IMG/VR virus record: IMGVR_UViG_3300012005_000004
Coordinates: 1 to 64,000 of that record
DNA: 64,000 nucleotides
DNA from: a virus
Reading direction: 5' to 3' (one strand)
In this document: one piece after another, positions 1 to 64,000 of the stretch
Numbering within the stretch: position 1 is the first letter of the stretch
Layout of the letters: the number at the start of each line of letters is the position of its first letter
Notes under the pieces: model-generated
What the model was told of the DNA's origin: nothing
Databases searched by the model: none
The model's input: only the letters and a program-made list of their open reading frames with translations
Made by a program: the position numbers and the translations under genes

Positions 1-1
1 G

Positions 2-97
2 ATCAAGAGTGCGGACACTGCGATGTACCATGCCAAGGAAAGTGGACGCAACAATTACAAGTACTTCGATCAAAAATTTCATGAGGGACTACAATGA
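2..97 (+). CDS. 3' end of a GGDEF (diguanylate cyclase) domain protein, truncated by window edge
   Basis: Frame 2 reads IKSADTAMYHAKESGRNNYKYFDQKFHEGLQ*; AD.AMY.AK..GRN is the C-terminal GGDEF signature; no EAL domain follows. Confidence 0.85.
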   Translation: MKSADTAMYHAKESGRNNYKYFDQKFHEGLQ

Positions 98-116
98 GAC
101 TCATCATCTTAAACTT

Positions 117-146
117 GTGTACTTCTTGCGATAGCTGAGATATAAT
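117..146 (+). promoter_or_regulatory. Early-type promoter
   Basis: GTGTAC-N18-TATAAT; same geometry recurs about 15 times in window. Confidence 0.75.
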
Positions 147-185
147 AACTCTATCGACTGACTACATTAAATTATGGAGTAAGAC

Positions 186-383
186 ATGGAAATGGAACTC
201 AACGGCAACAAGCAAAATCTTCACCTTTCAGTTGAAGAAGCTCTTGACTTGATACAAAAGCTCACTAAATCCGTTTCTGGATCTCTCAAACATAACTCTT
301 CATCTTTCTCCGCAGCGGCTCCGATGTCTGTAGTTCCAGGGAAATACTTCCCTGGTGTACTCAACGTTACTGTAACTGTGTGA
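186..383 (+). CDS. Hypothetical protein
   Basis: GGAG SD upstream, first ORF after promoter. Confidence 0.7.
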   Translation: MEMELNGNKQNLHLSVEEALDLIQKLTKSVSGSLKHNSSSFSAAAPMSVVPGKYFPGVLNVTVTV

Positions 384-386
384 CAT

Positions 387-569
387 ATGCTTCTGAACAT
401 CATCAAAAATCTCTCTTGGCTTGACGGCCACACTCTCGATGAAGTGATCGCTGAGCTCCTGAAAGCTAAAGAGCAGTTTGGTGGAGCTGTTATCTTCGAC
501 ACCTCAGTTCGCATGGCAGAGTTCGGTGATGACAATGAAGCTTATATCACGTTGAGGAGAAACAAATGA
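387..569 (+). CDS. Hypothetical protein
   Basis: Tightly packed ORF, ATGA overlap with next gene. Confidence 0.65.
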   Translation: MLLNIIKNLSWLDGHTLDEVIAELLKAKEQFGGAVIFDTSVRMAEFGDDNEAYITLRRNK

Positions 570-982
570 GCACCATCAAAACTATCTTTTGGACTTACTT
601 CGGATTCTTCGCGACGGTTATCTTTCTGTCCTTTTTGCAAGGTGTAGTTTTCAAGCATGAAAAGGCTCCGACCGTCGTATCATCTCAATCATCTCCAGCT
701 GTCACGCACGCTAATCGTGACATTAAGTTAATTGGATTGGATTATGATCTTGCTCGGCAGAACCTCATCTCAGATGATTGGAAGCCAAATCCAGCAAAAG
801 ACTTGAGCATCGTAACCATCCGTGCCAAAGATATGATTCATGATGGGTATACCGAAACTCAAGACTGTGGATTAGCCGCAAACGCAGAATGCAGTTTTAG
901 CTTCAAGAAGGATAACATGACGATAGTTGTGTGGACTACTGGAAATGATCAGCTTCGAGTAACTTCGGTTGACGCAAAATGA
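566..982 (+). CDS. Membrane-anchored hypothetical protein
   Basis: N-terminal hydrophobic helix, Cys pair in C-terminal domain, GAGGAG SD. Confidence 0.7.
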   Translation: MSTIKTIFWTYFGFFATVIFLSFLQGVVFKHEKAPTVVSSQSSPAVTHANRDIKLIGLDYDLARQNLISDDWKPNPAKDLSIVTIRAKDMIHDGYTETQDCGLAANAECSFSFKKDNMTIVVWTTGNDQLRVTSVDAK

Positions 983-995
983 TAGGATAACGAAC

Positions 996-1463
996 ATGAA
1001 GACTTGGAATGACGTGCTCGACCGCTCTCGTTGGGGTAGCGGAGAATGGGATGGAGAGCCAGACAAGGCTCACTGGGTCTACAAGGGTCTAGATTGCCTT
1101 ATCGTACGCAATGACATGGGTAACCTATGCGGTTACGTTGGTGTGCCAGAGGGCCATCCAGATTTTGGAAAAGATACAGCTAAGGTCTGGGTTCACGGTG
1201 GTATTACGTTCGCTAGCAAGTGTTCTCCAAGCGGAGAGGCTGAAGAGTCGCGTCATGTTTGTCATCCTCAAGAAGGAGCTGCTAACGAAGTAGTGTGGTG
1301 GCTTGGGTTTGATTGTGCTCACCTCGGAGATAAGATTCCTGCAAGCAAGATGTTCGAGTTTGATGGTTGCATTTTTAATGATAGCGACAATTACAAGACA
1401 TTCTCCTTCGTTCAAAAAGAAGTTCAAAAGCTCGCTGATCAGCTAATAGAGGATAAGCCATGA
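996..1463 (+). CDS. Conserved phage hypothetical protein
   Basis: GNLCGYV..P..HP, VHGGITF, WWLGFDCAH motifs typical of a widespread phage family; ATG at 996 preferred. Confidence 0.75.
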   Translation: MKTWNDVLDRSRWGSGEWDGEPDKAHWVYKGLDCLIVRNDMGNLCGYVGVPEGHPDFGKDTAKVWVHGGITFASKCSPSGEAEESRHVCHPQEGAANEVVWWLGFDCAHLGDKIPASKMFEFDGCIFNDSDNYKTFSFVQKEVQKLADQLIEDKP

Positions 1464-1633
1464 AACTTTTATGTGTAATGTTCGGACATAAGTGTTTAGA
1501 AGATGCGACTGGCGGCTCCAAGTACATGGATATTCGACGAGGTCCTACTGATGGTATCGACCGAGTTCACTGTAAGCTTTATGCTCAGTGCCCGCGTTGT
1601 CAAGAAATGTATTTAGCGGTTTGGTACACTTGA
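1460..1633 (+). CDS. Small DUF1660-like Cys/His protein (57 aa, not in ORF track)
   Basis: MKLLCVMFGHK...CPRC; ATGA overlap with previous gene. Confidence 0.6.
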   Translation: MKLLCVMFGHKCLEDATGGSKYMDIRRGPTDGIDRVHCKLYAQCPRCQEMYLAVWYT

Positions 1634-1670
1634 CTAAAGATGCCGCCGCAATCCAATTCAAGGATCGCAA

Positions 1671-1874
1671 ATGAAAGCCCGCATTACCATTAGGATGCCC
1701 AATCATTGTCTTGAGAAAATCACGCTCGCCGCTTCGATGCTTGGAGTAACCGTCAATGAATTCATTCTCGAAGCCGCCTTAGCTAAGGCGGAAGAGGTTT
1801 TGGCACATGAAGAAATAACCATGAAGCTATTTGGTATGTGTAAGCTTCTTGATGGAGTTCCAGATGAAATTTGA
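1671..1874 (+). CDS. DUF1778 / TacA-like ribbon-helix-helix antitoxin-like protein (orphan)
   Basis: RITIR...KITLAASMLGVTVNEFILEAALAKAEEVL matches DUF1778 pattern. Confidence 0.7.
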   Translation: MKARITIRMPNHCLEKITLAASMLGVTVNEFILEAALAKAEEVLAHEEITMKLFGMCKLLDGVPDEI

Positions 1875-1886
1875 GATAGGAAAATA

Positions 1887-2330
1887 ATGAAAGCTGATGT
1901 TAAACAACTCTGGCTAGAAGCCCTCCCTAGGTACAAGCAAGCTAAGAAAGCTCTACGAGACAACGAAGATGGTTTTTGTTGTCTAGGTGTAGCTTGCGAT
2001 ATCTATAAAGAGTTCCATCAAGGTTCTAGATGGAGTGAACCTGATAATAATTTTCGAGATAATCATGGTGGCCTAGGAGTTGGGACACCGACGATTGATG
2101 TTATCAGATGGATGTTCGATGAAGAAGATATGCCTGGATTTCACCGCGGCCAGTTGATAAATCGAGAAATTGAGCTTCCATTTCATCCGAGAAAGTTTAG
2201 CAGGCTCGATGTTAATAGGGAAGATTTTTCTAATGACAAATCATTTGAGCAGTACGTGACTCTAGCTAGCGCCAACGATCACGGTTGTACGTTTGACCAG
2301 ATCGCCGACCTGATCAAACATTTCCTTTAA
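1887..2330 (+). CDS. Phage hypothetical protein
   Basis: FCCLGVACD and LASAND.G.TFDQIAD.I motifs common in phage ORFs. Confidence 0.7.
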   Translation: MKADVKQLWLEALPRYKQAKKALRDNEDGFCCLGVACDIYKEFHQGSRWSEPDNNFRDNHGGLGVGTPTIDVIRWMFDEEDMPGFHRGQLINREIELPFHPRKFSRLDVNREDFSNDKSFEQYVTLASANDHGCTFDQIADLIKHFL

Positions 2331-2692
2331 GCATCATCTGCATGACGGGTGAGGAAGTTAACTCTGATCTTTCTAGGATCAAAGTACTTCTTCACCACAT
2401 CTATTACGGTTTGATTGTCATACACCTTGCATGAAAACACATCAAAGTAAGCGGTTCCGTCTAGCTCCATGAAGTGTCCACAGATGTTTGACGTGGTGAT
2501 CAGCTGCATTAAGCTGTAACCTTGCTTAGGATCTCCTGGGAGCAAGTACTCGATGATCGGCTCGCCGTGAGCTGTCATGTCGATCTCTTTCACAAGCTCT
2601 TTGATGAAATTATAAAGCGTGTCGCGGCTAGCGATTCCATCGTTGCAACCTGAGCAATCAAGCATCAGGTGGTACCCCCAGTATCCAGACAT
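2327..2692 (-). CDS. speD: S-adenosylmethionine decarboxylase proenzyme (phage type)
   Basis: GYHLMLDC, GYS..QLITTSNICGHF (pyruvoyl-forming Ser), YFDVFSCK. Confidence 0.85.
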   Translation of the reverse strand: MSGYWGYHLMLDCSGCNDGIASRDTLYNFIKELVKEIDMTAHGEPIIEYLLPGDPKQGYSLMQLITTSNICGHFMELDGTAYFDVFSCKVYDNQTVIDVVKKYFDPRKIRVNFLTRHADDA

Positions 2693-2715
2693 AGCGTTTC
2701 CTTAAAGGTGAATAT

Positions 2716-3777
2716 TTAATCGTCTTGGTCGCCGAGGATGTAATTTACCCAGGTTGTTCGAGTGTTGATCCCGAACATCAACAAGTTTTGACGATTCCAA
2801 GCGCAGTAATATCCACGATTTTCCCAGAGCTGATTCAACTTTGAGAGGATATCAGCGCTAGAGGTAGGATCTGCGTAGATGGGATATGTCCAATTGATCT
2901 CGCTCGAGGTGAGAACCGGACAACCCACCGCGACCGCATCTGCAGCAACGATATTAAACGTTTCAGTAAATGAAACTTGCATGCAGACATCCATGCTACG
3001 AATGATGTCTAAAAATTCGTCATGTCCTGTCCAATTATGTTCGACAAGCTCATGCTTGGTGTGGGCGAACAACGCGCGCAAATTGTTCAACATACTTTGT
3101 CCGCTCAGCTCAACCCTACCTGCATTGATGTGAAAACGTAGAATCTTATGATGTTCTTTGGCCCAAGCGATCGCGGCCATAGCTTGCACCATGTGATTCT
3201 TCATCGGTCGAATAGCTCCGAAGCAACCAACATCATAGTAGCGATCGCTATTATTGGGACGGTGAGTAGCGACCTCTGGGACCGGATAGAAATTTGGCAA
3301 CAACGGAACCATCTCTTCGATGTCTTCTTCCTCGAAATCAGCGAGAGATTCACGAGCCATCATCCTTAACTCTTCGTTGATCCTCGGAGAGTTACCTGAA
3401 ACGATCACTCCCTTCGTAAGATACTTGAAGGTCCAATCGATCGCGATTCCCTCTTGGGCTAAGAATGGCATCTCACTATGACAGCGAACGATCCACTCGA
3501 CCTTCGGGTGTAGCGGCATCAGCTCATCAAATTTCTCAGGAATTACCCAGTATCCTTCAATGAAGACGTGAGTGGGTTTATACGCCGTGACTTCTCGGTC
3601 AATGTCATTGTTATCAACAACTACCACGACGTGTGAGTGAATGCCTTTGGTCTTCAGCATGTTAGCTACAAAAGTAGCTGAGTTGAACATACCTGTAGCG
3701 ACCTGCTTGTGATCAGCGTTTGGAATATCGGACGAGTAGTCCTGACGTTGCTTCAAGATAAAAAGTGCTCGTGCCAT
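2716..3777 (-). CDS. Glycosyltransferase, GT-B fold (GT4-like)
   Basis: FGAIRPMKN and QVSFTETFNIVAADAVAVGCPV motifs; start MARAL with AAGGA SD. Confidence 0.8.
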   Translation of the reverse strand: MARALFILKQRQDYSSDIPNADHKQVATGMFNSATFVANMLKTKGIHSHVVVVVDNNDIDREVTAYKPTHVFIEGYWVIPEKFDELMPLHPKVEWIVRCHSEMPFLAQEGIAIDWTFKYLTKGVIVSGNSPRINEELRMMARESLADFEEEDIEEMVPLLPNFYPVPEVATHRPNNSDRYYDVGCFGAIRPMKNHMVQAMAAIAWAKEHHKILRFHINAGRVELSGQSMLNNLRALFAHTKHELVEHNWTGHDEFLDIIRSMDVCMQVSFTETFNIVAADAVAVGCPVLTSSEINWTYPIYADPTSSADILSKLNQLWENRGYYCAWNRQNLLMFGINTRTTWVNYILGDQDD

Positions 3778-3787
3778 ATTGTTTCCT

Positions 3788-4222
3788 TTAGTTAGTGTCT
3801 TCTTTTTTCTTGAAGACGATATCATTAGTTTCTGGTGTAAAATTAACCTTCCTACGCTTGATCTTCGGCTTTGCGTTGATCGGGTAGGTGAACAGCTTTC
3901 CTATCACCCTTGATGTAGAGTTAAGGTTGAAGGTCTTCAAGATCTTACGGGCTACGTCGCTTTGTCCCAGCTTTGCGAATTCAAACGAAAGCGGATAACG
4001 ATCAGAGGCTCCGTAGAACCAGATCGTAGCAACAGAGAGGAACCAATCTTGGTTTACCCCCTCGGCGGCAAGTTGATCTAATACGTAAGCTTGGATATCA
4101 TCCTCAACTACGTTCTCGATCACCGTCAAGTATTTAACTCTTTTGTACTCGATCAGCGTAAGAAACTGGAGGTTTTGCGGTTCTTCCAAGCTTTCGAATA
4201 TCAATGGTGGTGCTTTGGCCAT
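3788..4222 (-). CDS. Hypothetical protein
   Basis: First gene of minus-strand operon behind ATAAATA box. Confidence 0.7.
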   Translation of the reverse strand: MAKAPPLIFESLEEPQNLQFLTLIEYKRVKYLTVIENVVEDDIQAYVLDQLAAEGVNQDWFLSVATIWFYGASDRYPLSFEFAKLGQSDVARKILKTFNLNSTSRVIGKLFTYPINAKPKIKRRKVNFTPETNDIVFKKKEDTN

Positions 4223-4252
4223 GTTTGTTCTCAATGTTATTGATTATGCTAC

Positions 4253-4259
4253 TATTTAT
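4253..4259 (-). promoter_or_regulatory. T4-type late promoter box
   Basis: ATAAATA on minus strand upstream of hyp-GT-speD operon. Confidence 0.55.
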
Positions 4260-4272
4260 CTCACCTTCTTTT

Positions 4273-4302
4273 GTTTACAATTGGAGCATCTTAGTTTAGA
4301 AT
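4273..4302 (+). promoter_or_regulatory. Early-type promoter
   Basis: GTTTAC-N18-TAGAAT. Confidence 0.7.
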
Positions 4303-4342
4303 TACATCTTCAAATCAAACATTCTTTGAGGATTCCAACCAA

Positions 4343-4669
4343 ATGGCAACTACCGCGCAAGTCATCGACTTTCTCAAATCTAAAGGATCCCAAGGAGCCG
4401 CTTACAGCGAGATCCAACGTTTCGTGGTTGAAGCTAATGGCCGCGATTATGATGTGCGCGACAGCGAAGGACGGCGCCTGTATCGTGGTTACTGGAGTAA
4501 TAGTCTATCTGGAAGCTCTACTTATGGAAAAACAGGACTGCTCGCCGAATATTGTGTCAAGGTTGGAAAGAACTATGTCCTCAAGAATGCTCCAGCCCAA
4601 GCTCTAGCTGCGGTCGCAAGCTTGGTTTCCACACCAACCCAAAAGCTGATGACGATTAAGGTTTCATAA
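4343..4669 (+). CDS. Hypothetical protein
   Basis: GAGGA SD, follows promoter. Confidence 0.7.
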   Translation: MATTAQVIDFLKSKGSQGAAYSEIQRFVVEANGRDYDVRDSEGRRLYRGYWSNSLSGSSTYGKTGLLAEYCVKVGKNYVLKNAPAQALAAVASLVSTPTQKLMTIKVS

Positions 4670-4903
4670 ATGACACCAAACACTAAGCTAGAAGTTGGAA
4701 CGTTAGTCCAGCTTAATTCAGAAACTTGCCGCAACCGTATGTTTGCCGCATGCATCATGACCGTCACCGAGCCGAAGCCATTTGGCGCCCAGGGTTACGT
4801 GCAATCTCTTGGAAGCAACGGTGAACCTGGTGGCCAAGCATACTACCGCGCCGAGTGGGTAGAGATGGAAGTTGTAGGTAAGGCCGAGTGGGTGGTAGAA
4901 TGA
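4670..4903 (+). CDS. Hypothetical protein
   Basis: Abuts upstream stop codon, ATGA overlap downstream. Confidence 0.7.
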   Translation: MTPNTKLEVGTLVQLNSETCRNRMFAACIMTVTEPKPFGAQGYVQSLGSNGEPGGQAYYRAEWVEMEVVGKAEWVVE

Positions 4904-5985
4904 AGAAGCTATTCACTGGGTTGTACGGCTCGAGCTTATACGGCACCAACGGTCCGGAGTCAGACCGTGACGTTCGGCACATCGTCTTACCTGACATCGA
5001 TGACCTATTGCTAGGTCGTAAGATCGTCACCGTCGAAAAGAAGACCAACCAGCAGAAGAACACCAAGAACACCAAGGATGACGTAGATGAAAAGTTCATT
5101 CCGCTTCAGGTTTTTGCTAATGAGTTTCTCAACGGACAAACTGAAGCGCTTGAGCTTGCCTTCTCGATAGAAGGAGATCACACCGAACAAACCTTCTACG
5201 GAGCCTTTGAGCTCCAGACTAAACTGGAGACGATGAAGTACTATCGTGATCGCGGAGACGATGCTCACCGCACCGCGTGGATGTTTCATCAGTTTGTTCT
5301 TGAGCTCCGCGAGAAGTTCTTAACGTCGAACATGAGATCGCTGGTCAGCTACGTCGTCAATCAATCCAAGCTCTATTCGCTCAAGGGAACTAGGCTGAAC
5401 GCCTGCCGTTCGCTTAGAGAGGTGCTAGAAGATATCGAAGAAGTTACCCCCGAAGCGACGCTCGGATCTTGCATGGAAACTCACAGTAGGCTTCTGTTCA
5501 TGGGGATCGAAGCTACATACCCATCTTGCTTTTCAATCGGAGATTATGATGCCTCCAACGAAAACAGAGCTCCATGTTTCAGGATCTTAGGGAAAGTTTT
5601 ACCGCACACCAACACGGTCCGTCACACGCTAGGAACCGTTGATACGTTGATCACCGGATATGGGGATCGCGTTAAAGAAGCCTCAAAGACCGAGGTAGAT
5701 TGGAAGGCGACGATGCACGCCATGAGAATCGTCGATGAAGGGATCGAGCTTCTGACCTACAAAAGGCTTCAATTCCCGCTACCACAAGCTCAAGTTGAAC
5801 GGCTCCTAAAAATTCGCCGTGGTGAAGAAGATATCGTCGACATCAAGGAAGAGTTCAATCGGAAGGTGGACCTCATCGCTGAGCTTGAGAAGGTATCTGA
5901 CATACACAAGTATTCAGAAGAGCTAAAATCAGAGTTCAACGTTTGGTTGACTCAGTGGTTGCATAAATTTTATGGAGTATCATGA
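4900..5985 (+). CDS. Pol-beta superfamily nucleotidyltransferase (RlaP/Nuc-transf-like)
   Basis: GSSLYGT..PESDRD (GS...DxD) and C-terminal DWKA.MHA.R helical domain. Confidence 0.8.
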   Translation: MKKLFTGLYGSSLYGTNGPESDRDVRHIVLPDIDDLLLGRKIVTVEKKTNQQKNTKNTKDDVDEKFIPLQVFANEFLNGQTEALELAFSIEGDHTEQTFYGAFELQTKLETMKYYRDRGDDAHRTAWMFHQFVLELREKFLTSNMRSLVSYVVNQSKLYSLKGTRLNACRSLREVLEDIEEVTPEATLGSCMETHSRLLFMGIEATYPSCFSIGDYDASNENRAPCFRILGKVLPHTNTVRHTLGTVDTLITGYGDRVKEASKTEVDWKATMHAMRIVDEGIELLTYKRLQFPLPQAQVERLLKIRRGEEDIVDIKEEFNRKVDLIAELEKVSDIHKYSEELKSEFNVWLTQWLHKFYGVS

Positions 5986-6191
5986 ACGTTGATATCAATG
6001 AGCTTAGAGAGCTAATGGCTCGCATCGATGAGATCAATAAGGTAGACATTGATCAGATAACCTGGATTGAAGATGGTAAAGTAGTCGAGATTAATCCCAT
6101 TACTAGGAAAAATTGGGAGTATTGTGGCTTATCAAACACGTGGTTTATCAAGACTGGAGCATACAAGGAACAAGATGAAAAACTTTTTTAA
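5982..6191 (+). CDS. Hypothetical protein
   Basis: GGAG SD, ATGA overlap. Confidence 0.65.
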   Translation: MNVDINELRELMARIDEINKVDIDQITWIEDGKVVEINPITRKNWEYCGLSNTWFIKTGAYKEQDEKLF

Positions 6192-6705
6192 ACGAGTTAA
6201 ACGTTTGTTTAGTAAAGAAATCATTCTGTTTGGCGATAAGCCGGTGAGCACCGAGAAAAATCAATTTATTCTTGGTAACCTTGATCGGGCTATCAGGTTG
6301 ATTGAATCTATCCCACAAGAGAAGATTAGCCTCTATGCTTTCAAGCAAGAAACATCTGATTGTGGAACCTTATTTTGTGCGGCTGGACACCTAGCCCAAG
6401 ATCCATATTTTATAGGTCTCGGCATGAAATTACAACTATTTGGAAAAACTTGGATAGTAATATCAACTAATGATAATTCATCTGATGATAATCTAAGTAA
6501 CTTATTTGGGCCTTGGGCTTTTGATACTTTATTTGCTCGCTACGGTGAAGGGCGTAGAGATAAGAGTTCCACCGATCTCTACCGGCTGTCGTTGGGTTCC
6601 GACTACCATCGGACATTTAAGAAACATATGTCTGACAAAGCTCTTTCATTAGCCAGGTTACGATTACAGCGCGATGAAATTGTTTCTCAACTTAATGGAG
6701 AATAA
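6175..6705 (+). CDS. Hypothetical protein
   Basis: CGTLFCAAG motif; AAGGA SD before ATG 6175. Confidence 0.65.
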   Translation: MKNFFKRVKRLFSKEIILFGDKPVSTEKNQFILGNLDRAIRLIESIPQEKISLYAFKQETSDCGTLFCAAGHLAQDPYFIGLGMKLQLFGKTWIVISTNDNSSDDNLSNLFGPWAFDTLFARYGEGRRDKSSTDLYRLSLGSDYHRTFKKHMSDKALSLARLRLQRDEIVSQLNGE

Positions 6706-6707
6706 TT

Positions 6708-6947
6708 ATGTTCAACGATGGAAAAGCTTACGTCACCGTCACCAGCGGTATGTCTGGTTTCTTTGCGGTTCACGTATGGTTAAATAAAACCGAAAAGAGC
6801 TTTGACAAAAAAGAAATACTTCCTCCATTCTGGGAGCCGTATGACACCGGTCTCGGACGATACCCTAATATAGAAGATGCTATCATCGAAGCTAAGGAGT
6901 GGGCTGCAGATCTAGGATTAAATTTTTATCTTCCTAACGATAAATGA
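6708..6947 (+). CDS. Hypothetical protein
   Basis: GGAG SD, operon packing. Confidence 0.65.
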   Translation: MFNDGKAYVTVTSGMSGFFAVHVWLNKTEKSFDKKEILPPFWEPYDTGLGRYPNIEDAIIEAKEWAADLGLNFYLPNDK

Positions 6948-7519
6948 AAATGGTTATAAGAGAGGTAGAGAGCATTCTCTACCTTTGTGGATTCTTTGGA
7001 CGTAGCGAGAGAGTAAACCTCGTTTCAGTAGCGATGATCATGCCCATGAACGAGAAAGAGATGAAAAAGATAGAATATATCTATGATAAGGTGCGAACGC
7101 TTCAGCTCCCCTGGTTTAGAGATCTAAGAGATCGAATGATCATCACTGGATCTTGGATAGATCGTTTCAATAAGAGACAATTCTACAAGATAGATGAAAA
7201 GCTTAATGATGTAATTGAATCATCTAGTTGGTTCAAGAAGATCTTCATGGACAAGCGTATTCCCAGAGATGTCCTTCGCGAAACGATGATCGATAAGACA
7301 GAGCTAGAAGCGATGATGCGCGAGGTTGAAAGGTTTATCGACTTCCTAGCCGATGTCGACCTTCGCTTCCCTATCTCTGAAGCTCAGTTTAACTTTATCT
7401 CTAGAAAGAATCCGAAGATAGAGCGTGATTTGCTTGAGATGAGGTTTAAAGATTACTTAAACCTCATTCATGAAACATCTTATCTCTGCGAACGTCGCTT
7501 AGAAGAAGTATCTTTTTAG
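6944..7519 (+). CDS. Hypothetical protein
   Basis: ATGA overlap, 191 aa ORF. Confidence 0.65.
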   Translation: MKMVIREVESILYLCGFFGRSERVNLVSVAMIMPMNEKEMKKIEYIYDKVRTLQLPWFRDLRDRMIITGSWIDRFNKRQFYKIDEKLNDVIESSSWFKKIFMDKRIPRDVLRETMIDKTELEAMMREVERFIDFLADVDLRFPISEAQFNFISRKNPKIERDLLEMRFKDYLNLIHETSYLCERRLEEVSF

Positions 7520-7582
7520 AGATAAGAGTGATATAATGAGCTCTAATAACTTATCAATGTTTTTCTATATCGGTGGGCTTGT

Positions 7583-7843
7583 ATGGATCTTGTGGATGTT
7601 TGCACCTTCTTCTCCGCGGTCTTTTATATCATCGCGCTTGTCTCTATGGTTCAATCATTTCATGAAAAAGCCTGCCAAGCCTCTATGAGGTCAGCGTGGA
7701 AGAAGATGACCGAACGAATGAGAGAAGCTAAGACTCACGAAGATCGGATGGAGGTCATCCAGTCTTGGAACATGTTCTTCACGTCGAGACCAGACGCGTT
7801 TAGAGAGCTTCACGGGGGAGATTATGCTGGCTTTTATGGTTAG
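7583..7843 (+). CDS. Hypothetical membrane protein
   Basis: N-terminal hydrophobic segment. Confidence 0.55.
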   Translation: MDLVDVCTFFSAVFYIIALVSMVQSFHEKACQASMRSAWKKMTERMREAKTHEDRMEVIQSWNMFFTSRPDAFRELHGGDYAGFYG

Positions 7844-8078
7844 AAGCATCCTAGCTCACTTTAGAAAGCCAGGTACTTATCTCGAGAATAAGCTTGCCAA
7901 GTATTCATGGTACCGACGGTTGGTCGGCGGCGAGTGGGCTTATGTTGATGGACATTGGCTAGAGTTCCACACTGATGGATACGTTATCGATGCTTGTGGT
8001 CGCAACTACTTTGGACATAAATTTAGAAGACACCAAGGTGTCATAGAGAAATACTCATTAACTAGGAGAAAGCTATGA
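7824..8078 (+). CDS. Hypothetical protein
   Basis: GGGGAG SD. Confidence 0.6.
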   Translation: MLAFMVRSILAHFRKPGTYLENKLAKYSWYRRLVGGEWAYVDGHWLEFHTDGYVIDACGRNYFGHKFRRHQGVIEKYSLTRRKL

Positions 8079-8371
8079 GTGAAGTACAATTGACAATCGC
8101 CAACTTTTCATATGAGAAGAATCCAGGTGAAATTTCTGATCGCAAGCTGCTTGTGCTCTCAAAGCCAGATGATTCGCTCTTTGGTCTTGAGATCAAGGAC
8201 AATGACCTGACGTCGATCAAGCCTATGATCGACTACCTGGTTGAGCGTACGGAGATGGACGCCAAGCTACAAGAGAAGTATGGAATCAAAAAGTCAGTCC
8301 TTCCATACAAGCGTTTCAAGCAAGAAAAGATCGGCAACTTGATCGAAAGTAACATCACCGTCAAGTCATGA
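8075..8371 (+). CDS. Hypothetical protein
   Basis: AGGAG SD, ATGA overlaps on both sides. Confidence 0.7.
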   Translation: MSEVQLTIANFSYEKNPGEISDRKLLVLSKPDDSLFGLEIKDNDLTSIKPMIDYLVERTEMDAKLQEKYGIKKSVLPYKRFKQEKIGNLIESNITVKS

Positions 8372-8577
8372 GAGTTACAACTACGAAGCTATCACAGCTC
8401 TCGAGTACTTGCAATCAAGTTACTCGAGTAGCTTCAATCGCTGAGCATCAAGACGTGGTGGCCCTGTCTAGAGTCGTCAACGAGCTTGTCAGCATCATTA
8501 CAGCCCATGAAGTAACTATTCAAACGATGCTCAAGAAAAATCTTGACATGGCAAAGCTTATCGACGACAAGAAGTGA
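8368..8577 (+). CDS. Hypothetical coiled-coil protein
   Basis: ATGA overlap. Confidence 0.6.
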   Translation: MRVTTTKLSQLSSTCNQVTRVASIAEHQDVVALSRVVNELVSIITAHEVTIQTMLKKNLDMAKLIDDKK

Positions 8578-8613
8578 CTTTGTATCTCCGCTGACACATT
8601 TTCACAAGTAACT

Positions 8614-8643
8614 GTTTACACACGTTAATGACTGTGTTAGTAT
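8614..8643 (+). promoter_or_regulatory. Early-type promoter
   Basis: GTTTAC-N18-TAGTAT. Confidence 0.65.
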
Positions 8644-8708
8644 GAATGTACTGTTTGGACTACAGCAGTACATTTTTCTTATCAATCTCACTTAATAACA
8701 AGGCAACA

Positions 8709-9452
8709 ATGAAATTGAAAATAGCTTCCGCACTGATTCTCGCCGCTATCGGTACTTCAGCATATGCGACGTGTCAATATACTCCGCAAGGATGCACTGC
8801 AGCTCCATCAACCTCTTCATCAACATCTTCGGCCACGGGTGGGAATTCTTCGTCAAACGCAGCTGGTGGAAATGGAGGTTCTGTACGCAACTCAGGAAAT
8901 TCAACCAACACCAATTCGCAAGATCAAGGCCAGAGCCAATATCAGAAACAGAAACAAACAGCTAATGGTGGAACCGCAAGCTCAAACGCCATTGGCGGGC
9001 AAGGCGGCCTCGGCGGCAGCGGAACTGGTGTTGGAAGTCAAGGACAATCTGTCAACGTCGAAGCTCAAAAGAGAGCAGCCGCCTCTGCGTTTGCAGCTCC
9101 GCTAACTAGCTCCAACGATACGTGTATGGGATCATCTACCGGGGCATTGCAGATGCCAGGCGTCGGTGTTTCTATCGGCTCAACCTGGACCGACAAAAAT
9201 TGCATGATGTTGAAAAATTCTCGTGAGATGTGGAACATGGGCCTTAAGGAGGCAGCTTTAGCTCGCATGTGTATGGATGCTGATAATAAAGAAGCGATCG
9301 AGCTCTCTGGGGTCCAGTGTCCAGCTCGCAAGAAAGATACATCTTCAGGATCGTCTGGTCCGTCAATGACTAACTCGGCTTCTTCGTCTGGGAATGGATA
9401 CACAGGGAATGATCCCATCGTTCAACGGCGGCTCGGTTTGAGGACTAATTAA
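8709..9452 (+). CDS. Secreted G/S/N/Q-rich protein with Cys-containing C-terminal domain
   Basis: Signal peptide MKLKIASALILAAIGTSAYA; low-complexity linker; DTCMGS...D.NC...MC.D domain. Confidence 0.75.
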   Translation: MKLKIASALILAAIGTSAYATCQYTPQGCTAAPSTSSSTSSATGGNSSSNAAGGNGGSVRNSGNSTNTNSQDQGQSQYQKQKQTANGGTASSNAIGGQGGLGGSGTGVGSQGQSVNVEAQKRAAASAFAAPLTSSNDTCMGSSTGALQMPGVGVSIGSTWTDKNCMMLKNSREMWNMGLKEAALARMCMDADNKEAIELSGVQCPARKKDTSSGSSGPSMTNSASSSGNGYTGNDPIVQRRLGLRTN

Positions 9453-9453
9453 G

Positions 9454-9963
9454 ATGAAGTTTATCTTAGCTATCCTTGCGTTCCCATTGATTGCGTCAGC
9501 TGCTGATGTATCTCCTAAGAACGAATGGACTCCGTCTTGGCAAAATCCTAAGTATGGATTTGCGATCAAGAAGCAAGAACTTGGCTCTGGAGAACCATCC
9601 AAAGGATTTACTGAAGGGTTGGATGTTGCGGCGCCGGTTGCAGATGGGTTTTTTCACGTTCCTGGATCTATGCCTGGATTTCCAACGGCCGCTACGTTGT
9701 GGCCACGAGTACAGCCAGTTGATTGCGATCAAGTTGGAGAAAAGATCATCTGTGATGGGTACAATGTTAACCTTGCTCAAGGTCGTGGTGAGTATATCTA
9801 CATTCAACCAAACGTTCGCCAGCAACTGATCGAACGTGAGCCGCACGTAGAACATCCACCGATCATTTTGCCTCCGATGCCAACTTACACGCCGCCGAAG
9901 ATCTTCAAGAAGAAACCTCGACGTAGGCTAGTAGTAAAGAAGCCAGTTGAGATGTGTAAGTAA
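9454..9963 (+). CDS. Secreted hypothetical protein
   Basis: Signal peptide MKFILAILAFPLIASA; Pro/Lys-rich tail. Confidence 0.7.
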   Translation: MKFILAILAFPLIASAADVSPKNEWTPSWQNPKYGFAIKKQELGSGEPSKGFTEGLDVAAPVADGFFHVPGSMPGFPTAATLWPRVQPVDCDQVGEKIICDGYNVNLAQGRGEYIYIQPNVRQQLIEREPHVEHPPIILPPMPTYTPPKIFKKKPRRRLVVKKPVEMCK

Positions 9964-9966
9964 ATT

Positions 9967-9993
9967 AATAAGCGCCAAATTTGGCGCTTATTT
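9967..9993 (+). terminator. Rho-independent terminator-like hairpin
   Basis: AATAAGCGCCA-aatt-TGGCGCTTATT then T-rich. Confidence 0.7.
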
Positions 9994-9996
9994 CTT

Positions 9997-10026
9997 GTTT
10001 ACTTCACGGTGAATAAGTGATACAAT
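9997..10026 (+). promoter_or_regulatory. Early-type promoter
   Basis: GTTTAC-N18-TACAAT. Confidence 0.7.
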
Positions 10027-10057
10027 GCTTCTATTGAATACCTAACGGAATATAAAA

Positions 10058-11464
10058 ATGACCAAATCCTTTGCCGACGCGATCTCCACAACTGAAAAGA
10101 CAGGTAAGAAGGTTGAAAAGTTTGCGGCTCTGAGCGGTTTTGGTCCAGACGAAAAACGCCTCATCGAAGAGACGTTCAATCCATTCAGGGTATTTGGAGT
10201 TAAGCAATTTGACAAGCCTGAAGTTTACGCTCCATATGATGCTCACTACGATCCATTTTTCTACTTGCTCGATCAATTAAATGATCGTAAGATTACAGGT
10301 GGAGAAGCTAAGCGTTCTGTTACAGCGGTGCTTTCACTCTACACTCAAAATACCGCTAACTATCTTGAGCGGGTTCTCAGGAAAGATTTGAAGTGTGGCG
10401 CTGATGTAGATACCTTTCGTAAGATCTACCCAGACCTCAATATCCCAAGCTTTGACTTGATGCTGTGCGGAAAGATTGAATATTCAAAGGGTCCAAAAGG
10501 CGAGCTGATCTACAATCCCAAGAAATACGTTTGGGAATTTCCTTGCCTCGGTGAGGTCAAATATGACGGGAATCGACTAGTTGCATTAGTGAAGAACGGA
10601 GTGGTTGAGTACCTCTCGCGATCTGGTCTTCCTTCTGATTACTGTACCAGTCTTTTCGATGATGAGCTTGCTCTATTAGAGAAGCACGTAGGACAACCAA
10701 TCATGGTTGACGGCGAAGCACTGGGCGAAGGTTTCCAAGCTACCGCGAAGTCTAAAGGTTCAAAGAGCGACAAGTCTGGTCTTCGATTCTTTGTATTTGA
10801 CATGCTCACTGTAGCTGAGTGGGAAGCTCAAGCTTCTAACAAAGATCAAATTGCGCGTACTGGAGCTCTCTCTGTCTCGATCAAAACGCTTGGCTTGACC
10901 AAGATCATTAAGTCAAAGCATAAGATCCTTCATAACATGGAGGAGGCTAATGAGTTCTACACAGAGGTGATCGAGCTTGGGCTTCCTGGACAAGATGAAG
11001 GTTTGATCATCAAGAAGCTAACAGGTAAGTACGAGTGGAACTCCAAGAAGCGCACCACCACATGGGCTAAGTGGAAGCCTGTTCTAGACGTTGACGTAAA
11101 GATCACCGGCGTTTTGTTTGGAAACCCTGGAACAAAGAACGAAAAGCGTTGCGGAGCCTTCATCGTAGAAGGTGAAGACGAAAATGGAAATAAGATCAAG
11201 TCGAAGTGCGGGGGTTTCAAGGTCAATGACAAGAAGTTTCGCGCTTGGTTTGCTGAATTTTGCGTTGACAATAAGATTGACCTTGAGGCAGAGCTGGTAG
11301 GTCGCTCGTATGATGAAGTTTTCCGTACCTTGGCGGTTCAACGTCCGGAGCTGTTTGTTGGATATACAGCAATGATCGAGTGCCAAAATCTTTCTCAAGC
11401 TGAGAACTCTGAAACCTTTGCGCTGCGCTTCCCGCAGTTTATCCAACTAAGGAGTGATAAATGA
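10058..11464 (+). CDS. ATP-dependent DNA ligase (T4 gp30-like)
   Basis: Motif I EVKYDG, VDGE, FFVFD, EGLIIK, WAKWK, LRFPQF. Confidence 0.95.
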   Translation: MTKSFADAISTTEKTGKKVEKFAALSGFGPDEKRLIEETFNPFRVFGVKQFDKPEVYAPYDAHYDPFFYLLDQLNDRKITGGEAKRSVTAVLSLYTQNTANYLERVLRKDLKCGADVDTFRKIYPDLNIPSFDLMLCGKIEYSKGPKGELIYNPKKYVWEFPCLGEVKYDGNRLVALVKNGVVEYLSRSGLPSDYCTSLFDDELALLEKHVGQPIMVDGEALGEGFQATAKSKGSKSDKSGLRFFVFDMLTVAEWEAQASNKDQIARTGALSVSIKTLGLTKIIKSKHKILHNMEEANEFYTEVIELGLPGQDEGLIIKKLTGKYEWNSKKRTTTWAKWKPVLDVDVKITGVLFGNPGTKNEKRCGAFIVEGEDENGNKIKSKCGGFKVNDKKFRAWFAEFCVDNKIDLEAELVGRSYDEVFRTLAVQRPELFVGYTAMIECQNLSQAENSETFALRFPQFIQLRSDK

Positions 11465-11883
11465 AAAAACAACGGATCACGCTCGACATGTCAATACAAG
11501 ATATCGCCATAGAGATCTCCAGGGAAGAAGATGGAGGTTATAACCCTGGAGCTCTCCGAGTTTCGGTGGACCTCTTGCACCAAGCTGGCGCCATAGATCC
11601 AGACAACGCGCTTGGTGGGCTTGGAGTTATCTTGAGCCTGGATACATTTCAAATCTATGGTCACAAGATCTGGATACTCTACAAGGACATTTGCGGAGAG
11701 AGCATTCCATTGATGGTTTCGGTTCTTCGAGCCGTACAACAAGGAATGTTTCCAGTTATAAGCCTCAAGAATGCAATTGATGAGCATGAGCTTGGACGCC
11801 CAAAAAATCCGATCTTAACTAGTGAAAAGGTTGAAGCCCTTCGTGCTGAATTACGAAAACAGCTTCCGAACTTCAAGGGATGA
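11461..11883 (+). CDS. Hypothetical protein
   Basis: GYNPGAL...LD...IYG..IWILYKDIC motif; AGGAG SD. Confidence 0.7.
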   Translation: MKKQRITLDMSIQDIAIEISREEDGGYNPGALRVSVDLLHQAGAIDPDNALGGLGVILSLDTFQIYGHKIWILYKDICGESIPLMVSVLRAVQQGMFPVISLKNAIDEHELGRPKNPILTSEKVEALRAELRKQLPNFKG

Positions 11884-11884
11884 A

Positions 11885-12205
11885 ATGAATCCACTACTTG
11901 ATATTCGATGGATAACTCGACACGGTGAACCCATCAAGATCCGAGACATGACAGAAGCTCACGCTAAGAATTCACTTGCGTTCATCATGGACAAGATCGC
12001 GGCCGGACATCCGGTGTGGTGCGATCCTATCACCGGTCAATTTAAGTATGATCCAACTAAAACTAATGCGCCATTTGTCGCCAGGTCTCTTGAGCGCGGC
12101 TTGATCATCTCGCAGATGAATGATCTTCTTGATAAGATCAAAGATCCGATGAATGACATGTTAGCGGAAAAGATCAAGGATCCGAGAAACTCAAACAATA
12201 TCTAA
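11885..12205 (+). CDS. Hypothetical protein
   Basis: W.T..G..I.I.DMT..H..N motif common in phages. Confidence 0.65.
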   Translation: MNPLLDIRWITRHGEPIKIRDMTEAHAKNSLAFIMDKIAAGHPVWCDPITGQFKYDPTKTNAPFVARSLERGLIISQMNDLLDKIKDPMNDMLAEKIKDPRNSNNI

Positions 12206-13234
12206 ATGGACATCTACTCTCTAACGGCGAAGAAGCTTCTGGCGATCTCAGTTCCTGAGAAGCTGTTTACCCGTGATGGGTTAAAGAAGGAATGGCAAAA
12301 GCTATCCTCTAAGTGGCACCCAGACAAGAATGAAGCGGTTGATCATGGTGTGTTATCTCACATTAACATGCTTTATAATCAAGCCTTAGATAAGGTGGCG
12401 AAGGACCTTTGGGTAATTCCTGGACAGCTAGACCTTAGCTCTAAAGATGGAAGAAAGTTTCAGATTCACTATAAGAAGCACCGTGAGCTCGAGCTCGGTG
12501 ATATGTACATAAGCGACACGGTCGTCGCTTACATCATTAAACCTGGTAACTCAGACCTGGTAGCTTCAGCCAAGAAGATCACGTCTTCATTTTCATACGA
12601 TGGTGACGACATGAAGAAGGAGTACGCTAAGTATCTCCCGGAAACTATAGTCTCAACCCAGCTTATAGACGGTTCAGAGCTGATCGTTTACAAGAAAACG
12701 GCAGATGTGTTTTGTCTTCGAGATGTTCTTGAGCATTATGGAACGATCGACCCGAAGCACGTTGCTTGGATCATGAGCCGGTTGTATAACCTAAGCTGCT
12801 ACCTCAAGTGGGCGGGCGTAGCTCACAATCACATCTCTCCAGACACGATCTTTATCTCCGCTAAGTTTCACTCAGCGTTGTTGCTCGGTGGGTGGTGGTA
12901 CTCAACGATAATTGGAGAGAAGATGGTAGCCTTACCAAAGAGAACGATCGAGAACATAAGCCCTGCCTTGATCAAGGCTAAGGTAGGAACCGTTAAGGTT
13001 GACTCTGAGCTGATCAAAGCAACAGGACGAGAGCTGCTTGGAGACATTCATGGAATGAAGCTCTTGACAGATAAGAGCATCCCTAAAGCTTTCTTGATGT
13101 GGTTGCGTACTCCAGCTAACGGAAAACCGGTCGCTGATTACAAATTGTGGTACAATAAGATCTTACCAGACAGCTTTGGTCCTCGAAAATTTGTGAAGAT
13201 GGAGCTGTCGTCGAAAGAGGTATATGATGCTTAA
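12206..13234 (+). CDS. J-domain (HPD) fused to protein-kinase-like domain
   Basis: KWHPDK J-domain; kinase-like HVAWI..RL...HNHISPDTIFI...LLGGWWY (degenerate catalytic loop). Confidence 0.75.
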   Translation: MDIYSLTAKKLLAISVPEKLFTRDGLKKEWQKLSSKWHPDKNEAVDHGVLSHINMLYNQALDKVAKDLWVIPGQLDLSSKDGRKFQIHYKKHRELELGDMYISDTVVAYIIKPGNSDLVASAKKITSSFSYDGDDMKKEYAKYLPETIVSTQLIDGSELIVYKKTADVFCLRDVLEHYGTIDPKHVAWIMSRLYNLSCYLKWAGVAHNHISPDTIFISAKFHSALLLGGWWYSTIIGEKMVALPKRTIENISPALIKAKVGTVKVDSELIKATGRELLGDIHGMKLLTDKSIPKAFLMWLRTPANGKPVADYKLWYNKILPDSFGPRKFVKMELSSKEVYDA

Positions 13235-13403
13235 AGAGCTAACGTATGGATTGCTGCTGATTATAATGTTAGTTGGTGGATTTTTCTTGGGGGTTCAAGC
13301 AGTAACGTTGAGCGTAGATAATGCTTGTTCTCAGTCAGGAACGTGGCAACATGCAGGTCATTTTGGTGCACTGGGCGGAAAGATTACATGCAAGGTAGTT
13401 TAA
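13224..13403 (+). CDS. Small membrane protein (59 aa, not in ORF track)
   Basis: GAGG SD; hydrophobic helix then Cys pair. Confidence 0.55.
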   Translation: MMLKELTYGLLLIIMLVGGFFLGVQAVTLSVDNACSQSGTWQHAGHFGALGGKITCKVV

Positions 13404-13435
13404 CGAGTCAATCGACTCACATTTAGGAGAATGAC

Positions 13436-14377
13436 ATGGGTGGTGGTACATGGGATCCAGGTAAGTGGGATGACACTTCGCGAGCAACAAAAGCGAAAAC
13501 TATTGACAAGGTTTTTACAACTTCAGCCGCATCGGTTGCGGCGAACGGGATCGACAAAGACCTCGACCCGATGAACGTCGCATTTCGAGAATCATGCGAC
13601 TCTGTTGATCATCCAAATTCGACAGCGCTGATCGCAGCACTTGATGTTACTGGTTCAATGGGGCACATTGCGCATCAGATGGCATCTGAAAGTCTCGGCG
13701 TTCTGTTCAAGGAGATCCTTGATCGTAAACCGATCTCTGATCCTCACCTGATGTTCATGGCCGTTGGTGATGCAGCAGCTGGTGATCGTGCTCCGTTGCA
13801 AGTGTCTCAGTTCGAGTCAGACAACCGCATCATTGATCAACTGACCAAGATCTACCTTGAAGGGAATGGCGGTGGTAACAGCTCCGAGTCGTACACTTTG
13901 CCTTGGTACTTCGCCGCCATGCACACGTCAATCGATTGCTTTAAGAAGCGCGGCAAGAAGGGTTACCTCTTCACGATGGGCGATGAGATGTGTCCGCGGA
14001 CTCTAACTGCTGGAGAGATCAAATCTGTTCTCGGAGATGATGTTCAAACCAACTACACCACCGAGCAGCTTCTTGAGATGGTCTCTAAGTCATACCACGT
14101 TTTCCACATCGTGATCGAACAAGGAAGCCACTTTAGGCATTCTCCAGGAGAAGTTACAGCTTCGTGGAAAGGAGTTCTCGGTCAGCACGCTCTGTTCTTG
14201 TCCGATCACACCAAGCTGTCCGAGGTCATCGTTTCGACGATCCAGGTCATCGAAGGCGAAGACAAGGACAAGGTCGCCGCATCGTGGGGTGGAGATACCT
14301 CGATCGTGGTCGGTAAAGCTATCGGTGGTCTCAGCACTGACGTTGATAGCATTACGTCGAGTGTGGTTAGGCTTTAA
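13436..14377 (+). CDS. von Willebrand A domain protein
   Basis: MIDAS-like LDVTGSMG, GNGGGN..ESY, FTMGDE. Confidence 0.85.
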   Translation: MGGGTWDPGKWDDTSRATKAKTIDKVFTTSAASVAANGIDKDLDPMNVAFRESCDSVDHPNSTALIAALDVTGSMGHIAHQMASESLGVLFKEILDRKPISDPHLMFMAVGDAAAGDRAPLQVSQFESDNRIIDQLTKIYLEGNGGGNSSESYTLPWYFAAMHTSIDCFKKRGKKGYLFTMGDEMCPRTLTAGEIKSVLGDDVQTNYTTEQLLEMVSKSYHVFHIVIEQGSHFRHSPGEVTASWKGVLGQHALFLSDHTKLSEVIVSTIQVIEGEDKDKVAASWGGDTSIVVGKAIGGLSTDVDSITSSVVRL

Positions 14378-14399
14378 CATTTTTTGAAGTTGTTTGATT

Positions 14400-14427
14400 A
14401 AAAGCCCGGAAATTTTCCGGGCTTTTT
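14400..14427. terminator. Bidirectional terminator hairpin (identical copy at 56553)
   Basis: AAAAGCCCGGAA-att-TTCCGGGCTTTT. Confidence 0.8.
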
Positions 14428-14435
14428 CTTATTTC

Positions 14436-14465
14436 ATATACAAGAGCTTGAAGCTATGTTATAAT
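14436..14465 (+). promoter_or_regulatory. Early-type promoter (likely leaderless transcript)
   Basis: ATATAC-N18-TATAAT; ATG 6 nt after -10. Confidence 0.65.
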
Positions 14466-14471
14466 TATTTG

Positions 14472-14654
14472 ATGGAAATTCTAAACAAATTAATCAAGTT
14501 GATAACTCCTAAGCCAAGAGTTATTGTCCCAGAATCTGGAATGGTAGCTTACGAGGATGGATTTAGGCTAGCTCAAAATCCATTTCGCGAGCATACACCA
14601 GACCATTCGATCTGGCGCGATGATTGGCTTTTTTCTGCAGGGAGATTTCGTTGA
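14472..14654 (+). CDS. Hypothetical protein
   Basis: AYEDG....NPF......W...W motif; start 14472 preferred. Confidence 0.55.
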   Translation: MEILNKLIKLITPKPRVIVPESGMVAYEDGFRLAQNPFREHTPDHSIWRDDWLFSAGRFR

Positions 14655-14806
14655 GCACACTGAGAGACCCAAGCCCACGGTTGAAAGCGGTACTACGCCA
14701 AATGGAGCTGATGAGCCAATTTCCTGCACAACCTTATAAAGTCAAAGTAGAAGGCGGAAAGATGACGGTCACGAAGCCGAAAAGGATCATAAATGAAAAC
14801 ACCTAA
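14651..14806 (+). CDS. Hypothetical protein
   Basis: TTG start with GGGAG SD, overlaps neighbours. Confidence 0.45.
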   Translation: MSTLRDPSPRLKAVLRQMELMSQFPAQPYKVKVEGGKMTVTKPKRIINENT

Positions 14807-16046
14807 GGTTGTTATCGGAGCTGGGTACGGTGATGAAGGCAAAGGTTTAATCACAGATTACTTGTGTGCGAAGCACGGAGCTGATGTCGTAATTAGATTC
14901 AATGGTGGAGCTCAAGCAGGCCACACCGTTCAAACCCCAGCTGGTGAGCGTCACGTCTTTAGCCATTTCGGCTCTGGGATGTACGCCGGCGCAGCTACGT
15001 TCCTCAGTAAGTTCTTCATCGTTAACCCGATCGCCTTCTTCAAGGAGGTAGAGCTTCTCTATTCTCCGTTGAGGGCCACCGTTCCAGATTTGTTCATCGA
15101 TCCCTACGCGATGGTTAGCACTCCGTATGACATGATCATCAATCAAATGCTTGAGCAAGAGCGCGGCAACGGACGAGTCGGCGCCAAGAAGCATGGAAGT
15201 TGTGGATTGGGTATCGGTGAAACTGTTGAGCGTTGCGAGAACTTAGCTCATGATGCTGGGATATTGTGGCATGAAGTCGAAGACTTCCCTATGTTTGAAG
15301 CAAAAATGAAGTACGTTCGAGATGTGTGGTATCCAACCCGTTGTGCTCAGCTAGGACTGGACCCAGATCTCGGTGCGCACGTCGCCAAGAATGATAACAT
15401 CTTCAACAACTTCATCGAAGATACCAAGCTGATGGCCACTTACGTCAAGGTAATGGATTCAGATTACCTTGACGGCGCTAATCAGATAGTGTTTGAAGGT
15501 GCTCAAGGATTGATGCTTGACCAGGATTATGGGATCGCTCCACACATTACTCGGTCAAACACCGGCATCTTAAACGTGTTGGACATTTGCGGTGATGTTG
15601 GAATTCAAGAGTTAGATGTTACTTATGTGACGAGGTGTTACACCACGAGACACGGAGCTGGTCCGTTAGACCATGAGCTGATTGTTCCACCATATCGATC
15701 AATCGTTGACCAGACAAACGTTCCTAATTCATTTCAGGGTTCGCTGAGGTTCGCTAACTTAGATCTCAATGTAATTAAAAATGCGATCGACAATGACCTT
15801 TATCGTGGTAGCATATACTTGCCACCGCCATACATGAAGGTGAACGCTGGACTAGCCGTAACGTGCTTAGATCAACTCAACGGAGAAGACGCTAAGTTTT
15901 ATTCTGGTGGATCTCTCGTTAAGGTAAAATCAGATGCATATGGAGATGCGGCCGACTATATCAATAACTTTGTAGGGTTGAAATCTCCAGTTATCAAGAG
16001 CTACGGACCAACTAGAGCAGATGTTATCCAAAAGGAAATTGTATGA
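14793..16046 (+). CDS. purA: Adenylosuccinate-synthetase-like protein (divergent PurA clade)
   Basis: GAGYGDEGKG, RFNGGAQAGHT, HGSCG.GIG, FEGAQG.MLD, YTTRHGAGP; canonical TTGRxRR loop absent. Confidence 0.85.
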   Translation: MKTPKVVIGAGYGDEGKGLITDYLCAKHGADVVIRFNGGAQAGHTVQTPAGERHVFSHFGSGMYAGAATFLSKFFIVNPIAFFKEVELLYSPLRATVPDLFIDPYAMVSTPYDMIINQMLEQERGNGRVGAKKHGSCGLGIGETVERCENLAHDAGILWHEVEDFPMFEAKMKYVRDVWYPTRCAQLGLDPDLGAHVAKNDNIFNNFIEDTKLMATYVKVMDSDYLDGANQIVFEGAQGLMLDQDYGIAPHITRSNTGILNVLDICGDVGIQELDVTYVTRCYTTRHGAGPLDHELIVPPYRSIVDQTNVPNSFQGSLRFANLDLNVIKNAIDNDLYRGSIYLPPPYMKVNAGLAVTCLDQLNGEDAKFYSGGSLVKVKSDAYGDAADYINNFVGLKSPVIKSYGPTRADVIQKEIV

Positions 16047-16525
16047 AACCTTATGACCTGGGCTCAGCTGAACTTCGCACAATGCAAGCTGAAATGAATG
16101 GAGCTAGCAAAGCTCCTTCTATTGATAGGTGCGTTGAAGACCGACGATCAATGTCATTATCTGATCTTGATCTTGCTCTTTCGGTCGCTCGTAAACAATT
16201 CGAAGACGTAAAAGCTGAAGTCCAAGAAGCAAATCGAATCCAAGCTGAGCGAGAACAAAAAGCTTATCAATCCGTCGAGAAAATTCAACGACAAATCATC
16301 GACACCAAGAAAGCTGAAGTCGAACCGGTAGTCTCCGAGCATGCGCTGCTCAGATGGTTAGAGCGGGTGATGCGTATCGACATGAATGAAGTTACAAAGC
16401 GAATCCTTGATGAAAGTACCAAGTCAAAGATCATGTTCGCCGGTAGCGGTAAGATATACAAAGATGGAGTTTGCATCGTCTTTAAGAATAAGACGGTGGT
16501 AACAGTATCAGTTAAGGACAAATGA
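16043..16525 (+). CDS. Hypothetical coiled-coil protein
   Basis: Coiled coil then VSEHALLRWLERV motif. Confidence 0.7.
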   Translation: MKPYDLGSAELRTMQAEMNGASKAPSIDRCVEDRRSMSLSDLDLALSVARKQFEDVKAEVQEANRIQAEREQKAYQSVEKIQRQIIDTKKAEVEPVVSEHALLRWLERVMRIDMNEVTKRILDESTKSKIMFAGSGKIYKDGVCIVFKNKTVVTVSVKDK

Positions 16526-17379
16526 AACATATTCGATTCGCCAGTGACATTCACCTGGACTTTGACATCGCAGCCTGGCACAAGGGGTTGCGAAGAAGTC
16601 ACGGAGTGATGTGTGACATGGACATGCTCTGGTATCCAGAGCCGATGGAAGGCGATGACGAAACGACGCTAGTGATTCCTGGAGACCTCTGGGTAGAGCG
16701 CAGGTTCTTGAGCCAAAAGCATCCCGCCACAAAGAAAAGCTGGATGCAAGAGCTGTCAGGACGCTTTAAGTACGTTGTGTTTGTGCTTGGTAATCATGAT
16801 TATTGGGGTCAAAACCTAAGCAAAGAACCAGGACGAATCAAATCGGTCATCAATGATGACAAGCTGACGAATGTGTTCTTTCTAGAAAATCTGTCGATCG
16901 TTCTCGACCAGGTTAAGTTTCTCGGTGGAACGCTCTGGACAGACTTTGCTAGGCAAGATCCTCTATTGATGTTCAATGCACCAAACGTAATGAATGACTA
17001 CAAGTACATTCGAAATGGCGCAAGCTTTGGGAGGTTGCACCCAAGAGACTTGCTTGCCGCTCACCTGAAGACACGATCATTCATCAGTAACAATTGCGTC
17101 AAGGATGATCCAGCACAGCGTATCATGGTGGTAACTCACATGGCTCCATCATACATGTCTTATGCTAAAGCTCCATTTAGCTCTAAGTACCAACCGTACT
17201 ACGCTTCGGACCTATCGGACATGATCTTAGATGATTGCCAAGACGCCGAGTGGTGGCTTCATGGTCATATTCATGATCCTGCCGATTACATGATCGGAAA
17301 CACCAGAGTAATGTGTAATCCACGAGGTTACTCCAGACAACAAATTAAGTGGGACCCTTTGATGAGGATAGATCTATGA
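16522..17379 (+). CDS. Calcineurin-like metallophosphoesterase
   Basis: SDIH, PGD, GNHD, VTHMAP, HGHIH, NPRGY. Confidence 0.9.
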   Translation: MKHIRFASDIHLDFDIAAWHKGLRRSHGVMCDMDMLWYPEPMEGDDETTLVIPGDLWVERRFLSQKHPATKKSWMQELSGRFKYVVFVLGNHDYWGQNLSKEPGRIKSVINDDKLTNVFFLENLSIVLDQVKFLGGTLWTDFARQDPLLMFNAPNVMNDYKYIRNGASFGRLHPRDLLAAHLKTRSFISNNCVKDDPAQRIMVVTHMAPSYMSYAKAPFSSKYQPYYASDLSDMILDDCQDAEWWLHGHIHDPADYMIGNTRVMCNPRGYSRQQIKWDPLMRIDL

Positions 17380-17759
17380 GCACTACATTCGATAAGTTTA
17401 TGGTTAAAGACCAATATGGTTCACCGCAGTATCGCTTGAATGAAAGACTGGCAACGGCTCAAGGAGTCACCGATGAACAGCTGACGAAGCTTCGTGACTT
17501 GCACCAGCAAAAGCTTATGCTGTTTGAGCAGATGGAGCTTCTTGATCCAACTACTGAACCTGGACGGCTTAAGTCACTAGCTTTCGCGGTGGAACAGATT
17601 GAATTCGACCTGCAAGCAAATTGGAACTTTCCTCAAGATCCAAACTTTCACGAATGGTATCTGGTTCCTCATTGTAAGTGTCCGACTCTAGACAACCGCG
17701 ATCGAAAGGGGACACAGTTCAAGGTCATTTCAACATTCTGTCCGATTCACGGAAAATAA
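17376..17759 (+). CDS. Conserved phage hypothetical protein
   Basis: LQ..WNF..D.NFH.W...P.C.CP..DN...CPIHG. Confidence 0.7.
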   Translation: MSTTFDKFMVKDQYGSPQYRLNERLATAQGVTDEQLTKLRDLHQQKLMLFEQMELLDPTTEPGRLKSLAFAVEQIEFDLQANWNFPQDPNFHEWYLVPHCKCPTLDNRDRKGTQFKVISTFCPIHGK

Positions 17760-17760
17760 G

Positions 17761-18021
17761 ATGAAAATAAGATTTAGCACAATTGTGGTGTTTGTGCTTG
17801 CTGGTGTTGTTATTTTCTTAGCATGTTCTCTCTTAGCGATTTCAATCTCTATGGCATTCCATACGATCTTCACGAAGAGATCATCACCTGAGTGTAGGAA
17901 TGAAATTGTTGTGTCGATCGTCAAGGCTGAGTATCGAACAGTGACGGTCAAAACGGAGTCAGGTAAGTTATTGCGGTTAGACCAACCAACCGTTAAACCA
18001 GGAGATAAGATCTGCGTATGA
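17761..18021 (+). CDS. Membrane-anchored hypothetical protein
   Basis: N-terminal TM helix. Confidence 0.6.
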   Translation: MKIRFSTIVVFVLAGVVIFLACSLLAISISMAFHTIFTKRSSPECRNEIVVSIVKAEYRTVTVKTESGKLLRLDQPTVKPGDKICV

Positions 18022-18248
18022 TAGTTTATGGTTTCTTCTACAATAGCTGCATCTTTGAGAGCGCCCCAGGGCTCCAGTCCTTGCACTTAACGAAGGCTGG
18101 AGCGTATAAGGCTATGAGAGCTGATATGATCAAGGTGGCGATGGAAGACCGTGAAAATTCTCCGTATAAGTCTAAAGGTTGGACTAAAGAAAAACCAATC
18201 GATTGGCGTTCTTGGTCCATAAAGAAACTAGAGGTTCAAGATGAGTGA
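18018..18248 (+). CDS. Hypothetical protein
   Basis: ATGA overlap. Confidence 0.6.
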   Translation: MIVYGFFYNSCIFESAPGLQSLHLTKAGAYKAMRADMIKVAMEDRENSPYKSKGWTKEKPIDWRSWSIKKLEVQDE

Positions 18249-18492
18249 TATTCATAGACGTTCAGATGAGACTATAAGAAAAGATTCATTTTGGAACATA
18301 GCTGAACAAAACAATCGGTGTGAATATGCAGTTTGTGTCAACATCCCAGGTTTTCCAGATGCAGAAATTTTAGATGCTTATGAAGCTTGGCTAAATGAAC
18401 AAAGCATAAAATACTATTTCTATTACTTCTTTATCTTTTTTAAGAATGAAGAAGACGCTATAGCATTTAATTTACGTTGGGTATTAAGATGA
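18241..18492 (+). CDS. Hypothetical protein
   Basis: C-terminal F.NEEDAIAF.LRW motif common in phages. Confidence 0.6.
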   Translation: MSDIHRRSDETIRKDSFWNIAEQNNRCEYAVCVNIPGFPDAEILDAYEAWLNEQSIKYYFYYFFIFFKNEEDAIAFNLRWVLR

Positions 18493-18797
18493 AAATGAAA
18501 AGATCTAATTTTGATGTAGTTATGCGTGCGCTATCAGAATATGTTCCAGTCACACTAGGTGGTAGAGTTTATCGGCTTATCAAGGCAGGTGACCCAATAG
18601 TCGCAGTGTCTGGTGTTTTTGAATCAGATCACGACGTACTCTGCCACGTTCTTCAAATGTTCAAAAATGAAAGCAAGGCTTATGCAGAAATAACTCTTCC
18701 GGCAGATCTCACCGTTAATAACTTGATCGAGCTCGCAGATTCTTTAACCGAAGAAGATATAATTAATTGTATCTTCAGCCATGCTGGTCGAATCTAA
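18489..18797 (+). CDS. Hypothetical protein
   Basis: Operon packing. Confidence 0.6.
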   Translation: MKMKRSNFDVVMRALSEYVPVTLGGRVYRLIKAGDPIVAVSGVFESDHDVLCHVLQMFKNESKAYAEITLPADLTVNNLIELADSLTEEDIINCIFSHAGRI

Positions 18798-19066
18798 TGA
18801 CAGCGTACCAAGACAACTGGGAAAAGATCTTTGGAAAGAAGAAGGTAAAGCCGAAGATCATTCAACCGTTGCGATCTACCGTCGCATACTGGGATCCTGA
18901 TAAGCCAGACATTGTCTCGGCTCTAAGCTCAAATGTTGACTCTTTAGATAAAGAATCTTTGATCTCCTTAGTTCGAGAGCTTGATCGACGATTCATCCAG
19001 CTTTGGGATAAGGTCTCATTTGAGCAAGAACATGGTCTTCTTGACTATGAAAAGCTGGTGAAATAA
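18797..19066 (+). CDS. Hypothetical protein
   Basis: TAATG overlap; AYQDNWEKIFGKK motif. Confidence 0.6.
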   Translation: MTAYQDNWEKIFGKKKVKPKIIQPLRSTVAYWDPDKPDIVSALSSNVDSLDKESLISLVRELDRRFIQLWDKVSFEQEHGLLDYEKLVK

Positions 19067-19068
19067 TT

Positions 19069-19098
19069 GTGTACTTGTTGAGTTCATTGAGTTATAAT
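19069..19098 (+). promoter_or_regulatory. Early-type promoter
   Basis: GTGTAC-N18-TATAAT. Confidence 0.75.
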
Positions 19099-19134
19099 GC
19101 TTTGTGTTAGTCCATCTAAACGGAGCGTAATAAA

Positions 19135-20163
19135 ATGAAATCAACAATGTCGTACTTTTCGACCAGCTTCATCTTCACATTGGTCGCCCTAGTATTTTGT
19201 TACTTTGTCGCGGGCATCGAAGGAGCCTTCTTGGCTGGAGTTCTAGGGATCTTAGAGACCAGCCTATCGATGGACAACGCCGTCGTAAATTCCACGGTCC
19301 TTCGCGACATGGACCAAGTATGGAGGAAGCGTTTCCTGACTTGGGGTATGGTTATCGCCGTGTTTGGAATGCGACTCGTGTTCCCAGTCTTGATCGTCTG
19401 GGCTACCAGCACGCTAGGCCTTGTAGAATCTGCTGTACTTCCCTTTAAAAACCCACACCTCTATGAAACTACGCTGACGGCCGCTCATGTAAGCATCGCG
19501 GGCTTCGGTGGAACGTTCTTGCTGATGGTCTTCCTGAAGTTCTTCATCGATGATTCAAAGGAGGAACACTGGGTACCATTCGTAGAAAGCGTCATGGTCA
19601 AGGCTGGACGTATCGAAGCAGTACAGATCATCTTGGCTCTTGCGGTGGCTGCTGTAGTTACGCTGCTGCTGCCTGCCATCGATAAGATGCAGTTTATTCA
19701 ATCGGCCGTGTGGGGCATCATCGCTTACCTAGTAGTTGACGGCATCGGCGCGATCTTTGAGTCCGATGAAACTGAAGGATCAGTCGCCGCATCTGTCGCT
19801 AAGGCTGGGATCGCCTCATTCCTTTACCTCGAGATGGTTGACGCATCCTTCAGCTTTGACGGCGTAATCGGAGCGTTTGCGGTTACCAACAATGTTATCT
19901 TGATCGCGCTTGGCCTCGGGATCGGCGCCATGTTTGTCCGGTCGTTGACCTTGTTGATGGTAGACAAGAATACTCTCGGAACCTTCCGTTACCTGGAACA
20001 TGGAGCCTTCTGGTCGATCGGAGTTCTTGCCATCTGTATGTTCCTCGGCATCGTCGTTGACATCCCAGAGGTTGTCACGGGATTGTCGGCCGCGGTTATC
20101 TTGGGACTTGCTCTCGGACACTCCGTATATGCAAACCGTAAAGAGCTGGCGTTGGCCTCTTAG
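19135..20163 (+). CDS. DUF475 / TerC-like integral membrane protein
   Basis: LETSLSMDNAVVN, FLYLEMVDASFSFDGVIGAFA, YLEHGA. Confidence 0.9.
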   Translation: MKSTMSYFSTSFIFTLVALVFCYFVAGIEGAFLAGVLGILETSLSMDNAVVNSTVLRDMDQVWRKRFLTWGMVIAVFGMRLVFPVLIVWATSTLGLVESAVLPFKNPHLYETTLTAAHVSIAGFGGTFLLMVFLKFFIDDSKEEHWVPFVESVMVKAGRIEAVQIILALAVAAVVTLLLPAIDKMQFIQSAVWGIIAYLVVDGIGAIFESDETEGSVAASVAKAGIASFLYLEMVDASFSFDGVIGAFAVTNNVILIALGLGIGAMFVRSLTLLMVDKNTLGTFRYLEHGAFWSIGVLAICMFLGIVVDIPEVVTGLSAAVILGLALGHSVYANRKELALAS

Positions 20164-20171
20164 AGATAAAA

Positions 20172-20432
20172 ATGATACTACCTAAAGATCTTCTTGATCA
20201 AATATCGTATTATGAGTATAACACTCAACGGGTGAATCGATTCGCGACGAACACACTCACACAATCAAAATTTATATTACATTTTAAGCAATGGTGGAAA
20301 CCAAGTAAAACTATCTTCATCAATTGGTTACAGCGAACAACTCAAGACGGTGATTTATTGATTTTCGAAGAACCAGATGAAAGTAGAGAACTTAGAGATC
20401 AACTACACTTATACATTCAAGATAGAAACTAG
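20172..20432 (+). CDS. Hypothetical protein
   Basis: AT-rich ORF inserted in Ter cluster. Confidence 0.5.
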   Translation: MILPKDLLDQISYYEYNTQRVNRFATNTLTQSKFILHFKQWWKPSKTIFINWLQRTTQDGDLLIFEEPDESRELRDQLHLYIQDRN

Positions 20433-20457
20433 TTTCATAACTGTTAAGGAATAGATC

Positions 20458-21723
20458 ATGCAACCAACCCGTCTAGGTGGAGCTCCAAACCTTCAAGCTC
20501 AACCAGCATCACCGCCTGCTGCTGTAGTTGAATCGATGATGCCAGACTTTTTGACGCCAAAGACAGAACAATCGGTTATGGTAGCACCAACGATGAGCAC
20601 ATCGATCACATTACCACCAAACTTCCCGGTCACCTTCCCTGAGCAAAAGATGCGGCAGATAGAAGGAGATGTCAAGAAGTTTGACTTTGACAAGATCTCG
20701 ATGCGAGACATTGCCATGATCGGAACCGAGGTCGAGCAGGAGCTTCACAAGACACTTGGTGTCTTCCTAGCGAAGATCAACCAGGGTGACCAACCAAAGC
20801 TGTTCAAGCTTGTTGAAAAGCTCAAGGATGAGGTCGACAAGGAGAACCTTGGTGAGCTTGCTGATAAGATTCTCAACGCCCAGCCTGGCATGATCGATAA
20901 GCTCAAGGGGATGTTCAGCGCAAAGTCGCTATCAAAGGCGTCCAACAATGCGTTCGAGAACGTTCGGCTGCTGGCCGCAGGCAAGACCAAGACGCTGACC
21001 GAGGTTATCGCCAAGATGGAGCAGGAACTCGCGGTTGAGATGAACCGGCTCGAAGGAGAGGTTAAGAACATGGAGGCGCTTAAGAACGCGTACGTCGATC
21101 GCTTCATGGACTATGCCTACTTGACGGTTTACATGATCGGCATCCATGAAAAAGCTCAACAGTACGTTGCTGCAGTTGAAGCGCAAGGCCAAGTCGATCC
21201 TACTTTCCTCAATGACCTTCGGGCTAAGTTTCAAGCTCTGGAAAGCCGTGCATTGACCGTTGAAGGCATGATGACGAAGCTGCCTAGTGACCAGCTCGCG
21301 ATACGTCAGATCCAGAACGCCGGTGTCCAAACGCTCATGGAAACTGCGACGACATCATCGACCAGGTTTGCTTCGATCAAGATGACGCTGATTAAGATCA
21401 ACGGTGCGTTGATCGTTCAAGGTGTTCAACGGTTGAGCGCTCAAGGAAAAGCTCTTGATGAAACGCTGCAAACCGTCGATCGCAAGCTGATGAATGAAGT
21501 TGTCACCGTCGCCGCAAACGCTCCTGGAGATAATCGATTGGCTCAAGCCCAACAGCTCCAACAGGTCATCGCTGACACCAAAGCGCTCCAGGTGATCGTC
21601 GAGCAAGCACGGGTGAAGAACTCCGCACAGTTCCAGCAGGCCCGCGAGATCTTCTCTCAAGCCCGAGCTGATATGCAGCAGCTTGGAACTACCATCCGCC
21701 CAGACCAACCGCTTGGATATTAA
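20458..21723 (+). CDS. telA: Toxic anion resistance protein TelA/KlaA-like
   Basis: Long coiled coil with IG.E.EQ, IRQIQ pattern; Ter-cluster context. Confidence 0.7.
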   Translation: MQPTRLGGAPNLQAQPASPPAAVVESMMPDFLTPKTEQSVMVAPTMSTSITLPPNFPVTFPEQKMRQIEGDVKKFDFDKISMRDIAMIGTEVEQELHKTLGVFLAKINQGDQPKLFKLVEKLKDEVDKENLGELADKILNAQPGMIDKLKGMFSAKSLSKASNNAFENVRLLAAGKTKTLTEVIAKMEQELAVEMNRLEGEVKNMEALKNAYVDRFMDYAYLTVYMIGIHEKAQQYVAAVEAQGQVDPTFLNDLRAKFQALESRALTVEGMMTKLPSDQLAIRQIQNAGVQTLMETATTSSTRFASIKMTLIKINGALIVQGVQRLSAQGKALDETLQTVDRKLMNEVVTVAANAPGDNRLAQAQQLQQVIADTKALQVIVEQARVKNSAQFQQAREIFSQARADMQQLGTTIRPDQPLGY

Positions 21724-21725
21724 AG

Positions 21726-21911
21726 ATGACGAAGGAAGAAGTTAAAAAACATCTTGAGAATAATGAAACATTGGGTGGCGGTTCATGGGTATTTTCTAAA
21801 AACTGTATGAACTGCGGAGATGGCTGCTGTTATCAAGAATTTAGCGGCGTAGAAGAAGCTCTTGAAAACATAGGATGGTACGTTGATCTTGATGAATTAG
21901 AAGTTGTTTGA
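21726..21911 (+). CDS. Small Cys-rich hypothetical protein
   Basis: CMNCGDGCC. Confidence 0.55.
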   Translation: MTKEEVKKHLENNETLGGGSWVFSKNCMNCGDGCCYQEFSGVEEALENIGWYVDLDELEVV

Positions 21912-21932
21912 TCACATAATTTAGGAAAAACT

Positions 21933-22202
21933 ATGACTTCAGAAGATATCTATCGAGCAGCTCTTATCGAGCTCGCAGATGAAGGAAATGAGAAAGCGAA
22001 ATTTGCTCTCGGTATGGGATCTAGAGTTAGCGAAAACTCTAGAGAGATTCGTCCAAATGTTTCTACTGCTCTACAAAAAGCATCTGGTGAATTGACCAGA
22101 GCGCTAAGGTTGAATGGAGATGAGTGGACTAAAGAAACCGACAGAGCTGTTTCTGCTGCCCACGCCTACTTAATGGAAGCGATGTCTCAATTAGCTAGAT
22201 AG
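21933..22202 (+). CDS. Hypothetical protein
   Basis: AGGA SD. Confidence 0.6.
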   Translation: MTSEDIYRAALIELADEGNEKAKFALGMGSRVSENSREIRPNVSTALQKASGELTRALRLNGDEWTKETDRAVSAAHAYLMEAMSQLAR

Positions 22203-22208
22203 AGAAAC

Positions 22209-23162
22209 ATGAACGAACTCGCGGTCATCACGACTTACTACAACCCAGTTCGCTATCAAACGCGTCGCAAGAACTATGACGTTTTTATGGCGGGTATGAA
22301 GAAAGCTGGAGTGACTTGCATCACAGTCGAATGTGCGTTCGGAGATGAACCGTTTGAGCTAGAAGAATCTCCAGCTGTTATCCAGCTTCGATCTAAAACC
22401 TTGGTTTGGCAAAAAGAGAGGTTGATTAACATCGCCGCGTCCTACGTTCCAGATCATTTTAAGTATATCGCTTGGATCGATTGTGACGTCGTATTCATGA
22501 ATAACAGCTGGGTAAAAGATACAATAAAGGTTCTCAAGAAGCACCAGGTGGCCCAGCTCTTCAAAACTTGTATGAGGTTGGATAAGCATGGCGACCGCAC
22601 AAATGACATCTCTGAGTCCTTCGCCTCGGTGATGAGCGATCATCCAGAATATCTCAACTATGAACGGTATGACAAGCATGGTCACACCGGTTACGCTTGG
22701 GCGATGCGCCGGGAGATCTTTGATAAGGTTGGATTATATGAAGCTGCGATCTCAGGCAGCGCAGATCACTTCATGGCTCATGCCATCTATGATGATTACA
22801 ACTTTTGCATTCAAAATGCTCTCAAGCATGATGAATTTCAGATCTCACATTTAAAGGAGTGGGGAAAGAGATTCTATGAGATAGTTAAAGGATCGCTAGG
22901 ATGTGTACAAGGAGAGATCGAGCACCTTTGGCATGGAGATGCGGTTGATCGGCGGTACTTCCTCCGTATGCATGAGATTACAGAGCTTGGATTTAATCCG
23001 TGGACAGACATAGTTTCACTTCCAGGAAAGCCTCTTGATTGGAGTCCTGGAATGAATAAACTGGGGCTAGTAAAGTACTTCGATAATTACTTTAGGGGCC
23101 GTCGAGAAGATGGAGCTAAAGAACCAGTGAGTCACCATTGTGGAGAAACTTGTGTCGTATAA
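22209..23162 (+). CDS. Putative glycosyltransferase, GT-A fold
   Basis: WQKERLINIA, WIDCD (DxD), GYAWA.RR, HLWHG. Confidence 0.7.
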   Translation: MNELAVITTYYNPVRYQTRRKNYDVFMAGMKKAGVTCITVECAFGDEPFELEESPAVIQLRSKTLVWQKERLINIAASYVPDHFKYIAWIDCDVVFMNNSWVKDTIKVLKKHQVAQLFKTCMRLDKHGDRTNDISESFASVMSDHPEYLNYERYDKHGHTGYAWAMRREIFDKVGLYEAAISGSADHFMAHAIYDDYNFCIQNALKHDEFQISHLKEWGKRFYEIVKGSLGCVQGEIEHLWHGDAVDRRYFLRMHEITELGFNPWTDIVSLPGKPLDWSPGMNKLGLVKYFDNYFRGRREDGAKEPVSHHCGETCVV

Positions 23163-23964
23163 TATTCCAGAAGCACGGGCTAGCCTAGATAAGAAGTTAG
23201 ATGATGTTAACGCTAACTTATCAACATTAAACTATAAGCAACGAGATAATTTCAACTCTCGCATAGCTTACATCAGCGAAGAAGCTAAAAGGATGCTTCC
23301 TGACTTTTCGAAGAACACAGAGAGCTATCTTGCTGAAGTAGCTCCAGATTTTGTGACTGAGAAAGTACATAAAATCTTCAAGTCGAATAGAAAGTTGCTT
23401 GGTGTTTTCAAGCGACGAAATTCTGATAACGCTCTATGGGGGCTTCACATCTCATTGAAGAGTTACCTTAATAGCTGTAAGTGGAGAGAGTTGCGTCACA
23501 TGGATGACTCTATAGAGATTGTCCAGAATGAAATCAATTCTCTCAACCAGGAGCGTGTAACTCTGATCAAGACTATCAATTCACTCAGAGATTTATCAGC
23601 GTCTGGTAAAAAACCCAGCCCACGTTTGAGGCTTGCTTTAACTAAATCCTCACAAAATAATATTACTCCATCATCAAAAGCTAGGTTGAAGAGAATCCAA
23701 GAAGAACCATCTTACCAACCTGATTATCAAGAGAATGATGATTTAGATCTGTTAAAGCTGCTCATCATTGAACAACAGATGTTCGGCCAGACAGGCACCA
23801 TCGATTCGGTACACGGCGGTGGCGGAACGTTTGATGGAGGTGGAGCGTCTGGCAACTGGGACAGCGGACCGATGACCAATCCAGGATGTAACATTGACCT
23901 CATCAGCGCGGTGGTTGGAGCTGGTGTGATCGCAACAGATGATTCATTGGGGACGTTCTCTTAG
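23140..23964 (+). CDS. Hypothetical protein with Gly-rich GGGTFDGGGASGNW tail
   Basis: Coiled coil plus Gly-rich motif; start uncertain. Confidence 0.6.
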   Translation: MEKLVSYNIPEARASLDKKLDDVNANLSTLNYKQRDNFNSRIAYISEEAKRMLPDFSKNTESYLAEVAPDFVTEKVHKIFKSNRKLLGVFKRRNSDNALWGLHISLKSYLNSCKWRELRHMDDSIEIVQNEINSLNQERVTLIKTINSLRDLSASGKKPSPRLRLALTKSSQNNITPSSKARLKRIQEEPSYQPDYQENDDLDLLKLLIIEQQMFGQTGTIDSVHGGGGTFDGGGASGNWDSGPMTNPGCNIDLISAVVGAGVIATDDSLGTFS

Positions 23965-23966
23965 TT

Positions 23967-23996
23967 GTTTACACAAGGTGTGAAATGGTATAAGAT
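23967..23996 (+). promoter_or_regulatory. Early-type promoter
   Basis: GTTTAC-N18-TAAGAT. Confidence 0.6.
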
Positions 23997-24022
23997 GCAT
24001 CTACTCACTAAGGAGAACTTGC

Positions 24023-24379
24023 ATGGATCCATTTGAAGCCACTTTGAACGAGCTACGTAATTACTTGAAATCGCTTATGATCTCAAGTGAGCCGGTAACT
24101 AAGTTTGAGTACGGTGGTGACACCCCAGGATTTGAATTGATAACTCACTTCAAAGCGCTCTTACTTGGTGAAGATTCAGATTCTGCAGAAGTAATCTTTA
24201 AGATTCAAAAATTCTTTTCGGCACCAGATGTCTCTGTGAAATCAAATCCATCAGGTGAATTCATGATCGATTTGCGGTGGTCAACTCAGCCACCAAACAT
24301 GGATGCATTGTTAAACTTCGGCGTGGTAAATGATGGGCCATTTGCTGGTAATTTGTATTTCTCAATGTCACGTGGTTAA
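24023..24379 (+). CDS. Hypothetical protein
   Basis: AAGGAG SD. Confidence 0.65.
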   Translation: MDPFEATLNELRNYLKSLMISSEPVTKFEYGGDTPGFELITHFKALLLGEDSDSAEVIFKIQKFFSAPDVSVKSNPSGEFMIDLRWSTQPPNMDALLNFGVVNDGPFAGNLYFSMSRG

Positions 24380-24403
24380 CGTAGTTCAACTTAGGAGTTA
24401 ATT

Positions 24404-25042
24404 ATGAGTGCTCTCACTCTCAATCTGTCAAAACCTGGCGACGTCGCCCAAAAGCTGCAACTGAACCTCAAGAAGTCTGAAGCCTTCAAGGTCAAGCTTG
24501 CTTGGGAAGGCAACACCGACCTGGACCTGCACGCCCTGTTCTGCATCAATGACGGCTCCGGCGGAAAGATCAGCCAGCTCGAAGATATCCTTTCCACATA
24601 CAACGTCAAGCGGCGCCTCGGCGGCCAAGAAGCCGGCACACTGACCAAAAATCCCGATGGCACCTTCGCAATTCACGGTGGAGCCCTCATTCACAGCGCC
24701 GACGTAGACAATGGCGACTCATCCGAAGATGAAGATGAATGGATCCGTGTCGATCCTTCCAAGATGACGATCCCGCCCGGATCAGCCATCGAGATTCCAA
24801 TCATCGCGATGATTCATCCTCAGTCTTCCGGCCGGAACTTCAGCGGCGTTCAGAATGCCAAGGTGTCCGTGGAAGATGCCAACGGGACCGTCCTCATGTC
24901 GGCGAACCTCTCAGCCCAGTTCGGTCAGTTCGTCGGTGTGCAGATGGGTTCGATCATGATTGAAGACACCGGAACGAGCTTCGCTCAGGTTGGCGTCGGC
25001 TTCAACGAGGACTTCAACGGCGTCCTGGGCCACTTCTCCTGA
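24404..25042 (+). CDS. terD: TerD-family stress protein
   Basis: LNLKK, L.W...DLDLHAL, HSAD...G...DEWI.VD. Confidence 0.8.
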   Translation: MSALTLNLSKPGDVAQKLQLNLKKSEAFKVKLAWEGNTDLDLHALFCINDGSGGKISQLEDILSTYNVKRRLGGQEAGTLTKNPDGTFAIHGGALIHSADVDNGDSSEDEDEWIRVDPSKMTIPPGSAIEIPIIAMIHPQSSGRNFSGVQNAKVSVEDANGTVLMSANLSAQFGQFVGVQMGSIMIEDTGTSFAQVGVGFNEDFNGVLGHFS

Positions 25043-25043
25043 G

Positions 25044-26066
25044 ATGAAACCGACCATCATCGGCGAGAAGAAAGTAGAGGTCACCAAGGTGTTTAAGCCA
25101 ACTGTGATCTCTACTCAAAGCTCGCCGGTGGAGACTCCTCCCATGAAACCGACATCATTTAAGCCGACTACCATTCCTCAATCGGAGACAAAGCCGAATG
25201 ATCCAGAGGAACCAAAGGCTTCATTTAAGCCGACCTCGTGGGAATCAAAGGTTCCTCCTCCAGAGGTAAAGCCAGTTCATCAGCCGATCGGACCTTCAAA
25301 GCTTCCTGGACAAGAGCGCCACACGTTGGATGTTTCATTTGATGAGGTCAAGAAGAAATTCATAGCCTACGATGATGATATCATCCAAGCAACACGAGAT
25401 ACGCTTTGTGGTGTTATCATCGAGTCAATGGATACACAAGCCACCATGATGTTCGGCGTCAAGGTTCAACAAAGCTACAGCATCATCGTTGACAAGTGGC
25501 TCAAGGTCCTTGAAGGCGATCAGGTTAGAACCACAGGTCGGCACGTTCAGCGATTGAAGGAAGTTCTTCAAACCGTCGCTGATTCTTTGACCGCAGGACA
25601 ACCATGGTTTCGTCGTGAAACTATCCAGGGACGCTTTGATAAGGTAAAACCAGAGATAGAACAGCTTAGACAGCTCCTTCGTACTGGTGAACAACAGCTC
25701 TCAGTGGCAAATCGAGAGCTGACCGAGTTGAAGCTGTCTACTCAGCGCTTGATTAAGGAAGCGACAGGTTACATGCTCGCGTGCGAGTACATCATACCTA
25801 AGCTTCCAGAAGACAAGGGACGTCTCTTGAATGATCGTGGTATGTCTTTGACTAAGACGATCAGCTTGCTTCAAACTCAAGCGATGAAGCTAGATCAAGA
25901 TGAACAGAACATAACAGCGCTATTAACTAATATCCAGGATGGTGTGCTTATTGCCCTTCCTGCACTTTTATCAACCGTAGCAACGGCCGTTCAAGATGAG
26001 AAGAATGACACACAGCGGTTCGTCGTTCGTGATCAATTGATGGACGTCATCCGTAAGTTAACTTAA
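25044..26066 (+). CDS. Second TelA-like coiled-coil protein with Pro-rich (F/M)KPT repeat N-terminus
   Basis: FKPT/MKPT repeats; FG..VQ motif and coiled coil; Ter context. Confidence 0.6.
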   Translation: MKPTIIGEKKVEVTKVFKPTVISTQSSPVETPPMKPTSFKPTTIPQSETKPNDPEEPKASFKPTSWESKVPPPEVKPVHQPIGPSKLPGQERHTLDVSFDEVKKKFIAYDDDIIQATRDTLCGVIIESMDTQATMMFGVKVQQSYSIIVDKWLKVLEGDQVRTTGRHVQRLKEVLQTVADSLTAGQPWFRRETIQGRFDKVKPEIEQLRQLLRTGEQQLSVANRELTELKLSTQRLIKEATGYMLACEYIIPKLPEDKGRLLNDRGMSLTKTISLLQTQAMKLDQDEQNITALLTNIQDGVLIALPALLSTVATAVQDEKNDTQRFVVRDQLMDVIRKLT

Positions 26067-26075
26067 GGAAATCAA

Positions 26076-26843
26076 ATGGCAATTACACTGAATCTTCAGA
26101 AATCCCAAGCAGCTCTGCAATTGAACTTGCAAAAGGCCGGTATCATCACACCTCCTTCCGTTGAGATGATGTTCATCCTTGACGTCAGTGGTTCTTTTGA
26201 AACTGAGCATATCAATGGCACCACGAATGACCTGATCACACGGCTCGTTCCGTGGGGTATGACCTTTGACCCGGACAAGAAGCTTGACTTGCTGACCTTC
26301 TCCAATGGTCCAAACTCTGTACAAAATGTAGGTCCTGTAACCGACGCCAACTATAAGGACTTTGTCAAGAAGAACATCATCAACAAGGTTGAAGGTTGGA
26401 ACGGCGGAACTGACTATAGCTACGCTCTCGAAGAATCGCTGAAGGAATTTGGTTGGATCGGTGAAGGTATCGGTGGAGCGGCGCCAGCCGAAAAACCTGG
26501 GTTCTTCGGTAAGCTCTTCAGTAAGAAGGAAACTCCAGCCATCACCGCTCCAACTTCACAGAAACGAAAGTCTCTTGTCATCTTCGTTACTGACGGTGAA
26601 AACAGCGATCGTGACCGGACCACGAAGATCCTCCAGGAATCTGAAAACCGCCATGACGGCTGCTACTTCCTCTTCATCGGCGTTGGCCATGGCAACTTCT
26701 CCTACCTCAAGCAAGCTGGAGATAAGTTTGCCAACACTGCCTTCTACGAGATCAAGGACCTGAAGAAGTTCATCAGCATGTCCGACGAGGACCTGTACGG
26801 TGAGCTGATGCAGGAAGAGCTGATGTCCTGGATGAAATCCTAA
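26076..26843 (+). CDS. vWA domain protein (TerF-associated type)
   Basis: LDVSGS, GGTDY, FVTDGEN, FLFIGVG. Confidence 0.85.
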   Translation: MAITLNLQKSQAALQLNLQKAGIITPPSVEMMFILDVSGSFETEHINGTTNDLITRLVPWGMTFDPDKKLDLLTFSNGPNSVQNVGPVTDANYKDFVKKNIINKVEGWNGGTDYSYALEESLKEFGWIGEGIGGAAPAEKPGFFGKLFSKKETPAITAPTSQKRKSLVIFVTDGENSDRDRTTKILQESENRHDGCYFLFIGVGHGNFSYLKQAGDKFANTAFYEIKDLKKFISMSDEDLYGELMQEELMSWMKS

Positions 26844-27028
26844 GTATGCCAGTCTCACTGATTATCCTTCACATCGTTGATGATTTTGGAAATCAGATAC
26901 CGCCGTGCGATCTACCTTTTGATGTATATTGCCGGCGGTATGCTTATTTTATGGATGAGTGGTACTGGCACGGGATGGTATTTAGATGCACACCTACTCC
27001 GTTCTAGATAGTTTCGTGGAGGATAAAC

Positions 27029-27035
27029 ATAAATA
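27029..27035 (+). promoter_or_regulatory. T4-type late promoter box
   Basis: ATAAATA 8 nt before ATG, no SD in between. Confidence 0.6.
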
Positions 27036-27043
27036 GTCCTATT

Positions 27044-27553
27044 ATGGAACTATTAAAAGAACTCATCAAAATCCGCGAAGCGAATGACGAGGTGCTGTGT
27101 GAATCAGTCACTGAGTATCTCGCCACGGTTATCGCCTACCTCAAGTCTAAGAAGCATGAGGACCTATTCAACACCGAGAAGCCGCTGATCAAGGTTGACC
27201 ATCTTGCTTCGATCGTGGCCGGTCTAAGAGTTTTGTCTGACATAGAGCACCGCTCGATCCTGACCAAGGATGACATCCACATCAACCCGAACAACTCCCA
27301 CAACCTTTATGACTTCATGGACTCCTTCCCGAAGAACGGTAAGGGAACCCCAGCTTTGACTCTCAAGGTCCTCAAGGCCCTCAAGGAAGTTTCTCCTAAG
27401 ACCTTCGCGTCAGAGCTTCAAAAGTTTAAGGGATTGAAGACTAAGAATGATGCCGAGCGCGGAAAGCTGACGACCGAGCTAGAAAAGTTTGCAGCCAACG
27501 TAGGAACTATGTTCAACAAGGTTCGCTCTATCCATAATGGAGATGAGGACTAA
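27044..27553 (+). CDS. Hypothetical late protein, possible virion internal protein
   Basis: N-terminus MELLKELIKIRE resembles T4 capsid-targeting leader. Confidence 0.65.
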   Translation: MELLKELIKIREANDEVLCESVTEYLATVIAYLKSKKHEDLFNTEKPLIKVDHLASIVAGLRVLSDIEHRSILTKDDIHINPNNSHNLYDFMDSFPKNGKGTPALTLKVLKALKEVSPKTFASELQKFKGLKTKNDAERGKLTTELEKFAANVGTMFNKVRSIHNGDED

Positions 27554-27592
27554 GGCTGATAACTAGAACTATAATATATTTTGGAGGTCCTG

Positions 27593-27928
27593 ATGGACAT
27601 TAATATAGTAGGCTTTAACGGTGAACCACTCACCGTTGCTGTAGATTACATTTCACGCCCATCTTATGGTAACTTAACACGAGTTTATAATAAAGATGGT
27701 AATAAAATGTTAGTGGGTGATTTGACCGCACATCCTCTAACGATTCGCGCCAGTGAAGAAGTATTTTCAAAATTACGATCGATGTCGCCATTTAATATTG
27801 TTTTTATCAAGGATAACCTGACGTTCCAAGTTAATAATGTATGGGAACTTGTTCAACACGAAGATGTTAAAGGATCTCGCGACTACTATTTTGAAACCTC
27901 ACACGTGACAGAAGTGTTCAAAGGATGA
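27593..27928 (+). CDS. Hypothetical protein
   Basis: GGAGG SD before ATG 27593. Confidence 0.65.
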   Translation: MDINIVGFNGEPLTVAVDYISRPSYGNLTRVYNKDGNKMLVGDLTAHPLTIRASEEVFSKLRSMSPFNIVFIKDNLTFQVNNVWELVQHEDVKGSRDYYFETSHVTEVFKG

Positions 27929-28010
27929 CTTAAGCAAAATCTGCAATGTCACGAGCTAGCTGCTCTTGTAACAACGACTAATTTTCACCTCACCCCTTAA
28001 AGAGAATCAC

Positions 28011-28187
28011 ATGAATAGCTACGTCAAAAATTGTCATATTATTACACGCGCTGGTGCGGTCGGGCCTTTGTTCCGACAAGAAGGCGATAAAGTTATAGCT
28101 GCTTTAGATGGCTACGCAATTATGCCAGTGGAGCAACTCCGTGAGCTGCAAGCTAAAGCTGGTGTGCCTTTAGCAGATGCAGACTAA
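28011..28187 (+). CDS. Small hypothetical protein (58 aa)
   Basis: ORF read by hand; AGAG SD. Confidence 0.5.
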   Translation: MNSYVKNCHIITRAGAVGPLFRQEGDKVIAALDGYAIMPVEQLRELQAKAGVPLADAD

Positions 28188-28265
28188 TGAGCAAAAACAA
28201 TATGACCCGAATCACACTAAACGGTAGGAGAGATTCTCGGTAGTATATGTTTATGTTTTCAGAGT

Positions 28266-28300
28266 GATAAAGGAGCTATTTTAGCTCCTTTTATCATTTT
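28266..28300 (+). terminator. Terminator hairpin
   Basis: AAAGGAGCTA-ttt-TAGCTCCTTT then T-run. Confidence 0.65.
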
Positions 28301-28322
28301 TACTCAATATTTTCATAGCTGA

Positions 28323-28352
28323 ATGTACTTTATGCTAGTGATGTGATACTAT
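28323..28352 (+). promoter_or_regulatory. Early-type promoter
   Basis: ATGTAC-N18-TACTAT. Confidence 0.6.
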
Positions 28353-28385
28353 ATCCTTCTAGAACCTTTCACCGGAATTCATAAA

Positions 28386-28802
28386 ATGAATACACAGATC
28401 GAAGACGTAGAAGCTATTACTCCTGAATCAACAACCACGGAATCAACAACCACCAATTTTTATCAAACGGTTGATGCTCCTCCACAATCCGCCGATGGCT
28501 CTTTGGATTTGATCATGACACACCTTGGATCAAAGTTTGATGATATCGGTCGCCGCGTTACAATGATTCAATACTTGCTGGAGAACGACACATTTAAGCT
28601 GGCGTCGAAGCAAACACGCAATAACCTTCTTCATGGCTTGCTCGAAGATATTGGCGTCTTTGAGGAGATCTCAAAGGTAGCGGTTCGCTCGTTGAAAAAG
28701 ATCAAGCGTGAGCGGGCCTCTGAAGATCGTTTGGATCAGCTTTTATTAATCGATCCAGATTACATCACTAGCGCCAAAGAAGATATCTCCAATGATGCTT
28801 AA
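28386..28802 (+). CDS. Hypothetical protein
   Basis: ESTTT duplication near N-terminus. Confidence 0.65.
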   Translation: MNTQIEDVEAITPESTTTESTTTNFYQTVDAPPQSADGSLDLIMTHLGSKFDDIGRRVTMIQYLLENDTFKLASKQTRNNLLHGLLEDIGVFEEISKVAVRSLKKIKRERASEDRLDQLLLIDPDYITSAKEDISNDA

Positions 28803-29223
28803 AGATCTAACATACGTTAATTCACGATACCTTGCGTTCGTCTTAGATGACGCATGCAAGGCTCACCTCTTGAAAGTTTGTCCGCCGAACTTCGAGAAGG
28901 TTTATTGTGACCACGTGACGATCGCATTGAGCCCATCAGAAGAGACCTTTGAGAAAATCAAGCGCCGGTGGAATACAGAGCCTGATGTTGAAGCTTTGTT
29001 AATCGTCATCGGCGATGATATCGAAGCGTTGGTATGTACCGTTGATAAGGATAGTCAAAGATTATTCGCTCATGATAAGGGAACTTACCACGTGACGATG
29101 TCTCTGAATCCACCGCGAAAACCAGCTAACTCCAAAGAGCTAATCTCCAAGTCTGTTGGTGTCAAGCGTATTCCATTCAAAGATCCAATAAAGTTGACCG
29201 GAAAGTTCAAATTCGTGGTATAA
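28792..29223 (+). CDS. 2H phosphoesterase (cyclic phosphodiesterase-like)
   Basis: Two HxT motifs (DHVTI, YHVTM) about 58 aa apart. Confidence 0.75.
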   Translation: MMLKDLTYVNSRYLAFVLDDACKAHLLKVCPPNFEKVYCDHVTIALSPSEETFEKIKRRWNTEPDVEALLIVIGDDIEALVCTVDKDSQRLFAHDKGTYHVTMSLNPPRKPANSKELISKSVGVKRIPFKDPIKLTGKFKFVV

Positions 29224-29230
29224 TAGTAGA

Positions 29231-29734
29231 ATGATAATCATACCAACATTTACGCAATACGTGCCGATCGAGCTCTTCTTAGACCTCGATGGAGTATTTG
29301 CACACTTCGACCTCGGTCACTATGAGCTGTCTGGGAAGTGGCCTCACGAGGTTACCGACAGAGAGATGTGGAAGACCATTCACAAGGCTAAAGATTTTTT
29401 CCTTTCGCTTAAGTTCATGCCTGACGCTGAGATCCTTTGGGAATACACAAAGCAATACAACCCTAAGTTCCTGACAGGTGCTCCATCTTCAGAGCTTTCT
29501 AGGCTTCACAAGAAGCAGTGGGTAGCTGAGAAATTTGGACCTCAGTGGGAAACGATCGTGCTGCCGTCTAAGGACAAGCAAAAGTATGCAGGTCCTCACA
29601 AGGTCATCGTAGATGATCATAAGGATAACATCCAGCGTTGGACTGATGCTGGAGGCATAGGCATCTTGCACACCGACGTTCACGTAACAATTCAACAGCT
29701 TGAAGCTCTTCGATTAACTTATCACCCGGAGTAA
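29231..29734 (+). CDS. HAD-family 5'(3')-deoxyribonucleotidase
   Basis: FLDLDGV, LTG, K..W, IVDD...NI..W..AGG.GI. Confidence 0.85.
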   Translation: MIIIPTFTQYVPIELFLDLDGVFAHFDLGHYELSGKWPHEVTDREMWKTIHKAKDFFLSLKFMPDAEILWEYTKQYNPKFLTGAPSSELSRLHKKQWVAEKFGPQWETIVLPSKDKQKYAGPHKVIVDDHKDNIQRWTDAGGIGILHTDVHVTIQQLEALRLTYHPE

Positions 29735-29736
29735 AG

Positions 29737-30894
29737 ATGAAGATTGTAGTCGTTGGAGGGATCGGTGCTGGTAAGTCGACCGTTATAGAGAAGCTTCAAA
29801 CAGAGATGCTAAAGATGAATACTAGCATCGAGCCTATAAAGCCATCGGTGACTTTTTGCAGCGTTGATAAATTCGTTAGTTGGCTTTATGAAAACAGCAT
29901 AGAGGTTAAGGAGTTCTTGAAGTCCTTAGGAATAAAAGATAAAGCTCAGATGTCGGACGTTGTGTTTGAAAATCCGTTTATCAAGGAAAAGCTTGAGAGC
30001 ATCTGCGCCCCTTTGATCTCAAAGGAAATTAACTATTGGGTCGATCGAGAAGATTGGAAAAAGAACCACTTGATCGTCGAATTTCCATTGCTATTTCAAT
30101 ATCCGGAGTACCTCGATAAGTTTGATGTGATCGTTTCAGTTACCGCTCCAATTGACGTAAGGATCGGTCGTATTAAAAATCGCAATGGGTTCTCTACTGA
30201 CAAGATACTTTCAATCATAAACTCTCAACCTTTACAGCAAGACGTAGATGAGAGGGCTGACGTTGTGATTTACAACGGATCAGATAAGCTCGATAGTGAT
30301 GACATTAATATCTTGTTGAATGACATCGGAGAAGCTTATTTTAAGAAACAAGCTAGTTTAGAACATACTGATAAAGATGAATCAGATCTAAAGATCGGTA
30401 TCGTTTCTGGTTCATTTGATCCCATCACCAAGGGTCACATGTGGCTGATTGATCGTGCTCTGGACATGGTGGACAAGGTCTATATCGTGATCGGAACCAA
30501 CCCAGGAAAGAATAGCCTCTTCACGCAAGATGAAAAGAAGAATATGATCTGCGATTCTCTAGATAGTTTACCTAAACATAAGCTAGAAAGAGTTCACATT
30601 AAGGTCCTTCCAGAGTCTGAGCTATTGGTGTATTACGCAAAAGAGCTTGGTGCGGCCTTCATCTTCCGTGGTCTCAGGTCTGGCATTGACTTTGAGTATG
30701 AATCTCAAATCAACATGACACAGCGAAAGCTTAATCCAGACATCGAGATAGTTTACTTGATGCCTCCACGTGACAAGATCGAGATCAGCTCATCCTTTGT
30801 AAAAGGGCTATACAAGCTTAACGGTACCGATGAGCTGATTCAATCTTACGTTCCATATCCAGTTTATGAAGCTCTCAAGAAAAAGTTAAAATGA
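29737..30894 (+). CDS. coaE-coaD: Dephospho-CoA kinase (CoaE) fused to phosphopantetheine adenylyltransferase (CoaD)
   Basis: N-half GGIGAGKST, EFPLLF, R..RI..R.G, ADVVIYN; C-half GSFDPITKGH, NPGK, RGLR...DFEYE, ISSSFVK. Confidence 0.9.
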   Translation: MKIVVVGGIGAGKSTVIEKLQTEMLKMNTSIEPIKPSVTFCSVDKFVSWLYENSIEVKEFLKSLGIKDKAQMSDVVFENPFIKEKLESICAPLISKEINYWVDREDWKKNHLIVEFPLLFQYPEYLDKFDVIVSVTAPIDVRIGRIKNRNGFSTDKILSIINSQPLQQDVDERADVVIYNGSDKLDSDDINILLNDIGEAYFKKQASLEHTDKDESDLKIGIVSGSFDPITKGHMWLIDRALDMVDKVYIVIGTNPGKNSLFTQDEKKNMICDSLDSLPKHKLERVHIKVLPESELLVYYAKELGAAFIFRGLRSGIDFEYESQINMTQRKLNPDIEIVYLMPPRDKIEISSSFVKGLYKLNGTDELIQSYVPYPVYEALKKKLK

Positions 30895-31361
30895 TCAAAT
30901 ATCACATCGGATTATTGTTTGACATCGCCCAGCTTGCTGACCACTTTTATCCCATCGTTAAGGGTCTCACCGGTAGAGATGCGATCTACCAGAACCCAGG
31001 TGCTTCATTACGTAGCTTTGCTGTCTTCAACTGTCGTAACAGGATCGTTGAGCTACCAGAGGAAATAACGTTAGCCTATGAAGAGTGTGTGTCTTTCATC
31101 AACGATGAGACGGTTTGGGAAACTATCGAAAAATACGCTCGCACATATCCTTATGAGCTGGTAGACAAGCTGTTCGCCATCACCGGGCCGTCTGAAGATA
31201 TTAACCAAGCGATGCGAGATTTTAATGATCTTAATTGTATTCTCGACCAAGGTAGGCTTGGCAATGATGATCAGTTCGTGCAAGCGTTGATTGACATCAA
31301 GACAAAGGCAGAAGAGTTCGCTTCTGATATTGAATCAACCTCTTCCGACTCGGTGGCTTAA
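30891..31361 (+). CDS. Hypothetical protein
   Basis: ATGA overlap. Confidence 0.65.
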   Translation: MIKYHIGLLFDIAQLADHFYPIVKGLTGRDAIYQNPGASLRSFAVFNCRNRIVELPEEITLAYEECVSFINDETVWETIEKYARTYPYELVDKLFAITGPSEDINQAMRDFNDLNCILDQGRLGNDDQFVQALIDIKTKAEEFASDIESTSSDSVA

Positions 31362-32008
31362 TGAACGTAGAAGCGATACTAGCGCACAGCAAGAACTTCG
31401 TCATCGGTAAAGGCAATGGTATGCCGTGGCATCACAGCGCCGACTTCAAGAGGTTTGCAGCAATCACGAAGGGTCATGCGCTGCTGATGGGAGCTAAGAC
31501 CTTCCTCGGCATCGTTGATTACTTTAAGTCAACAAAAACACAGATCTTACCAGAGAGAAAGATCTTCATCTTAGCCGATCACAAGGGTGATCACATTCCT
31601 TTGGGACATCATGTTCACCGCCGAGGATATGGTCCAGAGTGGACACAGCTCAATAACCAGCTAATAGGATATTGCAAGGACCTCGCACTAGACACGTCTA
31701 ACCTTAACGTGGTGCTAAATGATGACGGTCCCACAAACATCATCCGTAGAATTAGCCCGATGATATGCAAGGATCAAACGCTCTTCATTGCTGGTGGGGC
31801 TAAGGTTTACCGAGAGTACCTTCCTCTAGCTTCGACGATACACGTTACCGTAATCGACACCGAAGTTCCAGAAGGTGAAGACATCGTATCGCTTCATGAA
31901 GATTCGATCGCTCTATTGAAAGATCGATCAACGTATCGAACAGAGCTAGAGAGTTATGCAGATCACAAGGGGTTGACTGCTTTCTTTCACCGATTGGAGA
32001 AAAAGTGA
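31361..32008 (+). CDS. folA: Dihydrofolate reductase (with internal insertion)
   Basis: VIG.GNGMPWH..AD..RF...T.GH..LMGAKTF, LPER, IAGGAKVY. Confidence 0.88.
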   Translation: MNVEAILAHSKNFVIGKGNGMPWHHSADFKRFAAITKGHALLMGAKTFLGIVDYFKSTKTQILPERKIFILADHKGDHIPLGHHVHRRGYGPEWTQLNNQLIGYCKDLALDTSNLNVVLNDDGPTNIIRRISPMICKDQTLFIAGGAKVYREYLPLASTIHVTVIDTEVPEGEDIVSLHEDSIALLKDRSTYRTELESYADHKGLTAFFHRLEKK

Positions 32009-32421
32009 TGCCACCAGAAGAATTGATTGCCATATGGATCGTTAACTTAGCTAAAGAGCTAGAAGCTTCTAAAGATGAACAAGAGAGCACATTAATTAAA
32101 AATTATTATGCTCCTCATATTACTCGGCTTCTTCAAGAAGGAAGTAAAGATTCCAAAGAATTAATATTGACTTTAATAAAAGCGCTAGATATATGCGTTA
32201 AAAGTAATGGTATTCGAGACGGTGATTTTCTAACTCATTGCACCATAAACAGGTTGGCGTATCCTAGATCTATTAAAACCATAGACATGACGTTGAAGCT
32301 TAATAATAATCTTAAGTATTTAAGATTATTTAACGCAGGATGTACAACGGAGAAAATGAAGTTAAATTTTGTACCATCTTTAAGCCTAGAAGAGATTGCT
32401 CGATCGATCTTGATGAATTAG
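32005..32421 (+). CDS. Paralog array member 1
   Basis: YYAPHITRLL ... EEIARSILM. Confidence 0.65.
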   Translation: MMPPEELIAIWIVNLAKELEASKDEQESTLIKNYYAPHITRLLQEGSKDSKELILTLIKALDICVKSNGIRDGDFLTHCTINRLAYPRSIKTIDMTLKLNNNLKYLRLFNAGCTTEKMKLNFVPSLSLEEIARSILMN

Positions 32422-32429
32422 GAGATGAA

Positions 32430-32840
32430 ATGTCACTTGAAATCAAGCTCACTAATGTATTAACTGATTTTATCATAGATTTACAAAAATCATACAATGA
32501 TGCTGAAAGCTCTCTTTGGAAAGCATATTACGTTCCAATTCTTACAAGAATGCTTCTACAAAATCTTTCAGTTTATTCGTCTGAAGATGCATGCGAGGAA
32601 GTGAGATTTAGGCTGAGAACGATCTTGCATAATTGTAGGAAAAATGGTGCTATCTCATTCTATGTCATTGGAGACGTTAATTTCTCCCAAGATGCATTTT
32701 TAATTGAATTAGAACTTTCGAAATCAAAATATAATCGAAATGGAATTACTACTGGATCTTGGGAAATATTTAAGATCACGGTTGTAGCTCATTCATTGAG
32801 TCAAGAAGAGAAGGCTCGTTCAATATTGTTAGGAGATTGA
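32430..32840 (+). CDS. Paralog array member 2
   Basis: YYVPILTRML ... EEKARSILLGD. Confidence 0.7.
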   Translation: MSLEIKLTNVLTDFIIDLQKSYNDAESSLWKAYYVPILTRMLLQNLSVYSSEDACEEVRFRLRTILHNCRKNGAISFYVIGDVNFSQDAFLIELELSKSKYNRNGITTGSWEIFKITVVAHSLSQEEKARSILLGD

Positions 32841-32841
32841 A

Positions 32842-33267
32842 ATGATTATATCAGAACAAATATCAAAATTGATCGGTCCGTTATCTTACTTTTTAGGATA
32901 TTCCATCAATGATTTAGAGCGTGATTCGTATAAGACATTCTACGTCCCTAAGATATCTAAGCTAATTCACAGCCTGGTGGCAGTCAAAAATTCCATGCCG
33001 AATATATTATTTTTTGAAGATTTAGCCTTAACAACTATTAAAAAAGCTCTTTTTGAGACATTAAATAAAAGAAATATTCGTAGTTATAAGGTAGAACATC
33101 AACGTGGAAATGGGTACAGCTTTATCGAAGTAACTTTTGAAATGATGAATTTTCAATATTCGAGAGGTGTTCCGGGAAGAGACAGCTTTGAATCATTTTG
33201 TATCGACCTTCTCTATGAACCAACAAGCATCGATGATACGACTCGATCAATCTTGCTAGGAGACTAA
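32842..33267 (+). CDS. Paralog array member 3
   Basis: FYVPKISKLI ... DDTTRSILLGD. Confidence 0.7.
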   Translation: MIISEQISKLIGPLSYFLGYSINDLERDSYKTFYVPKISKLIHSLVAVKNSMPNILFFEDLALTTIKKALFETLNKRNIRSYKVEHQRGNGYSFIEVTFEMMNFQYSRGVPGRDSFESFCIDLLYEPTSIDDTTRSILLGD

Positions 33268-33268
33268 A

Positions 33269-33667
33269 TTGAATTTACTGCATTTATTTTACTTTTTTGT
33301 CAATGACTTGAGGGCAACTGCAGGACCAGTTATAGGACATGCTACAGATATAGCTGCAAGAGATAAGGTTTGTGAAGCTTACTTACCTGGGATCTCCACC
33401 GCGCTTTTTAAGAACCTTGAAGGTTTTGAGCGTCGGAATCAGTTACAATTTATCTATGATAGGTTAAAAGATGTAATCGTTGACTTGATAAAAGTTGGTG
33501 ACATTATAAGTGGTACCGTAATCTATAAAATGATACCGGATGAATTTGTTGTCATGTTGGAGCTAATTGCTCAGAATAACAACATTTTTGACCAGAACTT
33601 GACAATTTCAATGAAGAATGGAAACTTCGACTTCAATGAAACGGTAAAGTCGATCTTGCTAGGATAA
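33269..33667 (+). CDS. Paralog array member 4
   Basis: TTG start; AYLPGISTAL ... NETVKSILLG. Confidence 0.65.
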   Translation: MNLLHLFYFFVNDLRATAGPVIGHATDIAARDKVCEAYLPGISTALFKNLEGFERRNQLQFIYDRLKDVIVDLIKVGDIISGTVIYKMIPDEFVVMLELIAQNNNIFDQNLTISMKNGNFDFNETVKSILLG

Positions 33668-34318
33668 TCAAAGTTTAGCGAACCGTTCAAGGTCCATCCC
33701 ATCTTTGTCATAGGCGAGCATCTCAGCTTGAGCAGCTACAACTCCAGCTTTTCCATGACCAAGATGTTTGTTAACGATATTGACAGCGGCCTGTAGCTCG
33801 GCTAGATTTTTGCCTAGGTGATTGACCTTAACTTCTTTGAGATGTTTAACTAAGATTAACGATAGAATTCCATCATCAACGTTCCTGATGACTAAGTATG
33901 TGCCAATATAATCTACGTGCTTTTCAATCCCTTTCAACGATGTGAATTCATTACACACGTACTTCCCATTAACTTTTCTAGGAGAGTACTCAAATGTTAT
34001 ATCTCCGCTGATGTAGAAATCTCCTTTGACGGTTTTAGGGCACCCTCTCATGGTGGTAGGAGCAACCCCAGATTTGCTCTTATTAAGAGCAAAGGTAGCG
34101 TTAGCTTCTGAAAAAGTAAAAGGAAGAGCTCCATCTTCAGAAGATACCGCTATGGTCGCAAGGCACCGAATCTCACCATCGGTAGTAAGTAAAATATCGG
34201 CAGGATTAAACTTACTTATGTCGTTATAGCTCCAGTTGGCCGACATCCACTCGACGACCTTGCGATACTTGTCCATCCAGGCCTTATCTTCTTTATCGGT
34301 GATCTCGTGTAGCTTCAT
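33668..34318 (-). CDS. LRR-like repeat protein (paralog A), possible virion internal protein
   Basis: GCPKTVKGDF / TSLKGI repeats; ends FAKL; paralog of 34315 and 59642. Confidence 0.75.
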   Translation of the reverse strand: MKLHEITDKEDKAWMDKYRKVVEWMSANWSYNDISKFNPADILLTTDGEIRCLATIAVSSEDGALPFTFSEANATFALNKSKSGVAPTTMRGCPKTVKGDFYISGDITFEYSPRKVNGKYVCNEFTSLKGIEKHVDYIGTYLVIRNVDDGILSLILVKHLKEVKVNHLGKNLAELQAAVNIVNKHLGHGKAGVVAAQAEMLAYDKDGMDLERFAKL

Positions 34319-34959
34319 AGTTTAGCGAACTTCGATAGGTCAAGGTCTTCATAATCTTCTAGCTCTTTCTGAGCATCTAGAACTCCAGCCCTACCTTTAC
34401 CTAAATACTTGTTGACGATCTTGCACGCGGTGTCAAGCTCTTCATCTTCAGGATCATCAGCTTCGATAGATCCTAGGCTCTTAACTAAGATAACGCTGAG
34501 AAGCCCTCCCTTAACTCGCCTGATAACTAAGGCTTCTCCGATCTTATCTACGTGCTTTTCGATACCTTTAAGCGAGGTAAATTCTAGACAGTAATAGCTT
34601 CCACCTACGCTCTTAGGAGAACCTTCAAACGAAGGTAGGTCTCCCTCGATGGTAAAGTTATCGGTGACTATATTTGGACATCCCTTCATCGTCTTGGGTG
34701 CCATCTTAGACGTATTGACTAGCAATGAAAAATTACCACCAGCTCTCGTGAACTTGAACGGAATCTCTCCGTCATCGGTATCTATACCCAGTGACCCTTC
34801 TACGAATACCCCTGTCGGGAAGACTTTAATCTTCTGCCATATATTATCATTTGTTACTTGACCATCAGATTCACTATCATAGGCGTGGTCAATTACCCAC
34901 TTGTAGATCTCACTTCCGTTAGTGAGCTTCTTGTCTTCGGTAAGTTCTAAGAGTTTCAT
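34315..34959 (-). CDS. LRR-like repeat protein (paralog B)
   Basis: Shares EFTSLKGIEKHVD.IG with paralog A; starts MKLLELTE. Confidence 0.75.
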   Translation of the reverse strand: MKLLELTEDKKLTNGSEIYKWVIDHAYDSESDGQVTNDNIWQKIKVFPTGVFVEGSLGIDTDDGEIPFKFTRAGGNFSLLVNTSKMAPKTMKGCPNIVTDNFTIEGDLPSFEGSPKSVGGSYYCLEFTSLKGIEKHVDKIGEALVIRRVKGGLLSVILVKSLGSIEADDPEDEELDTACKIVNKYLGKGRAGVLDAQKELEDYEDLDLSKFAKL

Positions 34960-34964
34960 GATGG

Positions 34965-34971
34965 TATTTAT
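34965..34971 (-). promoter_or_regulatory. T4-type late promoter box
   Basis: ATAAATA 5 nt before ATG. Confidence 0.65.
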
Positions 34972-35026
34972 CCTCTAAAGTTTTCCGGAGGAAACATGTG
35001 ATATAATCTTCTCTCATGGAGACTAT

Positions 35027-36724
35027 ATGCAACAGCATCCTATCACATTTTTCCACAATCATTCTATAGTTCCTAGGGAACAACAAACCAGAGTGCTAGA
35101 TGCGGTCCACGCGAACTGGGACAAGTACAAATATTTTGCCCTGTCTTGTCCGACCGGCGTAGGTAAAACTTATATCGCCACAGCGATCGCTGATTCTCTC
35201 AAGAACGCTTACATCCTTACCTCGACGTTACAGCTCCAAGAGCAATATGAATCATCTTGGAAACAGCTAGTCAACCTCAAAGGACGCAGCAACTATCAAT
35301 GTAACGTCAACACGAACTTTACCGTGGATGCAGCGCCGTGCGCGGCTAACATGGACCTCTATTCTGATTGCATGCAAGCTAGCCGGTGCGCTTACTATAA
35401 TCAAAAGAACCTCGCCCTTAAGTCAAAAGCGATGATCACAAACCCGGTGTACATGCTATATTCTACACATTGTGGCTTCGCTAAGGATGAGGAGTCGCCG
35501 TGGGTGAAGCGATCTGTTCTGATCATCGATGAAGCGCACAATACCGAGAATCACCTAGTCAGCTTTGCCGAATCAGACGTAGATCCACAAGCGTATCACG
35601 ATGAGTTTGGTTGTGAAACAGATCACTTTAAGTTTACCGGAGATCAACTTACTGACTATATGATGGTAGTCGAGATCAAGGAGATCTTGCTCGAAAAGCA
35701 AGAGGAGATGAAGGCCGAGATCGACAACCAATTTCCTGCAGCCAAGATGCTTGGTATTGACGTTAAGACGTGGGCTAGGGGGTTTTCGGTTAAGGCTGCG
35801 GAGAAGGTACAAAAGCTTCAGGCTAGAGCAAATAAGCTTGACAAGGCCATCCAACCTCTCAAGATCTTCTTCAACACTCATTCTACTCCGGAGGAGCTGT
35901 CGCGCCGGTGGTTAGTTGAGAAGGTTGCTGACAAGAACGTATTGAAGCTCGCTCCTGTTTATGGGGACTTTCTCTTCCAAGAGTACTACGGTACCTTGGC
36001 AGACAAGTTTGTGTTCCTCTCAGCTACTCTTGGAACTAAGAAAGAATTTGCTAAGGAGATTGGGATCAAGGAATCTGAGCTCTTCTTCATCGAGACGGAT
36101 TCTCCATTCCCTCCTCAAAATAGTCCGATCATCATCTCTCCGATGATAAAGCTCTCGAAGGAAGTTTATGAGTCTAACGTTAAGAAGGTTGGACCGTTGA
36201 TCGATGAGATCTTGAATTTCCATAACGGAGAACGAGGGATCATCCACTCCGTCACATATGATCTTCAAAAACACATCTTTAATGGTGTCACACCTCTAAA
36301 TAGAAAGAGGCTCTTATGCCGCGACATGGATACATTAAATGGAGTGGTTAGTAAGAGTGTGTATCCGAAGAAATACTCTAACCAAGAGCTTCTTAGCTTA
36401 CACGAGGCAAAACCAGATAATGTGCTGCTGTCTCCGTCGATGATGGAAGGTGTTGACTTACATGATGATCTTTCGGCTTTTCAGGTTATCATCAAGCTAC
36501 CCTGGGCTAACCTGGGAGACATAAGGATCCGCACCAAGTCTAACCTCGACGGAGACTGGTACGCAAATAAGATGTGGCTGAGCATCCTTCAAGCTTCAGG
36601 GCGAAGCACGCGTCATGAGACTGATCGGTCGATGACGTATATCTTGGACGCTAATTTTAAGTACTTCTATAACCAGTGGAAATCGAAGCTACCAGATTGG
36701 TTCAAGCAAAGGATAGTATTTTAA
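35027..36724 (+). CDS. DinG/XPD-family SF2 helicase
   Basis: CPTGVGKT, KGRSNYQC..(Fe-S Cys), DEAH, SATL, EGVD, QASGRSTR. Confidence 0.9.
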   Translation: MQQHPITFFHNHSIVPREQQTRVLDAVHANWDKYKYFALSCPTGVGKTYIATAIADSLKNAYILTSTLQLQEQYESSWKQLVNLKGRSNYQCNVNTNFTVDAAPCAANMDLYSDCMQASRCAYYNQKNLALKSKAMITNPVYMLYSTHCGFAKDEESPWVKRSVLIIDEAHNTENHLVSFAESDVDPQAYHDEFGCETDHFKFTGDQLTDYMMVVEIKEILLEKQEEMKAEIDNQFPAAKMLGIDVKTWARGFSVKAAEKVQKLQARANKLDKAIQPLKIFFNTHSTPEELSRRWLVEKVADKNVLKLAPVYGDFLFQEYYGTLADKFVFLSATLGTKKEFAKEIGIKESELFFIETDSPFPPQNSPIIISPMIKLSKEVYESNVKKVGPLIDEILNFHNGERGIIHSVTYDLQKHIFNGVTPLNRKRLLCRDMDTLNGVVSKSVYPKKYSNQELLSLHEAKPDNVLLSPSMMEGVDLHDDLSAFQVIIKLPWANLGDIRIRTKSNLDGDWYANKMWLSILQASGRSTRHETDRSMTYILDANFKYFYNQWKSKLPDWFKQRIVF

Positions 36725-36733
36725 GGTAACATC

Positions 36734-37216
36734 ATGGATAGCATGCAGTTCGTCGACAGCCTGAGGAAGATCCCGGAGGTTGTGACCGTCGCTAACGTGA
36801 TGAACATCCCGATCTCCACCAAGCTGTTTGTTTTTATTAACACCCAGAAGAACCTAATCTTAGTCGAAGGAACGGTTATTGCGTTAAATCACCATACGGC
36901 AGATGGTCTTCCAGACATCTTGATCACGATGGAGTTTACGATCAATGGGTTACCACACGCATCAACCTTGGTTCTTGGTCAAACATATAACGGTTGGACC
37001 GACAAGATCGGAGATGAGGGAGACAACCTTAATAGAGTATTCTTAACTAAGGCGGCTGCGTTGAGATACTTTGAGGACATCTCCTTCGTAAATGATATAA
37101 AAACACTAGAACGATCTAGAAGCATTCATGGATTGATAAGCCGATTGCTCCACCAAGCCAATCATCCAAGAGGTGCTGGGGGATCTCCTAGTGATAGGGA
37201 TCAAAAGAAAGATTGA
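36734..37216 (+). CDS. Hypothetical protein
   Basis: AAGG SD. Confidence 0.6.
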   Translation: MDSMQFVDSLRKIPEVVTVANVMNIPISTKLFVFINTQKNLILVEGTVIALNHHTADGLPDILITMEFTINGLPHASTLVLGQTYNGWTDKIGDEGDNLNRVFLTKAAALRYFEDISFVNDIKTLERSRSIHGLISRLLHQANHPRGAGGSPSDRDQKKD

Positions 37217-37251
37217 TAATTTGAAATATCAAATTGTTACTAAAAATAATT

Positions 37252-37281
37252 GTTTACATGAGGTACTGGAATGATTATAAT
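37252..37281 (+). promoter_or_regulatory. Early-type promoter
   Basis: GTTTAC-N18-TATAAT. Confidence 0.75.
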
Positions 37282-37414
37282 GAGTTCCTTGGTAAAGCAC
37301 TTCCGATACACAAGTTACACTTCCAATAAGGAACTTCTCATAATCAAAGATCTTGCTAAAGATCTAGGATGCTCAGTCCCAAAAATAAAGAAACACAATG
37401 AGACCTAGTACAAA

Positions 37415-37861
37415 ATGAGATTTTATTCGACCGAGTATGTACTGACAAGTAATAATAAAGAGCAAAAGTTCAACGGAAATATTTGGGCTCCAAGCTTTGA
37501 GGCGGCCACCGAGTTGGCAATCCTTCGTAACATCAATGAACGGGTCCTTGGAGTAGTATCTGGTTATCCAGGCTTCGATCCTTGTCCACTCCCTTCTACT
37601 TTTTACAAAAACCGTGATTTGATCGAATGCACCCACGTCCTCGTGTTTTACGGTTGGCTAGCATCAAAAGCCAAGGCAGCAGACTGCGATTCACTTCTAA
37701 ATGATCACGGTGCTATCCACGAGATCCTCCACGAAATGCACCATCCTAATTTCTACTCTTTTAGACAAGAAGTTATGGACATGCTGATCAAGCTTGAAGA
37801 GTCTATTCCTGGGTTAAAAACATACATAGGTGTTAAAAATCACAATAAAGTTACTGAGTAG
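37415..37861 (+). CDS. Hypothetical protein
   Basis: 148 aa ORF followed by terminator. Confidence 0.65.
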   Translation: MRFYSTEYVLTSNNKEQKFNGNIWAPSFEAATELAILRNINERVLGVVSGYPGFDPCPLPSTFYKNRDLIECTHVLVFYGWLASKAKAADCDSLLNDHGAIHEILHEMHHPNFYSFRQEVMDMLIKLEESIPGLKTYIGVKNHNKVTE

Positions 37862-37873
37862 TAATTTAAGATA

Positions 37874-37910
37874 GCAAGAATGTGTTTATTTTACACATTC
37901 TTGCATTTTT
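37874..37910 (+). terminator. Terminator hairpin
   Basis: GCAAGAATGTGT/ACACATTCTTGC then ATTTTT. Confidence 0.7.
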
Positions 37911-37922
37911 ATGTGATAGTCG

Positions 37923-37952
37923 GTTTACTTTTGATACCGTGTGATATACTAT
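37923..37952 (+). promoter_or_regulatory. Early-type promoter
   Basis: GTTTAC-N18-TACTAT. Confidence 0.7.
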
Positions 37953-38037
37953 TACTCCATAGAAGTTGAACACGAGAGAGGAGAGCTCACAAGGTGATCC
38001 TAATTTTATAACCAATGAATAATCAGGAGTAACATTC

Positions 38038-38571
38038 ATGGACAAGCAACATCAAGATGGTCGCAATGATTTCAAGTTTGGAACATCAAAACCAAATAAG
38101 CGTGATTTCTACAATGTGGTCGTGATCGCTCCAAATGGAACCGTGATCGATGAACATCAATGGAAAAAGGTCGCCGGTAACAAAGAAGGCGGAGATCTCC
38201 GCAAAGCGCTGAAGGTTGAAGGTTGGACCCCAGTTCGGGTCTTTGACGAAACCGCGTATGAAGCGTCGCGTTCAGAATTCCGCGATCAAAACAAGAGGTC
38301 TACCCAGGAATCTCGTCAATCGGTTATTCAGCAAGCTTTCATTGACGCTGAAGTTGAATATCATCCGCGGATTGAAAGCGCCCTCCGCATCGTTCTTCAG
38401 CTGATGGATCCATCACAAGAAAAGCGGACAGTTACTACTCTTCGTAATGTAGTTCGTTCCATCGATGCCGGTATGTCTGAAGATGCTCGGGCCAAGGGTA
38501 AGACTAAGGTCTCCAAGGGAACCACCAAGACGGTTGAAAGCGCCGCGCAGGTCGAAACTACGCAATCGTAA
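38038..38571 (+). CDS. Hypothetical protein
   Basis: AGGAG SD; own promoter and terminator. Confidence 0.7.
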   Translation: MDKQHQDGRNDFKFGTSKPNKRDFYNVVVIAPNGTVIDEHQWKKVAGNKEGGDLRKALKVEGWTPVRVFDETAYEASRSEFRDQNKRSTQESRQSVIQQAFIDAEVEYHPRIESALRIVLQLMDPSQEKRTVTTLRNVVRSIDAGMSEDARAKGKTKVSKGTTKTVESAAQVETTQS

Positions 38572-38586
38572 ATACCAGCAGGCTGT

Positions 38587-38620
38587 AAAATGGCGTACCA
38601 AAAATTGGTACGCCATTTTT
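38587..38620. terminator. Bidirectional terminator between convergent genes
   Basis: AAAATGGCGTACCAA-aaa-TTGGTACGCCATTTT. Confidence 0.8.
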
Positions 38621-38633
38621 ATATGCGAAATTA

Positions 38634-41003
38634 TTACAAGAGAGTCCAGACTCTAACCCAGTCTAGCTCAAATGAATTTCCCTGGCCCTGCGGGGTGTTG
38701 TTGGTGTCTGGTATACCAGACGTGCTTAACGGACCATTCCCAAACCACAGCTGGAACAAAAGGTACATCGGGTTATTATAGTTGCAAGAAGTCCGATGAT
38801 ACTCTCTTCCATCCATGTAGAAGATCAGCGTGTTAGAATCCCAGTGCATACCCCAGATGTGGAACGCATCTCCCCAGCGCTGCAACCCAAGGTTGGTGTC
38901 CTTACCCTTAACGTAATCCAGCCGATTTGTGGGTCCACCGCCACCTGGTTGCCAGACGGTAGTCGTGAAGTCGGTGACGTTGTAGCTAGAGTCCGTGTAC
39001 AACCCATCTCCGTTACCGTAGGCCTCCATCATGTCAATCTCGTCATTCGGGTAATTCGGTCCGTCATTAAACAGCCAGAATGCTGGGAAGATTCCTTTTC
39101 CCTTCAATAGCTTACCATTCCACTCTACATAACCATGGAGCATGTTAAATGATCCTGGAGTGCTCATCTCACGACGGAAGAATTGATTCGGGGTGATGTT
39201 TGTATTTGGAAGTGATGAATCAACCAGCGGCCACAGTCGCGCAACGGTCCGCACTACAGGAGGGCTAACTGATGTATCGGTGTATGAGGTTGTGTCATAG
39301 TTAACCATCGTGTAGTTATTCATGTGATTGAGGTCCCACACGCTAGTGTTCAACACCGAATCAAATTCATCTCTAAACGCAATGTTTCCATATAGCGAAG
39401 TAGTGTTAACTAAATTACCACCAGAGTCGAGCAAGAACGGCCGCGCTGCTCCAGATGGAGCTGGGGCTGGTGTAGGTGCTGTTGGAGTCGGGACTGGAGA
39501 TGTTGTAGGAGATGGCACCGGTGAAGACGAAGCTATTCCCCATACCCTGACGTACATGATCTCAAAAGAATTACCTTTGCCAGTTAAAACCGGAGCCGCT
39601 GTTGGATCCCCAGACGCCGAACCAAGCCAAACATCAAGCAAGACATACATAGGCTTCGAGAAGTATCCATCATTCAGGTAGGTCGGTCCGATTTGCGCAC
39701 CGTCAAAGTAGAACCTAATTTCATTAGCATCCCAGTGTACCGCGTACTTGTGGAACCCAGCCGAGAGGTCAACCGCTGGTAAGAAATCTGTAAGCTTGTA
39801 CGCGTAGGGAACCTCATGGTAGCTGTAATCAGCGTTGGCCTTGTGAAGCGTGATTCCATAATTATTAGGATGGAGGCTTCCATCTGACCAACCGCTCGAC
39901 GGCCCTCCTCCAGAATAAGCTTCCATGATGTCAATCTCTGGGCGATCATTTGTCGGATGAGCATAAAGCCAGAAAGCTGGCCAAACGGCGTTACCGATAT
40001 TTAACTTCGCTTCACACTCAAAGTAACCATAAAGCTGTTCAAACTTTCCATCGGTGTTGATCGTCCGATTTTCCTTTTCGTAAGGTTGCTCAGCCCAGAT
40101 CTTCAAAGATCCACCTTCAACGGTGTAGTTATTCTTTGTATTGACAGGCATGTACCAGTCTTGCAAGATCCACTTAGCAGGATCGACGATTCCAGCTTCA
40201 AATTCATCCTGGAAAGTCATCGCTGTATACCTAGACGCTGACTGACCGTAAGGACCAATTCCTACAGGCGAAGGTGTAGGTGCTGGGGTTGGTGTCGGTC
40301 CTGGGCTCGGTGTCGGAGTAGGTGACGGAGTAGGTGCTGGGGTTGGTGTCGTCGGAGTAGGCGCTGGCGTCGGTCCTGGTCCTGGGGTTGGTGTCGTCGG
40401 AGTAGGCGCTGGCGTCGGTCCTGGTCCTGGGGTTGGTGACGGAGTAGGCGCTGGCGTTGGTGTCGCCGACACGGGTGGAACAGACGGAGAAAAGATAGGG
40501 CTGGGAACAGGGACGGAGACAGGAGCTACGATCGGCGGTGGCAGCGCCAACGCGTTAAATTTTAACGGCGACGGTTTTTCAACGTTATTCTTCTGAGTAT
40601 ACATGACCGTGATCATTGAGTACCCGACCGTGTTTGCACCTCCAACTTGAGTATAGATCGTTCCGCTAAGGCCACCAGGCGCATCAGGTGGAACCGAAGA
40701 CATATTATACAGGTTGGTTGGAGTGAACGGTATGTCAACCCGTCCGATGAATGAGCTCGGGATCGGTTGCGTGTATTCATTTCCTCCTGGTGTGACTCCA
40801 ATAGAGATGAAACCACCTCCATCAAACGGAATGGGAACGTCACAAAGGAGATGAAGGATTTGGGATCCTACAGGAACCATAATGTTTACTGCTGGCGCTT
40901 GCGGCGTCAGAGATGCCACTTGAGATAAAACAACTAACCCAGTATTATCTTGGGGTAAATTGTCAGCGCGAATTGTTCCTACCCGTACCGGATCTTGTTT
41001 CAT
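38634..41003 (-). CDS. Protein with N-terminal beta domain, Pro/Thr linkers and two GH16 (laminarinase-like) domains
   Basis: Two F.DEF...YG.FE/VE..K...G..PAFWL...EID(I/M)ME...FH...W...F..DG modules; PT-rich linkers. Confidence 0.88.
40337..40438. repeat. Perfect 45-nt tandem duplication in Pro/Thr linker
   Basis: CTGGGGTTGGTGTCGTCGGAGTAGGCGCTGGCGTCGGTCCTGGTC x2 plus partial third copy. Confidence 0.85.
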
Positions 41004-41018
41004 ATCTTATATAATTTG

Positions 41019-41678
41019 TTAGTTAACTACACTAAACAGAAAGATGTAGTTTACATCGATTAGATCATCTGGATCATTGTCTAAAACCGATAGAGTTACC
41101 TTCAGCTTAATTTGACGACCCTGATAAATTATCTCAACGGCCATAGGATGTTCTATCCCACCGTCGAAGCAGAATGGAAGTTCATCCTTCAGACATTCAT
41201 TGCAAACTAGATACTTTTCTGTTGAATCCTTGACTCTATCGAGTAGACGTTGGCTAAGATCGCTGAAGAAATTTTCCCGTAAGATAGGCTTCGCCACGAT
41301 GTTACCGTTCGCATCATGTAGGTTATTTCCGCACTCGATTACCTCAACCAAAGTTTTTCCGATAACGTCTTTTTCTTGGAGACCAAAAATTTTAAGTCCC
41401 GTTCTATTTAAGTGAGTGATTTTTCCAGAAGAGTCCATGATGATTAGACCTTCCCTCAACTTAGCTGAGATCGATGTCAGACTTTTACGAGCTGTCTTAC
41501 ATTCCTTAGAGATCTTTTCACTTAGCTTACTAGACATCTCTTGAGTTTGACGCACAGCTTCTTCTAAATCTCTACCGATCTTCTCAACTTCAGCTAATTT
41601 ATCTTTGATTTCATTGCGGTGAGCCTCTAGCTTCTCGGCCGGCAAAGCCGCCGCAGGTGACTTTGAGTTAAAGAACAT
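41019..41678 (-). CDS. Coiled-coil + PAS domain protein
   Basis: LREGLIIMD..GKI..LN......FG....VIGK PAS signature. Confidence 0.75.
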   Translation of the reverse strand: MFFNSKSPAAALPAEKLEAHRNEIKDKLAEVEKIGRDLEEAVRQTQEMSSKLSEKISKECKTARKSLTSISAKLREGLIIMDSSGKITHLNRTGLKIFGLQEKDVIGKTLVEVIECGNNLHDANGNIVAKPILRENFFSDLSQRLLDRVKDSTEKYLVCNECLKDELPFCFDGGIEHPMAVEIIYQGRQIKLKVTLSVLDNDPDDLIDVNYIFLFSVVN

Positions 41679-41698
41679 AGGAGTTTCCTCTTTTGATA

Positions 41699-41989
41699 TT
41701 ACAGTTTGGCGCCGATTGTTGCGATCAATACTCGTAGCTCTGTTAGAGCTTGAACTACGCTAATTTGACCTTCCTGATACTTGTCTATGACAGTTAGTAG
41801 GTCTTTACGATCTTCTTCGATCTGCTTCTGAAACATCTCAACAAGTTGCTTTTGTTCTTTCTTGAGCTCTATTTCCCTACGAATATATACGTATACACTA
41901 CCACCAGCGAGAAATAGCAAGATGGCCATGATGGCTGGATTGCCAGCAGCCAAGATCGGCGCGAGCAGCTCGTGGATGAAGCTTTCCAT
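41699..41989 (-). CDS. Small single-TM coiled-coil protein (holin-like)
   Basis: One TM helix then coiled coil; AAGGA SD; GTAAATA box upstream. Confidence 0.65.
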   Translation of the reverse strand: MESFIHELLAPILAAGNPAIMAILLFLAGGSVYVYIRREIELKKEQKQLVEMFQKQIEEDRKDLLTVIDKYQEGQISVVQALTELRVLIATIGAKL

Positions 41990-42219
41990 TTGTTATCCTT
42001 CGTTTATTGGTACAGATAAGCTATTTACAAAAAATTTCATAACTCTTTTGAATTTTTCATTTCTTTTATAGGAAAGATAGATTACAATAGACTCGTACAC
42101 TCGAATTTGGTGAAGTAGTTCACCCACACACCTCGGCTCTAACGAGCTTGCCAATGGCACGGTGGTAGTTACACTGCTGCTCGTAGTAAAGTTCTACAAA
42201 CAAACCTAAAGGAAATTAG

Positions 42220-44208
42220 ATGGGCAAACTTCTTGAACGTTTCATGACGGACCTAGGCGGACGATCAACAGATGATCTAATCCCACTCGAAGATTATCTC
42301 GAGCTCTGTAAGACAACCCCAGCAGTTTACGCATCTCCAGCTCAGCGTATGCTTAAGGCTATCGGTGATCCAATCACGATCGACACGCGCAACGACACCC
42401 GGCTGGCCAAGGTGTTCGGCAACAAGATCATCCGTCAGTATCCAGCATTCAAGGATTTCTACGGCATGGAAGACGCGATCGAAAACATCGTGTCGTACTT
42501 CAAACACTCCGCTCAGGGTCTTGAAGAATCTAAGCAGATCCTGTACTTGCTTGGACCGGTCGGCGGCGGTAAATCGTCTTTGGCTGAAAAGCTAAAAGCT
42601 TTGATGGAAGATGTTCCGGTCTACATTCTCTGCACCCATGAAAAGGAAAAGAAGAACGAACACAGCACCGTCGAGAAATTTACCACTGAAGTATCTCCGG
42701 TCTTTGAAAATCCGCTCGGGTTGTTCCACGGAAAAGAATCGTACGTTACGATGCTCGCCGAAGAATATGACATCCCAAAAACCGCGATTCGTACCATCCC
42801 ATCGCCGTGGGCTGTTAAGAAGCTCGAAAGCTACGGCTATGATTTCTCAAAGTTCTATGTCAAGAAGATCTATCCAAGCCGTCTTCGTCAAGAATGTATC
42901 GCTCGGGTTGAACCAGGCGATGAAAACAACCAGGATGTTTCTTCAATGGTCGGCGAGCTTAACATCCGCATGCTCGAAAAGTTTGACCAGGATCACCCCT
43001 ACGCTTACACCTTCTCGGGTGGATTGAACAAGGGTAATAATGGCTTGGTCGAAATGGTTGAAATGTTCAAGACCCCGATCAAGATGTTGAATCCTCTGCT
43101 GACGGCCACGCAAGATCGTAACTACACCGGTACGAAGCCGATTGGTTCGATTCCGTTTGACGGCATCATCATGGCTCACTCGAACGAATCTGAATGGTCG
43201 CAGTTTAAGAATAACAAGACAAACGAAGCGTTCCTCGATCGCGTCTACGTTGTTCACGTTCCATATTGCACACGGGTCAATGAAGAAATTTCGATTTACA
43301 AAAAGCTATTAGCTCACTCTGAACTGTTCAAGGCGCCTTGTGCTCCTGGAACTCTCGAGTTCCTCGCGCAATTCTGCGTTATGTCTCGTCTTGAAGAGCC
43401 TGGCAACTCAACTCTGTACTCAAAGATGCGAGTCTACAACGGCGAAAACGTCAAGAACGATGATCCGAAGGCTAAGCCTATCCAAGAATACAAGGATGCG
43501 GCCGGAGTCAACGAAGGCATGAAGGGTTTGTCAACTCGTTTTGCCTTCAAGATCCTCTCGAAGACGTTCAACTTTGACACCGAAGAAGTTGCGGCAAATC
43601 CGATCCACCTGATGTATGTCCTCAAGACGTCCATCGCCCACGAGCAATTTGACAGCGAAAAGAATGATGCGCTGTTGGAAAATCTCGACGGTGTGCTGTC
43701 GGACAAGTACATGGAGTTCCTCGAGAAGGATATCCGCGCATCGTTCCTGGATTCATTCCAGGACCTCTGCCAAAATGTCTTCGAGAACTACTTTTACTAC
43801 GCCGATGCGTGGGTTCAGGACCAGGAGTTCCGCGATGCAGATACAGGCGTCATGCTTGATCGGCCGGCCATCAACGCCGAGCTGGAGAAGATCGAGAAGC
43901 CTGCCGGCATCTCTAACCCGAAGGACTTCCGTAATGACATCACGAACTTTGTGATCCGTTATAAGTCTGATCATGGTGGTCAGCTGCCGAAGTGGGATTC
44001 TTTCGCTAAGATGCGGGACGTGATCGAGAAGAAAGTTTTGGCTTCGACGGATGAGATCCTTCCGGTCATCTCATTTGCACCGAAGCGCTCGGAGCAAGAC
44101 CAGAAGAAACATGAGCAGTTTGTTGGAAAGATGGCGGCGCGCGGTTACACCGAACGCCAAACTCGATTCCTTTGCGAATGGTTCATGCGTTCCAGGAAAG
44201 CGTCGTAA
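42220..44208 (+). CDS. prkA: PrkA/YeaG family AAA+ serine kinase
   Basis: LLGPVGGGKSSLAE, EPGDENNQD, EMFK, AHSNESEW, EAFLDR. Confidence 0.95.
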   Translation: MGKLLERFMTDLGGRSTDDLIPLEDYLELCKTTPAVYASPAQRMLKAIGDPITIDTRNDTRLAKVFGNKIIRQYPAFKDFYGMEDAIENIVSYFKHSAQGLEESKQILYLLGPVGGGKSSLAEKLKALMEDVPVYILCTHEKEKKNEHSTVEKFTTEVSPVFENPLGLFHGKESYVTMLAEEYDIPKTAIRTIPSPWAVKKLESYGYDFSKFYVKKIYPSRLRQECIARVEPGDENNQDVSSMVGELNIRMLEKFDQDHPYAYTFSGGLNKGNNGLVEMVEMFKTPIKMLNPLLTATQDRNYTGTKPIGSIPFDGIIMAHSNESEWSQFKNNKTNEAFLDRVYVVHVPYCTRVNEEISIYKKLLAHSELFKAPCAPGTLEFLAQFCVMSRLEEPGNSTLYSKMRVYNGENVKNDDPKAKPIQEYKDAAGVNEGMKGLSTRFAFKILSKTFNFDTEEVAANPIHLMYVLKTSIAHEQFDSEKNDALLENLDGVLSDKYMEFLEKDIRASFLDSFQDLCQNVFENYFYYADAWVQDQEFRDADTGVMLDRPAINAELEKIEKPAGISNPKDFRNDITNFVIRYKSDHGGQLPKWDSFAKMRDVIEKKVLASTDEILPVISFAPKRSEQDQKKHEQFVGKMAARGYTERQTRFLCEWFMRSRKAS

Positions 44209-44375
44209 TGAATAGCCGAGAGATGTTTGAGCAGTCATTCAAGCGTCCCTCGGACTATTTTAGGTTGACAGCCGAGCATCAATGGGAAATTGATGCTCGG
44301 CTTGGAATCCTAGATTGGGACGGGAAGAACTTGACAGAAGAAGATCATCTTAGATTTAGAAAACATTATGAATGA
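44208..44375 (+). CDS. Small hypothetical protein
   Basis: TAATG overlap; QWEID..LGILDW motif. Confidence 0.6.
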   Translation: MNSREMFEQSFKRPSDYFRLTAEHQWEIDARLGILDWDGKNLTEEDHLRFRKHYE

Positions 44376-45016
44376 GCAAATGGAGAGTATTTTACTCTCC
44401 ATTATTTTTAGAGAACATGAAAAATATAAAGATCATATCAGGGGGTCAAACAGGGGCCGACCTAGCTGGGTTGTGGGTAGCAAAGTTATTTGGATTACAG
44501 ACAGGAGGGATGGCTCCTAAGGGATGGAAGACGCTGATAGGTTCAATGCCTCAGCTTGAAACCCTATTTCAAATGGGAGAGTCCGCAAGCGGATATCATG
44601 GCAGAACATTAGAAAATTGCGAGATGTCTGACATAACGCTGATCTTTGCATCTAATATTAAGTCGCCAGGTACCAAGCTAACTCTTCACCATTGTGTCAA
44701 GAACAAGATTCACTATCAAATCTTTGCGTTCGGAGACGATGCGGTTACTGCATCAGATCAAGCACTAGGAAGATTAGTAACAGTTTTGCAAAATCAACTT
44801 GCGGTGAATGAAGATTCGATCATTAACATCGCGGGTAATTCAACCTCGACATCCTCACAGACCTTCAAGTTTACATTTCTCTTGTTGTGTAAAGCTTTTG
44901 AGCAAGTTCTCAGATTTAAACCAGAGCAGCTGAAGAATCATGGTATAGATAAGGTAGAGGCGATGGCACGAGACCGCTATGATCAATCAACTTTTGATTT
45001 TCTTACAAAAGTGTGA
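44372..45016 (+). CDS. SLOG-superfamily protein (putative MoCo-carrier / cpYpsA type)
   Basis: KIISGGQTGAD.AGL..A...G..TGG.AP.GW, RT..N...SD.TL, S.GT.LT, INIAGN. Confidence 0.8.
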   Translation: MSKWRVFYSPLFLENMKNIKIISGGQTGADLAGLWVAKLFGLQTGGMAPKGWKTLIGSMPQLETLFQMGESASGYHGRTLENCEMSDITLIFASNIKSPGTKLTLHHCVKNKIHYQIFAFGDDAVTASDQALGRLVTVLQNQLAVNEDSIINIAGNSTSTSSQTFKFTFLLLCKAFEQVLRFKPEQLKNHGIDKVEAMARDRYDQSTFDFLTKV

Positions 45017-45097
45017 GCGGTGAGATCAAAATTTCTTTTAGTATCTTTTTGAGAAGATCTATATTAGAATAGATCTAATCATGGAGAATTCAAGGAA

Positions 45098-45859
45098 ATG
45101 AAGGATAATAACTCAAAGCTTCTCGGATTCAATGTTGCACAAGCTGCCTCTCAGTTTCGCTTGATGCAGCATCACGAATTGGTTAGCTACATCTTTCGCT
45201 CGAATGGTGTTGAGGATTACCTTGATTATTTCAATGCCCACAATCCATCTAGCGATATCCCATATCACAATAAGTACCACACTTATTGTATGGCATTGAA
45301 TGTCTATGAGGCTTCTCTCTATTACAATCTTTCTATAGAAGCTCGACGAGCTCTTCTAGTTGCCGCATTATTTCACGATTATGATCATTCTGGTGGACGC
45401 AAAACTGACGACATAAACGTCGCCATAGCCGCAAATAACCTGGTTGATGCTCATAAACAGCTTGTAGAAATATACCGAACTCAACCGGTCTCCGACGTCG
45501 GAGACCACTTCGCTCACTTAACTCCAAAAGAGCTCATTGATGCGATTGAGACGTTGCTTATTACTAAATACCCCTATGATGGACCTCCAGTCACGATGCT
45601 TCAAAAGATCATTCGTGATGCGGACTTGATGCAAGTATACGAAGAAGATGCTGATCGTCTGCGACAGCAATTTCTCGGTCTAAAGGCTGAGATGGAGCTT
45701 ACGCGCGGACCCTTTACACCAGAACAATGGGGCGATGGATGTCGTGATTTTAACGATGCTACCGTCTGGCATACCCAGTGGGCCCAGGACAAGGCGGTCG
45801 CCTTGGACCAAAAGGCTTGCACGGAACATCTTAGAAATTTATTGATAGGAAACAAATGA
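45098..45859 (+). CDS. HD-domain phosphohydrolase resembling class I cyclic-nucleotide PDE core
   Basis: PYHN..H, AALFHD.DH.G, IIRDADL. Confidence 0.8.
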   Translation: MKDNNSKLLGFNVAQAASQFRLMQHHELVSYIFRSNGVEDYLDYFNAHNPSSDIPYHNKYHTYCMALNVYEASLYYNLSIEARRALLVAALFHDYDHSGGRKTDDINVAIAANNLVDAHKQLVEIYRTQPVSDVGDHFAHLTPKELIDAIETLLITKYPYDGPPVTMLQKIIRDADLMQVYEEDADRLRQQFLGLKAEMELTRGPFTPEQWGDGCRDFNDATVWHTQWAQDKAVALDQKACTEHLRNLLIGNK

Positions 45860-47241
45860 GCATCGTCATCAATGATAAGCGTAAAGTAACAAGGGATCGC
45901 ACGTCTGAAAATCGGGCTCGTTTCCTTCGACGCATCAAGGGAACCATCAAGGAACAGATGAATGATATCATCGGTGGAAAATCTCTCAAGGAGATGGACA
46001 AGACCGGTGGTAACATAAAGGTTAATCGAAAAACGATAACCGAGCCTCAGATCTGGCACACCGACGGAGGTAACGTCGATCGCGTCTTGCCTGGAAATGA
46101 TCAATATGTTCCAGGAGATACCATCCAGAAACCACGCCAAGGCGGAGGTCAAGGACGCGGCAAGAATGCAAGCGATGGTCCAAACTCTGAAGATGATTTT
46201 GTGATTGAGCTGTCTCCTAAGGAATTCATGGATTATTTCTTTGAAGACCTAGAGCTGCCAGACATGATGAAAACCCAGCTGACGAAGATCAAGGAATATA
46301 AGCGTGAAAATGCTGGATTCCAAACAGATGGATCTCCGAATCGGCTGTCGGTCATTCGATCTTACAAACAATCTTTCGCGCGCCGAATGATGATGAATGG
46401 AGTCTTCAAAGATCGCATCGCTATTCTCAACGAGCTACTTTACGTATTGACAAACTCGGAGATGCTAGCGGTGAAAATGATATCACTTCCACTTACGATT
46501 GATATCAAAGAAGCTGTGATCGAGACCGATAAGCTGCCTGAACGTGGAACATTTGAGCATGATCTTTTAGTCGCTACTGTCCAAGCTGAGATAGATCATT
46601 TGCACTTCAAGTGCGAGAACATGGCGATGTTCGAAGAGATGGACATGCGCTATAGAACTGTTATTAAGCGTGAGATTCCGATCGCACACGCTACCATGAT
46701 GATGATCATGGATAACTCAGGATCGATGGGTGAGAAGGAAAAGACGATCGCTAGGAAGTTCTTCTGGTTGCTATACTCCTTCCTGGTCCGCGCATACGAG
46801 AAAGTTGACATGGTATTCATCTCACACACCACCGAAGCATCTGAGATGACCGAAGAAGAATTCTTTAACACTCGCGAGAACGGTGGAACTATCGTATCTT
46901 CAGCTTTGGATCTCACTAACGAGATCATCCAGAAGCGTCTGTTAAATAAGACTAACATCTATGTTGCTCAAGTTTCTGATGGTGACAATGTAGATTCTGA
47001 CAATGACACTTGCATTGACATTCTTACCGATCAAATCCTCCCAAACATTCGCTACATGGCTTATGTTCAGGTAGATGATTATCATGGAGATGAAAATGCA
47101 AATGTCTATGGGAAAGGTTTATGGAGAGCTTATAAGTCGATCTCAGATACTAACTCGCGGTTGCAGATAAAACGCGTGCAAGATGAAAATAACATCTACC
47201 CTGTCTTCAGGGATTTGTTCAAAAAGAAAGAAACATCATAA
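45856..47241 (+). CDS. yeaH: YeaH/YhbH (DUF444) vWA-like protein
   Basis: NR.RFLRR, PGN..Y..GD.I.KP, FEDLELP, MDNSGSM, GGTIVSSAL, SDGDN. Confidence 0.93.
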   Translation: MSIVINDKRKVTRDRTSENRARFLRRIKGTIKEQMNDIIGGKSLKEMDKTGGNIKVNRKTITEPQIWHTDGGNVDRVLPGNDQYVPGDTIQKPRQGGGQGRGKNASDGPNSEDDFVIELSPKEFMDYFFEDLELPDMMKTQLTKIKEYKRENAGFQTDGSPNRLSVIRSYKQSFARRMMMNGVFKDRIAILNELLYVLTNSEMLAVKMISLPLTIDIKEAVIETDKLPERGTFEHDLLVATVQAEIDHLHFKCENMAMFEEMDMRYRTVIKREIPIAHATMMMIMDNSGSMGEKEKTIARKFFWLLYSFLVRAYEKVDMVFISHTTEASEMTEEEFFNTRENGGTIVSSALDLTNEIIQKRLLNKTNIYVAQVSDGDNVDSDNDTCIDILTDQILPNIRYMAYVQVDDYHGDENANVYGKGLWRAYKSISDTNSRLQIKRVQDENNIYPVFRDLFKKKETS

Positions 47242-47450
47242 TGAAAGTCAAAGTAGAGATTAAGTACCCACGGTTCGCGGTTCAGTTTGGAAGACAGATC
47301 GCCTTTGGACAGATCTACAAAGATGGTGCATTGTTCTTTGACGGATCAATCGCTCAAATTTTAGAGGTTGTTAAAGTGCAAGACTTTGAGATCGAGAACG
47401 CGCAGGAGATTCTTGACCTTATAGTTCGACTCCACGGGTTTGCTTGCTAA
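47241..47450 (+). CDS. Hypothetical protein
   Basis: TAATG overlap. Confidence 0.6.
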   Translation: MKVKVEIKYPRFAVQFGRQIAFGQIYKDGALFFDGSIAQILEVVKVQDFEIENAQEILDLIVRLHGFAC

Positions 47451-47459
47451 AAGGCAGAG

Positions 47460-47975
47460 ATGAAACTCTCAACGATTTGGCATCTTCTCGCCTTAGCGAC
47501 GGCTGCTGGTTTAGTAGCAATTTGCTATCCAGAACCTACTAAGAAACCAGAGCTTAAGCAAGTGGTTTCTACCACCTTAACTAAGGTCCCTGGAGTCTCT
47601 GAAGGTATAGAGCTGTACATAGACACCAAGACCATCGAAGATTTTGTTGATTCAAAGTCCTCAGTTCGACACGCTGTAGTGGTGTACTATTTTACAACAC
47701 CACTTGTCATTAGAGGTAAGGATGTTTATTACATGCAAAAAGATGCTTTTTATGCATGTGATGATAATCTCTTCTTAAACGGTGATATAATCTTCTATGA
47801 CAAGGCCGCCAGCCAGCTTTTCAAAGGACCAACTGGTGTCGGTGTTGAAAAACCAGAGAAGGATACAAACTCAGAGGTTGAGATGAAATTTATCTGTGGC
47901 TCCAATGTTACAAAGAAGTCAGCTCCAAAGAGCTCAATCGGCCCAATAAAGCCACTTAATCACATTTACATTTAA
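47460..47975 (+). CDS. Exported hypothetical protein
   Basis: N-terminal hydrophobic signal; two Cys in C-terminal domain. Confidence 0.65.
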   Translation: MKLSTIWHLLALATAAGLVAICYPEPTKKPELKQVVSTTLTKVPGVSEGIELYIDTKTIEDFVDSKSSVRHAVVVYYFTTPLVIRGKDVYYMQKDAFYACDDNLFLNGDIIFYDKAASQLFKGPTGVGVEKPEKDTNSEVEMKFICGSNVTKKSAPKSSIGPIKPLNHIYI

Positions 47976-47986
47976 GGAGCATTAAC

Positions 47987-49531
47987 TTGTCCGAAGATAA
48001 ACTATTATTCAAGGCCGGTGATGATTGGACGTTTGAGATGCTCGATAAGATCTGGACCGAGATCGAGATCATCGCTAAGGAAGAGCTGCGAATTCCTTAT
48101 TACAAACCACAGATTGAAGTTATCACAGCACGACAGATGCTTGATGCTTATACCTCTGTCGGTATGCCAACATACTACAAACACTGGTCATACGGTAAGG
48201 AATTTGTCCAAAGCGAGAAGCAGTATCTCAATGGACAGATGGGTCTCGCTTACGAGATTGTCATTAACTCTGACCCATGCATCGCTTACCTGATGGAAGA
48301 AAACAATGCCCTGATGCAAACCTTGGTCATGGCTCACGCTTCAGTCGGCCACGCGGCGGTTTTCACGAACAACTACCTATTCCGCCAGAACACAGACGCG
48401 TCGGCGATCGTAGATTATCTCAACTTTGCTAGGGATTACCTGAAAAAGTGCGAGGAAAAGTATGGCTTTGATGAGGTAGAAGGTGTACTAGATGCATGCC
48501 ATGCGTTATCGAACTACGGTGTCGATAAGTACAAGCGTCCACCAAAGATTTCGGCTGACAAAGAAGCTAAGAAAGCGATGGAGCGCTTTGAGCGCGAATT
48601 TGCTGACTACGATCCGATCTGGGCTAAGATCGGAAAACGGAAGGCTGATGCTAAGGATGTAAATCCTGTCACTGATACTAAGCTTGCTGAATCACAGGAA
48701 AACATCCTCTATTTTATCGAGAAAAATGCTCCACACCTTCCAGGTTGGAAACGTGAGGTCATCCGCATCGTACGGAAGATCAGTCATTATTTCTCACCGC
48801 AGCGTGCCACCAAGGTTCTGAATGAAGGGTACGCATCATTCACCCACTTCTACATTATGAATCGACTTCATGAGAAGGGTTTCATCGACGGTGGTTCGAT
48901 GATTGAATTCTTCGCTAGCCACAGCGGAGTTCTAACTCAACATAAATTTTCACAGTTCAACCCGTACAAGCTTGGTTTTTCGATCTTCATGGACATCAAG
49001 AGGATGGGTGAGGATCCAACCGATGAAGATCGATTATACTTTCCTGACCTTGCTGGAAAAGACTGGGTCACCGAGATTAACTATGCGATGAAGAACTTCA
49101 AGGATGAAACATTTATCCTTCAGTACCTATCTCCAAAGGTCGCTCGAGACATGCAGTTGTTCGTAATTAACTCAGAGTCGACAGGAGCTACACAATACGG
49201 CGTAACCGAGATCAGTAACCTTGAGGGTTTTGAAACTTTGCGTAAGAAATTGGCCGCACAGTTCGCGATGGAAAATATCATCCCCGACATCCAAATTTCA
49301 AACGTTGATTACAAGCGCTCACGAAAGCTTACTCTTGAGCACCTGGTTAAGAACGGGAAGCCAATCAATATTGATGATACTCGTCGCGTTGTCCAACACG
49401 TCGCCGATCTGTGGGAATACTCAGTCACGCTAGATACCTTCGAATATGACAAGGAAGATGATGCAACCAAGCTTCACATCACAGCCCTTGGAAAATACTC
49501 AATGAAATCATATGAAGAAACCCACAGTTAA
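47987..49531 (+). CDS. spoVR: SpoVR/YcgB family protein
   Basis: GMP..Y.HWS.GK, GLAYEIVINSDPCIAYL, TKVLNEG.A, NPY.LG. Confidence 0.95.
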   Translation: MSEDKLLFKAGDDWTFEMLDKIWTEIEIIAKEELRIPYYKPQIEVITARQMLDAYTSVGMPTYYKHWSYGKEFVQSEKQYLNGQMGLAYEIVINSDPCIAYLMEENNALMQTLVMAHASVGHAAVFTNNYLFRQNTDASAIVDYLNFARDYLKKCEEKYGFDEVEGVLDACHALSNYGVDKYKRPPKISADKEAKKAMERFEREFADYDPIWAKIGKRKADAKDVNPVTDTKLAESQENILYFIEKNAPHLPGWKREVIRIVRKISHYFSPQRATKVLNEGYASFTHFYIMNRLHEKGFIDGGSMIEFFASHSGVLTQHKFSQFNPYKLGFSIFMDIKRMGEDPTDEDRLYFPDLAGKDWVTEINYAMKNFKDETFILQYLSPKVARDMQLFVINSESTGATQYGVTEISNLEGFETLRKKLAAQFAMENIIPDIQISNVDYKRSRKLTLEHLVKNGKPINIDDTRRVVQHVADLWEYSVTLDTFEYDKEDDATKLHITALGKYSMKSYEETHS

Positions 49532-50003
49532 CTTTCTACGTCAATTACTGTGCGGACTTTTACATAATGAGTGGAAGTTCATTCGCAATATCTACGGTGA
49601 TGAAATTATAGCTGCTGGATGGCGGCGCAGCATTTGGCGGTGCCAACGCTGCGGGAAGCATAAGTATGAGAAGGAGCTTCATACCACCGGAGAGATCTCT
49701 GGATATATAAGGTACCGATATCCAGAAGATAATGAGTTTGAAGTCTTGTTTCCAGAGCAAGCACACGAAGGAGTTGATGAAGATGTCTTCGCCACATTTA
49801 AGGTAGATGATCTTCCAAAAGAAGATCTTGAAGAATGGTATAGGGAAGGAGCTTATGTCATCTTTAACGTCGACGATGGAACGCTTAGCTTCTTGAAAAG
49901 ATATTGGACACAAGAAGAGATCGATGAGATAAATCGTCGAGGTGATGAGCTTTATAAAAAGATGCAAACTGTATTCAAAACCCACCCAGAGTGCGAGGAT
50001 TGA
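49512..50003 (+). CDS. Hypothetical protein
   Basis: N-terminal LC..H.W...NIYGD.I...C.RCG. Confidence 0.6.
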   Translation: MKKPTVNFLRQLLCGLLHNEWKFIRNIYGDEIIAAGWRRSIWRCQRCGKHKYEKELHTTGEISGYIRYRYPEDNEFEVLFPEQAHEGVDEDVFATFKVDDLPKEDLEEWYREGAYVIFNVDDGTLSFLKRYWTQEEIDEINRRGDELYKKMQTVFKTHPECED

Positions 50004-50135
50004 AAATACTCGTGACTGCTATGATTGAGAAAATACTCATTAAGATGTTAACAATAACATTCTTTACGTTAGTAACATGTCTCATCATCGGGGATTCGTT
50101 CCTAATATATTCAATGATACTGTACGGAGTAAAAA

Positions 50136-50351
50136 ATGGCATGTAAACGTTGCACGGACCTTGCTGTGCAAACCAACGGAGATGCTGGAGATTTTTGCTC
50201 TTGTGTGAAATCTATCTCCAGGCTGGTTGAAATACCGAAGTCTAAGATCTACCTTCAATTGGTCCAATCATTCATCGAAAACGCCGTCACGCTAGATGAA
50301 AACGACATTAAATCGCTGAAACAGCTTTGTAAGGACGGACTCAGTGACTGA
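50136..50351 (+). CDS. Hypothetical protein
   Basis: GGAG SD; CxxC...CxC. Confidence 0.55.
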   Translation: MACKRCTDLAVQTNGDAGDFCSCVKSISRLVEIPKSKIYLQLVQSFIENAVTLDENDIKSLKQLCKDGLSD

Positions 50352-51159
50352 ACGTTTCTTAATGTGTAAGCCCAAGTGGTTTTCAGTAAACTACGTCATC
50401 AACCCGTGGATGGATGGTAACATTTCTAGCGTGGTCTCTGCTGATGCCATGTCTCAATGGACCACGCTGCAAAAAGCTATAGCTAAGCTGGCTGAAGTGG
50501 TAGGCATCAACCAAGCTAAGAGTTTGCCTGACATGGTCTTCACTGCCAACGCAGCTTTAGTTCGAGATGGCAAGGCTATATTATCTCGATTCAAACACCC
50601 AGAACGTCAAGGAGAAGAAAAGCTATTCAGTGACCTGCTTCTCAACCAGGGATTTCAAGTTCTATGGTTACCTAATGGCGTTCCATTTGAGGGGGCCGGT
50701 GACGCGCTATTTTGCACTCGACACCCAAGCTTGTTGTGGATGGGGTATGGACACCGAACTGATGCGATGGCCTCATTTTACATCGGTGATTATTTAAAGT
50801 GCGCGGTCGTACCGCTTAAGCTGATAGACGATCGCTTCTATCACCTTGACACATGCTTCTGTCCTCTCAAAAATGGAGAGCTGCTCTATTATCCACCAGC
50901 CTTTGACGAAGAGTCACTCCAGAAGATCAGGGCAATGATCCCAATGGATCAGCGGATCATCGTGTCTGAAGAAGATGCGCTAAACTTCGCTTGTAATGCA
51001 GTTAACATAGATACAAATATTTTTCTCAACAAAGCGTCAGATGAACTAGTTGAGAACTTGACTAGTCGAGGTTATGTTGTCAAACAACTTCCGCTGACAG
51101 AGTTCATCAAGGCTGGTGGATCTGCTAAGTGCTTAACGCTTCGTCTCACAGAAAACTAA
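50344..51159 (+). CDS. Amidinotransferase/pentein family enzyme (ArgZ N-domain / citrullinase / DDAH-like)
   Basis: MC.P..F.V.YVINPWM, LPDMVFTANA, FEGAGD, FYHLDTCF, GGSAKCLTL. Confidence 0.88.
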   Translation: MTERFLMCKPKWFSVNYVINPWMDGNISSVVSADAMSQWTTLQKAIAKLAEVVGINQAKSLPDMVFTANAALVRDGKAILSRFKHPERQGEEKLFSDLLLNQGFQVLWLPNGVPFEGAGDALFCTRHPSLLWMGYGHRTDAMASFYIGDYLKCAVVPLKLIDDRFYHLDTCFCPLKNGELLYYPPAFDEESLQKIRAMIPMDQRIIVSEEDALNFACNAVNIDTNIFLNKASDELVENLTSRGYVVKQLPLTEFIKAGGSAKCLTLRLTEN

Positions 51160-51211
51160 AACTGCATTCTTTCTCTTTTTCACAGCTCTAATGAAAGAGC
51201 AGTGAAAACTT

Positions 51212-51241
51212 GTTCACAATCTAGGAGAACAATGATATAAT
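51212..51241 (+). promoter_or_regulatory. Early-type promoter
   Basis: GTTCAC-N18-TATAAT. Confidence 0.65.
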
Positions 51242-51277
51242 TTCTCCATCGATAGAGAAACTTTGGAGAATTCCGCA

Positions 51278-53896
51278 ATGAGGCTACATCAGAATGATCA
51301 CGGTTTTGAATCTCAGCTGCCGACCGATGAATATGAAGCTGGCATTGAATTTTCACAAAAGATGGTCACGATCTTGTCCGACCATATCTACAAGGACAAG
51401 ATCCTCGCGGTGATCCGTGAGCTCAGCTGCAACGCCTATGACTCCATGGTTGAAGCTGGCAAGAAGGATTGCCCATTTAAGATGCACCTTCCGACTCGCA
51501 TGGATCCAACCTTCTATGTAGAAGATAATGGTGTTGGGCTGGACCCATTGGTCCTCCCACGCGTCTACTTGACGTACGGGCACTCAACCAAAACCGATAA
51601 TGATGAAGCGATCGGAGCTCTCGGCCTCGGGTCTAAGTCTCCATTTGCTTACACAAAATCTTCCTTCATCGTCCGTAATCGCTGGAACGGCGTAGAGTAT
51701 TCCTACTTGGTTTACTACAACGCGCAAGGTAAGCCTGCGATGTCAAAGGTCGGAGAAGAAGTTACCGATCGAGGCAACGGACTGCGCGCCGAGTTTGCGG
51801 TCAAGCCTCAAGACATCTCCGCATTCTTTGATCGTACCGATCGTTTTTTCAAGTATTGGAAGAACACTCTTCCAGATTTCGTTGGTCAGGACACTAAGCG
51901 AGTCTTACATTCTAAGATCGATAAGGTCATCGACGGTGGTAGCTGGTACTTAGAAAACCGCGGAGCTGATAGCGATTTCAAGGGGGCAATCGCTATCATG
52001 GGAAACATCCAATATCCCATCGAAGCTGATTCGATCCCAAATTTACCCGAAGAGCTGAAAGTAGTCGCTCAAAACTCCTTCGTGATTGAATTTCCGCTTG
52101 GATCTCTAGCTTTCCAGCCCTCGCGCGAAGCCTTATCATTTGATGATTTTACAAACAAGAGCTTGATCGCTCGCCTCGAAGAGGTTCGCCTATCAATGGG
52201 AGATACATTCAAGGCACAGATCTTTAAGAAGGGTCAAACGCAGCTGCAATTCCGTAAGAATTTCACTTTCAAGCTCAATGAGTTTGCTCGGATTATCAGG
52301 AGGGAAACTATTTCTTCTGCTCGATATGACAACCAAATTTATTGGGCCGTAAAGTTTCTGCTTAACCGTACCCACGTCGATTCGGTAACCTATGATAAGT
52401 ATGAATACAGCATCGACGGATTGCTGAATAATGTTCACTACGTAGTACGAGATGGTCACCAACAGTTCGCGATTATCTCTGAAACCACACGAGGTAAGAA
52501 TGCTAGGATCTGGCTATCTAATGCTACATCATTGACGTTCTCTGCAAAACAAGATGTTCCATATGATGAGATTTATCCTGGTCCAAATATTGCTAGCCGA
52601 AAGATCAAACAAAACGAAAAGGTAACATTTGATTGGATCCCATCGTTAGTTCCAAACCGCAAGAACGCAGCTGAGTATAGCAATGTCCAACGGGTAGTTA
52701 TGTCCGGTAAGTTTGACGTGGTAACTAACAATCGACTGATGCTTGACTCTCCAGAAGCAACCTTTGTCATCAATGATGAAGGTGGCCCTGGTGAGAGCAA
52801 GTATAAAGCTTATATCAAGTCCCATCATCGTGGTCCACAACAGTATTTCTTCGTTAAGCACATCACGAAGGACATCTCTATCGTTGAGCTTACTCAGAAA
52901 GTTGCTTCGTTCATCGAAGACAATGGGATGAAAGGCGCATCTATCGAGTTTACTAGCAACCTTGAAGATTATCGTCCGGTGCTTGATAAGGTTAAGAAGA
53001 ATCGCGGCACCATCAAGCTTTACGTGCGAGAGTTCAAATTTTACCCAACTATCAAGAAGCCATTTCAGCTTAGCGTTGGCCGTAAGACGGAGGTTGGCCG
53101 CGGGGATATGCCTCGGCATCAAGATGAACACACTCAAACCATCTTTGAGTGGGATGTTCTGAAGAATGCAAAGTTGCCATGGCTTTACTTGCGTAAAACT
53201 CGGTCTAAGGTTGAAGCTAATGAAGACACCAAGGCTAATCAACGTTCATTTATAACGCACAATAAAGATGCGGTAATTCTTGCCTTGACCAAAGGTTTAT
53301 TGGAAGATGTCGAGCATGAGGTGTTGCAAGATCCTCATCATAAGACGGTAGATAACCTTCCAGTTACATTCAACAAATATACCGTTCTAGTTCTCACCGA
53401 CGGTCACATCAAAGAGCTGCAGAAGAAGGGTATCAAGATGGTAGGACTTTATGACCATGTTAATGCTAAGGTCGCTGAGATGTTTAAAGCTCATGATTTT
53501 CGTAAGGACCTAGAGCATGACGCGATGATGGATAATCAAACGGTTATCAATGGCTTATATAACAGGATGGCGCCAGCTACTCGGCGGGGACTGTTAACTC
53601 GAGTTGAACCTGAAGTCCCTAGCGCTGAATCACTGATGTTGTCAATGCTCAAGAACTACGATGACTACTTAAACGCTCCTAAGAATAATACTGAGAGCTA
53701 CGAGATGGTTGCCCTGTATCAATATTTCGTTGATATGTACAGTGCTGGAGTTAGCAACAGCAAGTCAGCACGAACCATTGATGAAAAAGTTAAAGACAGG
53801 TATCCGATCTTAAAGTATATGTCTATCAACAATTTAGATAAAAATGGAGTAGATATCCTTCTAGATTACGCATCTATGGTTGAAAATAACTGTTGA
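51278..53896 (+). CDS. rIIA: rIIA-like protein (GHKL ATPase N-terminus)
   Basis: LSD.IY.DK..AVIREL.CNA.D, D.G.GL, STK, IG.LGLGSKSPFAY; paired with rIIB. Confidence 0.9.
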   Translation: MRLHQNDHGFESQLPTDEYEAGIEFSQKMVTILSDHIYKDKILAVIRELSCNAYDSMVEAGKKDCPFKMHLPTRMDPTFYVEDNGVGLDPLVLPRVYLTYGHSTKTDNDEAIGALGLGSKSPFAYTKSSFIVRNRWNGVEYSYLVYYNAQGKPAMSKVGEEVTDRGNGLRAEFAVKPQDISAFFDRTDRFFKYWKNTLPDFVGQDTKRVLHSKIDKVIDGGSWYLENRGADSDFKGAIAIMGNIQYPIEADSIPNLPEELKVVAQNSFVIEFPLGSLAFQPSREALSFDDFTNKSLIARLEEVRLSMGDTFKAQIFKKGQTQLQFRKNFTFKLNEFARIIRRETISSARYDNQIYWAVKFLLNRTHVDSVTYDKYEYSIDGLLNNVHYVVRDGHQQFAIISETTRGKNARIWLSNATSLTFSAKQDVPYDEIYPGPNIASRKIKQNEKVTFDWIPSLVPNRKNAAEYSNVQRVVMSGKFDVVTNNRLMLDSPEATFVINDEGGPGESKYKAYIKSHHRGPQQYFFVKHITKDISIVELTQKVASFIEDNGMKGASIEFTSNLEDYRPVLDKVKKNRGTIKLYVREFKFYPTIKKPFQLSVGRKTEVGRGDMPRHQDEHTQTIFEWDVLKNAKLPWLYLRKTRSKVEANEDTKANQRSFITHNKDAVILALTKGLLEDVEHEVLQDPHHKTVDNLPVTFNKYTVLVLTDGHIKELQKKGIKMVGLYDHVNAKVAEMFKAHDFRKDLEHDAMMDNQTVINGLYNRMAPATRRGLLTRVEPEVPSAESLMLSMLKNYDDYLNAPKNNTESYEMVALYQYFVDMYSAGVSNSKSARTIDEKVKDRYPILKYMSINNLDKNGVDILLDYASMVENNC

Positions 53897-53900
53897 TATC

Positions 53901-53930
53901 ATATACATTTCTCCTAGATCTGGTTATAAT
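53901..53930 (+). promoter_or_regulatory. Early-type promoter
   Basis: ATATAC-N18-TATAAT. Confidence 0.7.
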
Positions 53931-53956
53931 AAGAATCATACCACATAGGAGGTTCA

Positions 53957-54325
53957 ATGATTGCTTATCAACCTAAAACCATATTGGTAGTAGATGATAA
54001 TATAGATTTAATTGCTTCAGCTGTTAATTTACTTAAAAATCATGGTTACGAGACCATCACAGCAGAGAACGCCGCTGAAGCATTGAATATCATAGAATCT
54101 GGTAAACACGTTGATCTCATCTTCACTGATGTGGTAATGCCAGGGAATGTCTGTAGCGTCGAGATGGCTGCTCGGGCCAGATACATCTATCCGCATATCA
54201 AGGTTATCTTTACGAGCGGGTATAGAGATACTTTAAAGATGCTGCTTGAAGATGAGGTGTTTCTGTTGAAACCCTATGAGTTTAACTCAATGCTCAAAAC
54301 TATAGAAGATGTTCTCAACAGCTAA
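53957..54325 (+). CDS. Single-domain response regulator receiver (CheY-like)
   Basis: ILVVDDN, DLIFTDVVMPG, FTSGY, KPY. Confidence 0.9.
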   Translation: MIAYQPKTILVVDDNIDLIASAVNLLKNHGYETITAENAAEALNIIESGKHVDLIFTDVVMPGNVCSVEMAARARYIYPHIKVIFTSGYRDTLKMLLEDEVFLLKPYEFNSMLKTIEDVLNS

Positions 54326-54337
54326 CTTCACTTTTTT

Positions 54338-54367
54338 GTTTACACTTCGTGGATGTTGAGATATAAT
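54338..54367 (+). promoter_or_regulatory. Early-type promoter
   Basis: GTTTAC-N18-TATAAT. Confidence 0.75.
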
Positions 54368-54408
54368 GTCTATATTAAATTTTTCAACAACCTCGGAGGC
54401 GAACCGAA

Positions 54409-55794
54409 ATGAGTAACGAGATCTACTACACCAGCCATGATGGTGGTGCTACGCTCTTTATGGACGGAAAGCTGAAGTCAATCTCCAGCGATCACCCAAA
54501 TTTCATGAAGATCATGAGCGCTCTCAAGGCAAAGTCATATGACTTGGCCATCAAGCTCATGGACATGGTAGGAACCATCAATGATATTGGATCAAATGTT
54601 TCCAAGAAGTTTGTTGGTCGTAGAGTTTTTGTCGAAGGTGAAACGGTTTACTTCACGGATGAAAATGGCAAACATCATGTCTTGCACGGTACTCTTGTTG
54701 ATCGCATCATCGATGATATCGGTAAGCCATCTGGACAAAAATATGCAGATGCTCTCTTGGCTCTTCAAGATAACATCATGCGCAACACTCGCAAGGATAT
54801 TCGCGAAGAGCTGTATGAGTTCTTAATGTCTGGAAAGACGCCGATCACGATGGATGGTTGCTTCCTGGCTTACAAGAAGGTAAAGGCTGCAAACAAGCAA
54901 GGTCAATACCTTGACATCTACTCTGGAACTATGGATAACGCGCCTGGTAAGATTCCGCGTATGGATCCAAAAGATGTCGACGCAGATCGGTACCGAGAAT
55001 GCTCTCGAGGACTGCATTTCTGTTCTCGTGGTTATTTGAGTCACTATGGAAATGGAGATGGAGATGATTCATCTGTAGTTATGGTGGTGAAGGTCAATCC
55101 AAAGGATGTGTTTGCAATTCCTACGGATTATTCATTCCAAAAAGGTCGGGCATCTGAATATTATGTGGTAGGTATGGTTAATAAGGGACACGATCTTTCC
55201 AAAAGTGACGTGTTCAAGGATTCTTTTATCGATGAAGATAGCAAGGAAGCTTCGGCACCGAATGTTACATTCAAGGCGCCTCTCAAGGCTGGCTTGCAAA
55301 CTGTTGGCGAAAGCTATGGTTTGATCAACGATGGAAAATGCTTGGTCATCGAACAGAACGGAAAATATGTTCCAGTTAGATCAGCTTCATTCACCGGTAA
55401 GGTAGATGCTCCTGGTGCCGATCAAGTGAAGCATCGGTTGGGTAAGGTTATCATGGAGATGTTTGAATTGGCTTCATTTGAAGTTACGAGTGACCTTACT
55501 CTTGAACAAGTTGGTGGCGATTCGCTAGATGCGGTAGAGCTAGTTATGGCGATCGAAGATGAGTTTGAGATTGAGATCTCCGATGATGATGCTGAAAAAT
55601 TCCACACGTCAATGGATATTCTTAACTATCTGCTCAAGGTGAATAAGATCTTTCCACCGAATAAGTATTCTTATGTTGATGTTCTTGGAACTCCAGTTAC
55701 CGGAGAACCGAAACTCATGTCATTTGAAACGAAGTCGGTTCGTCAGTCAGTAAAAGAAGCAGTACAAAAAGCTCAAGGATCTGTTAAGAGTTAA
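54409..55794 (+). CDS. rIIB: rIIB-like protein with embedded acyl carrier protein domain
   Basis: HPNF, IT.DG.FLAYK.V, CS.GLH, V.VNP.DV..IP.DY; ACP at about aa 338-410 with GGDSLD. Confidence 0.9.
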   Translation: MSNEIYYTSHDGGATLFMDGKLKSISSDHPNFMKIMSALKAKSYDLAIKLMDMVGTINDIGSNVSKKFVGRRVFVEGETVYFTDENGKHHVLHGTLVDRIIDDIGKPSGQKYADALLALQDNIMRNTRKDIREELYEFLMSGKTPITMDGCFLAYKKVKAANKQGQYLDIYSGTMDNAPGKIPRMDPKDVDADRYRECSRGLHFCSRGYLSHYGNGDGDDSSVVMVVKVNPKDVFAIPTDYSFQKGRASEYYVVGMVNKGHDLSKSDVFKDSFIDEDSKEASAPNVTFKAPLKAGLQTVGESYGLINDGKCLVIEQNGKYVPVRSASFTGKVDAPGADQVKHRLGKVIMEMFELASFEVTSDLTLEQVGGDSLDAVELVMAIEDEFEIEISDDDAEKFHTSMDILNYLLKVNKIFPPNKYSYVDVLGTPVTGEPKLMSFETKSVRQSVKEAVQKAQGSVKS

Positions 55795-55824
55795 GTCGAA
55801 GAATGCCTCCCTTCGGTTTTACTC

Positions 55825-55858
55825 AGAGAGATCGAAGAAATTCGATCTCTCTTCTTTT
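55825..55858 (+). terminator. Terminator hairpin
   Basis: AGAGAGATCGAA-gaaa-TTCGATCTCTCT then TCTTTT. Confidence 0.7.
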
Positions 55859-55900
55859 GAGCTAAGGTAAATAAATAGATAAACCAGAAAGGCGGACAAT

Positions 55901-56581
<681 letters not shown>

Positions 56582-56601
56582 GTAACTTGGTGGATATATG
56601 T

Positions 56602-56631
56602 GTATACATGTTCATAGATGTTTGTTATAAT
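56602..56631 (+). promoter_or_regulatory. Early-type promoter
   Basis: GTATAC-N18-TATAAT. Confidence 0.7.
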
Positions 56632-56746
56632 GATCTTAGTACTTAAGTAATTAAAAAGAGGTTTAAAATGTATTCTTTACAATTTTCTTAGTGTAAATCC
56701 AACGTGTATTTAGCGTTAAAAACTTTCAAATGAAAGGTTACACCTC

Positions 56747-58867
56747 ATGCAACGGATTTATAAGGATAATGCCGTGTTGCGAGGCATTATCGAAAACACC
56801 ATGGATGCGATCATCGTCATTAACGATGATAATAAAGTAGTAGAATGGAACAAGTATGCCACTGATTTATTTGGATATACCCAAGATGAAGCTATCGGTA
56901 GATCATTATCTTCTCTGATTATACCAGATACGTTCATTCCTCACCATGAGGCATGCGTTAATCGAGCTGTCCAAAATCAAAAAGATCATTGTTATCTTAG
57001 AACTGAGATGGATGCACGCAGAAAAGATGGTTGTAAGCTCAAAATTGAGCTTACAGTTTCTCAGATAACTCTAAAAGATCAAAGCGGAATAAAGAATAGT
57101 TTGTTTAGCGTAGCAATACGTGATATCACAGTTCAAAAGAATAGTCAAGACCGTGTGATTCGCCAAGCTTCTCTTTTAGATCTTTCGCGTGATGGTATCT
57201 ATGTTATTGATAAAGATCAGAGGTTGACTTGGTGGAATAAGGGGGCTGAGCTGCTCTACGGATATTCCACTGATGAAGCTATCGGTCATATAGCTTATGA
57301 ATTGTTACAAACAGATTACCCACTAAGTGGTAGGAATGCCTTTGAAGAGATCTTTCAAACACTTCTACATTCTGGTTCTTGGGAAGGGGAGTTGACGCAA
57401 CTCACAAAAGACGGTAATCGCGTTACAGTTCTCAGCCGTTGGGTACTTGATATCGAATATGATGAAGTGTTAATAACTAATACCAATATCACAGAGCTAA
57501 AACGAAATCAAGAAAAAATCGAATATCTCGCTACGCATGATGATCTCACTGGTTTGCCAAACCGTCGGTTGCTAGAAGATAGAATAAACCATGCGATAAT
57601 CCAATGTGAACGAAATGGTGGTCACGTTGGTGTTCTATTCTTAGACCTTGATCGTTTCAAGATCATAAATGATTCGCTTGGTCATGACATGGGAGATAAA
57701 CTACTCAATGAGGTTAGTCAAAGATTAGTCAAATCAGTGAGACGTGAAGATACCGTAGCTCGTCTAGGTGGAGATGAATTTGTAGTAGTTCTTGAGAATG
57801 TATCAAATATTGAAGATATAGCTGAGATCTCTTCCAAGATACTGAATTCTATTCAACAACCTATTTCATTGGGAGAAGGTGCTGGGAAGAGCATCTCAAT
57901 CAACACTAGCATTGGTGGTTCCGTCTACCCAAAAGATGGCCTAGACGTTATCACATTGATGAGGAACGCTGATTTAGCTATGTATAAGTCTAAAGAATAT
58001 GAAATGGGGGCATTTCGTTTCTACAGCCCAGAGATGAATGAGTTAGTTCTTCAACGACTGACAAATGAAAATAATTTAAGAAAAGCATTGAATAATGAAG
58101 AATTCATTCTCCATTTTCAACCGAAGATCTGTAGCGCAGAAGGGCGTACCACCGGTGTTGAAGCATTGATTCGATGGAACCACCCAGAAAAGGGTTTAAT
58201 CATGCCATCTGAATTTATTGGATTAGCTGAAGAGATCGGGTTAATCAATAAAATTGGTGAGTGGGCTCTATACGCAGCGTGCGAGCAAAATAAAGCATGG
58301 CAAAATATGGGATTGCCTCTCATACAGATGTCAGTAAACTTGTCAGTGCACCAGCTCACGCCAAATTTAGTTAACATCGTATCAAAAGCGTTGAAAATGT
58401 CTGGCTTAGATCCAAAGTGGTTAGACCTAGAAGTTACCGAATCTGCTGCGATGAAAGATGTAGACATGACGATTGAAACCTTAGGTAAACTTCGAAAGCT
58501 TGGTGTGTCAATCTCTATCGATGATTTTGGAACTGGATATTCATCTCTAGAATATCTTAAAAAGATGCCGTTAGATAACTTGAAGATTGATCAATCATTT
58601 GTTAGTGGCATTCCAACAGATTCTAATGACCTTTGTATCGTGGCTGCAATCATTGGTCTGGCTCATAACATGAAGCTACGAGTGATCGCTGAAGGAGTGA
58701 CATCTAAAGAACAAGTTGCGTTCTTAGACACACACAAATGTGATGAGATGCAGGGTTACCTATTCAGCCGTCCAGTGACAGCTGAGGACGTAGAGCAAAG
58801 GTTGATCGGTCAAGTTTGGAGCTACCCATACCAAGGAAATCATGAACTACGAACGTGCGATGATTGA
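56747..58867 (+). CDS. PAS-PAS-GGDEF-EAL diguanylate cyclase / phosphodiesterase
   Basis: Two PAS domains; D.LTGLPNR, DLDRFK.IND..GH..GD, RxxD I-site, GGDEF; EALIRW, DDFGTGYSS, KID, AEGV, QGYLFSRP. Confidence 0.95.
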   Translation: MQRIYKDNAVLRGIIENTMDAIIVINDDNKVVEWNKYATDLFGYTQDEAIGRSLSSLIIPDTFIPHHEACVNRAVQNQKDHCYLRTEMDARRKDGCKLKIELTVSQITLKDQSGIKNSLFSVAIRDITVQKNSQDRVIRQASLLDLSRDGIYVIDKDQRLTWWNKGAELLYGYSTDEAIGHIAYELLQTDYPLSGRNAFEEIFQTLLHSGSWEGELTQLTKDGNRVTVLSRWVLDIEYDEVLITNTNITELKRNQEKIEYLATHDDLTGLPNRRLLEDRINHAIIQCERNGGHVGVLFLDLDRFKIINDSLGHDMGDKLLNEVSQRLVKSVRREDTVARLGGDEFVVVLENVSNIEDIAEISSKILNSIQQPISLGEGAGKSISINTSIGGSVYPKDGLDVITLMRNADLAMYKSKEYEMGAFRFYSPEMNELVLQRLTNENNLRKALNNEEFILHFQPKICSAEGRTTGVEALIRWNHPEKGLIMPSEFIGLAEEIGLINKIGEWALYAACEQNKAWQNMGLPLIQMSVNLSVHQLTPNLVNIVSKALKMSGLDPKWLDLEVTESAAMKDVDMTIETLGKLRKLGVSISIDDFGTGYSSLEYLKKMPLDNLKIDQSFVSGIPTDSNDLCIVAAIIGLAHNMKLRVIAEGVTSKEQVAFLDTHKCDEMQGYLFSRPVTAEDVEQRLIGQVWSYPYQGNHELRTCDD

Positions 58868-58922
58868 TAATCTTTTAACATTACTTCGAGATAGTCAACG
58901 AAGGGCTGGAGATGTAGAGTGG

Positions 58923-58953
58923 GCTCGGCGACGAGATAAGTTAATCGCCGAGC
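58923..58953. terminator. Hairpin between convergent genes
   Basis: GCTCGGCGA/TCGCCGAGC inverted repeat; weak U-tract. Confidence 0.45.
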
Positions 58954-58971
58954 TGCTTGAAACTAAACGAT

Positions 58972-59640
58972 CTATTTCTTGCTCTTCAACGAAGCTTGAG
59001 GAGAAGTAAGTTTCTTTGGCTTCAGTGAAGCAGCTCCTTTAGGCGGGTGTTGCTTCGCTAATGCGTCTTCCTCCTTCTGATGCTGTGGCTTTGGTGGAAT
59101 GAATCTTCCTTCTGCATCAATGTGAGGTGATGAATATTTAAAACGTTCGCCACCTAATGCAGTTGCAACAACCAAATTTACCTTAGCGTATTTTCTACCT
59201 GCCATCTTATAAACGGTCAATCTGTGGTGACCATCTAGTATGCAAAGGTCTCCACCGTTTCCACCCTTAGGTAGGTCTATCGAATAAACAACTTCGGGTA
59301 AATCTTCATCTTTAACGTTCTTATTCTTGTCAACCAAGCTAAGAAGACGATTTTTTTGGACTGATGATTGGGCTCGCCCTAGCTCCTTGAGAGGAACAAG
59401 AACAACTCTTCTCTTGGTATGTCCTCCTGAGATGATTGACTTAGGGCGCTTAAAGAATGCGCTAAGGTCGATCTCTTCACCATCTACGCCATCAAACCAT
59501 TGACGGTGCTCATCAGCTGCAGGGTGGCTCTTGATGGCGATCTTAACTTGCTCGATCTCATCTGATGTCAGCTTAACGGCGTGCTGTTTGATCGCTTCCT
59601 CGGCTCTCCAGCCCTCTGATAGATAGTTCTTGAATGACAT
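58972..59640 (-). CDS. ParB/Srx-like domain protein, possible virion internal protein
   Basis: ILDGHHRL motif; N-terminus MSFKNYLSE. Confidence 0.7.
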   Translation of the reverse strand: MSFKNYLSEGWRAEEAIKQHAVKLTSDEIEQVKIAIKSHPAADEHRQWFDGVDGEEIDLSAFFKRPKSIISGGHTKRRVVLVPLKELGRAQSSVQKNRLLSLVDKNKNVKDEDLPEVVYSIDLPKGGNGGDLCILDGHHRLTVYKMAGRKYAKVNLVVATALGGERFKYSSPHIDAEGRFIPPKPQHQKEEDALAKQHPPKGAASLKPKKLTSPQASLKSKK

Positions 59641-59641
59641 G

Positions 59642-60433
59642 TTATGGCTCCGCGAAGTCTTCTAGTCCAGCTTCGATCAGCTCATTTTGAGCTTCTAAAA
59701 CTGAGATCTTACCCTTGTTATTTTTAGGACCGACATATTTGTTAATGATCGCCACCGCATCAATTAAATCTTGAGAGTTATGATACTTAACCTCATCTTT
59801 TTTTAGCAAGGGTGTGTTATAGCGGCCTTTGACCCATGAATCATCTATAGCGACGCTAGTTAATCCTTCGATCAATAATAGACCTAAGATGTTTGACTTA
59901 ATCGGATTTCCACCGATCCAAATAGAGCTGTTAATTCGATGGATGTGCTTGTGAATATCCTTGAGAGAAGTAAACTTATTACCAGAGATCCTGAGCTCTT
60001 TACCAAATTCTTTGGGGGCTCCTACAAAATCTGTTAGTAGATTGTTTGAGATGTTCATGCCACCATTTGGTAGCTTATCTGGAGCACCCTTCCAAGAGCT
60101 GATCTTATTGTTTCGAACGTTATAATAGTTTCCTGTAAATTTTGCAGGACCACCCGTCAGATCTTTGAGCTCTTGATCCATACAGATCAGGTAGCTGTTG
60201 AAGCTAAACATCCTCGGAAAATTCTTAAGACTAGTCACATTACCTTCTGCTGAAAATACTCCGTGACACAGCGCAAATGGAACCTCGACATGTCCGTCTA
60301 CTGATAAAGTTACATTAGCGTTTGCGATGATCTCTCCGTCTTGCACCATGCACTTGATCAAGTGATTATCGCTGATAAATTTGGTGGCGCCGCGGTCCGC
60401 GGCTGATTCGACTAAGATTTGAGAGATTTTCAT
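59642..60433 (-). CDS. LRR-like repeat protein (paralog C)
   Basis: N.LT...GAP repeats; C-terminal IINKY...LEAQ.EL...GL..FA; start MKISQILVE 5 nt after ATAAATA. Confidence 0.75.
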   Translation of the reverse strand: MKISQILVESAADRGATKFISDNHLIKCMVQDGEIIANANVTLSVDGHVEVPFALCHGVFSAEGNVTSLKNFPRMFSFNSYLICMDQELKDLTGGPAKFTGNYYNVRNNKISSWKGAPDKLPNGGMNISNNLLTDFVGAPKEFGKELRISGNKFTSLKDIHKHIHRINSSIWIGGNPIKSNILGLLLIEGLTSVAIDDSWVKGRYNTPLLKKDEVKYHNSQDLIDAVAIINKYVGPKNNKGKISVLEAQNELIEAGLEDFAEP

Positions 60434-60438
60434 AGCTG

Positions 60439-60445
60439 TATTTAT
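60439..60445 (-). promoter_or_regulatory. T4-type late promoter box
   Basis: ATAAATA-cagct-ATG. Confidence 0.65.
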
Positions 60446-60472
60446 TTTATCATTAGTTGTCACCAACTAATG

Positions 60473-60502
60473 ATGTACTTTTCTAGAGATTTAAGTTATA
60501 AT
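60473..60502 (+). promoter_or_regulatory. Early-type promoter
   Basis: ATGTAC-N18-TATAAT. Confidence 0.7.
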
Positions 60503-60528
60503 TAAATTATGTTTAATTGGAGGACTAG

Positions 60529-60756
60529 ATGCTGAGAGTTATAGGAGACAAGGCTGAGGCTGTTAGCGAGGCCAGATTGTTGTCAAAAACCATCCCGGGG
60601 ATCCGCTTGTACGTAACGTCGAGCGGAAGTCTTCTCCTCACAGAGGAAGATCGACCTGAGCTCCGTGAAATACCATTTAATGATGTTAGCATTCGTGCGA
60701 TCCGAGAATATGATGTTGAATACATGGAAGAAGTCCCAGAATCAGAAAGAGTTTAA
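60529..60756 (+). CDS. Hypothetical protein
   Basis: GGAGG SD. Confidence 0.65.
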   Translation: MLRVIGDKAEAVSEARLLSKTIPGIRLYVTSSGSLLLTEEDRPELREIPFNDVSIRAIREYDVEYMEEVPESERV

Positions 60757-60759
60757 ATT

Positions 60760-60951
60760 ATGAATATTATAAAGTATCCGTACCCACGTGAAAAGATGAT
60801 AGCTCCATTGATCATCGAGCAACCCAAGACGATCGATGAGATGATCACCGATGCTAAAAAGCTAGTTGCAGCTCACGGCATGCCTGTTTCCTTTGAGTAC
60901 CGAGGAGCTACCATTATGGTAAGTAAAGGTCAAGCTTCTCAAAATGAATAA
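60760..60951 (+). CDS. Hypothetical protein
   Basis: Operon packing. Confidence 0.55.
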   Translation: MNIIKYPYPREKMIAPLIIEQPKTIDEMITDAKKLVAAHGMPVSFEYRGATIMVSKGQASQNE

Positions 60952-60964
60952 ATTTTTGAATTTA

Positions 60965-60994
60965 ATTTACAAACTCAAAAAGTTAGTTTATAAT
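60965..60994 (+). promoter_or_regulatory. Early-type promoter for the Ro60 gene
   Basis: ATTTAC-N18-TATAAT. Confidence 0.7.
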
Positions 60995-61018
60995 TCTCCT
61001 TCACGCTTAAGCTAGTGT

Positions 61019-61061
61019 GTTGAATAGTGGCGCTGATCCATTGAAGGATCACAATTCCCTA
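61019..61061 (+). promoter_or_regulatory. Structured leader with Y-stem-like motif just upstream of the ro SD
   Basis: TAG-TGGCGC-TGATCC-attgaa-GGATCA-CAATTCC-CTA, resembling TGGCGTAG/TAGTTCC of the 63345 RNA. Confidence 0.45.
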
Positions 61062-61080
61062 ACTGAAAGGTAATAAAAAC

Positions 61081-62517
61081 ATGAAGACCAACGCAAAGGC
61101 AGTAAACAACCGTCGCACCGAAGGTGGTGCACGTGCATCGGCGATCACGCCGGAACAAGAGCTGCGCCGTCAAGTAATGGCACTGATGCTGTGGGAAAAT
61201 GGCGGACAGACAGAAAAGAATGTCGCATCGCTGATCCCGAAGTGTCGGCCAGAGTTCGTGGCCGCGTGCGCGTTCGAAGCTCGCACGAAGATGAAGCTGC
61301 GCCACGTTCCGCTGTTCATCGCGCGCGAGATGGCTCGGCACCCAGAGCACAAGTCCCTGGTGGGTAAGTTGCTGCCTGACCTGATCAACCGTGCCGATGA
61401 GATCAATGAGTTCATGGCGATCTACTGGAAGAACGGTAAGACCCCGATCTCGGCGCAAGTCAAGAAGGGTTTGGCCGCAGCTTTCAAGAAGTTCGGTCCG
61501 TATGCGCTGGCGAAGTACAATAAGACCGACATGGCCATCAAGATGCGTGATGTGATGTTCTTGACTCACGCTAAGCCTGCCGATGCTCCTGGTGACAAGT
61601 ACACCAAGGAAGTTCGTAAGGCTGAACGTGCTGGACAAAAGGCTCGTCAGCTGACCAAGGGCGAAAAGCTGTTCTCGGACTTGATCAATGACAAGCTGGA
61701 AACTCCTGACACATGGGAAACCAACCTGTCGGCTGGTGCAGACAAGAAGGAAACGTTTGAACGATTGATGTCTGAAAACAAGCTGGGTGCATTGGCATTC
61801 ATTCGTAACCTGCGGAACATGGTTCAGGCTGGTGTGAGCCGGCAGGCTATGAAGGAGTACGGAGCCAAGGTAAACTTGGAATACGTGCTGCCGTTCCGGT
61901 TCTTGTCAGCAGCTCGTCAAGTTCCAGGAATGGAAGACCTGTTGGAGCCGATGATGTTGCGTTGCCTGGAAGGTCAACCGAAGCTGCCGGGTAAGACCGT
62001 GCTGATTCTCGACACTTCTGGTTCGATGCACGCCGGAATCTCGGGCAAGTCTGACCTGACTCGTTTGGACACGGCCGCAGCGCTGGCGATCTTGGTTCGT
62101 GAAATTTGCGAAGATGTCGTCATCTACTGTACCGCAGGTTCGGATGGAGCACGTCGTCACGCTACCATGCAGATCCCAGCACGTCGTGGATTTGCGCTGG
62201 CGGATTACATCCGTAGCAATGAAGTTCAAGGCAAGATCGGTGGTGGCGGTATCTTCTTGAAGCAGTGCCTGGACTTCGTGGAAATGAACGAAAAGACGGC
62301 AGACCGCGTGATCACGTTGACCGACGAGATCGACTGCGATGACAAGGCGTCTCCGGAGGGAGCTTCGACTTTCGGTGAGAACAACTACATCATCAACGTC
62401 GCTACGCAGGCTAACGGTATCGCGTACTCGAAGTTCACGCACATCAACGGTTGGAGCGAAGCTGTAATCGACTTCATCCGCGTGCTTGAAGAAGACCAAG
62501 CGGCTGAATTGCAGTAA
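61081..62517 (+). CDS. rsr: Ro60/Rsr TROVE-domain RNA-binding protein with vWA domain
   Basis: T.EGG.A, R...KLRHVP, RADE, F..Y.LAKY, PDTWET.LS, AFIRNLRN, LPFRF, DTSGSM, GWSE. Confidence 0.93.
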   Translation: MKTNAKAVNNRRTEGGARASAITPEQELRRQVMALMLWENGGQTEKNVASLIPKCRPEFVAACAFEARTKMKLRHVPLFIAREMARHPEHKSLVGKLLPDLINRADEINEFMAIYWKNGKTPISAQVKKGLAAAFKKFGPYALAKYNKTDMAIKMRDVMFLTHAKPADAPGDKYTKEVRKAERAGQKARQLTKGEKLFSDLINDKLETPDTWETNLSAGADKKETFERLMSENKLGALAFIRNLRNMVQAGVSRQAMKEYGAKVNLEYVLPFRFLSAARQVPGMEDLLEPMMLRCLEGQPKLPGKTVLILDTSGSMHAGISGKSDLTRLDTAAALAILVREICEDVVIYCTAGSDGARRHATMQIPARRGFALADYIRSNEVQGKIGGGGIFLKQCLDFVEMNEKTADRVITLTDEIDCDDKASPEGASTFGENNYIINVATQANGIAYSKFTHINGWSEAVIDFIRVLEEDQAAELQ

Positions 62518-62601
62518 TGTTTTACGCATGGCACATGCGTACAAGTCCCCTGGATAAGAGATGGAATGTGCTAACAGAGGTCGGTTTACCATTCACCTCT
62601 T

Positions 62602-62735
62602 GGATGTGTAGCTCAGGTTGGTAGAGCGTCTAGTAGGAAAGCCCGGACGTTGATCCCATGTGGAAGCGCATGGAGTAGTCGCGGTGTAGCAAGTACAAAT
62701 GAAGGTCGCAGGTTCGACGCCTGCCACATCCGCCA
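62602..62735 (+). ncRNA. tRNA-scaffold RNA with Y-RNA-like stem replacing the anticodon arm (134 nt)
   Basis: Acceptor GGATGTG/CACATCC+G+CCA, D arm GCTC/GAGC, T arm GCAGG-TTCGACG-CCTGC; 74-nt folded insert at 62629-62702. Confidence 0.8.
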
Positions 62736-62737
62736 AA

Positions 62738-62977
62738 ATGAAACGAATTAGCACTTTATTGTTGAATCGAGTAATTGATAGCGTTCACCATCGAGCTTTT
62801 CGAGGGTATCCTACCTATTATGAAGAAATAAAGATCTTAGAGCTCCTAAAGGATGCACGTGAACTTATGAACAAGCATGATAAAGATAGAAGTAAAGTTG
62901 ATTTAATCGCTCACGTTGTTCTAATCGGTGTTCTAGCTTTATCCGGTGTTATTGTAACCTACTCACTATTTCGCTAA
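62738..62977 (+). CDS. Hypothetical membrane protein
   Basis: C-terminal TM; start moved to 62738 because 62699 lies inside the RNA. Confidence 0.55.
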   Translation: MKRISTLLLNRVIDSVHHRAFRGYPTYYEEIKILELLKDARELMNKHDKDRSKVDLIAHVVLIGVLALSGVIVTYSLFR

Positions 62978-63213
62978 TGATGACCGATAAAGATATTCAA
63001 TTCTTGAAAGAGCAGGTAAAGAATGGTGAGAACGTGTGTTATATCGATGATGACGGTAAGCGTCTTTTAGTATCCTCTGTGAATCTAAACTGGGTAGAAT
63101 TCCCAGATGAACCAGATCTAAAAGAACCAGCCGCCATGCTAGTTGGTAGCGTTCCTGTAGCTTTATTGAACGTTGAGCTGAGTTCTTTCATGAAATTGGT
63201 ACCTCTAAAATAA
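62977..63213 (+). CDS. Hypothetical protein
   Basis: TAATG overlap. Confidence 0.6.
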   Translation: MMTDKDIQFLKEQVKNGENVCYIDDDGKRLLVSSVNLNWVEFPDEPDLKEPAAMLVGSVPVALLNVELSSFMKLVPLK

Positions 63214-63225
63214 TTTCATAAAGTA

Positions 63226-63255
63226 GTTTACTTTTCTAGAAAGACAAGATATAAT
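63226..63255 (+). promoter_or_regulatory. Early-type promoter for an RNA-only unit
   Basis: GTTTAC-N18-TATAAT. Confidence 0.75.
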
Positions 63256-63269
63256 ACTTCCATAGCATA

Positions 63270-63344
63270 AATTCTTAAGTAAGAGCGATCTTAGTAGAGA
63301 TACACTGTTAACATTAGCAGTACTAAGGCTCTTACTTAAGAATT
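63270..63344 (+). repeat. Long leader hairpin
   Basis: Perfect 17-bp AATTCTTAAGTAAGAGC/GCTCTTACTTAAGAATT plus inner CTTAGTA/TACTAAG and CTGTTAA/TTAGCAG. Confidence 0.8.
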
Positions 63345-63409
63345 CAGGTGGCGTAGATAACGGTTACTTCACTTCCAAAGAAACCAACCGTTCTCGCTTA
63401 GTTCCCCTG
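63345..63409 (+). ncRNA. Minimal Y-RNA-like RNA lacking tRNA module
   Basis: CAGG/CCTG end stem, TGGCGTAG...TTAGTTCC internal region, AACGGTT/AACCGTT stem, pyrimidine-rich loop; near Ro60 gene. Confidence 0.6.
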
Positions 63410-63415
63410 TAATAT

Positions 63416-63495
63416 GGTTCCGTAGCTCAATGTTAGAGCGCCTGGTCCCTTTGCGGACAGGAGATAGTGGAGTTCAAATCTCTCTCGGATCCACC
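63416..63495 (+). tRNA. Atypical tRNA-like element (anticodon undefined)
   Basis: GGTTCCG/CGGATCC acceptor (one mismatch), GCTC/GAGC D stem, 21-nt anticodon arm, TTCAAAT T loop, ends ACCT. Confidence 0.55.
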
Positions 63496-63520
63496 TAAAT
63501 TTGTAATTTTTGTGAAGTCT

Positions 63521-63690
63521 TATAAATAAACCTGTTATGAAAAACTTTGTTTCCTTACTGTCGCTTAGTTATTGGTCATTGTCCTACCTTGGACAAGGCC
63601 TTGATGTACCGACTGAAGGATGGGATTTGTAGGAACCCACAAAGATTCAGCAGGTTTATCAAGGCTCCGCAAGGGGCCTTAATTGTTTCT
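63521..63690 (+). promoter_or_regulatory. Late promoter + leader peptide + attenuator-like alternative helices
   Basis: TATAAATA; uORF 63537-63632; antiterminator 63597-63610/63653-63666; terminator AAGGCTCC-gcaa-GGGGCCTT. Confidence 0.6.
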
Positions 63691-63791
63691 GGAGATAGAA
63701 AATGGATTGTGATCATGGATATCTTCTGGGCAATGGTTTGGGTGTTGTGGATAGCGATGATAGCTTCGCTGATCAGCACTGATTAAAATAT

Positions 63792-63874
63792 CTTCGACTG
63801 GCTAATACAAACTGGCACAGTTAGCGTCCTCAAAAGTCGCGCCTCTATCGGTTCGAATCCGATGTCGAAGACCA
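63792..63874 (+). tRNA. tRNA-Leu(CAA), atypical
   Basis: CTTCGAC/GTCGAAG+A+CCA; GCGTC-CTCAAAA-GTCGC; ATCGG-TTCGAAT-CCGAT; enlarged D region, short variable loop. Confidence 0.75.
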
Positions 63875-63885
63875 AAGTAGTATAT

Positions 63886-63976
63886 GGATCTCGCAAGTAA
63901 GGATGGGTGGTCCCGTCAGCCGGCTGTAACCCGGTTCCTATTAGGCAAGGCGTTCAACTCGACCCGAGATCCACCA
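63886..63976 (+). tRNA. tRNA-Tyr(GTA), atypical Sec-like fold
   Basis: 8-bp GGATCTCG/CGAGATCC+A+CCA; 6-bp D stem with TGGT loop; GCCGG-CTGTAAC-CCGGT. Confidence 0.75.
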
Positions 63977-64000
63977 AAATGTATCAGTAGACCCTTAAGG

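Follow-up and report, generated by a model that had tools for sequence, protein, structure and literature searches.

A candidate leader-peptide attenuator ahead of the Leu/Ser/Tyr/Trp tRNA genes of a large soil phage

Question and sequence analysed

Why does a 31-codon open reading frame (ORF) rich in leucine, serine, tyrosine and tryptophan codons lie, together with three overlapping RNA helices, directly in front of phage tRNA genes for only these four amino acids? The window analysed here comprises the first 64 kb (64,000 nucleotides) of an 80,369-b soil viral record, which is rated about 22% complete by CheckV. The record carries rIIA, rIIB, a DNA ligase, a helicase, an endolysin, and HNH and GIY-YIG homing endonucleases, and is therefore assigned to a large phage of the wider T4-like world with no close relative in GenBank. 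According to the original prediction, the region 63521-63690 is a candidate translation-coupled attenuator of the trp/leu type, in which ribosome stalling on Leu/Ser/Tyr/Trp codons, for example after the action of host anticodon nucleases, would permit read-through into replacement tRNA genes. The sequence features on which this proposal was based were all confirmed; the proposed mechanism was supported only in part, as set out below.

Anatomy of the leader region

All features described here lie on the + strand. The element TATAAATA is located at 63521-63528 and is followed by 8 nt (aacctgtt) and an ATG at 63537. The ORF (63537-63632) comprises 31 codons plus TAG and encodes 7 Leu, 5 Ser, 2 Tyr and 2 Trp; codons 6-18 (63552-63590; SLLSLSYWSLSYL) are exclusively Ser, Leu, Tyr or Trp codons. 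No Shine-Dalgarno sequence (GGAG, GAGG or AGGA) precedes it.

Helix 1:2 is formed by 63574-63584 and 63591-63600 (-12.4 kcal/mol). Helix 2:3 is formed by 63597-63610 and 63653-63666, with 13 of 14 positions paired, two of them as G-U (-17.7 kcal/mol for this core), and is extended by CUGAA (63613)/UUCAG (63646) and UGGG (63621)/CCCA (63636). Segment 2 thus spans 63597-63617 and pairs with segment 3 (63646-63666), whereas the UGGG/CCCA pairing closes a small hairpin (63621-63639) that holds the TAG stop codon in its loop. The predicted terminator hairpin 3:4 (63661-63680; 8 bp, GCAA loop, -12.8 kcal/mol) was also listed by a terminator scan. It is followed by the tail AATTGTTTCT (63681-63690), which is only moderately U-rich and is interrupted (AA, then TTGTTTCT); the tail scored -2.42, against -3.2 to -4.4 at seven other terminator-like hairpins of this genome, and is weaker than those at the gene-end terminators of the phage.

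The region is strongly structured (z = -4.98; 0 of 200 shuffles folded as well). Two points of the original prediction had to be corrected. Firstly, the minimum-energy fold is one long rod of 134 nt (63526-63659) followed by the 3:4 hairpin; helix 1:2 forms its apex, and its base is a perfect 9-bp pairing of ATAAACCTG (63526-63534, overlapping the promoter motif) with CAGGTTTAT (63651-63659), which had not been noted. Secondly, the two genes named as tRNA-Leu(CAA) and tRNA-Tyr(GTA) are non-canonical (see below).

Codon run and tRNA complement

The 13-codon Ser/Leu/Tyr/Trp run is the longest in all six frames of the 80-kb record; the next longest comprises 8 codons, and 0.002 runs of 13 or more are expected. 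In the ORFs of the phage these four amino acids account for 19.9% of codons. The run is frame-specific, as the other two frames of the same bases read a mixed sequence or hit a stop.

Every tRNA detected in the record carries one of the same four amino acids, well beyond the two genes originally noticed. At default thresholds, Trp-CCA (twice), Ser-GCU, Leu-UAA, Leu-GAG and Leu-CAG were found by ARAGORN, and Leu-UAG by Rfam (38.9 bits). At lowered thresholds, Tyr-GUA (63981-64065), Ser-UGA (64090-64179; Rfam, 20.4 bits) and Ser-CGA were added, as well as Ser-GGA at the 70% threshold only and with the lowest confidence. The run contains 11 distinct codons and touches 10 of the 11 isoacceptor classes, although this diversity is not significant by itself when compared with the codon usage of the phage (P = 0.18 and 0.08). 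The Tyr part of the match rests on low-threshold or non-canonical tRNA calls; with default-threshold tRNAs only, 11 of the 13 codons match.

Promoter motifs and translation start

Only two sites of TATAAATA, a T4-late-type promoter element, occur in 80 kb, both just 5' of an ATG. The motif ATAAATA occurs 12 times, and 10 of these sites lie 4-30 nt upstream of the ATG of an ORF of at least 140 aa on the same strand (background probability 0.012; binomial tail 4e-18). These ORFs include the endolysin and the HNH and GIY-YIG endonucleases; in T4 such genes are typically late genes. The motif therefore behaves as a promoter element in this phage, although the figure for the family does not include the site at 63521.

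The 169-aa ORF at 27044 shares the ATAAATA-N8-ATG geometry without a Shine-Dalgarno sequence, and three other ORFs have a spacing of 4-5 nt, which implies leaderless mRNAs if transcription starts about 6 nt after the motif, as in T4. By the same analogy, the start site of the leader is inferred near G63534, which would leave a 3-nt, and thus not truly leaderless, 5' leader. The absence of a Shine-Dalgarno sequence contrasts with 38 of 76 long ORFs in this genome, which have a strong one.

The shared geometry, the prediction of the ORF by a gene caller in the public collection and a terminator-like hairpin within 30 nt of the stop codon are also compatible with an ordinary small late gene without a sensing role, encoding a peptide with a serine/leucine-rich amphipathic N-terminal half and an acidic tail and having its own weak terminator; phages encode many orphan small proteins. 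This reading is considered unlikely: the peptide has no relative among 1.84 billion representative proteins, and the alternative 2:3 pairing, the position of the stall-sensitive window inside the run and the match to the tRNA island would all be coincidences.

An early, sigma-70-like promoter (TTTACT-17-TATAAT) was identified at 63227-63255, and the form TTTAC(T/A)-N17-TATAAT recurs at 65539, 66596 and 67762. Its transcripts would enter the element from upstream. No other strong promoter-like site lies on the + strand between 63681 and the second TATAAATA at 64202, and no early-type promoter occurs before 65539; the hairpin therefore sits on the only early route into the tRNAs.

Ribosome-masking fold analysis

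The nascent transcript 63534-63680 was folded with a partition-function model in which a ribosome footprint was forced to be single-stranded at each A-site codon. Terminator probability was about 1 without a ribosome and with the A site on codons 1-9 or 18-32, including the stop codon. Across codons 10-17 (CTT, AGT, TAT, TGG, TCA, TTG, TCC and TAC) it dipped as low as 0.02-0.13, lowest at codons 11-13; every codon from 11 to 17 fell below 0.5 under at least one footprint, but individual codons, notably 14 and 17, stayed high under some footprints. All five footprint definitions placed the dip in the same codon window. Helix 2:3 takes 63661-63666 from the terminator, so that the two structures are mutually exclusive. 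When the upstream 127 nt were shuffled and the terminator was kept fixed, any such switch was seen in 10 of 376 cases, and a stricter criterion was fulfilled by 2 of 256, that is, in 1-3% of cases.

The switch was confined to transcripts starting at the TATAAATA promoter. With the 5' end at 63500, as in a transcript from the early promoter, terminator probability stayed at 0.76 or higher at every ribosome position, because the 9-nt sequence at 63526-63534 (the 5' lock) holds segment 3; the predicted late start site leaves this lock out almost exactly.

A structured non-coding RNA must be considered as an alternative. In this view, the rod and the GNRA-capped hairpin form the 3' end (terminator, stabiliser or RNase III-type processing site) of the early transcript that carries the Ro60-associated hairpin, the Y-like RNA and the tRNA-like RNA, and the ORF is incidental and never translated. 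The minimum-energy fold is a plain rod, as in many stable phage RNAs, its base uses 9 nt outside the ORF, the AUG lies inside the rod and lacks a Shine-Dalgarno sequence, the surrounding 1.5 kb is packed with structured RNAs, and the terminator is constitutive in the model for upstream-started transcripts. However, the frame-specific codon run matching the downstream tRNA set, the alternative 2:3 helix and the placement of a validated promoter motif such that its transcript omits the lock are left unexplained. The element matched no Rfam family, and it lacks the motif that recurs next to Ro60 genes in other contigs. This alternative is therefore regarded as rather unlikely, but both readings can hold, as early transcripts may use the element as a plain terminator.

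A chance arrangement without function beyond spacer DNA between RNA genes is regarded as improbable. The element is a single sequence without relatives or expression data in the collections searched, its terminator tail is weak, and rare patterns will turn up when very many windows are read, as in the first-stage scan from which it came. Against this, several independent low-probability features (the run, the switch and the fold) coincide within 170 nt, directly upstream of a four-amino-acid tRNA island, and the promoter family is itself well validated.

Downstream RNA genes

The first RNA gene after the hairpin (63790-63874) is tRNA-like, with a 7-bp acceptor stem, a canonical T arm, A73, an encoded CCA and a candidate anticodon loop CTCAAAA (CAA), but its D and anticodon region is aberrant. 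It was found by ARAGORN only at the 85% threshold and was then folded differently, with anticodon tta; no Rfam hit was obtained. The second (63886-63978) has an 8-bp acceptor stem, a 6-bp D stem, a non-canonical T arm, the anticodon loop CTGTAAC (GTA) and an encoded CCA, and matched the Rfam tRNA-Sec model with 18.3 bits, well below the gathering score. Both genes were missed by ARAGORN at default settings and by Rfam at gathering score. They are followed by the Tyr-GUA gene, found by ARAGORN at the 85% threshold, and by Ser-UGA.

The second TATAAATA at 64202 lies in front of the Seg-like GIY-YIG gene and can feed the canonical Trp/Ser/Leu array (64910-65527) late without passing the switch. 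The genes under exclusive control would thus be the four non-canonical tRNA-like genes at 63790-64179, and read-through would only add to the expression of the rest. The endonuclease gene is of a mobile kind and may be a later insertion that split one array, which is an inference.

Searches for relatives and transcripts

A blastn search in distant mode against 50,697 GenBank phages returned only a 54-nt promoter-region match and single tRNA matches, and an exact 28-mer search of IMG/VR returned nothing. The element, the peptide and 11 neighbouring ORFs were compared by blastn, nhmmer and tblastn with 113 Ro60-linked loci from IMG/VR and JGI metagenomes, without any hit. The peptide formed a cluster of one among the 1.84 billion representative proteins, and the neighbouring 78-aa ORF found only itself among 5.8 billion clusters. 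Conservation, covariation and expression evidence is thus lacking. The stretch was found in no RNA sequencing run, but in four DNA runs of one soil study, two of which are probably its source. The DNA contigs showed no variant in the element, and runs matching it only in part carried identical fragments or unrelated tRNA matches.

To assess generality, codon-matched short ORFs were sought within 450 nt upstream of 36 tRNA blocks in the Ro60-linked phage contigs. No enrichment over a set-swapped control was observed, and a run-based version of the same analysis also found nothing.

Proposed mechanism

With about even confidence, the element is read as a ribosome-mediated (leader-peptide) transcription attenuator working on a near-leaderless late transcript, which would raise transcription of the tRNA genes when Leu, Ser, Tyr and Trp codons are decoded slowly. 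RNA polymerase would start about 6 nt after TATAAATA, and a ribosome would load on the AUG at the 5' end. If the codons are decoded quickly, the ribosome would run on to the TAG at 63630; behind it, the codon-run arm, which forms the 5' arm of the rod and so would act as the anti-antiterminator, would re-pair with segment 2, leaving segment 3 free to form the 3:4 hairpin, and transcription would stop near 63685. If the ribosome waits with codons 10-17 in its A site, it would cover the arm that normally holds segment 2; segment 2 would then pair with segment 3, and polymerase would read on. Read-through would first reach the four non-canonical tRNA-like genes (a CAA-like one, two with GUA anticodons, and Ser-UGA) and, with no terminator in between, could continue through the Seg-like homing endonuclease gene into Trp, Ser-GCU, Leu-UAA, Ser-CGA, Leu-GAG and Leu-CAG. 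Transcripts entering from the early promoter carry ATAAACCUG, which would lock the 5' half of segment 3, so that they would always terminate.

The helices and their mutual exclusivity, the uniqueness of the codon run, its match to the tRNA set and the positional validity of the promoter motif were established in silico, whereas the start site, translation of the ORF, actual termination, the dependence of read-through on translation and charged-tRNA level, and the physiological trigger are inferred. The trigger would be tRNA shortage, possibly after host tRNA-cutting defences have acted; this is plausible in view of recent work (PMC10264068, PMC11555353, PMC13096335) but, like the anticodon nucleases of the original prediction, is pure inference. 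More tentatively, the element might be a self-referential tRNA-supply gauge, in which the ORF samples almost every isoacceptor species encoded in the island and, only on late-promoter transcripts, opens the terminator when any of these tRNAs runs short; structurally aberrant back-up tRNAs, which may resist cleavage, would thereby be switched on after host tRNA-cutting defences have acted, and the promoter-embedded lock would keep early transcripts from ever reading through.

Comparison with known systems

Leader-peptide attenuation is a textbook mechanism for amino-acid biosynthesis and a few other protein-coding operons; no published case in which it controls tRNA genes was found in the literature searched. 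As in the attenuators of the trp, leu, his and phe operons, a short ORF with clustered control codons is combined with three overlapping helices (putative anti-antiterminator, antiterminator and terminator here); stalling on the control codons would free segment 2, and termination would be the default with or without translation. As in the multivalent thr and ilvGMEDA attenuators, several amino acids would be sensed at once. The present element differs in that the genes to be regulated are tRNA genes, related to the sensed amino acids through tRNA supply and not biosynthesis, and in that it sits in a phage, has no Shine-Dalgarno sequence but an inferred near-leaderless start from a late-type promoter, samples four amino acids across 10 isoacceptor classes, carries a promoter-embedded 9-nt lock that makes upstream transcripts non-switchable in the model, and has a weak U tail.

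Leaderless polycysteine short ORFs act as cysteine-responsive attenuators in mycobacteria (bioRxiv 10.1101/834739) and provide a precedent for a short ORF at the very 5' end of a transcript that, without a Shine-Dalgarno sequence, senses decoding of a specific codon set and controls downstream operon expression. That system is bacterial and controls cysteine metabolism genes; here, a 3-nt leader is inferred and the output would be a terminator placed before tRNA genes. The nearest published control of a tRNA array is that of the Anabaena trn operon, a long supplementary array on a cellular megaplasmid that is silent until translation is stressed (PMC8421152) and is controlled by the repressor protein TrcR (PMC10272220); attenuation, a leader peptide or a terminator is not mentioned in the 2021 paper. 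T-box riboswitches also switch between terminator and antiterminator in response to tRNA status, but bind uncharged tRNA directly and have no ORF; neither a T-box nor any other Rfam family matched the element, at gathering score or at E values up to 10. In the T4-type tRNA region with the SegB homing endonuclease, a GIY-YIG endonuclease likewise sits inside the tRNA cluster, and Tyr tRNA candidates lie near the present element; defences that cut tRNA-Tyr and phage tRNAs that rescue infection have been reported (PMC13096335, PMC11555353, PMC10264068). No attenuator is described for those clusters, and here the tRNA set is restricted to Leu, Ser, Tyr and Trp, with several structurally aberrant members.

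If the model is correct, a phage would measure decoding speed directly and answer by making the matching tRNAs, which would give a regulatory logic to the long-debated question of why phages carry tRNAs and would link it to the recent discovery of host defences that cut tRNAs and of phage tRNAs that rescue infection. The element would also be a compact, portable sensor of tRNA availability.

Surrounding RNA island

Nine ORFs in and around the tRNA island (62699-71560) have no PHROG family, and no leader-like ORF lies ahead of the second tRNA-Trp at 68630. A Y RNA (YrlA) identity was rejected for the element, as the weak YrlA hit (62559-62659) and the motif that recurs beside Ro60 genes (63338-63408) both lie outside 63521-63690. 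In order along the + strand, the island holds a Ro60/TROVE gene (61081-62517), a tRNA/Y-RNA-like chimera (62559-62735), the early promoter, a perfect inverted-repeat hairpin (63268-63346), the Ro60-associated motif, a weak tRNA-like RNA (63416-63492; 28.4 bits), the element itself, and a row of tRNA genes with an RNase P RNA-like gene and, 8 kb further on, a permuted tmRNA.

Ro60 gene and candidate Y-like RNAs

Within window positions 61081-62735, a phage Ro60/TROVE gene (Pfam TROVE, 5e-12) is followed, 42-85 nt after its stop codon, by an RNA that was matched by both the YrlA model (20.7 bits) and the tRNA model (38.6 bits over 131 nt); this RNA looks like a tRNA/Y-RNA chimera with encoded CCA. 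A motif of roughly 70 nt (window 63338-63408) recurs close to Ro60 genes in at least five other viral contigs (L011, L014, L023, L028 and L030), with 76-92% identity over 25-68 nt, and is a candidate Ro-binding Y-like RNA core.

Promoter elements

The early promoter region (63207-63260, within the window stretch 63207-63346) is 87-89% identical over 54 nt to a stretch in 88 phage records, nearly all of which are Klebsiella and Raoultella phages of about 165 kb, and is followed by a perfect 17-bp inverted-repeat hairpin (63268-63346). A repeated early promoter form, TTTAC(T/A)-N17-TATAAT, was found at genome positions 63227, 65539, 66596 and 67762, where it heads successive units of the RNA island. 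ATAAATA behaves as a late-type promoter element: sites were located across the whole record at 4259(-), 27029, 34971(-), 55871, 60445(-), 63522, 64203, 67174, 70228(-), 73425, 74407 and 76241, and 10 of these 12 lie just before long ORFs (p=4e-18). Three sites have a spacing of only 4-5 nt, which implies leaderless mRNAs, and one sits at the 5' edge of the tmRNA gene.

RNA genes and short ORFs of the RNA island

All tRNA genes found in the 80-kb record are Leu, Ser, Tyr or Trp (genome 63790-68704, corresponding to 1791-6705 in the numbering of locus L004). Several of them are non-canonical, with enlarged D arms combined with short variable arms, 8-bp acceptor stems, or an ATCGTTA T loop. An RNase P RNA-like gene (genome 66107-66499; L004 4108-4500) lies directly after a Leu-UAG tRNA; it was matched by the bacterial class A model at 72.9 bits, below the gathering score of 100. 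A permuted tmRNA (Rfam tmRNA_permuted, 123 bits) was identified at genome positions 74409-74736 (L004 12410-12737) and encodes the tag peptide ANEAFFGKFALVA. Two short ORFs follow the putative terminator, at window positions 63691-63786: one (63702-63782) has 26 aa, is acidic and has a good GGAG-N7-ATG start, whereas the other, which overlaps it (63715-63786), has 23 aa and is tryptophan-rich and hydrophobic. This region also folds into hairpins.

Protein-coding genes

The rIIB homologue (window 54409-55794) carries a C-terminal stretch (residues about 360-410) that matches acyl carrier protein families (PHROG 5934, 3.6e-13). A full PAS-PAS-GGDEF-EAL protein (EAL 3e-70, GGDEF 5e-46) is encoded at window positions 56747-58867.
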